Assembly (NCBI GenBank): GCA_035305285.1
Contig: DATGPD010000155.1
Span: forward strand, 1-25,491
Length of the DNA stretch: 25,491 bases
Reading direction: 5' to 3'
DNA from: Planctomycetota bacterium
GTDB lineage: Bacteria > Planctomycetota > UBA1135 > UBA2386
Made by a program: the position numbers and the translations under genes
The notes under the pieces: generated by a model
Database searches by the model: none
Told to the model about the DNA's origin: nothing
The model's input: the letters and a program-made list of their open reading frames with translations, nothing else
Part shown: piece by piece, positions 1 through 25,491 of the stretch
Layout of the letters: each line of letters starts with the position of its first letter
Numbering within the stretch: the stretch's first letter is position 1

Positions 1-145
1 GCGGCGCCTGCTCCCTGGTCAGCTCGTGCAGCTTCTGGAACTCCGCTTCATCGAGCACCCCGGTCCAGCGCATGGGCGGGGTCTGGGCGGGCTTGTCGTC
101 CTGGATTGCGGCGACGGCGGCCGCGAGCGCGAGGCAACACAGCAT
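1..145 (-). CDS. Exported hypothetical protein, N-terminus only (runs off the left edge)
   Basis: Not in the ORF track. My translation from ATG 145: MLCCLALAAAVAAIQDDKPAQTPPMRWTGVLDEAEFQKLHELTREQAP. Hydrophobic signal-peptide-like start, GC-rich third positions, divergent from the gene at 298. Confidence 0.6.
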   Translation of the reverse strand, partial: MLCCLALAAAVAAIQDDKPAQTPPMRWTGVLDEAEFQKLHELTREQAP

Positions 146-280
146 GCGCGCATTCGAGCGCGCGCGGCCCGCGACGGGCGCGCCAATCTCGCCCGAGATG
201 TGCGCGCGCGGCGCACGACGCGGCCGGAGCACGCGGCGCGCGAACCCGGAAACCTTGCGGCCGGCCGCGCGCGACCGCCG

Positions 281-286
281 TATCGT
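281..286 (+). promoter_or_regulatory. Putative sigma70-type -10 box TATCGT
   Basis: TAnnnT hexamer 11 nt upstream of ATG 298, no Shine-Dalgarno; the same hexamer precedes gluQ. Confidence 0.4.
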
Positions 287-297
287 CCGCGGCGACC

Positions 298-1625
<1,328 letters not shown>

Positions 1626-1629
<4 letters not shown>

Positions 1630-3131
1630 GTCTGTTCGAGGTGAAGGACATCGACGCGATGCGCGCCGACGCGGCGGGCGAGGGCTCCGGGCTGCGCCGC
1701 GTGCTCGGCACCAAGCAGCTCGTGTTCCTCGGGATCGGTGCGGTGATCGGCGCGGGCATCTTCTCGACCCTCGGCGACGCGGCCGCGGGCAGCGCGGACC
1801 GCGCCGGCGCCGGGCCGGCGGTGGTGCTCTCGTTCCTGCTCCTCGGCGGCGTGTGCGCGCTCGCCGGCCTGTGCTACGCCGAGATGGCGGCGATGCTGCC
1901 GGCCGCGGGTTCGGCGTACACCTACTCGTACCTGACGCTCGGCCGCCTGGCGGCGTGGATCGTCGGCTGGAACCTGATCCTGGAGTACGCGATCGGCAAC
2001 GTCGGGGTCGCGATCTCGTGGTCGAGCTACCTGCAGGGCGTGCTCGGCGCGTTCGGGGTGACCCTGCCCGGCTGGCTCGGGGTCGGGTGGTACGACCTGC
2101 AGGAGCAGATCGCGACCGCCGTGGCGCTCGGCGACGCCGCCGAGCGGGCCAGACTCGAAGCGATCGCCGCCGACGCACCGGGGCTGTTCGGGCAGCCGCT
2201 GTGCATCAACCTGCCCGCGGTCGCGATCACCGCGGTGATCACCATGCTCCTCGTGCGCGGCATCCGCGAGAGCGCGCGTGCCAACGACGTGATGGTGTTG
2301 ATCAAGCTCGTCGTGCTCGTGCTGTTCCTCGGCGTCGGCGCGTTCTACGTCGATCCGGGCAACTGGCGGCCGTTCGCGCCCAACGGCTGGACCGGCATCC
2401 ATCAGGGCGCGGCGATCGTGTTCTTCGCGTTCATCGGCTTCGACGCGATCTCGACCGCGGCCGAGGAGACCAGGGATCCGCAGCGCACGATGCCGCGCGG
2501 CATCCTCGGCGCGCTCGCGATCTGCACGCTGATCTACATGGCGGTCGGGGCGGTCGCGACCGGCATGCTGCCGTACGCGCAGCTCAAGGCGTCGAACCCC
2601 CTGGTGACCGCGTTCGAGCAGGCGCACCTGCCGGCCGTCGAACTGATCGTCGGTCTCGGCGCGGTCGTGTCGATGACCGCGGTCCTGCTCGTGTTCCAGC
2701 TCGGCCAGCCCCGCATCCTGATGGCCATGGCGCGCGACGGCCTGATGCCGCGCCGGTTCGGCGCGGTGCACGGTACCTACCGCACGCCGCACGTCGCGAC
2801 GGTGCTCACCGGCGTGTTCGTCGGCCTCGCCACCGCGGTCATGGACGACGGGCTCGCCTACGAGCTGTGCAACATCGGCACGTTGCTCGCGTTCGCGTCG
2901 GTCAGCCTCGGCGTGCTCGTGCTGCGCGTCAAACGCCCCGACCTGCCCCGCCCGTTCCGCGTGCCGGCGGTCTGGGTCGTCGCGCCGCTGGCGATCGCGG
3001 CCTGCGTCTACACCATGGCCGGCCTGCCGGCGACTTCGTGGACGCGGTTCGTCGTCTGGCTCGGGATCGGACTCGTGCTGTTCTTCGCGTTCGCGCGGCG
3101 GTCTGGTCCGGCGGCCGGCGGAGTGCGATAA
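1626..3131 (+). CDS. Amino acid permease, APC superfamily (cationic amino acid transporter-like)
   Basis: GIGAVIGAGIF, CYAEMAAMLPAAGSAYTYSY, FFAFIGFDAISTAAEE, PRILMAMARDG, RPFRVP. ATGA overlap with the upstream stop; purine-rich SD GAAGGAGAGG. Confidence 0.93.
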
Positions 3132-3144
3132 GGGCCGCCTAGCC

Positions 3145-4182
3145 GTGGTGCAGTTCCAGGACTACTACGCCGTGCTCGGCGTCCCGCGCGACGCTTCCGC
3201 CGAGGACATCAAGAAGGCCTACCGCAAGCTCGCGATGCGGTGGCACCCCGACCGCCACCCGGAGAAGGAGCGCCCCAAGGCCGAGGCGGAGTTCAAGAAG
3301 ATCAGCGAGGCTTACGAGGTGCTCTCCGATCCGAACAAGCGCAAGCGCTACGACCAGCTCGGCGCGCGCTGGCAGGAGGGCGAGCAGTTCGCCGGCGACG
3401 CGGGCTGGCGGCAGGTCGATCCGGAGGAGTTCGCGCGCATGTTCGGCGGCGCGAGCGCGTTCTCGGACTTCTTCACCCGCTTCTTCGGCGACCAGATGGG
3501 GCGCGACGTGGGCTGGGGGCCGCGCCGGCACGCGCGCTACGCCGAGCGCGGCGCCGACGTGCGCGCCACGCTCGAGCTGACCGCGGACGAGGCGATCGCC
3601 GGCGGCAAGCGCGAGTTCTCGCTGACCGCCACGGGCCCGTGCGCGCGCTGCGGCGGCGTGGGCTTCCTCGGCGATCACGTCTGTCCGGCGTGCGCCGGGA
3701 TCGGCACGGTGCGCACCACGAAGACGGTCGCGCTGAAGATCCCCGAGGACGTGCGCGACGGGCTCACCGTGCGCCTGCGTGGGCTGGGCGAGCCGGGCAC
3801 CGACGGTGCCGAGCCCGGCGACCTGCTGCTGACGATCCAGTTGACGCCCGGCGAGGTCTACCGCGTGCGCGGCTCGGACGTGGAGGCGGACGTACCGGTC
3901 ACGCCGTGGGAGGCGCTGCACGGCACCCAGGTGGAGGTGCGGACCGCGCGCGGGGTCGCGACCGCGCGCGTGCCCGCCGGCAGCCGCGCCGGCAGCAAGC
4001 TCCGCCTGCGCGGCCAGGGCCTGGCGAACGCGGCCGGCGGGCACGGCGACTTCTACATCGTGCTCCGCTACGCCCTGCCCGAGCCGCTCAGCAGCCGGCA
4101 GCGCGAGCTGCTGGAGCAGATGGCGGCGGCCGGACCGGGGCGGGTGACCGGCGGCGCGCGCATCGACGGAGGCGGGTCATGA
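3145..4182 (+). CDS. cbpA: DnaJ-family chaperone, CbpA (curved DNA-binding protein)-like
   Basis: J-domain (QDYYAVLGV, WHPDRH), G/F-rich linker, C-terminal DnaJ_C region (GDLLL, VTPWEALHG, LRLRGQG); followed by a cbpM-like gene. Confidence 0.85.
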   Translation: MVQFQDYYAVLGVPRDASAEDIKKAYRKLAMRWHPDRHPEKERPKAEAEFKKISEAYEVLSDPNKRKRYDQLGARWQEGEQFAGDAGWRQVDPEEFARMFGGASAFSDFFTRFFGDQMGRDVGWGPRRHARYAERGADVRATLELTADEAIAGGKREFSLTATGPCARCGGVGFLGDHVCPACAGIGTVRTTKTVALKIPEDVRDGLTVRLRGLGEPGTDGAEPGDLLLTIQLTPGEVYRVRGSDVEADVPVTPWEALHGTQVEVRTARGVATARVPAGSRAGSKLRLRGQGLANAAGGHGDFYIVLRYALPEPLSSRQRELLEQMAAAGPGRVTGGARIDGGGS

Positions 4183-4424
4183 CCTCGGCCGAGGTGCGCT
4201 GGATCGCCTTCGAGGCGGTCGCGCGGATCTACCGGGTCGACGTGGAATGGTTGCTGCGTGCGGAGGACCTCGGCGTGCTGCCGAACGTCGAGCGGCGCGC
4301 CGGCACGGCGCTCCTGCCCGCCGACGACCTCGACCGGGTCGCGGCCGCGGTGCGCTGGCACCTGCACTTCGGCGTCGACCTCGACGTGATCGCCGCGTTG
4401 CTGAGCGAGGTGCCGCGGCGGTGA
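4179..4424 (+). CDS. Chaperone modulator CbpM-like small MerR-type protein
   Basis: 81 aa, ATGA overlap with cbpA. MTSAEVRWIAFEAVARIYRVDVEWL...DLDRVAAAVRWHLHFGVDLDVIAALL fits the CbpM/MerR_2 pattern and its usual gene context. Confidence 0.72.
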   Translation: MTSAEVRWIAFEAVARIYRVDVEWLLRAEDLGVLPNVERRAGTALLPADDLDRVAAAVRWHLHFGVDLDVIAALLSEVPRR

Positions 4425-4446
4425 CCGCGCGGGGGCGGCCAGCGAA

Positions 4447-5691
4447 CTAGAGGTCGAGCCCGTGGGCCGGCAGGTAGCGCGTGCGTACGCGCTTGCCGGA
4501 CGCGATGAACACCGCCTCGAACTGTTCGGGCGTGCTGCCCGGCCCGCTCCCGGTGAGCCAGGCGAGCAGGCGGCGCGCGGACGCGACGACCTCGGGGTCC
4601 TCGTCACGCGCGACCAGCGACACCAGGATCCCGACGCAGCGCTCGTCGCCCTGGCGCACGAGGCAGCGTGCCGCGAGCAGGCGCTCCTGCGGCCCCATCC
4701 CGGGCACACGTGCCACCAGCGCCTCGGGGTCGGCGGCGCCGTGCGCCTCGAGGCAGTGCAGCGCGAACACGCGGAGCGCCTCCGGCGCGAGGTCGTCGCT
4801 CGCGACCTTCCACACCGCGGTCGCGTGGTCGAGGACCTTCTCGTTGTGCACGAGGAACTCGAGTGCCGCGCGGCGAACCTCCTCGGCCCGGTTCTGCAGG
4901 CAGCTGACCGCCAGCTCGGCGTGGTCGTACTCGAGGTCGCGCGCGAGCGCGCGGAGCGCCTGCGCGGCGGCGCGCGGCTCGCCGTGGGTGACGAACACCA
5001 GCACGCGCTCGCGCAGCGCGGCGCTCGGCCGCTGCGGGAACGCGCGCACGGCCAGCTCACCCTCCTCGCGGTCGTCGGAGAGGAGCGAGCGCATCAGCAG
5101 GTCGTCCGGGATCGTCCCGCCGTCGCGCGCGATTGCGGCGAGCATGCCGAGGCGCGCGCCGCGGTCCTCGCTCTGCAGCAACTCCGCGATCTGGTCGGGG
5201 TCGATGGCGCGCAGGGCGTGTGCGACGCCGATCGCCGCGGCCCGGAGGCCGCCGCCACCGCCGCCGCCACCCCCGCCGCCGACGGCGATCGTGTACGGGA
5301 TCTCGCGCGCCTCGAGCACGCGCGCGCATTCGAGCAGAGCCTTGCGCTCGCGGCCGTCGGTCGTCTTGCGCAGCAGCGCACCGATCGCCTGCTCGAGCGC
5401 GGCGCGATCCTCGCTCGCGCGCAGCCGTTCGAGCAGGCGGGCGCGGTCGCCGGGATGCCACGTGCGCGCGAGCTGCACGACCGCGGCGCGCAGCCGTGCC
5501 TCGGCGGGCGGCGTCGGTTGCACGCGCTCGCGCACGACGATCTTCGGGCCGTTGAGCATCGCCGACCAGGCGAAGCCGGCCGCGGCGACCAGGCTGAACA
5601 CCATGCCGACCCGCGTCCAGCGCACCTGGTCGATGCCCCGGCGCGGCGCATCCGGCTGCGGCGGCGCCGCCTTCTGCCTGCGCGTCCTCAT
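4447..5691 (-). CDS. HEAT-repeat protein with N-terminal TM anchor (last gene of left pilin operon, D1)
   Basis: Basic N-terminus, TM segment VGMVFSLVAAAGFAWSAML, repeated helical units (EEVRRAALEFL, AAAQALRALA, VVASARRLL), Gly11 linker; ATGA-coupled to the upstream PilX-like gene. Confidence 0.75.
   Translation of the reverse strand: MRTRRQKAAPPQPDAPRRGIDQVRWTRVGMVFSLVAAAGFAWSAMLNGPKIVVRERVQPTPPAEARLRAAVVQLARTWHPGDRARLLERLRASEDRAALEQAIGALLRKTTDGRERKALLECARVLEAREIPYTIAVGGGGGGGGGGGLRAAAIGVAHALRAIDPDQIAELLQSEDRGARLGMLAAIARDGGTIPDDLLMRSLLSDDREEGELAVRAFPQRPSAALRERVLVFVTHGEPRAAAQALRALARDLEYDHAELAVSCLQNRAEEVRRAALEFLVHNEKVLDHATAVWKVASDDLAPEALRVFALHCLEAHGAADPEALVARVPGMGPQERLLAARCLVRQGDERCVGILVSLVARDEDPEVVASARRLLAWLTGSGPGSTPEQFEAVFIASGKRVRTRYLPAHGLDL
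5248..5280 (-). repeat. Poly-glycine coding tract, 11 GGN codons
   Basis: Minus strand reads GGC GGC GGG GGT GGC GGC GGC GGT GGC GGC GGC. Confidence 0.9.
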
Positions 5692-6773
5692 CGACTCAAC
5701 TCCTGCCAGCCGTTGAACGCGACGTACAGCCCGGCCGACGAGCGCGCGAGGTCGATCGCCGCCGAGGAGTACTGCAGGTCGAAGTTGCCGCGCAGGTCGG
5801 CGTAGGCGGCCGCCGGCCCCTGCACGAGCGCGCCGCGGACCACCGTGGAGCCGGTGCCGCTGTCGATGTTGCCGAGGACGATGATGATGCCGTCGAAGTA
5901 GAGGTTGCCGGTGAGCACCAGGTTGCCGGTGACCACCAGGATCCCCGCGCCGCGGCTGGTGCCGGTCAGCTTGAGGTCGCCGTTGCGGTACGTCAGGCGC
6001 GCATCGCCGATCGCCGCGTTGCCGAACTGCAGGTTGGAGTAGTGGCTGCTGGTGAGCACCGTGTCGGCCACGTTCTGCACGATGTTCGTGACGTCGGTGA
6101 GGTCGATCGGCGGCACGGTCCCGAGGCTCGGCGTGCCGCCCGGACCGAGGATGCGGTTGCCCTCGGCAGGGGTGAGCATTCCGAGCAGGTCGGTGAGGGT
6201 GCCCGGCTGGAAGATCGCGAGGCCGGGGACGTCACCCGAGCCGTCGATGTCGAAGCCGCTGTCCTGCGCCGAGCCGCCGATCCGGAAGTCGAGCGACGGG
6301 TTGCTGATCGCCATCGCGGCGCGCACGTCGGGCATCAACGGCACCGGGCCGAGGTACGCGGCGAGCCGGCGGGTCTGGTTGCGGTAGCGGCCGGTGACGA
6401 CGACCTGGAACACGTCCTCGTCGGGTTCGTCGGCGAAGCCGTCGTTGTCGTTGTCGTGCCCGTCGTAGAGCAGGTGCGTGGCGACCAGGCTCCAGCTCGT
6501 GTCGACCGCGAGGTTGCCGCTGTGCGTCGAGCCGTCGAGCAGCAGCCCGCGCCGGCCGAGGAAGATCGCGAAGTCGACGCCGGACTCGGCGGCGTGCAGG
6601 GCCTTCTCGCGCGCCCGTTCGAGCCCGAGCGCGTCGGTGCGCGACATCAGCACGCTGCTGAACACGCCGACCAGGAGCACCGCGGGCACGAGCGTGCCGA
6701 GCACCAGGACGAGCGCGAACCCGGACTGTTCGGCGGCCGGGTCGGGCGTGCGGCGCGGTTGCTGGGTCATCAT
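5688..6773 (-). CDS. PilX/GspK-like minor pilin with a large C-terminal domain (C1)
   Basis: Start ATG 6773 after SD GGAGGT. Class III leader ...EQSG|FALVLVL lacking Glu5 (a PilX/GspK trait), then AREKALHAAESGVD, which is PilX N-terminal-like. Gly-rich beta-repeat C-terminus. Confidence 0.8.
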   Translation of the reverse strand: MMTQQPRRTPDPAAEQSGFALVLVLGTLVPAVLLVGVFSSVLMSRTDALGLERAREKALHAAESGVDFAIFLGRRGLLLDGSTHSGNLAVDTSWSLVATHLLYDGHDNDNDGFADEPDEDVFQVVVTGRYRNQTRRLAAYLGPVPLMPDVRAAMAISNPSLDFRIGGSAQDSGFDIDGSGDVPGLAIFQPGTLTDLLGMLTPAEGNRILGPGGTPSLGTVPPIDLTDVTNIVQNVADTVLTSSHYSNLQFGNAAIGDARLTYRNGDLKLTGTSRGAGILVVTGNLVLTGNLYFDGIIIVLGNIDSGTGSTVVRGALVQGPAAAYADLRGNFDLQYSSAAIDLARSSAGLYVAFNGWQELSR

Positions 6774-6789
6774 CGTCACCTCCGTGGCG

Positions 6790-7419
6790 TCAGTTGTTGC
6801 GCAGGAACACCGAGCGCTGCAGCACGGCGCGCTCGACGCCGCCGTCACCGCCGCGGCGCGCCACGCCGATGCGGATCTGCAGCACGCGGCCCTCGAGCAT
6901 GAACTGGCAGTGCTCGACGTTCGGCAGGACGGCGACGCGCGTGCCTTCGTGCAGGAGCACGATCTGGCCCTCGTCGACCATCCCGTCGCCGTCGTCGTCG
7001 AGGTCGTTGTCGACCTCGCCCGGATCGAGCACGAAGTCGATCTCGCGCTGCGAGGTGCTGAGCCGCGCGTTCATCGACAGCAGGCCGGAGGCGGACAGGA
7101 AGCGCAGCCCCGGCCGCCACACCAGGTCGCTCGGCTCGATCCACTCGCCGACCGCCGACGCCAGGCCGAGCGCGACGTCGCTGGCCACCGCGCGCATGCG
7201 CAGGGTCGACATCTTGCAGCTCTGCGCGAACTCGGCGGTGGTCTGGAACGCGCGCTGCAACTGCGCCATGCACTGGCTGGACGTCGCGTTGCTGTCCACG
7301 GTCTTGCCGACCGTCTGGGTGAGCTGCACCGCGCCGAGCAGGAGCGGCAGCAGGAATGCGACGCCGAGCAGCAGCTCGAGCATCGACACGCCGGACTCCG
7401 CGTTCGTCCTGTCGCTCAC
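6790..7419 (-). CDS. PilW/GspJ-like minor pilin (B1)
   Basis: GTG start in a GTGA overlap; NAESG|VSMLELLLGVAFLL prepilin motif with Glu5; DDDGDGMVDE loop; ends LRNN. Confidence 0.8.
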   Translation of the reverse strand: MSDRTNAESGVSMLELLLGVAFLLPLLLGAVQLTQTVGKTVDSNATSSQCMAQLQRAFQTTAEFAQSCKMSTLRMRAVASDVALGLASAVGEWIEPSDLVWRPGLRFLSASGLLSMNARLSTSQREIDFVLDPGEVDNDLDDDGDGMVDEGQIVLLHEGTRVAVLPNVEHCQFMLEGRVLQIRIGVARRGGDGGVERAVLQRSVFLRNN

Positions 7420-7877
7420 GAGCGGCGCTCCCCGATCAGGCCGATGACCCTCTCGCGGCGGTTGCCCGCCGCGCCGCGCCACGCCACGGTGACCGTCACG
7501 CGATAGAGCACGGTCGATCCGCCGCTCGCATAGACCGCGACCTGGATCTCGCCGGGCAGGCCGTCGGGATCGCCGGGCTGGGCGGTCAGGCCGCCCGGCC
7601 CGCCGAGATGGTTCGGGACGTCGAAGCCGGTCCCGTGCAGCGAAGGGAGGTCGGCGAACGGCAGCCCGCGCAGCCGGGCGAACACGTCGGCGATCGCGTT
7701 GTTCGCGAGCGTCGTCTCATGGTTGACCGCGCGATGCGCGCTCTGCCGCACGCTGGTCGTCACCAGCGCGCCGCCGACGATCAGCGCCACCCCGCACGCC
7801 ATCATCAGGTCGAGCAGGATCGCGCCGCGTTCGTTCGCGGGCGTCTGCGGTCGCGATTCGGTAGGGACGGCGTCCAT
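7416..7877 (-). CDS. PilV/GspI-like minor pilin (A1)
   Basis: NERG|AILLDLMMACGVALIV hydrophobic helix and C-terminal LYRVTVTVAWR strand typical of PilV/GspI. Start uncertain (ATG 7877 or ATG 7919). Confidence 0.72.
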   Translation of the reverse strand: MDAVPTESRPQTPANERGAILLDLMMACGVALIVGGALVTTSVRQSAHRAVNHETTLANNAIADVFARLRGLPFADLPSLHGTGFDVPNHLGGPGGLTAQPGDPDGLPGEIQVAVYASGGSTVLYRVTVTVAWRGAAGNRRERVIGLIGERRS

Positions 7878-8224
7878 CTCCAGCGGCTCTATCGAGCGCC
7901 GGCCGTCGCGGACGTGCATCGTTCCTGGCGCGCGACCCGGGCCGCGGTCCGGACCGGCGGCGGCATGGCGGCTTCCCGCGCCCCGCTCCGCAGTCGCAGA
8001 GCGAGAGGATGCGCCGGCGCGGCAGCGCGCAGCACGAGGGTGCGGCTGCGCCGTCCCGCTCCGGACAGCTGTGGCCGGTCGGCACGCCCACGTGTCTCGT
8101 TCTGCGCCGGGCGCGTTCGCGCCGTCGGCACCGCGGGTTCGCCGCCGTGTCGCGCACGAGCGCACGGACGGGTGAGCCGGATCCCGTCACCCTTGCCGCG
8201 CTGCGGTCGATGAGGACAGACGAC

Positions 8225-8758
8225 ATGGGCTGCACAGGCCGCAAATCGTGGCGTGGCGCGCGCGGGCGGGACGAGCCGGCGCGCGCGGGCAGCGTGCGGA
8301 AGGACCTCGACCGCACGCGGGCCGCGGCGCACGCACGCGGCCGCGAGGCGGGCAGCTCGCTGGTCGAGGTCATGGTCGCGCTCGCCGCGAGCGCGGTGGT
8401 CATCGGCGCCCTCCTGAGCGGCGTGGTCGCGCTCAACGCGCAGCGCAAGCTGCGCGAGGAGCGCATCCTCGCGCAGATCGCCTGCCGCAACGTCCTCGAA
8501 GAACTGCGGCGGACGAGCATCGAGGACCTTCCTGCGGCGGACGGCCGCGGCTTCGCGGTGCCCGGGATCGGCGGCACGGGCAGCGGCCTCGCGTGCGTGC
8601 CCGGCGACCCGGACGGGCTGCCCGGCGAGGTGCGGGTCGTGCCCGAGCGCGTCTGGGGCGGCGAAGTCCTCTACCGGGTGACCGCCGTCGTCGAGTGGCG
8701 GCGGGGCCGCGGCTCGGCGCGCGCCCAACTGACCACATTGATGGGAAGGCGGCGATGA
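8225..8758 (+). CDS. PilV/GspI-like minor pilin (A2)
   Basis: REAG|SSLVEVMVALAASAVVIG motif, LYRVTAVVEWR; paralog of A1 (shared PGDPDGLPGE). Start uncertain (ATG 8225 with AGGA upstream, or ATG 8210, or GTG 8294). Confidence 0.78.
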   Translation: MGCTGRKSWRGARGRDEPARAGSVRKDLDRTRAAAHARGREAGSSLVEVMVALAASAVVIGALLSGVVALNAQRKLREERILAQIACRNVLEELRRTSIEDLPAADGRGFAVPGIGGTGSGLACVPGDPDGLPGEVRVVPERVWGGEVLYRVTAVVEWRRGRGSARAQLTTLMGRRR

Positions 8759-9384
8759 AGGCGGACGCCGGCCACGAAGCGGGAACGTCGCTGGTGGAGG
8801 TCGTGGTCGCGGCGTCGATCCTGCTCGTGGTCCTGGTCGCCGTGGGTTCGACCGCGGAGACCGCCAGCCGCACGATGCGGACCAACGACGAGCGCGCCGC
8901 GACCACCGAGCGCATGCTGCGCTTCCTGCAGCGCGTGGCGCCGATGACCCGGGCCGGCGTGCTGTCCACCTACCGGGTCGAGGCCACCGTCGCAGACCTG
9001 TCGGCGGATCGCGCGAGCGCGCCGGGCGAGTGGATCGAGCCCATCGACGGCGAGCCGCGCGCGGCGATCCGGTTCCAGGCGGCGGACGGCAACCTCGCGC
9101 TGCGCGCCGGGTCGCTGACCGCGCCGATCGTGCTCCGCTACGTGCGCGACCCAGCGGAGGCCACGGGCGCGCCCGGGATCGACGACGACGGCAACGGCCT
9201 GATCGACGACGGCCGCATCGTGCTCGTGCACCAGGGCGTGGAGACGACCGTGGCGACCGGGGTGGAGGAGTGCTCGTTCACGCTCGAGGGCGCGTCGCTG
9301 GTCGTGACCCTGCGGGCCGCGCGGCGCCGGTCGACCGACCCGCCGCTGCAGTTCGAACAGGTCCACGTGCTGCGCAACAACTGA
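8755..9384 (+). CDS. PilW/GspJ-like minor pilin (B2)
   Basis: ATGA overlap; HEAG|TSLVEVVVAASILLVVL; GEWIEP and DDDGNGLIDD shared with B1; ends LRNN. Confidence 0.82.
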   Translation: MKADAGHEAGTSLVEVVVAASILLVVLVAVGSTAETASRTMRTNDERAATTERMLRFLQRVAPMTRAGVLSTYRVEATVADLSADRASAPGEWIEPIDGEPRAAIRFQAADGNLALRAGSLTAPIVLRYVRDPAEATGAPGIDDDGNGLIDDGRIVLVHQGVETTVATGVEECSFTLEGASLVVTLRAARRRSTDPPLQFEQVHVLRNN

Positions 9385-9403
9385 TCGGAGGAGGAAGGCT
9401 GCG

Positions 9404-10498
9404 ATGGGGGACGCCAGGATCGTGCGGGGGACGCAGGACGGTGCGGCGCTGGTGATGCTGGTCGTCGTCCTCGTGCCGGTCGTGACCCTGTTCGGCGGCT
9501 TTGCGCTCGCGATGCACGCCCGCGACCTCCGTCTGGACGAGGACATCGCGCGCGAGCGCTGCTTCTGGATTGCCGAGGGCGGGATCGACGACGCGATCCA
9601 CCGCGCATCGGCCGGCCTGCTTCCGGCCATCGGCATGCTGTACGAACTGGACCTGGGCGGGGGCGCCACCTGCACGGTCAACGCGATCGCGCTCGGCGGC
9701 AACGGCATCGACGACGACGGCGACGGCATGGTCGACGAGGCGGACGAGGACCTGCTGGAGGTGCACAGCATCGGCCGCTACCGGCGCTGGCAGCGCGAGC
9801 TCGTGACCTGGCTCGGGCGCGTGCCGTTCCTCCCCGACCTCGGCGCGCCCGCGGTGGTCGCGAGCCCGAGCACCGACGTGGACCTGGGCGGCACGCCGCG
9901 GCTGGACGGCCGTGACCACGACCTCGACGGCAGCCCCGGCGATCCGGCCGAGGCGCGCGCCGGCCTCGCGATCATGACGCCGGGCACGGTCGCCGACCTA
10001 GCCGCGCGCCTGACCGGCGGTGAACCGGACGCGGTGCTCGGCGCGGGCGGCACGCCGAGCCTCGCCCAGGTGCCGTCCTTCGACGTCGTCGAGCTGGCGG
10101 CGCGCGTGCGCAACGTCGCCAACCTGGTGCTCACCAACACCACGTACGCCGACCTGCAGTTCGGCAACGCCGAGACCGGAACCGGCCTCGTCACCTTCCG
10201 CGAAGGCGACCTGCACCTGACCGGCAACAGCCGGGGCGCCGGGATCCTGGTGGTGACCGGGGACTTGGTGATGAGCGGCACGTGCCGGTTCGACGGCGTG
10301 ATCCTCGTGCTCGGTAGCCTGGAGAACGCCGGCGGCACGGCGCAGGTGTACGGCGCGGTGGTGCTGGGGCCGGGCGCGGGCAGCCTGCGCGCGGCCGGCA
10401 CCTTCGACCTGCGCTACAGCGTCGCGGCGACGCGGTTTGCCGACGGACTGGTCGGGCGTTACGCGACCTTCAACGGATGGCAGGAGCTGGCGCGCTGA
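9404..10498 (+). CDS. PilX/GspK-like minor pilin with a large C-terminal domain (C2)
   Basis: SD GGAGGAGG; TQDG|AALVMLVVVL without Glu5; ARERCFWIAEGGID; ends FNGWQELAR versus FNGWQELSR in C1. Confidence 0.82.
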   Translation: MGDARIVRGTQDGAALVMLVVVLVPVVTLFGGFALAMHARDLRLDEDIARERCFWIAEGGIDDAIHRASAGLLPAIGMLYELDLGGGATCTVNAIALGGNGIDDDGDGMVDEADEDLLEVHSIGRYRRWQRELVTWLGRVPFLPDLGAPAVVASPSTDVDLGGTPRLDGRDHDLDGSPGDPAEARAGLAIMTPGTVADLAARLTGGEPDAVLGAGGTPSLAQVPSFDVVELAARVRNVANLVLTNTTYADLQFGNAETGTGLVTFREGDLHLTGNSRGAGILVVTGDLVMSGTCRFDGVILVLGSLENAGGTAQVYGAVVLGPGAGSLRAAGTFDLRYSVAATRFADGLVGRYATFNGWQELAR

Positions 10499-11652
10499 TG
10501 GCGATGCGCCGGGCGGGAGCAGCGTGCGCGCTCGTCGCGCTCGCCGGGGCGTGCGCGCCGCGGCCGGCCCCGGCACCGGCGGCCCGCGAGGCCGGTACGC
10601 GGGTGGTGCGCGCGGTGCGCGAGCTGCGCGGGGCGATCTCGCCGCGCGCGCGGCGCAACGTGCTCGCGCGCCTGCGCGCGGACGCGGCGGAGTGGTCGGC
10701 CGCGGTCGGCTCGGTCCTGCGCAGCCCGCGGCATCCGGCGTTCGCCGAGGCGGCCGAACTGGCGCGCGAGTTGCCCGTGCCGGCGGCCGCCGAGGCGCTG
10801 CTGCGTCAGGCCGAGGACTCCGGCGCGCCGCACCGTGCGCTCGCGCTCCGCGCCGCGCACGCGATCGCGCCGCTGCCCGCGGAGGTGCTCGTGCCCTTCC
10901 TGTCGGAAGGGGACCCGGCGGTGTGCTGCGCCGCGCTGGCGGCGTTCGCCGGGCGGAGCGACGTGCCGTTCGCGATGGTCGCGCGGCTGCTCGACGCCGA
11001 CGACCCCGAAGTCGCCGCGGCGGCCGCGGCCGCGTTGCCGGCGGTCCTCGACCGCGAGCAGGTCGCGGTCCTGTGCCGGGTGCAGTTCGCGAGCGAGCCG
11101 GCTGCGGTGGCCGCGATCACCGAGCTGGGCAAACGGGCGCTGCCGCCGGAGCTGCTCGCGCGCTGGCTGCAGCGCCTGCCGGTGGAGACGCCTCCGGTGC
11201 AGCGGGCGATCCTGGGCGCGGCGCTCGCCCGGCCGCAGCGCATCCCGCGCGAGCCGCTGCTCGCGCTGGTGCGGGCGAGCGGCTCGGAGGAAGTGCGCGC
11301 GGCGGCGCTGCACGCGCTCCTCGCCGGGCGCGCGCTCGACGCGGTCGAGCTGCGCGCGCTGGCGGGCGCGGACGACGGCGCGGTGCGCCTGCTGTGCGCG
11401 GCGGGCCTCCTGGAGCTGGGCGAGCGCGACGGTGCGGTGCTGCTCCACCGCCTCGCGTTCCCGGGCGAGGAACAGCTCGACGGCCTCGCGGTCGCGGCGC
11501 GCCAGGCGCTCTCGGCCGCGGCCGACCTGCCGCTGCACCGCGGCGAAGCGGCGTTCGCGGCCTGGTGCCACGAGCCGGGGCCGCTGCGCGTGCGCGCCTC
11601 CCCGGTCGCGACGGTCGCCGGCGTGCTGCGTTCGTGCGTGCCGGATCCGTGA
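10498..11652 (+). CDS. HEAT-repeat probable lipoprotein (last gene of right pilin operon, D2)
   Basis: TGATG coupling to C2; MAMRRAGAACALVALAGAC lipobox-like signal (Cys19); helical repeats DPAVCCAALAA, DPEVAAAAAAAL, SEEVRAAALHAL. Confidence 0.75.
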   Translation: MAMRRAGAACALVALAGACAPRPAPAPAAREAGTRVVRAVRELRGAISPRARRNVLARLRADAAEWSAAVGSVLRSPRHPAFAEAAELARELPVPAAAEALLRQAEDSGAPHRALALRAAHAIAPLPAEVLVPFLSEGDPAVCCAALAAFAGRSDVPFAMVARLLDADDPEVAAAAAAALPAVLDREQVAVLCRVQFASEPAAVAAITELGKRALPPELLARWLQRLPVETPPVQRAILGAALARPQRIPREPLLALVRASGSEEVRAAALHALLAGRALDAVELRALAGADDGAVRLLCAAGLLELGERDGAVLLHRLAFPGEEQLDGLAVAARQALSAAADLPLHRGEAAFAAWCHEPGPLRVRASPVATVAGVLRSCVPDP

Positions 11653-11712
11653 AGGGTGGAACGAACGGGCGGCACGAAGCCGTCGCGTTTGGAGTCCGGG
11701 CCTTACGCCGGT

Positions 11713-12765
11713 TCAGCGCGCGTCGAGCGTGGATGCGACCTCGGACCACGCGAGGTCGGCGACGGTCGATGCGCCGATCGCGCTCGGCAGCACGAACGCG
11801 ACCGCGTCGCCGGCGGCCTTCTTGTCGCGGCGCAGGAACGGCAACAGCTCGCCGGCCGGCGGCAGCGCGCCGGCGCTGAAGCCGCAGCGTTCGAGCAGGG
11901 CGCGGGCGCGCTCAGCATCCGGCGCGGCGAGCACGCCGAGGCGCGCCGCGAGCGCGATCGCGAAGTGCACGCCGCGCGCGACCGCGATCCCGTGCGCCAC
12001 GCGGTAGCCGGCGTGCGCTTCGAGCGCGTGCCCGAGTGTGTGCCCGAGGTTGAGCAGGCGGCGCGCCCCGCGGTCTTCGGGATCGGCCTCGACGACCGTG
12101 ATCTTCGCGGCGAGCGCGAGCTGCACGGCGCGCGCGAGCGTGTCGGGGTCGCGGGCGAGCAACGCGTCGGCGTGTGCCTCGATCAGATCGAACAGCGCGG
12201 GCGACAGGCCGACCGCGACCTTGAGCAGCTCGCCGAGGCCGGAGCGGAACTCGTCCTGCGGCAGGGAGGTGAGGAACGCGAAGTCGATCGCGACGAGGCG
12301 GGCGGGGTGGAAGGTGCCGGCCAGGTTCTTGCCTTCCGGCAGATCGATCGCGGTCTTGCCGCCGACGCACGAGTCGACCATCGCGAGCAGCGTGGTCGGG
12401 AGCAGGACGAGGTCGAGGCCGCGCGCGTAGAGCGAAGCCGCCAGGCCGCCGACGTCGCCGATGCTGCCGCCGCCGGCGACGACGACGATCGTGTCGCGGT
12501 CGGCCGGCAGCATCGCTAGCGCGCGCAGGATGCGTTCCAGGGTCGCGAGCGTCTTGCTCTGCTCGCCGCCCGGCAGGACGAACCGCGTCGCGAGCGCGGC
12601 GAGGCGCGCGCCGTGCGCGCCGTCCACCGCCGCGTCGACCACCGCGAACGTGCGCCGTCCGGGTCCCAGGCGGGCGAGGCACGGGGCGAGGTCGGCGCCC
12701 AGGTCGACGCCGATCTCGACTTCGGTGGTGCGGCCGCGGCCGAGCGCGCAGCGCAGCGCGGTCAC
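11713..12765 (-). CDS. aroB: 3-dehydroquinate synthase
   Basis: GGGSIGDVGG, PTTLLAMVDSCVGGKTAID, LNLGHTLGHALE, HGIAV, RDKK. GTG start in a GTGA overlap with the upstream stop. Confidence 0.95.
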   Translation of the reverse strand: MTALRCALGRGRTTEVEIGVDLGADLAPCLARLGPGRRTFAVVDAAVDGAHGARLAALATRFVLPGGEQSKTLATLERILRALAMLPADRDTIVVVAGGGSIGDVGGLAASLYARGLDLVLLPTTLLAMVDSCVGGKTAIDLPEGKNLAGTFHPARLVAIDFAFLTSLPQDEFRSGLGELLKVAVGLSPALFDLIEAHADALLARDPDTLARAVQLALAAKITVVEADPEDRGARRLLNLGHTLGHALEAHAGYRVAHGIAVARGVHFAIALAARLGVLAAPDAERARALLERCGFSAGALPPAGELLPFLRRDKKAAGDAVAFVLPSAIGASTVADLAWSEVASTLDAR

Positions 12766-14126
12766 GTCGGGCTCGGCACCGGTGCGCCGCGGCGCCGGCG
12801 CCGGCGGCGCACCATCTCCTGCTCGTACCGCTCCCGGTCGCGCCGGTCGCGCCGGGACAGGACGAAGAACACGACGACGAGCAGCGCGGCGAACGCGCCC
12901 ATCGCGAGCCCGATCTTCTTGCTCGCCGCGAGCGGGTTGAACTCGACCCGCTCGAGGTCGGCGGCGACGAACAGCGGCGACAGGTGCGGCTTGCCGTCGC
13001 CGCCCTCGACGACGTAGCGCTTGAAGAAGTAGCCGACGCAGCGCGCGGTGTCGTTGCGGATCCACTCGCCGACGTGCTTGGGGATCCACACCGCGAACGG
13101 CCGGTGCGCGAAGCCGCGCGAGTACAGCCAGACCTCCGACCAGTTCTCGATGCCGAGCGGGTTGGTCTTCGCCTCGATGACGTGCGCGCGGCAGAAGATG
13201 CCGGTCAGCAGCCAGGCCTTGCCGCGCTCGCCCTGCAGGCGCGCGATCGCGTCCCACTGGTCCTTGTTCTCGAAGTGCGGCAGCGCGGCGATCTCTTCCG
13301 GCGTCATCGTCGCCGCGCGGTGCTGCGCGTAGCTCGCGAAGTGCCAGAGCGGCACGTCCTGCGCGTGCGGCAGGCGCACGTCGGCGTCCTGCAGGTCGAC
13401 GTCGACGCCGTTCTCGCGCACGCCGTCCTTGATCCGCGCGAGAACCGCGGGGTCCAGCTTCTCGACCGCCTTCCAATCCGGGTACGCGCGGAAGATCTCG
13501 GGCCCGACGAGGAGGGGAGCCTGGTTGAGCGGGACGGGGTAGTGCGCGTCGCGCAGCTTCATGAAGAACCCCTCGACGCGGACCCAGTCGCCGACCGCGA
13601 GCCCTTCGGGCGGCGGGACGGTGAAGGTGAACAGCACCGGCTCGCCGTCGCCGGTCCGGATGCGCGCCTCGTGGATGCGGTAGCCCTTGATCGGATGGCC
13701 CTCGCGCCCGCCGTCGAGCGCTTCGAGCTGGCCCTTGAACCAGACGTAGCGGCCGCGGTGCGCGGCGGGGTTGGCGCGCAGGACGCCGATCGGCATCGGC
13801 TCGTCGGTGATCCCGAGCGCCTTCGCCACCGACGGCACGACCATCATGCTCTTCTCCAGCAGGTGGGCGAGCGGCTCGGGTTCGACCGGGATGCGGTCAT
13901 TGCGCGTCTCGTCCCTGATCTGGGCGAGGATCGCGGGATCCAGCTCGGGTACCGGGGTCTTCTCGACGATCACCGGCGAGACGTCCGATGGCGGCCCGGC
14001 CGGGTTGTAGAAGAACGTGACGTAGACCAGGAACGCGAGCAGGACGCCGAGCAGGGCCACGCGTGGGCCTTCCCTGATCGGGAGGAACGCGGCGCGTCGG
14101 CGCCCCATCTCGGCGAGGTCGACCAT
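12762..14126 (-). CDS. Conserved-looking membrane protein: two terminal TM helices around an internally duplicated extracytoplasmic domain
   Basis: From ATG 14126 (MVDLAEMG): TM VALLGVLLAFLVYVTFFY, two repeats starting LDPAILAQIRD and LDPAVLARIKD, TM IGLAMGAFAALLVVVFFVL, Arg-rich tail. Confidence 0.8.
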   Translation of the reverse strand: MVDLAEMGRRRAAFLPIREGPRVALLGVLLAFLVYVTFFYNPAGPPSDVSPVIVEKTPVPELDPAILAQIRDETRNDRIPVEPEPLAHLLEKSMMVVPSVAKALGITDEPMPIGVLRANPAAHRGRYVWFKGQLEALDGGREGHPIKGYRIHEARIRTGDGEPVLFTFTVPPPEGLAVGDWVRVEGFFMKLRDAHYPVPLNQAPLLVGPEIFRAYPDWKAVEKLDPAVLARIKDGVRENGVDVDLQDADVRLPHAQDVPLWHFASYAQHRAATMTPEEIAALPHFENKDQWDAIARLQGERGKAWLLTGIFCRAHVIEAKTNPLGIENWSEVWLYSRGFAHRPFAVWIPKHVGEWIRNDTARCVGYFFKRYVVEGGDGKPHLSPLFVAADLERVEFNPLAASKKIGLAMGAFAALLVVVFFVLSRRDRRDRERYEQEMVRRRRRRRGAPVPSPT

Positions 14127-14132
14127 GCGGTC

Positions 14133-14138
14133 AGGATA
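14133..14138 (-). promoter_or_regulatory. Putative -10 box TATCCT (leaderless promoter)
   Basis: 6 nt upstream of ATG 14126, no SD. Confidence 0.5.
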
Positions 14139-14518
14139 AACGAGGCACGCGGCGCTCGGGTTCGCGGGCGGCGGGCACGCGCGGCGGTCGGGCGCTCGCC
14201 GACAGCACGGCCGGCCGGTTGGTATGCGGGCAGGCCAGGAGATTCGTCGAGTCAACCGCCGGAGGGCGGCCAGCCTGGAGATCGGTGGGGTGCTGTCGCT
14301 TGTCGACTGCGCCGCGGCGTGCGGCCCCGGTGCGCCCGGTCGCGAGGCAACCCGCGGGAGATCACTGCCCGGCTGCACGACCGCGAAGGCGCCGTGGAGT
14401 GCAGGAGTGCGGCGCCGCCGTTCCGTCGCTGCCGCCGGTCTCCGTCCGGCCGCGGCACGCGTGCGTACCCGGGGGCGGGCCTGCGCTCGACGGACTGTGG
14501 CGCGGCGCGCGCGCCGGG

Positions 14519-15103
14519 TCAGCCCTTGCCGCCGGCGCCCGTCTTGGCGGGCGCCTTGGCCGGCTGCTTGGTGCCGACGGTGAACGCGACGTCGGCGGTC
14601 AGCGGGCCGAAGTGGATGTGCAGCGTGCCCTGCTTGCCTTCGGGCGCCGCGATCGGCGCGATCCACAGCCGCGACGCCACGCGCTTGTCGTCGCGCTCGG
14701 TGTTCATCGCGATCGCGCAGACTTCCTGGTCCTTGTCGTTGCGCACGACGAGGTGCCACACGAGGTCCTCGTCGATCCGGAAGGTCAGCTTGTAGGTGCC
14801 GGCGGCCAGCGGGTTCCCGCCCAGCTCGATGTCCTTGCTGACCTTCAGCGCGCCCTTGAGGAAGGCGGTGATGTACCGCTCGTTGTAGAACTTGCGCGCC
14901 TGCTTGCCGGCTTCGCCCTCGGCGTAGAGCTGGCGCAGCCAGTTGCCGCCGGCCGTGGTGAACGACGCGTACGACACCTCGATCGAGGTGTCGCGGTCGA
15001 ACGCGAGCCGGTTGGTCGCGGCGGGCGCGTTCTCGTTCGTGTTCTGCGCCGCTGCGCCGACGGCGAGTGCGCAGGGGAGGAGGAAGCGGGGGAGGAGGTT
15101 CAT
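14519..15103 (-). CDS. Exported protein, DUF2911-like
   Basis: Signal peptide (LLPCALAVGAAA-Q); IEVSY, DIELGGNPLAAGTYKLTF and late LHIHFG resemble DUF2911 as I recall it. Confidence 0.6.
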   Translation of the reverse strand: MNLLPRFLLPCALAVGAAAQNTNENAPAATNRLAFDRDTSIEVSYASFTTAGGNWLRQLYAEGEAGKQARKFYNERYITAFLKGALKVSKDIELGGNPLAAGTYKLTFRIDEDLVWHLVVRNDKDQEVCAIAMNTERDDKRVASRLWIAPIAAPEGKQGTLHIHFGPLTADVAFTVGTKQPAKAPAKTGAGGKG

Positions 15104-15161
15104 GCCACGGGGGAAACGAACGGGAGCACGGAGCGTGCGGCCGGGGCCGGGCCGCAGGCCC

Positions 15162-15647
15162 TCATTCGGGCTTCTCGAACAGGCCGCCGAGGTGGTAGTT
15201 GGCGATGTCCGAGCGGTCGACGATGGCGGCCGCGGCGACGCCGAGCGTGACCGCGATGACCTCGGAGATCTCCTCCGCAGTGGCGCCTTCGCGCTTGGCC
15301 TTCTTGAGGTGCCCCTCGAGGCAGCCCTTGCAGTTGAGCGCGAGCGCCGCGGCGATCGCGATGAACTCCTTGGTCTTCAGGTCGAGTCGCGTCTTGCCGT
15401 AGGTCGCCTTGTAGAACTTGAAGTACAGCTCCTTGAGGTCGGGCGTGAGCAGCGCGTAGCTGCGCATCATCGAGCTGGGCAGGCGGCCATCGCCGACGAT
15501 CGCGGGCTCGGCGGGCTGACCGTTCTGCTCGGGGCGAGCGGCGCCGTTCTGGGTGGCGCACGGAACGGTCGGCTCGGAGGGCGGAGGCACTGCGGCGGCT
15601 GCCTTGCGGCGCTTGCCGGCGGGCGGTTTGGCGACCGGCTTCTTCAT
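15162..15647 (-). CDS. Carboxymuconolactone decarboxylase/AhpD-family protein with CxxC
   Basis: LDLKTKEFIAIAAALALNCKGCLEGHLKKAKREGATAEEISEVI is a typical CMD/AhpD core. Confidence 0.88.
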   Translation of the reverse strand: MKKPVAKPPAGKRRKAAAAVPPPSEPTVPCATQNGAARPEQNGQPAEPAIVGDGRLPSSMMRSYALLTPDLKELYFKFYKATYGKTRLDLKTKEFIAIAAALALNCKGCLEGHLKKAKREGATAEEISEVIAVTLGVAAAAIVDRSDIANYHLGGLFEKPE

Positions 15648-15909
15648 GCGGGGTGGTGTGGACGGTGACTCGGCAGTTCTGTCAGGGAACGCGAAACCTG
15701 GGGAAGGCGAAAGCTAACGAGCGCGCGGCGTGCCGGCGCAGCGGATTCTCGCCAACTTGGTGCACGCGGCGGGAAGCGCAACGGGCGCCTGCCGCCGAAA
15801 CCGCGTCCGGCACGTCGTGCGAGAGCGCGGGGGGTGTGCGGAGCGCGAGCCGACCACCGCGCGACGCGCCGGCGAAGCCCGGCGGGCGTCGGCGCTCGCG
15901 CACCGGGCG

Positions 15910-16338
15910 TCATCCGCGCAACCGGAGCTGCAGCTTGACGAGCGCGTCGCGATCGGCCGGCACCTCGACCGCCTGGAACGCTCGTTCGAACGGCAGCCAG
16001 GCGCAGTCGCCGACCATGGGGCCGGGCACGATCGCGGGCGCGGGACACCCCGGCGCACCGGCCTGGTAGCCGAACGGCCATTCGACGAGCCCGACGTCGC
16101 CGAACAGCTCCTTGCTCGGGGTCGAGAGGTCGAGGACGTGCAGCGGCTTGCACAGTCCGGTTTCGATCCGGACCTCGCGCAGCACCGCGTCCTTCAAGTG
16201 CTCGTCGACCGCGATCGGCCCGACCACCGGGCCGAGCGGCCACTCCGATCTCGGCTTCTTGCGGAGGAGCAGGTACTCGACGTCCGTCGCCCCGATGCGG
16301 AAGACGAAGACCCGGACCTTGTGCTCGAGAGCGAACAT
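15910..16338 (-). CDS. Nudix hydrolase (NudB-like)
   Basis: VRVFVF...EYLLLRK and Nudix box GPIAVDEHLKDAVLREVRIETGL; start ATG 16338 (MFALEHK). Confidence 0.8.
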   Translation of the reverse strand: MFALEHKVRVFVFRIGATDVEYLLLRKKPRSEWPLGPVVGPIAVDEHLKDAVLREVRIETGLCKPLHVLDLSTPSKELFGDVGLVEWPFGYQAGAPGCPAPAIVPGPMVGDCAWLPFERAFQAVEVPADRDALVKLQLRLRG

Positions 16339-16472
16339 CTGAACTGTGGAGCGTCTATCGTCCGAGATGCATGCCGGTCGTGGGGGTGGGGCCGAGGTTT
16401 TTTCAATCCGCGCGGAGGGCGTCGCGGCGCGGGCGCGGTGCGATCGACCGAACCGTGCAGCCACCGGTCGCA

Positions 16473-16497
16473 CCTTCGGCTCGATTCGAGCCGAAGG
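16473..16497. repeat. Perfect 12-bp inverted repeat CCTTCGGCTCGA-T-TCGAGCCGAAGG
   Basis: Read directly; intergenic, flanked by further hairpins at 16501-16523 and 16536-16551. Confidence 0.9.
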
Positions 16498-16726
16498 GCA
16501 CCCCGCGCACGCGCCGCGCGGGGCTCCCACCTGCACGGGCGGTTCCGCCCGAGCACGCACACGCGCTGCGCACGGACGAAGGAGTGCCCGCCCGGCGGAC
16601 CAGCTGCGACGGGCTCAGGTCGTGATTGGAGCGCGGTCGGCCGACGCAACGACGACGCAGGCGAAGCATGCGTGGAGCTGACTCGCGCCATGCATGCGAC
16701 CGACCGCGCGCGCTTTCAACCGTCGC

Positions 16727-17737
16727 TCAGCGCGGTGCGCCGTCGCGCCCGCCGCCGCTGCCGGGGAGCAGGGCGCGCAGGCTGGCCTGACCCGCGGCCT
16801 TGGCGAACTGGCGCGCGACGAAGCGCAGCGACTCATGCAGGGCGGTGTCGGCGAGGCCGTCGCGCCACGAGTGCCCGCCGCCTTCGATCTTGCGCCAGGT
16901 GTGCTCGACGTCGCGCTCGGCGAGCACTTCGTGCAGCTTCTCGTTGGTGACGTGGAAGTCGTAGCGGTCCTTGGTGCCGGCGTCGAAGTAGATCGCCAGG
17001 CGCCGGAGCTCTTCCTCGGGCAGTGACTTGGCGAGCGCCAGGGTGTTGTTGGCGCGCCACAGCTCCTGGTCGATCGGGTCGCCGAACGTCTCGGTGAGCG
17101 TCGGCGCGATCCACTGGCTCTTCATCGCGCGCTGCAGCGCCGGCGTCAGTTCGTCGAGGTCGGGGGGGAACACGGCCGCGGAGTGCGTCGCGACCGTGGC
17201 GAACAGGTCGGGGTGGCGGAACGCGATGTTGAGCGCGCCCATCCCGCCCATGCTCACCCCCATGAGCGCACGTCGGCCGCGGTCGGACTCGACCCGGTAG
17301 GTCTGCTCGACGTGCGCGAGCAGGTCCTTGGTGATCATGTCCTCGACCTTCGCGCTCTTGCCGTTCAGGTAGAAGTTGGTGCGCCCGGGCGACGGGCAGA
17401 CCAGGATCAGCTCGGGCACCTCCTGGCTGCCGATCATCTGGTCGAGGGCCTCGCTGCCGCCGCGGCCGTGGAACCGCATGTGGTCTTCGAACATGCCGTG
17501 CAGCCAGACCACGAGCGGGTACTTGCGCTCGCGGTTGGCTTCGTCGTGGTAGCTGCGCGGCAGGTAGACGCCGTACGGCACCTTGCGACCGAGCGCCGCG
17601 CTCTCGAACTCGCGCGCCTCGTAGGTTCCGTGCTTCAGCTCGGGCGGCGGGGCCTCGTTGCGGCGGTTGCGCTGCGCGGCGACGGCCGCGGCGAGAACGG
17701 CGAGGGCGACGGCGCCCGCGAGGGTGGGCTTGGTCAT
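16727..17737 (-). CDS. Exported alpha/beta-hydrolase, putative esterase (Fes/S-formylglutathione hydrolase-like)
   Basis: Signal peptide; VYLPRSY, YPLVVWLHG, nucleophile elbow GVSMGG, YFDAGTKD, GGHSW (Ser-Asp-His). Confidence 0.9.
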   Translation of the reverse strand: MTKPTLAGAVALAVLAAAVAAQRNRRNEAPPPELKHGTYEAREFESAALGRKVPYGVYLPRSYHDEANRERKYPLVVWLHGMFEDHMRFHGRGGSEALDQMIGSQEVPELILVCPSPGRTNFYLNGKSAKVEDMITKDLLAHVEQTYRVESDRGRRALMGVSMGGMGALNIAFRHPDLFATVATHSAAVFPPDLDELTPALQRAMKSQWIAPTLTETFGDPIDQELWRANNTLALAKSLPEEELRRLAIYFDAGTKDRYDFHVTNEKLHEVLAERDVEHTWRKIEGGGHSWRDGLADTALHESLRFVARQFAKAAGQASLRALLPGSGGGRDGAPR

Positions 17738-17762
17738 GCGTTTGCTGCTCGGAGGGGACGCG

Positions 17763-17772
17763 ATTGTAGGCT
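17763..17772. promoter_or_regulatory. Overlapping divergent -10 boxes: TACAAT (minus, esterase) and TAGGCT (plus, folC)
   Basis: ATTGTAGGCT lies in the 55-nt gap between the two divergent starts. Confidence 0.45.
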
Positions 17773-17792
17773 TCCCGCCTCGCGCCCCGTCC

Positions 17793-19112
17793 GTGCCCGC
17801 AAACAATCCGCGCCCTTCGCCCGCCGACCGCATCCTCGCCCGCCTGCGCCCGCTGACCAACTACGAGCGCACGCGGACCGACAAGCCGCGCTGGTCGCTC
17901 GACAACATGCGCGCGCTGCTCGCGCGTCCGGGCGCCGCGCGGCTGCGCGGTCGGGCGGTCCAGGTGGGCGGCTCGAAGGGCAAGGGCACGACCGCGCTCT
18001 ATCTCGGCGCACTCGCGCGCGCGCTCGGGCTGCGTTCGGGGGTGTACCTGTCGCCGCACGTCGGCGACCTGACCGAGCGCGTGCAGGTCGACGGCCGGCC
18101 GGCCGACGACCTGGAGGAGGTCGTCGGCGCGCTGCTCGACCACGTGGGCAGGGAAGGCCTGGCCGACGTCACCTTCTTCGAGGTGATGACCGCGGCCGCG
18201 GTCGAGTGCTTCGCGCGTGCCGGGGTGGACCTCGCGGTGTTCGAGGTCGGACTCGGCGGCCGGCTGGACGCGACCACCGCGATCCCGGTCGACGCGTCGA
18301 TCCTCACCAACGTCGAACTGGAACACACCGAGCTGCTCGGCGACACCGTCGAGGCGATCGCGGCGGAGAAGGCGCACGTCGTCCGGCCCGGCGGCCTCGC
18401 GTTCACCGGCGCGCGTGAGCCGGCGCTGTCGGTCATCGCGCACCGCGCGGCCGAGGTCGGCGCGACCTTGCGCGTGCGCGGCCGCGACTTCACGGTCGAG
18501 GCCGCGGTCGACGGTTGGAGGTCGGTGCGCGGCGTGGTCGAGGAACGCGGCGTCCGGCTGCCGTTCACCCTGCCGGACGCCGCCGCGTTCGAGGCCGAGG
18601 CGCTGTGCTTCGCCGCGTGCTGCGCGCGGGCGCTCTGGCCGGAGCGGGCCGCCGCGATCGCGGCCGCGCTCGATCCGGTGGCCTTCCGACCGGAGCTGCC
18701 GGCGCGCTTCGAGAGGCTCGTCACGCGGGCCGGGCTCGCGGTCGTGGACGGCGCGCACACCGAGCAGTCGCTCCGCGCGACCACCGCGGAGGCGCAGCGG
18801 CTCGCGCCCGGCCACCGCTGGGCGGTGTTGTTCGGCTCGGCGGCCGGCAAGCAGTGGCGCACCGGGTTGAGCTGCCTCGCGCCGCTGGTCGATACGTTGT
18901 ACGTGACCACCGTCGAAGGCACGACCAGCGAGGACCCCGGGGCGATCTGCGCGTACGCGCGGTCCGTCGGAATGCGCGCCGTCCGCGTCGAAGGGGTCGC
19001 GGAAGGACTGGCCGCGCTCCGCCGGCACGCGCCGCCCTGGCTGGTGACGGGCTCGTTCTACCTCGCGGGCGAGGCGCGCCGGCTGCTCCTCGCCGAGATT
19101 GTGGCACGATGA
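17793..19112 (+). CDS. folC: Folylpolyglutamate/dihydrofolate synthase
   Basis: VGGSKGKGTT P-loop, YLSPHV...ERVQVDG, TFFEVMTA, EVGLGGRLDATT, TNVELEHTELLGDT..IA.EK, VDGAH, VTGSFYL. GTG 17793 preferred because ATG 17736 overlaps the esterase start. Confidence 0.92.
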   Translation: MPANNPRPSPADRILARLRPLTNYERTRTDKPRWSLDNMRALLARPGAARLRGRAVQVGGSKGKGTTALYLGALARALGLRSGVYLSPHVGDLTERVQVDGRPADDLEEVVGALLDHVGREGLADVTFFEVMTAAAVECFARAGVDLAVFEVGLGGRLDATTAIPVDASILTNVELEHTELLGDTVEAIAAEKAHVVRPGGLAFTGAREPALSVIAHRAAEVGATLRVRGRDFTVEAAVDGWRSVRGVVEERGVRLPFTLPDAAAFEAEALCFAACCARALWPERAAAIAAALDPVAFRPELPARFERLVTRAGLAVVDGAHTEQSLRATTAEAQRLAPGHRWAVLFGSAAGKQWRTGLSCLAPLVDTLYVTTVEGTTSEDPGAICAYARSVGMRAVRVEGVAEGLAALRRHAPPWLVTGSFYLAGEARRLLLAEIVAR

Positions 19113-19663
19113 GCGGCGCGGCGCGAGAGCAAGGGGGGGACGCCGCCACGGCGCCGCTCGTCGAGGACGTGTTCGTCACCGACTGCTTCCTGATCAAGGG
19201 GCGCCTGGCGAACAAGTTCCAGCGCCTTGCGCGGATGCTGGAGGACTACGAGCGCTCCTACCTGTCGGTCGAGGACGCCGTCCTCGCGTCGCTGCGCGGG
19301 CCCGAGGTGATCCGCACGCCGCGCGTGCTCATCAACCAGAACGAGCTGGTGTTCGCGCACGAGCTGATCGACGTCGCCGGCGACGACGCGCAGCGCCGGC
19401 TCGCGGCGAACGAGAAGTCGGTCCGCATCCGCGGCTTCTACAACGGCTCGGTGCAGATGGAGCTGTCGGGCAACGTCGAGCCCGGCGCGTACGAGCCGAG
19501 GCGCGGCAACCGGCGCAACTACTTCATCATGACCTCGCCGGTCGTGCGCGGGCTCGACTTCGACGGCAACCCTGAGCTGGCGATCTTGCGCAGGCTGAGT
19601 TACGCGATCGTCCGCAAGGACAAGCTCGCGTACATCTACGACTTCAGCGACGTCGCGCGCTGA
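19109..19663 (+). CDS. Hypothetical cytoplasmic protein with two similar small beta domains (DUF6812-like)
   Basis: ATGA-coupled to folC; normal codon bias; halves FLIKGRL..YLSVEDAVL..VLINQNELVF and MELSGNV..YFIMTSPVV..AIVRKDKLAY. The family name is from memory. Confidence 0.7.
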   Translation: MSGAAREQGGDAATAPLVEDVFVTDCFLIKGRLANKFQRLARMLEDYERSYLSVEDAVLASLRGPEVIRTPRVLINQNELVFAHELIDVAGDDAQRRLAANEKSVRIRGFYNGSVQMELSGNVEPGAYEPRRGNRRNYFIMTSPVVRGLDFDGNPELAILRRLSYAIVRKDKLAYIYDFSDVAR

Positions 19664-19828
19664 TCGCGGCGCCGTCCCACCGGCGCACGGCGCCGAGCGC
19701 GGCACCGATGCTCGTCGATTGCCCGGCGTGCGTCGGCAGGCGCGCTCGGTCGCCTGATGGGCGTGACCGGGCCGGTGCGCCGATCGCGCCCCCGTCGGGC
19801 CGGCCGGGTCAGGTGCCGGCCGGGCAGC

Positions 19829-19834
19829 TACGCT
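19829..19834 (+). promoter_or_regulatory. Putative -10 box TACGCT (leaderless promoter)
   Basis: 7 nt upstream of GTG 19842, no SD. Confidence 0.45.
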
Positions 19835-19841
19835 CCGCGCC

Positions 19842-20291
19842 GTGGTCGCTCCGATTCCCGTCGGCGAGGGGCCGGCTCCCGCCTGGCTCGATCGCGCCGT
19901 CGCCTGCGCCGTCGTCGCAGCGGCGATCGGCATCGTGCTGGCGCTCGCGGGCGTCGAGCCGGACCCGCGCGGGCTCGGCACGCACGAGCAGCTCGGCATG
20001 CGGCCGTGCGGGTGGCCGGAGCGCTTCGGCATGCCGTGCCCGACGTGCGGGGTGACGACGGCGGCGTGCCACCTCGTCCACCTGTCGCCGTGGCAGGCGC
20101 TACGCGTGCAGCCGTTCGGCGCGGTGCTCGCCGCGCTCGGGCTCTGGGTGATGGTGCTCGCGGCGCACGACCTCGTACGCGGCCGCTCGTTCCTCGCACG
20201 GGCGTACGCGGTGAACCCGGCGCGCTGGATCCTCGGCGGCCTCGCGCTCCTGCTGCTGTCGTGGTGGTACAAGGCGCGGGTCGCGGGGTGA
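19842..20291 (+). CDS. DUF2752-family membrane protein
   Basis: GTHEQLGMRPCGW...GMPCPTCGVTT...QPFG motif with three TM segments. Confidence 0.85.
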   Translation: MVAPIPVGEGPAPAWLDRAVACAVVAAAIGIVLALAGVEPDPRGLGTHEQLGMRPCGWPERFGMPCPTCGVTTAACHLVHLSPWQALRVQPFGAVLAALGLWVMVLAAHDLVRGRSFLARAYAVNPARWILGGLALLLLSWWYKARVAG

Positions 20292-20299
20292 ACGCGTGC

Positions 20300-21202
20300 T
20301 CAGCGTTCCGCGTTCGCCAGCTCGTCGAACATGAGCCGGTAGCTGCGCATGCGGCTCTCGGCGATGCGGTCGCGCACCGCGCAGTCGGGTTCGTCGCGGT
20401 GCGTGCAGTTGCGGAACGCACACTGCGGCGCGAGCTGCTTGATGTCGCGGAAGTAGAAGCCCAGCTCCTGGGTGCCCGCGCCGTACAGCGTGAACGCGCG
20501 CACGCCCGGCGTGTCGATGACGTAGCCGCCGCCGGGCAGCGGTACGAGCTGGGTGTGCGTGGTCGTGTGCTTGCCCTGGCGCAGCTTGCCGAGCGAGCCG
20601 ACGCGCAGGTTCACGCCGGGCACGATCGCGTTCACCAGCGACGACTTGCCGGCACCCGACGGGCCACACAGCACGGTGACGCCGGCGTGCAGCCGCGCGC
20701 GCAGCTCTTCGAGCGTGGCGTCCGTCCGGTGGCCGGGCGCGACGCTGGTGGGGTACACCGGGTAGCCGAGCGAACGGTACAGCTCGGCCCACTTCTCGGT
20801 CTGCGCGGGCGGAGCCCGGTCGATCTTGCTGATCACGAGCGCGGCCTCGATGCCTTCGCGCTCGGTGGCGGCGAGGATGCGATCGACGAGCAAGGGGTCG
20901 AACGTCGGCTCGCGCACGGGCATGACGATCAGGACGAGCGACAGGTTGGCGGCCAGCACCTGCTCGCGCCCGTCCTCGCCCGCGGCGCGCCGGCCGAGGC
21001 GGTTCGTGCGCGGTAGCACCGCGTCGATCGCGCCGCCGCCCTCGGCGAGGGTGACCTCGACCCGGTCACCAGGAGCGATCGGCCGCTTCTCGTGGCCGGG
21101 CTCCTCGAACAGGCGGCCGCGGAGCGGCAGCAGGTGGACGGTGCCGTCGACGTCGACGTGCGCGAACTTGGCATCGACGCGGAGGACGAGTCCGACGGGC
21201 AT
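20300..21202 (-). CDS. rsgA: Ribosome small subunit-dependent GTPase A
   Basis: N-terminal OB domain, SKID, GPSGAGKSSLVN, GKHTTT, IDTPG, Zn finger CAFRNCTHRDEPDC. Confidence 0.96.
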   Translation of the reverse strand: MPVGLVLRVDAKFAHVDVDGTVHLLPLRGRLFEEPGHEKRPIAPGDRVEVTLAEGGGAIDAVLPRTNRLGRRAAGEDGREQVLAANLSLVLIVMPVREPTFDPLLVDRILAATEREGIEAALVISKIDRAPPAQTEKWAELYRSLGYPVYPTSVAPGHRTDATLEELRARLHAGVTVLCGPSGAGKSSLVNAIVPGVNLRVGSLGKLRQGKHTTTHTQLVPLPGGGYVIDTPGVRAFTLYGAGTQELGFYFRDIKQLAPQCAFRNCTHRDEPDCAVRDRIAESRMRSYRLMFDELANAER

Positions 21203-21218
21203 GGCGGTGGGACTTCAT

Positions 21219-21228
21219 ACCGTATCGT
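21219..21228. promoter_or_regulatory. Overlapping divergent -10 boxes: TACGGT (minus, rsgA) and TATCGT (plus, gluQ, leaderless)
   Basis: ACCGTATCGT in the 33-nt rsgA-gluQ gap; TATCGT is 7 nt before ATG 21236. Confidence 0.5.
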
Positions 21229-21235
21229 CGCGGCG

Positions 21236-22167
21236 ATGCCGGTCGTCGGCCGTCTCGCCCCCAGCCCTACCGGAGTGCTGCACCTCGGCAACGCGCGCAC
21301 GTTCCTGCTGGCGTGGCTCAGCGTGCGCAGCCGGGGCGGCCGCCTGCTCCTGCGCGTCGAGGACATCGACGGCCCGCGGGTGAAGCCTGGCGCCGAGGCG
21401 CAGACGATCGCCGACCTGCGCTGGCTCGGCCTCGACTGGGACGGCGAACCCGTGCGGCAGAGCGACCGGCTGCCGCGCTACGCGGCGGCGTGTGCGGACC
21501 TGCTCGCGCGCGGCCTCGCCTATCCGTGCGTGTGCTCGCGCAAGGAAGTCGAGGAGGCAGCCTCGGCGCCGCACGAGGCGGACGGCGAGGGACCGGCCTA
21601 CCCCGGCACGTGCGACGGACGGTTCGCCGACCTGGACGACGCGCGCGTGCGCACCGGCCGGACCCGGCGGTCCGCTTCCGCGTGCGCGTTGCGAGCGTGC
21701 CGTTCGTCGACCGCTTCCGCGGCCCGCAAGCGGGTGCGATCCGCGGCGACTTCGTGATCCAGAAGCGCGCGGGCCTGCCGGCCTACCAGCTGGCGGTCGT
21801 GGTCGACGACGCGGCGCAGGGCGTCACCGAAGTGCTGCGCGGCGACGACCTGATCCCGTCGACGCCGCGGCAGCTCCTGCTCTACCGCGCGCTCGGCCTC
21901 GCGCCGCCGGCGTTCTGCCACGTGCCCCTGGTCGTCGGCCCGGACGGCCTGCGCCTCGCCAAGCGGCACGGCGACACGTCGCTCGCCGCGTTCCGCGCGC
22001 GCGGGGTCGCGGCCGAGCGGATCGTCGGCTGGCTCGGAGCGACGCTGGGCTTCTGTCCGCCCGGCGTCGAGCGGACGCCGCGCGATTTGCTGCCCGCGTT
22101 CGACCTCGACCGCGTACCGCGCGCGCCGGTCGACGGCACGACCGCCGACTTCTTCGCGCGCACGTAG
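21236..22167 (+). CDS. gluQ: Glutamyl-Q tRNA(Asp) synthetase, interrupted by a -1 frameshift near 21660
   Basis: Frame 1: RLAPSPTG.LHLGN, LRVEDID, CVCSR, YPGTC. Frame 2: GDFVI, AYQLAVVVDD, VLRGDDL, HVPLV, RLAKRHG. No anticodon-binding domain. One missing base joins the two frames. Confidence 0.9.
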
Positions 22168-22197
22168 CGCGTCCGCGCGGCGGCCGGCGGTGTGCGG

Positions 22198-23096
22198 TCA
22201 GGCCGCTTCGATTTCGGCCCGGCCCGGGTCGGCGGCCTCGTCCTCGGTGAGACGCATGAAGTACGCGCCGAGAAACACGCTCGACACGAGCGCATTGGCG
22301 GCGGCGAACAGCACGCTCGCCACGCCGCCGAGCAGGAGCAGGAACGGGAAGACGTTGTACGACAGGGAGCCGCTGCTGAACGCGAGCAGATCCCAGTCGC
22401 CGCCGACGCCCAGCCGGTCGACGAGCCAGAGGCTGGCGACCAGGAACATCACTTGCCCGAAGCCAGCCCGCCGACGACGTCGAAACGGTGGTAGCTCGTG
22501 CGCAGGGTCGCGCACAGGGCCGTGACCGGCCGCCGCGGGTGCGCTGCGGCGGCGCACACGAGCGGGGCGAGCAGCAGCGTCGGGATGATGTAGACGACGT
22601 TGCCGACGCGGTCGGGACGCAGGCACGAGAGGAGCCACGCGCCGCCGAACAGCGCGAGCTTGCCGAGCCCGATGGTCAGCGTGTGGTCGACGATGCCGCG
22701 GAAGAACGCGTAGCCGTCGGGCTTCCGGTTCGCGTTCCAGGCGCGCAGGAGGCCGACGTGGCCGGCGAGCACCACCGTCGCGAGCGCGAACGCCGCGAGG
22801 TTGATCGGGCGCGACAGGCCGAGGTCTTTCGCGTTCGCGAGGCCGAAGGGGTTCTCGTGCACCCGGTGGCCGGGACTGAACTCCACGAGCAGCCACGACC
22901 CGAAGAGCATCATCCCGGCCGGCACGAGCAGGGCCGGGGTCGTCACCGTCGCGACGAGTGCGCGCCGGAACGAGTGCCGCTCCGCGAGGATCCAGAGGCC
23001 CCACGCCGCCAGGGCGACGAACAGGAGCAGCCCGCCGAACGACAGCACGCGCCCGTTCGCGGGGCCGAGGGCGACGAAGGACAGGAACGGGAGCAC
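22198..23096 (-). CDS. Multi-pass membrane protein, split into 22449-23096 and 22198-22449
   Basis: Hydrophobic, codon-biased sequence continues across a frame change at about 22450-22490. Either one frameshifted gene or two TGATG-coupled genes. Confidence 0.7.
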
Positions 23097-23136
23097 GGGA
23101 TCGATGCCGGACGGGGCGGCGATGCGCGGCCGGGGG

Positions 23137-23142
23137 AGAGTA
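23137..23142 (-). promoter_or_regulatory. Putative -10 box TACTCT
   Basis: TAnnnT in the divergent gap, upstream of GTG 23096. Confidence 0.3.
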
Positions 23143-23204
23143 TTGCAGGAACGCCTCGTCGGCGGGCGGTGCGACGGCGGCGGGCTCGCGCGCGCCGCGC
23201 ACAG

Positions 23205-23210
23205 TAATGT
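23205..23210 (+). promoter_or_regulatory. Putative -10 box TAATGT
   Basis: 9 nt upstream of GTG 23220, no SD. Confidence 0.45.
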
Positions 23211-23219
23211 CGTCGGCCC

Positions 23220-24011
23220 GTGTCCGACCCTGCCCCGATCACCTCCGCCAAGAACCCGATCGTGGCGCGCTTTCGTGCCGCCGCGACCGGCGACGCGCCG
23301 GACCTGTTCCTCGTCGAGGGCCGGAAGCTGATTGCCGAGGCGCTCGACGCGAAGCTCGCGGCGGTCGAGGCGGCCTACGACGCCGACCGCCTGGCGCCCG
23401 GGGAGGAACTGCTCGCCCGCCTGCGGCGCGCCGGGGCCCGGGTCACGCCGTGCGCGCCTTCGGTGTGCGCCAGGCTGTCGTCGGTGTCGACGCCGCAGGG
23501 GATCGCCGCGGTGTTCCGTCGCCCGGTGTTCCGCGACGAGGACCTGCTCGGCCGCGCGCCGGCGCTCGTCGTGGTCGCCGCGGGCGTCAAGGAACCGGGC
23601 AACCTCGGTGCGCTCGTGCGCGCCGCCGAGGCGGCCGGCGCGGGCGGCGTGCTCGCCCTGCGCGGCGGCGCCGACCCCTTCCGCGACAAGGCGGTGCGCG
23701 GCGCCGCGGGCAGCTCCTTCCGCCTGCCGGTGCGCGGCGGGGTGCCGGTCGCCGACGCGCTCGCGTTCGTGGTGCGTTACGGGCTGCGGCTGTTCGTGCT
23801 CGCGGAGGACGGCGAGGTCGACTACCTCGACGCCGACCTGCGCGAACCGTGCGCGGTCGCGCTCGGCGGCGAGGGGGAAGGCCTGCCCGACGAGCTGCGC
23901 GCGGCCGCGGCGGCGTGCGTGCGCGTGCCGATGGCGGGCCGCGTCGACAGCCTCAACGTCGCCGTCGCCGCCGGCGTGGTCCTCTACGAGGCGCGGAGGC
24001 AGCGGCGATGA
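23220..24011 (+). CDS. TrmH/SpoU-family RNA 2'-O-methyltransferase
   Basis: ITSAKNP, FLVEGRKL, VKEPGNLGALVRAAEAAG, LGGEGEGL, VPMAGRVDSLNVAVAAGVVLYE (SPOUT motifs 1-3). Confidence 0.94.
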   Translation: MSDPAPITSAKNPIVARFRAAATGDAPDLFLVEGRKLIAEALDAKLAAVEAAYDADRLAPGEELLARLRRAGARVTPCAPSVCARLSSVSTPQGIAAVFRRPVFRDEDLLGRAPALVVVAAGVKEPGNLGALVRAAEAAGAGGVLALRGGADPFRDKAVRGAAGSSFRLPVRGGVPVADALAFVVRYGLRLFVLAEDGEVDYLDADLREPCAVALGGEGEGLPDELRAAAAACVRVPMAGRVDSLNVAVAAGVVLYEARRQRR

Positions 24012-25324
24012 GCCTGTTCGAGAAGCCGGGCAAGGACGGCAAGCCGCTCGCGGAGCGCATGCGGCCGCGGACGCTCGCCGAGTTCGTCGGCCAGGGGCAC
24101 CTGCTCGGCGCCGACCGGCCGCTGCGCCGCGCGATCGAGGCCGGCCAGGCCGGGTCGCTGATCCTGTTCGGCCCGCCCGGGGTCGGCAAGACGACGCTCG
24201 CGCACCTGATCGCTCGGCACTCCGGCCTGCACTTCACGGCGCTCTCCGCGGTGCTGTCCGGGGTGAAGGATCTGCGCGACGCGGTCGCCGAGGCCGACGC
24301 ACGCCGGCGCGCGAGCGGGCAGGGCACGCTGCTGTTCGTCGACGAGATCCACCGTTTCAACAAGGCGCAGCAGGACGCCCTGCTGCCGTTCGTCGAGAGC
24401 GGGCAGGTGGTGCTGGTCGGGGCGACGACCGAGAACCCGGCGTTCTCGGTGATCGCGCCGCTGCTTTCGCGCTGCCGCGTGCTGCGCCTGGAGGGGCTCG
24501 CCGACGACGCGATCGGCGCGCTGGTCGAGCGCGCGCTCGCCGACGCCGAGCGCGGCCTCGGCGCGCGCCGGCTGCAGCTCACCACCGCCGCGCGCGCGCG
24601 TCTGATCGCCGGCGCGGGCGGCGACGCGCGGCGCGCGCTCAACGTGCTCGATGCGGCACAGGCGATGGTGCCGGACGGCGCCACGCTGGAAGAGTCCGCG
24701 ATCGCCGAGGCTCTGCAGCACCGCACGCTGCTGCACGACCGCGCCGGCGACCTGCACTACGACCTCCTGTCGGCGTTGCACAAATCGCTGCGCAACTCGG
24801 ACGCGCAGGCCGCGCTCTACTGGCTCGCGCGCCTGATCGAAGCCGACGCCGACCCGATGCAGGCGGCGCGCCGGATGGTGGCGATGGCCGCCGAGGACAT
24901 CGGGCTCGCCGACCCGATGGCGCTGCAGGTGGCGGTCGCGGCGATGACCGCGTTGCAGAACCTCGGCCTGCCGGAGGGGCGGCTGCCGCTCGCCGAGGCG
25001 GCGATCTACCTGGCCGCGGCGCCGAAGAGCAACTCGACCTACCGCGCGATCGAGGCCGCGCTCGCCGCGGTGCGCGGCGCGCCGCAGCACCCGGTACCGC
25101 CGCGCCTGCGCAACGCGCCGACGCCGCTCGCCAAGGCGTGGGGGCACGGCGAAGGCTACCGCTACGCGCACGAGCACGAGGGCGGCGTCGCGCCGATGGA
25201 GTGTCTGCCCGACGCGCTCGCCGGCACGCGCTTCTACGAGCCGGCTACGCGCGGGTTCGAGGCCAAGGTGGCGCAGCGGCTCGCCGAGGCGGACGCGTTG
25301 CGCAGGGGGCAGCGCGATGGCTGA
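24008..25324 (+). CDS. rarA: Replication-associated recombination protein A (AAA+ ATPase, MgsA)
   Basis: PLAERMRPRTLAEFVGQ, GPPGVGKTT, FVDEIHRFNKAQQD, GATTENP, SALHKSLRNSD, EDIGLADP, APKSNS, YRYAH. Confidence 0.97.
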   Translation: MSLFEKPGKDGKPLAERMRPRTLAEFVGQGHLLGADRPLRRAIEAGQAGSLILFGPPGVGKTTLAHLIARHSGLHFTALSAVLSGVKDLRDAVAEADARRRASGQGTLLFVDEIHRFNKAQQDALLPFVESGQVVLVGATTENPAFSVIAPLLSRCRVLRLEGLADDAIGALVERALADAERGLGARRLQLTTAARARLIAGAGGDARRALNVLDAAQAMVPDGATLEESAIAEALQHRTLLHDRAGDLHYDLLSALHKSLRNSDAQAALYWLARLIEADADPMQAARRMVAMAAEDIGLADPMALQVAVAAMTALQNLGLPEGRLPLAEAAIYLAAAPKSNSTYRAIEAALAAVRGAPQHPVPPRLRNAPTPLAKAWGHGEGYRYAHEHEGGVAPMECLPDALAGTRFYEPATRGFEAKVAQRLAEADALRRGQRDG

Positions 25325-25491
25325 AGCATCGCCGGGACGCGCGCCGCTGGACCCGAAGGTCCTGGTCTTCGCGAGCTTCCTGCTCGGTCCGCTCGGCGCC
25401 GGCGTCGCGCTCGCCGTGAACGACAACCGGCTCGGCAACAAGGAGCGCGCGCCGTTGACGTTCTACGCGTTCTTCTTCTTCGCCCTGTTCT
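25317..25491 (+). CDS. Hypothetical membrane protein, N-terminus only (runs off the right edge)
   Basis: Not in the ORF track. ATG 25317 overlaps the end of rarA: MAEASPGRAPLDPKVLVFASFLLGPLGAGVALAVNDNRLGNKERAPLTFYAFFFFALF. Confidence 0.7.
   Translation, partial: MAEASPGRAPLDPKVLVFASFLLGPLGAGVALAVNDNRLGNKERAPLTFYAFFFFALF

Follow-up and report, generated by a model that had tools for sequence, protein, structure and literature searches.

Two paralogous minor-pilin operons, each with a HEAT-repeat partner gene, in a Planctomycetota genome

Introduction

What do two divergent four-gene operons of a Planctomycetota bacterium (source given as soil and compost) encode, and does their back-to-back arrangement have a meaning of its own? 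The operons lie in a stretch of DNA of 25,491 nucleotides (nt), hereafter the window. According to the preliminary description, they form a mirror-image duplication of one cassette, A-B-C-D, made up of three minor pilins and a HEAT-repeat protein, which arose in place around a shared control region and now provides two interchangeable filament tips, of a kind not recognized as described, to a machine encoded elsewhere. To our knowledge, the type IV filaments of Planctomycetota have barely been studied, and our literature search for minor pilins or pseudopilins of Planctomycetes gave nothing useful.

Gene order and paralogy of the two sets

The eight genes were found at the positions and in the identical order claimed for them (Table 1), and GC3 frame analysis agrees with all drawn frames. 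For A1, gene callers favour an ATG at 7919, which gives a protein of 167 aa. A pseudogene reading was dropped, since 8/8 frames are open and family-conserved positions are retained. The operon punctuation, which had been described as conserved, is indeed shared. A and B overlap by 4 nt in both operons (GTGA and ATGA), and B and C are separated by gaps of 16 and 19 nt carrying the SD-like motifs GGAGG and GGAGGAGGA. C and D overlap as well, by 4 nt in set 1, D1 being translationally coupled to C1, and by 22 nt in set 2, or 1 nt if an inner ATG is used.

Table 1. Features of the two divergent operons; protein classes are as predicted from folds and motifs
Feature	Description	Position	Strand	Length
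D1	HEAT-repeat protein, set 1; basic N-terminus and one hydrophobic anchor/signal segment	4447..5691	-	414 aa
C1	GspK/PilX-like cap pilin without Glu5, inserted ice-binding-protein-like beta-solenoid, set 1	5688..6773	-	361 aa
B1	GspJ/PilW-like minor pilin, set 1	6790..7419	-	209 aa
A1	Small GspI/PilV-like minor pilin, set 1	7416..7877	-	153 aa
Spacer	Divergent spacer between operons	7878..8224		347 nt; 305 nt with A1 start at 7919
A2	Small GspI/PilV-like minor pilin, set 2	8225..8758	+	177 aa as drawn
B2	GspJ/PilW-like minor pilin, set 2	8755..9384	+	209 aa
C2	Solenoid-bearing GspK/PilX-like cap pilin, set 2	9404..10498	+	364 aa
D2	Diverged HEAT-repeat protein, set 2; lipoprotein-like or signal N-terminus	10477..11652	+	391 aa

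The gene-by-gene paralogy proposed for the two sets holds in pairwise BLASTP for A1/A2 (41% identity, E 4e-31), B1/B2 (35%, E 5e-37) and C1/C2 (45%, E 7e-79), and every shared motif quoted for the paired genes is present. D1 and D2 display no significant similarity in the same comparison (E 21). However, D2 matches a D-family HMM made without D2 at 136.6 bits (E 3e-41), against which 500 out of 500 shuffled D2 sequences score -3 bits or less. Thus, since D2 matches the HMM while pairwise BLASTP fails, D1 and D2 are diverged homologues, and the paralogy of the fourth pair stands by way of its family profile.

The A2/A1 junction is genuine. A 305-nt spacer joins A2 to A1 on at least six Logan contigs, which stem from different runs, and contigs of three studies span the junction with 0 or 1 differences, which rules out a chimeric assembly. 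The mirror image does not extend to the DNA itself, as no symmetry was found around the spacer. Repeats, whether inverted or direct, do not rise above the GC-rich background in or around the 347 nt, no sigma-70-like promoter site was matched within them, and the sole terminator-like site is located within C1, at chance level. Three short contigs in one library, a manure metatranscriptome, are identical to A1, B1 and C1, although DNA carry-over is possible and presence in an RNA library does not prove transcription; no identical contig for set 2 is among the matches listed, and neither co-expression nor exclusivity can be deduced from such presence.

A, B and C resemble a GspI-J-K set

A, B and C had been taken for minor subunits that resemble type IV pilins and follow the GspI-J-K order, and both motifs and folds bear this out. 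The assignment to classes rests on predicted folds and motifs, because the curated GspI, GspJ and GspK HMMs stay far under their cut-offs and the A, B and C family profiles match only the N-terminal pilin helix of PDB sequences. Among the eight proteins, A2 alone passes the cut-off of Pfam N_methyl (21.5 bits, cut-off 21.2), all other Pfam/NCBIfam matches being sub-threshold. Within the A family, Gly-1 is found in 13/13 members and position +5 is Glu (11) or Asp (2); A1, whose orthologues in L004, L007 and L048 display 54–70% identity, has Gly-1 and Asp at +5. The gspI HMM matches A2 under its cut-off (E 6.5e-5), and TIGR01707 (GspI) reaches 23.4 bits on A against a cut-off of 44.35. The structure neighbours of A in the Atlas include PilV (TM 0.55) and PpdC (TM 0.57), amid generic small pilins.

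The B family has an invariant Gly-1 in a G↓FTLVE motif, with Glu+5 in 15/15 members, and B2 aligns along the full family with both residues. As modelled, B has the characteristic GspJ/PilW fold: the best four PDB matches of the B1 AF2 model (pLDDT 85.7) among 48,161 chains are all of the GspJ class (TTHA1219, Z 9.7; XcpW, 9.3; EpsJ, 8.4; GspJ, 7.6), and the next, unrelated chain falls to Z 5.5. The GspJ sequence model TIGR01711 failed on B, scoring 19.3 bits where 64.85 are required, with a match confined to the N-terminal 60 residues.

C is, judging from its model, a cap pilin of the GspK/PilX type, with a pilin fold, no Glu5 and third place in the I-J-K order. The C family shares the motif G↓FAL, and its four commonest +5 residues, Ala, Leu, Thr and Met, include none that is acidic, which is what a cap subunit should show. 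The C1 AF2 model (pLDDT 88) comprises a helix (13–74), a sheet (83–144), a solenoid (~145–342) and a final strand (349–360). Its pilin part matches GspK (3ci0_K, Z 11.6) and XcpX (5vtm_X, Z 8.5), and residues 145–342 match ice-binding proteins (Z 13–14.7). The alpha-helical insertion of the GspK type is absent from the model, a beta-solenoid being found in that place, and the GspK model NF037980 failed on C (12.9 bits, cut-off 130). Among PDB entries, Foldseek ranks Thermus ComZ (6QVI, E 5.8e-4) first for C; ComZ aligns with C1 over 265 residues (Z 9.6, rmsd 11.6, 13% identity); C1 also matches PilX_N proteins in AFDB (E 1e-14). The predicted fold thus places C in the solenoid-bearing PilX/ComZ type, with the solenoid between the penultimate and the last pilin strand.

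D is a HEAT-repeat protein coupled to C

The structure neighbours of D1 in the Atlas are HEAT proteins (TM 0.5–0.68), and HEAT_2 matches D1 with E 6e-6, its 26.8 bits lying below the cut-off of 27.7. D is all-helical and HEAT-like; the features of PilY1/PilC, a C-terminal beta-propeller and often a vWA domain, were not found in it. D2 has an orthologue in L049 with 45% identity. The D family comprises ~199 clusters at 50% identity (E ≤ 1e-30), D directly follows C in all loci whose context was readable, including those of three low-ranked family members, and the stop codon of C and the start codon of D often overlap across the family.

Complex prediction supports binding of D to A and C, as modelled. 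The set-1 prediction, in which D is scored against the other chains, gave 0.83, 0.84 and 0.69 in three runs with four chains and unpaired alignments, unlike its calibration, where the mark was reached by 58/80 solved complexes and 2/110 mismatched pairs. The score was 0.00 in both controls with D swapped for an unrelated protein, and 0.38 with D kept and C replaced. The predicted contacts on D include its conserved motifs, namely, W78/P80, the LAWLTG helix and the P408 tail, and conservation is modestly higher in the D-side interface than in the rest of D (0.50 versus 0.43, p ~0.04). Interface residues of A and C are no better conserved than the remainder of these proteins.

Distribution, phylogeny and machinery

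The A-B-C-D operon is patchily distributed and was seen in Planctomycetota only. In the tree, C1 and C2 fall into separate clades, each with 100/100 support, beside orthologues from other MAGs (P0060, P0062 and P0063 in the C2 clade), and other clades separate the two. Orthologues of either set occur as lone single operons in other MAGs. Unlinked operons were looked for in relatives and found in a same-genus genome (G001), where a 36.8-kb contig carries set 1 without an adjoining set 2, a remnant of which is on another contig. The proposal of an old in-place inverted duplication was therefore not sustained: C1 and C2 are not sisters, orthologues stand alone and the sets are unlinked in the same genus. 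The back-to-back layout, as far as these genomes indicate, is not conserved and appears to be without importance.

As had been stated, FimU/GspH, PilY1, a major pilin, an ATPase and a secretin are all absent from the window; no gsp gene, be it gspG, gspH or another, lies near the operons within it, and the orthologous operons likewise have neither a FimU/GspH adapter nor PilY1. The suggestion that the machine is encoded elsewhere agrees with the rest of the genome, which carries T2SSE/PilB/PilT ATPases, several of them GspE-like, two secretins, a prepilin peptidase and PilM. Among 41 relatives, pilM is found in 41/41 and the cassette in 12, so that co-occurrence is no pointer to the machine served.

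Comparison with known systems

Two core minor-pilin sets per genome, Com-type and EPS-type, prime different filaments on shared machinery in Synechocystis (PMC13759059, 2026). As in these cyanobacterial sets, PilV-, PilW- and PilX-like proteins are co-encoded here, the PilX-like protein lacks Glu5 and has an ice-binding-protein-like solenoid before the last strand, and PilY1 is absent (PMC13759059). By contrast, the present sets come from another phylum, are similar in sequence only in the N-terminal helix, have no FimT/FimU-type adapter and always couple a HEAT-repeat gene to the PilX-like gene. ComZ of Thermus thermophilus, solved with PilA2 (PDB 6QVI), is a pilin associated with the tip, and its pilin fold encloses a large beta-solenoid (PMC6561018). 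C, as modelled, resembles it in having a beta-solenoid inserted into a pilin fold, but ComZ has ~520 aa, serves DNA uptake and has no HEAT partner. [quoted passage not shown] Myxococcus xanthus likewise has several alternative clusters of core minor pilins per genome, any of which can prime the same machine (PMC7541494). Those clusters carry FimU and PilY1, whereas the present operons have neither, and the place after the PilX-like gene is taken by a HEAT protein; they thus fall outside the fimU-pilVWX-pilY1 cluster type of M. xanthus and P. aeruginosa, which is defined by the FimU/GspH adapter and PilY1.

Hence the claim of an undescribed kind is not supported. Solenoid-bearing cap pilins of the PilX/ComZ type and alternative minor-pilin sets are published, but no paper linking a HEAT-repeat protein to minor pilins was found in the literature searched, and HEAT repeats go unmentioned in the text of PMC13759059, where 'heat' matches just the word heatmap. 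Of the four genes, only the last, the conserved HEAT-repeat gene, appears to be new and undescribed.

Discussion

Collectively, each operon probably encodes a core minor-pilin complex that primes and tips a type IV filament, together with a HEAT partner, D. The prepilin peptidase, whose gene lies elsewhere in the genome, would cut all three pilins behind their conserved Gly. GspI/PilV-like A and GspJ/PilW-like B retain the acidic +5, and C, because it has no acidic residue at +5, could be the top subunit only, its beta-solenoid jutting out as a cap or adhesive head. D would be exported, either membrane-tethered or secreted, and dock on the globular portions of A and C, where it may stand in for PilY1 as a fourth tip component or else hold the pre-assembled primer in the periplasm. 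A D that stays membrane-anchored could not ride the filament tip, and the operon has no FimU/GspH-type adapter; both points speak against this explanation. The two sets would be ancient paralogues that stem from separate branches of one Planctomycetota family and were brought back to back in this lineage, and most likely the filaments that they prime differ in function and use machinery whose genes lie elsewhere. We infer the assembly of the trimer, the role of D, the machine served and the difference between the sets.

It is quite improbable that the operons instead arose by ancient inverted duplication in place, their head-to-head layout and shared control region forming a functional unit such as a tip switch. 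Such an origin would fit the same gene order, the adjacency and the one 347-nt spacer, and such sets have multiplied locally elsewhere in the phylum, L064 having two divergent and L068 two tandem ones, but the separate, fully supported clades of C1 and C2 with others between them, the orthologues found alone, the different contigs in G001 and the lack of DNA-level symmetry or any recognizable shared regulatory site all argue against it. Somewhat less far-fetched, though unlikely, is that the filament capped by the sets is a short pseudopilus of type II secretion and not a surface pilus, with an anchored D that retains or positions the tip in the periplasm. A tethered D goes well with a non-extruded filament, two secretins and several GspE-like ATPases are encoded in the genome, and GspJ and GspK of T2SS are among the best matches of B and of the pilin part of C, with weak HMM matches to gspI, gspJ and GspK. 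Type IV pilus and T2SS minor pilins have common folds, so that fold matches cannot separate the two. Against a pseudopilus stand the lack of gsp genes nearby and the solenoid in place of the helical insertion of GspK, as in ComZ and cyanobacterial PilX of surface pili (PMC13759059).

A further doubt concerns D, which might be a co-transcribed envelope protein outside the complex, the complex score being a model artefact. HEAT repeats are generic scaffolds, the control with C replaced still scored 0.38 and the interface residues of A and C are not specially conserved; however, the C-D adjacency is strict over a family of ~200 clusters wherever context is readable, both unrelated replacements of D scored 0.00 and the contacts use the most conserved motifs of D, which makes this reading rather unlikely.

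We prefer the view of two priming complexes with D as a partner, and a bolder form of it can be put forward tentatively. D may be a stoichiometric fourth member of a tip or priming complex so far seen in Planctomycetota only, which binds the GspI-like and solenoid-PilX-like subunits and replaces PilY1, the adapter or a holder, the two sets making two differently tipped filaments. If this is true, D would represent a class of accessory proteins new to type IV filaments, and binding as predicted would help to explain how primers are capped or held in lineages without PilY1. Furthermore, the minor pilins of Planctomycetota elude curated models, and the operons provide a testable parts list, namely, an I-J-K-like primer with a solenoid cap. 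The presence of two old paralogous sets in one genome fits the recent view that one machine may serve several specialized filaments.

Gene layout and paralogy of the two sets

The preliminary description had read the locus as eight genes in two sets, each consisting of three minor pilins (A, B and C) and a HEAT-repeat protein (D). A is a small, probably GspI/PilV-like pilin, B a GspJ/PilW-like protein and C a GspK/PilX-like cap pilin. ORF listing and GC3 frame analysis bear out the eight genes and their coordinates, and the proposed operon punctuation holds as well. The window, with a GC content of 73%, is contig C155 of a 3.3-Mb MAG with 65% completeness and contains no genes for a type IV filament machine. 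All its homologues are found in Planctomycetota MAGs, and its DNA is present in metagenomes of compost and soil. The divergent layout is real in that the junction is no assembly artefact, but a search of the spacer revealed neither nucleotide-level symmetry nor a recognisable shared control element.

Features of the locus, with positions in the window
Feature	Position	Strand	Remarks
Left flank			dicarboxylate symporter, amino-acid permease, CbpA/DnaJ, small partner gene; housekeeping
CbpA/DnaJ and small downstream gene	3145-4424		tail to tail with D1
Set 1 (A1, B1, C1, D1)	7877 to 4447	minus	
Poly-Gly run of D1	5249-5281		11 glycines, GGC/GCC-rich stretch
DxDxDG-type loop, C1	about 6410-6465		residues 104-120
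DxDxDG-type loop, B1	about 6970-7000		residues 141-150
Metatranscriptome contigs	6373-7860		identical to C1, B1, A1
Spacer between operons			347 nt; separates minus-strand from plus-strand group
Set 2 (A2, B2, C2, D2)	8225 to 11652	plus	
Right flank			3-dehydroquinate synthase and others; housekeeping

Gene-by-gene paralogy of the sets, as previously proposed, is significant for A1/A2, B1/B2 and C1/C2 (41%, 35% and 45% identity, respectively; E-values from 4e-31 to 7e-79), but D1 and D2 display no similarity by BLASTP (E 21). When D2 is left out of the D-family HMM, it still obtains 136.6 bits from that model (shuffled D2, at most -3 bits), and intermediate family members match both D1 and D2, indicating that the two are homologous.

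In one library of a manure metatranscriptome, three short contigs are identical to set-1 genes, and none among the matches listed is identical to set 2; these traces are too weak to be read as differential expression of the sets. Genome G002 likewise has a DnaJ gene, accompanied by an 88-aa gene, about 8 kb downstream from its set-1 orthologue. It has been reported that DnaJ3 levels depend on a minor pilin of a motility pilus for maintenance (PMC13759059); the presence of a DnaJ gene near set 1 in both genomes is probably a coincidence.

A, B and C are minor pilins

Family alignments show that A, B and C each carry a class III signal motif. The A family has Gly at -1 and either Glu or Asp at +5, the B family displays the textbook form G|FTLVE, and the C family has G|FAL, its commonest +5 residues all being non-acidic. 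A non-acidic +5 is a mark of the terminal GspK/PilX subunit (restated in PMC13759059). Curated HMMs and PDB sequence profiles recognised the N-terminal helix alone in these proteins, and the folds come from structural models. The best four matches of the B model (pLDDT 85.7) among 48,161 chains all belong to the GspJ class, and the structural neighbours of A, among them the PilV and PpdC families, are small pilins. In the C model (pLDDT 88), a long helix at the N-terminus is followed by a pilin sheet; the pilin part matches GspK (Z 11.6) and XcpX (Z 8.5), although the helical insertion of GspK is absent from C. Residues 145-342 form a predicted beta-solenoid, which ice-binding proteins match at Z 14.7 and after which the last strand rejoins the pilin sheet. 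Such a solenoid-bearing pilin has been published for Thermus ComZ (PMC6561018), which C matches at Z 9.6 across 265 residues, and for cyanobacterial PilX (PMC13759059). Neighbours of C in AlphaFold DB and ESM Atlas are PilX_N, TadG-like and DUF7305 proteins from many phyla. Both the B and C families also have invariant DxDxDG-type acidic loops (DDDGDGxxDE), which are suggestive of calcium sites.

D is predicted to bind A and C

D combines HEAT-like repeats with a basic N-terminus and a single hydrophobic segment, which is lipobox-like in D2; by the positive-inside rule, the repeat domain should face the periplasm. The complex of the soluble parts of A1, B1, C1 and D1 was predicted with D as the partner. 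Three runs scored 0.83, 0.84 and 0.69, two unrelated proteins in place of D scored 0.00 each, and replacement of C gave 0.38. In the calibration of this score, 58 of 80 solved complexes attained the mark, compared with 2 of 110 mismatched pairs; our prediction departs from that calibration in using our own alignments and four chains. In the model, D residues 72-80, 112 and 114, 366-385 and 403-412 contact A and C and include the most conserved motifs of the D family; the rise in conservation at the interface is modest and confined to the D side. The model supports the predicted binding of D to A and C. The poly-Gly run of D1 has a similar counterpart at the same place in the L010 orthologue and none in those of L009 and L023; many unrelated contig fragments map to the stretch encoding it, inflating its depth.

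History of the pair

The two sets had been proposed to result from an inverted duplication in place, which is not borne out by the phylogeny. In a maximum-likelihood phylogeny of the C family (73 proteins), C1 belongs to a 13-member clade and C2 to a separate 4-member clade, each with support of 100/100 and with other clades between them. Orthologues of C1 (66% identity) and C2 (59%) each lie in operons that occur singly. Moreover, genome G001 of the same genus has three copies on three different contigs: a set-1 orthologue, a truncated set-2 remnant and a third, more distant set. The remnant (G001:C151, 2100-3931) lacks A and B and has a Kelch-repeat gene upstream; what it retains is a D2-like gene (45% identity) and a C2-like C-terminal part of C (170 residues, 66%). 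In two further genomes, two or three copies occur without linkage to one another. Collectively, these data indicate that sets 1 and 2 are old paralogues whose adjacency is lineage-specific. An ancient local origin of the two sets retains some residual likelihood, as local clustering recurs in distant Planctomycetota: two minor-pilin sets are divergent, head to head and about 1.3 kb apart in L064 (G103:C4), and in tandem in L068 (G266:C14). The mirror-image layout does exist here, but it is not conserved, and there is no indication that it has a function.

Distribution and novelty of the cassette

The A-B-C-D operon is found by itself in at least 12 Planctomycetota MAGs, where its gene neighbourhoods are unrelated. 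D follows C at every locus with readable context, including those of three low-ranking D-family members; D was detected by tblastn for most loci and by eye in L022. The D family comprises ~199 clusters (50% identity, E<=1e-30), and the sole named member sampled is from Planctomycetota. More distant relatives keep the A-B-C triad, sometimes in the order A-C-B (L066, L067 and L069), and D is weak or undetected there.

Several related copies were observed elsewhere. In the genome of the window itself, a partial gene encodes a third solenoid-bearing protein (G000:C683, 2-1093), and the next gene (1132-1203) contains a prepilin N_methyl motif. The 8-Mb chromosome OZ245006.1 contains, at about 3.07 Mb, a second copy comprising C and D only, with no A or B detected upstream and with flanking polyketide and non-ribosomal peptide synthase genes. 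G031 and G038, two genomes of the same order, each have eight or nine matches to the C solenoid (model positions 98-352), several of which are in tandem (e.g. G038:C62:14383-18024, G031:C24 and G031:C7). Related solenoid proteins have thus undergone extensive local expansion there.

The C family is patchily distributed, with a match in 12 of 41 relatives, 7 of 24 other genomes of the same family and, at E<=1e-40, 15 of 301 genomes evenly sampled from the phylum, whereas PilM is present in 41 of 41 relatives. The window's own genome encodes PilB/PilT-type ATPases, two secretins and a prepilin peptidase, as well as a major-pilin-like protein and a further GspJ-like one. The patchiness of C, the presence of PilM throughout these relatives and the additional pilin genes indicate that the cassette is an accessory plug-in rather than the sole primer.

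The I-J-K logic, a cap lacking Glu5, solenoid-bearing PilX and several alternative primer sets per genome have already been described. The proteins fall short of the curated family models, and neither FimU/GspH nor PilY1 of the known systems is encountered here. What is apparently new is the HEAT-repeat protein, with its strict coupling to the cap pilin and its predicted binding to the minor-pilin complex.

Follow-up and report, generated by a model that had tools for sequence, protein, structure and literature searches.

Priming complexes of minor pilins and PilY1 are central to the biology of the type IV pilus: to its start, to adhesion and to the stop of retraction. To our knowledge, the examples that have been studied all come from Pseudomonadota, Myxococcota, Thermus and Firmicutes. 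HEAT and ARM solenoids are known as protein-binding scaffolds, and in a literature search we found no description of an exported HEAT protein as the partner of a minor-pilin tip cassette.

Here we describe such a gene pair in a window of 25,491 nucleotides, the whole stretch of Planctomycetota DNA that was analysed. The window carries two paralogous cassettes, each made up of three pilin-like genes (A, B and C) and a gene for a HEAT-repeat protein (D). In this set from uncultured Planctomycetota the non-pilin partner differs in kind from PilY1: it is a HEAT solenoid, predicted to face the periplasm and to be held at the membrane. What is a HEAT solenoid doing beside a pilin cassette? We weigh the possible answers below.

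RESULTS

Two divergent cassettes of pilin-like genes

The genes of cassette 1 lie on the minus strand and those of cassette 2 on the plus strand, on either side of an intergenic region. The features are as follows.

4447-5691, minus strand: D1, paralogue of D2, 414 aa, with a basic and predicted cytoplasmic N-terminus containing the motif G-I-D-Q-V-R-W, one predicted TM helix (residues ~28-49) and a predicted periplasmic HEAT domain (open reading frame, HEAT_2, family profile, charge bias)
5688-6773, minus strand: C1, paralogue of C2, 361 aa
6790-7395, minus strand: B1, paralogue of B2, G/VSMLE, start codon not fixed (TIGR01711)
7416-7877, minus strand: A1, paralogue of A2, G/AILLD
7878-8224, no strand: intergenic region from which the two cassettes diverge
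8225-8758, plus strand: A2, small GspI/PilV-like protein, G/SSLVE, alternative start GTG at 8294 (N_methyl, gspI)
8758-9384, plus strand: B2, GspJ/PilW-like, G/TSLVE, Glu5 present (weak N_methyl match)
9404-10498, plus strand: C2, cap-type pilin-like protein, 364 aa, without Glu5; a 58-residue N-terminal helix, beta head, Asp-rich loop and C-terminal beta-helix (AF2, Foldseek)
10498-11652, plus strand: D2, HEAT/ARM solenoid, 384 aa, ATG at 10498 and stop at 11650-11652; a predicted N-terminal lipoprotein signal (Cys19), a Pro/Ala-rich tether and ~11 helical hairpins (open reading frame, AF2, Foldseek, lipobox)
10498-10554, plus strand: predicted signal peptide of D2 with lipobox, residues 1-19, L-A-G-A-C19

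Identity between the paralogues is 46% for C1 and C2, 34% for B1 and B2 and 41% for A1 and A2. A and B carry a class III signal, that is, Gly-1, a hydrophobic helix and an acidic residue at +5 (Glu5; Asp5 in A1). N_methyl matches A2 at 21.9 bits (cut-off 21.2). The NCBIfam matches all fall below their cut-offs: gspI on A2 (23.8 bits), gspJ (TIGR01711) on B1 (19 bits) and the N-terminus of GspK on C1 (12.9 bits; cut-off 130). No Pfam family scores above threshold for C1 or C2; the one match to C1 is at chance level.

C resembles a cap pilin in joining a pilin N-terminal helix that lacks Glu5 (G/AALVM in C2, G/FALVL in C1) to an enlarged head. The AF2 model of C2 (pLDDT 92.4) consists of a helix at residues 12-69, the beta head and the beta-helix. 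It matches proteins with a PilX_N domain in AFDB (TM 0.56/0.58, E 7e-13), and its top match in the PDB, though weak, is ComZ (6QVI; E 7.5e-4, TM ~0.2). The original prediction called this gene pilX-like. The name suits the modelled structure insofar as C is a pilin of the PilX_N-domain or ComZ type with a beta-helix of its own; classical PilX is less close. The DxDxDG Asp-rich loops are invariant in C and recall the Ca sites of GspK. Because A and B have Gly-1 and Glu5 or Asp5, and C lacks Glu5 as do GspK and PilX (PMC7541494), the three proteins look like a tip set.

Both HEAT genes were predicted to be translationally coupled to the pilin-like gene before them, and the junctions bear this out. 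The ATG of D2 shares one base with the TGA of C2 (10496-10498; TGATG), with an alternative in-frame ATG at 10477, and the stop of C1 (TGA) and the start of D1 (ATG) lie together in a four-base overlap (ATGA). GC content at the three codon positions (0.88/0.59/0.94 in D2, 0.81/0.52/0.95 in D1) is consistent with coding sequence in both. The Rfam scan of the whole window at gathering thresholds gave no match, and the sigma-54 consensus scan found no site in the intergenic region, where we recognised no regulatory element; its repeats are GC-rich chance only. Metatranscriptome data yielded one contig of 228 nt on C2, which does not suffice as evidence of expression.

D1 and D2 belong to one family of HEAT-type solenoids

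By Pfam the HEAT assignment is weak: HEAT_2 (PF13646; gathering threshold 27.7 bits) scores 26.8 bits on D1 and 12.3 on D2, both under the threshold, and PF13646 matches are precomputed for homologues. Predicted structure and profile comparison make the assignment firm. The AF2 model of D2 (pLDDT 92.8, pTM 0.86) is all-alpha, with 23 helices, 22 of them after the signal peptide. Its top Foldseek matches in the PDB are AP2-beta, PP2A-A, alphaRep and designed armadillo proteins, and in AFDB it matches HEAT-repeat clusters. D1 likewise finds HEAT clusters in a structure search of the Atlas (TM up to 0.68), and the family profile matches alphaRep/HEAT among PDB chains at E 6e-42. Neither D1 nor D2 is matched by PF05567 (T4P_PilY1, beta-propeller) or, in the Pfam search, by TPR.

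BLASTP relates D1 to D2 at an E-value of only 1e-4. The homology that had been proposed from short alignments at the two ends of the proteins is far clearer by profile. A profile built from 57 relatives, leaving out the own groups of both D1 and D2, matches each over its full length (1e-60 and 3e-58, respectively), and hhalign aligns the D1 group with the D2 group over 285 columns at 98.5% probability (E 2e-15). The hhalign result returns the very N-terminal alignment first proposed; the family alignment, which sets D1 C343 against D2 G303, is consistent with the C-terminal one. D1 and D2 are thus full-length members of a single Planctomycetota family of ~400-aa HEAT-type alpha-solenoids, with the signature W-x-P-x3-R.

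D is linked to the cassette

If D belongs with the pilins, its homologues should have pilX-like neighbours. D adjoins A-B-C in ~25 distinct Planctomycetota cassettes, and in every complete cassette examined. When species genomes were searched with C, D lay directly downstream of it in 15 of 15 loci, all from Planctomycetota MAGs, with A and B visible in 13. Among C loci in relatives, D fell within the fetched locus in 10 of 11, and in the eleventh it lies upstream, in the order D-A-B-C. The picture from the other side is the same: five diverse D proteins all belong to cassettes of the order A-B-C-D, whose flanks are unrelated and free of pilus machinery, and one further contig (P0081), seen from the C side, has the same cassette, its D being P0010. 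Four distant cassettes (L081, L060, L061, L062) have a shorter HEAT gene beside C. Solitary C-like paralogues without a HEAT neighbour also occur (L049, L056, L057).

C and D have diverged together. Across 26 cassettes their distance matrices correlate at r = 0.74, a value reached in 0 of 2000 Mantel permutations. D evolves faster, with a mean distance of 0.75 against 0.61 for C. The co-divergence is not proof of contact, because linked genes co-diverge anyway; it points to shared inheritance.

The genes flanking the cassettes vary from one to the next, and the annotated flanks contain neither pilus machinery nor a secretin gene. One cassette, in genome G002, lies ~17 kb from a secretin/ATPase cluster, which we take to be a coincidence, the other contexts having nothing of the kind. 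Elsewhere in the related genomes we found genes for a prepilin peptidase, for 13-18 T2SSE ATPases and for 6-7 secretins. The linkage supports D as a dedicated fourth component of the minor-pilin cassette.

Membrane anchors and the location of the HEAT domain

The original prediction gave the two D proteins different anchors and placed their HEAT domains outside the cytoplasm; both points hold up. Anchor types were assigned by pattern and charge rules, the lipobox by a PROSITE-type rule, {DERK}(6)-[LIVMFWSTAG](2)-[LIVMFYSTAGCQ]-[AGS]-C. Residues M1-C19 of D2 fit it: R4 and R5 make the n-region basic, residues 6-18 are uncharged and L15-A16-G17-A18-C19 forms the lipobox. The closest relatives of D2 (P0009, P0011 and P0046) have the Cys at the same place, each followed by a Pro/Ala-rich linker. 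By lipobox criteria, then, D2 is a predicted lipoprotein. D1 instead has eight K/R residues ahead of a hydrophobic segment at residues 28-49. Its motif is common to 15 other family members, making 16 of 67 members and 6 of 26 cassettes; the consensus, [RG]-[FIL]-[ND]-[QE]-[VYI], lies directly before the TM helix, on what would be the cytoplasmic side.

Judged by these rules, the anchor type is labile across the family. The 26 cassettes divide into 16 with a plain signal anchor, some of which could be cleaved signal peptides, 6 with a TM helix and the cytoplasmic motif, and 3-4 with a lipobox. The hydrophobic segment of most forms spans ~17-25 residues and has no obvious cleavage site. Over the 67 family members the net charge is +2.3 ahead of this segment and +0.3 after it. 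This positive-inside bias, the lipobox of the D2 clade and the Sec signal peptides of short homologues (the short HEAT form of L081 carries one) support a periplasmic location for the HEAT domain. We tested the conserved Cys residues at columns 436 and 468 as a possible periplasmic disulphide and found no support for one: 30 of 67 members have both, where chance alone predicts 28.8.

Some short D homologues are predicted soluble periplasmic proteins, which could travel with the tip.

DISCUSSION

A proposed membrane-proximal platform for the tip complex

The fold and homology of D, its export signals, its strict linkage to the cassette and its co-divergence with it are what the data show, and we read D as a membrane-proximal chaperone or priming platform: an exported, usually tethered solenoid that is co-inherited with a self-contained tip cassette. 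We put the probability of this reading at roughly 0.5. Its signals indicate that D is exported across the cytoplasmic membrane and usually kept tethered there. The solenoid, on the periplasmic side of that membrane, would contact the globular pilin heads of its own cassette, most plausibly that of the large C subunit, and would hold or pre-assemble A, B and C as a priming complex. The complex would then pass to a type IV pilus or type II secretion-like machine whose genes lie elsewhere, and D would stay behind. The signal anchor, the TM helix with its motif and the lipobox all fit a membrane-proximal assembly factor, and they are incompatible with D leaving the cell on the filament.

D might instead be a selector or adaptor, the N-terminal peptide of D1-type members docking on a PilM/GspL-like protein or an ATPase while the solenoid holds the tip pilins, so that one tip cassette is delivered to one of many machines. 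With so many ATPases and secretins in each related genome, specificity is a real problem, and the conserved motif just before the TM helix also counts in favour of this role. D1 shares its topology, a short N-in tail followed by one TM helix and a periplasmic domain, with PilN/GspL-type alignment proteins, and the N-terminal peptide of PilN binds PilM. The likeness is one of topology: the periplasmic domain of D is a HEAT solenoid, not ferredoxin-like as in those bitopic proteins. A search of the related genomes with the PilN Pfam family returned a single sub-threshold match (19.6 bits), too sparse for a comparison with the D1 motif. Against the selector stand the missing conserved linkage to machinery genes and the family itself: most of its proteins, among them D2, have neither the motif nor a cytoplasmic part, so that the core function cannot lie in the motif. 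We regard this role as unlikely.

The original prediction set the HEAT gene in the position of pilY1. In gene order this is right; the fold is not that of PilY1, being all-alpha, and the location probably is not either, most forms being tethered. D could nevertheless be a functional analogue of PilY1, a tip-associated adhesin or receptor module freed from the membrane and carried atop the C cap pilin. Its gene follows that of the cap pilin, its fold is one that binds ligands, the Sec signal peptides of short homologues are cleavable, and D outpaces C in its evolution, as surface-exposed adhesins often do. In five related genomes the Pfam family of PilY1 gave no match, but it gave none in the control genomes either, so that PilY1 may still be present. 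Yet the uncleaved-looking hydrophobic segment of most forms makes a ride on the tip improbable, the motif-bearing forms of six cassettes should stay in the membrane, and the D2 clade is predicted to be lipid-anchored. C, moreover, has its own beta-helix, which could serve as the tip module. That D is such an analogue seems doubtful to us.

Much less probable still is a pilotin-like role, in which D would be an outer-membrane docking lipoprotein, a solenoid counterpart of the TPR pilotins PilF, Tgl and TadD that aids secretin assembly or receives the tip. Known pilotins are helical-repeat lipoproteins, as D2 and a few relatives are predicted to be, and D2 has Ala at position +2, a residue that under the Lol rule of E. 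coli directs a lipoprotein to the outer membrane; the rule may not be that of Planctomycetota. However, few cassettes encode a lipobox form, the rest having N-in membrane anchors, and in the contexts read D is linked to pilin genes and never to a secretin gene.

That D is an unrelated HEAT neighbour, adjacent by chance or local history, can be dismissed: Planctomycetota are rich in HEAT proteins (the family profile, which is not family-specific phylum-wide, matches generic ones in 288 of 301 genomes) and P0030 and P0066, weak matches of D2, have different surroundings, but these two lack the W-x-P-x3-R signature, all examined motif-bearing or cassette-derived D genes sit in cassettes with differing flanks, their reading frames overlap those of C or nearly so, and the linkage at C loci in relatives and genomes, together with C-D co-divergence, contradicts it.

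What would follow if D is a chaperone or platform that loads the tip complex? It would be a new class of component for type IV filament biology and a handle on fibre biogenesis in Planctomycetota. One may go further and suppose that exported HEAT solenoids are an unrecognised class of cassette-specific 'loader' for interchangeable A-B-C sets, with the cytoplasmic peptide of D1-type members plugging the module into a chosen machine. We offer this as speculation with the odds well against it; were it true, it would explain how bacteria with at least a dozen pilus or secretion ATPases and several cassettes match tip to filament. The family is compact, has a clear signature, is linked to its would-be clients and has a high-confidence model, so that interaction and topology work is feasible.

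Comparison with known systems

The closest described systems are the PilY1 and minor-pilin tip complexes of type IVa pili (clusters 1-3 of M. xanthus and fimU-pilVWXY1E of P. aeruginosa; PMC7541494). Like the cassettes described here, these are compact GspI/J/K-type sets with a cap that lacks Glu5 and one non-pilin partner directly after the cap pilin; several paralogous sets occur per genome and the machinery is encoded elsewhere. PilY1, however, is a soluble beta-propeller/vWA protein of ~1,000 aa, whereas D is an all-alpha HEAT solenoid of ~400 aa, predicted to be membrane- or lipid-anchored, and the cassettes have no FimU/GspH or PilE gene.

In the ComZ-PilA2 tip of the competence pilus of Thermus thermophilus (PDB 6QVI; PMC6561018), ComZ resembles C in having a beta-solenoid built into a pilin frame. 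The match to C2 is weak, the Thermus operon has no HEAT gene, and DNA binding is not indicated for C2. The GspI-GspJ-GspK pseudopilus tip of type II secretion has the same small, medium and large order as A-B-C, although the NCBIfam matches lie far below the family cut-offs. In T2SS operons gspK is followed by gspL, whose product has a cytoplasmic actin-like domain; in the cassettes the place is taken by the solenoid D, and no T2SS genes are adjacent.

The pilotins PilF/PilW, Tgl and TadD share with D an alpha-helical repeat fold, a place in the cell envelope and a dedicated role in type IV filament systems, and they are lipoproteins, as some D members including D2 are predicted to be. They differ in being TPR proteins of the outer membrane that act on secretins, whereas D is HEAT-type, pilin-linked and mostly anchored by a predicted N-in TM helix. 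Like D, the TfpY/TfpX/TfpZ (FimB-like) proteins of Pseudomonadota (PMC11841053) are accessory proteins with a membrane anchor whose genes adjoin those of pilins. TfpY, with three TM helices and a periplasmic domain that is small and of alpha/beta type, is unrelated to D in sequence and fold, and its gene lies next to that of the major pilin. By analogy, these proteins are the closest functional precedent for the role we propose for D.

Cassette layout and paralogue pairs

Codon-position GC and homology resolve two head-to-head four-gene cassettes in the window, which has a G+C content of 73% and comes from a MAG that is 65% complete. Each encodes a GspI/PilV-like protein (A), a GspJ/PilW-like protein (B), a PilX/ComZ-like cap pilin (C) and a HEAT-repeat protein (D).

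Features of the two cassettes
7877-7416, minus: A1, cassette 1
about 7395-6790, minus: B1, cassette 1
6773-5688, minus: C1, cassette 1
5691-4447, minus: D1, cassette 1
5610-5691, minus: N-terminal stretch of D1 (residues 1-27) with the cytoplasmic motif conserved in a D subfamily
8225 (alternative 8294)-8758, plus: A2, cassette 2
8758-9384, plus: B2, cassette 2
9404-10498, plus: C2, cassette 2
10498-11652, plus: D2, cassette 2, its ORF exactly as predicted

D is the last gene of both cassettes, and each cassette converges on an unrelated gene: a small ORF (4185-4424) after a DnaJ/CbpA-type chaperone gene on the cassette 1 side, and aroB, from 11713 onward, on the other. The DnaJ/CbpA-type co-chaperone gene occupies 3145-4182; the 80-aa ORF behind it resembles the modulator CbpM in position and sequence, with no Pfam match. 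At C2/D2 the stop and start share one base (TGATG), and an ATGA overlap joins C1 and D1. Homologous cassettes have a 4-nt overlap or a 3-10 nt gap at this junction. Identity between paralogues is 41% for A, 34% for B, about 45% for C and about 30% for D. Such divergence makes the duplication an old one; D, the least identical pair, is the fastest-evolving member.

D is a family of HEAT-repeat proteins

Pfam by itself would not justify calling D a HEAT protein: D1 scores 26.8 bits and D2 12.3 bits against a cut-off of 27.7. The AF2 model of D2, computed from a 67-sequence alignment (pLDDT 92.8, pTM 0.86), has an N-terminal hydrophobic helix and then 22 helices. Foldseek places AP2-beta, PP2A-A, alphaRep, importin-alpha and designed armadillo proteins at the top of its PDB ranking and HEAT-repeat clusters at the top of AFDB. 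The D family profile matches alphaRep/HEAT chains with E down to 6e-42. Together these results justify the HEAT assignment.

Are D1 and D2 homologous, as the original prediction held? By BLASTP they are barely related (E 1e-4). A profile of 57 relatives, from which D1, D2 and close kin of both were left out, matches both over their full length (D1 at 1e-60, D2 at 3e-58), and hhalign of the D1 group against the D2 group gives 98.5% probability, establishing homology. The N-terminal alignment first proposed for the pair recurs in the group hhalign, and the family alignment fits the one proposed for the C-terminus.

With D2 as query against 1.8 billion cluster representatives, phmmer returned 72 proteins at E <1e-3, mostly of 380-430 aa. 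About 40 of 78 sequences scanned carry a signature in the helix that directly follows the anchor, L-x2-L-x3-W-x-P-x2-R-x-R-x-L; D1 has it, and in D2 it is degenerate (...G-A-I-S-P-R-A-R-R). All sources name these proteins only 'hypothetical protein'. A full-text literature search for minor pilins with HEAT repeats found no description of such a pairing; among the papers listed, a Xanthomonas genome paper alone had the HEAT term.

In D1, a loop that links HEAT repeats also contains a run of 11 glycines (residues 137-147; 5249-5281, minus), whose codons form imperfect GGC/GGT/GGG repeats. One homologue, P0006, has 8 Gly at this site and the others none. In metagenome runs the stretch draws many unrelated GC-rich contigs.

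The pilin-like proteins

A and B carry class III signal motifs with Gly-1 and Glu5 (Asp5 in A1), and match N_methyl, gspI and gspJ weakly. C lacks Glu5, as do GspK and PilX (PMC7541494).

In the C2 AF2 model (pLDDT 92.4) an N-terminal helix of 58 residues is followed by a beta head, and a beta-helix forms the C-terminal part. Its closest full-length AFDB matches are PilX_N-domain proteins (TM 0.56/0.58), so 'pilX-like' is a fair label for C as a structural class; TadG-like proteins are also neighbours (TM 0.59). A bactofilin-like fragment matches the beta-helix alone (TM 0.84). ComZ of Thermus is the top PDB match, a weak one, followed by ice-binding beta-helices. Judging from the model, C would already bring its own beta-helical tip module.

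Two elements of C are conserved. The Asp-rich loop D-x-D-x-D-G-x2-D-x2-D-E (9700-9750, C2 residues 100-115; 6438-6455 in C1) is invariant or nearly so in 60 homologues at D100, D103, D105, D107, G108, D111, D114 and E115; it is probably a site for Ca, like that of GspK. The extreme C-terminus, F-N-G-W-Q-E-L (10466-10495 in C2, 5691-5720 in C1), is almost invariant across the family at N357, G358, W359, Q360 and E361. It forms the last beta-strand of the C2 model, and its coding sequence abuts or overlaps the D start.

D is exported and variably anchored

A hydrophobic N-terminal segment is present in 63 of 67 family members, with a net charge of +2.3 on its N-terminal side and +0.3 over the 15 residues that follow. 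Under the positive-inside rule, such a bias places the HEAT domain outside the cytoplasm. D2 residues 1-19 fit the lipoprotein rule, and its nearest relatives (P0009, P0011, P0046) have Cys at the equivalent site, then Pro/Ala-rich linkers. In a distant cassette, L081, the short HEAT protein starts with a Sec signal peptide of textbook form. Charge bias, lipobox and signal peptide thus lend no support to a cytoplasmic HEAT domain.

The anchors of D1 and D2 do differ, as predicted: D2 has a lipobox, and D1 a TM helix with a cytoplasmic motif, [RG]-[FIL]-[ND]-[QE]-[VYI]-x3-[RK], immediately before it. This motif occurs in 16 of 67 D proteins (among them D1, P0004-7, P0022, P0024, P0031, P0034, P0041, P0044, P0045, P0059, P0065 and P0072), and its conservation implies a putative cytoplasmic contact. 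Across 26 cassettes there are 16 plain signal anchors, 3-4 lipoboxes and 6 anchors of the D1 type. The D1/D2 difference is one case of a wider pattern, in which the periplasmic domain is constant and its anchor labile.

D is tied to the pilin genes

A strong D match lies beside C at 10 of 11 C loci in relatives, and the eleventh (L058, G036:C22:1-7000) has the order D-A-B-C. On one-genome-per-species contigs, D is immediately downstream of C at 15/15 loci, with A and B upstream at 13; one of the other two is cut by a contig end. Searching from the D side, we found five diverse members (E-values to D2 or D1 of 1e-95 to 9e-5) all in A-B-C-D cassettes (A 128-147 aa, B 205-218, C 354-370, D 380-412). 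A 24,528-bp contig found through a C2 homologue (P0081) has the same cassette, with P0010 as D. The flanks vary each time (glycosyltransferases, a toxin-antitoxin pair, thiE, queA, cytochromes, kinases), and none in these six cassettes contains pilus machinery. All related loci with names are from Planctomycetota MAGs.

In more distant cassettes the C-like gene is followed by one for a smaller HEAT protein, 230-250 aa long (for example L060, L061, L062 and L081). In L081 (8605707-8620897 of a 9.18-Mb contig) the order is B-C-HEAT-A, with a HEAT protein of 230 aa. The permutations in L058 and L081 indicate that the HEAT gene is a full part of the cassette rather than an appendage at its end. 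The exceptions are three solitary C-like paralogues (L049, L056, L057) with neither A/B nor HEAT nearby. Two weak matches without the signature, P0030 and P0066, lie among other HEAT genes and mark the edge of the family.

C and D distance matrices from 26 cassettes correlate at r = 0.74, a value reached by 0/2000 permutations, so the cassette is inherited as a unit. Such co-divergence reflects shared inheritance and does not prove contact.

Tandem arrays of 2-3 C-like paralogues occur at four loci (L054, L055, L060, L061; G043, G050, family f8), two of which end in a short HEAT-like ORF. G043 and G050 have 8-9 C-like copies per genome.

Machinery and occurrence

Per genome, relatives have 1-2 genes for prepilin peptidases, 13-18 for T2SSE ATPases and 6-7 for secretins, so machines for such pilins exist. 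No pilus or secretion machinery was consistently near the cassette in the contexts examined. In one genome of the same genus (G002:C4:585800-614200), about 17 kb separates a cassette (about 610-614 kb) from a cluster (585-594 kb) with a secretin, a weak PilN-like match and a T2SSE ATPase; the other contexts examined lack this proximity.

At least 7 studies dated 2017-2025 have the locus 8225-11652 in near-identical form in their compost and soil metagenomes. The organism is thus widespread in such habitats. In one DNA run, which may be where the DNA of the window comes from, a single 19.9-kb contig contains the locus. One 228-nt contig from a manure metatranscriptome falls on C2 (9435-9662, one mismatch), a hint of expression, not proof.

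Discussion

What is established for D is its fold, its export and tethering, its strict linkage to the pilin genes and its co-divergence with C. These points bear out the original prediction of a periplasmic chaperone or assembly platform for the tip complex as regards export, differing anchors and cassette linkage; the chaperone or platform step, like the rest of the mechanism, we infer. We favour a role for D as chaperone or priming platform for the pilin heads (A, B and C) of its own cassette, at a probability of about 0.5, because D is mostly fixed in the membrane and a membrane-proximal factor would work equally well lipid-anchored, TM-anchored or soluble. D would hold these heads until a machine takes them.

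Could D instead be a selector or adaptor acting through the D1-type cytoplasmic peptide? The conserved motif speaks for this and most cassettes have other anchors; we think it improbable. We are just as doubtful that D is a released tip module: it sits where PilY1 is usually encoded, and, being mostly fixed in the membrane, it should not ride out on the filament tip. A pilotin-like outer-membrane lipoprotein would suit the lipoboxes, and plain signal anchors predominate, making this a very unlikely role. Chance adjacency, given the linkage from both the C and the D side, hardly deserves consideration.

On the reading we favour, the cassette is a priming/tip module of minor pilins plus a novel accessory protein dedicated to it. 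This work newly defines the D family and its signature, sorts the anchors into classes, one of them with the cytoplasmic motif, and adds a test of C-D co-divergence. The chaperone or priming role resembles the function proposed for TfpY of Pseudomonas (PMC11841053), to which D is unrelated. PilY1, the beta-propeller adhesin, travels outward with the pilus tip, whereas D stays mostly at the membrane.
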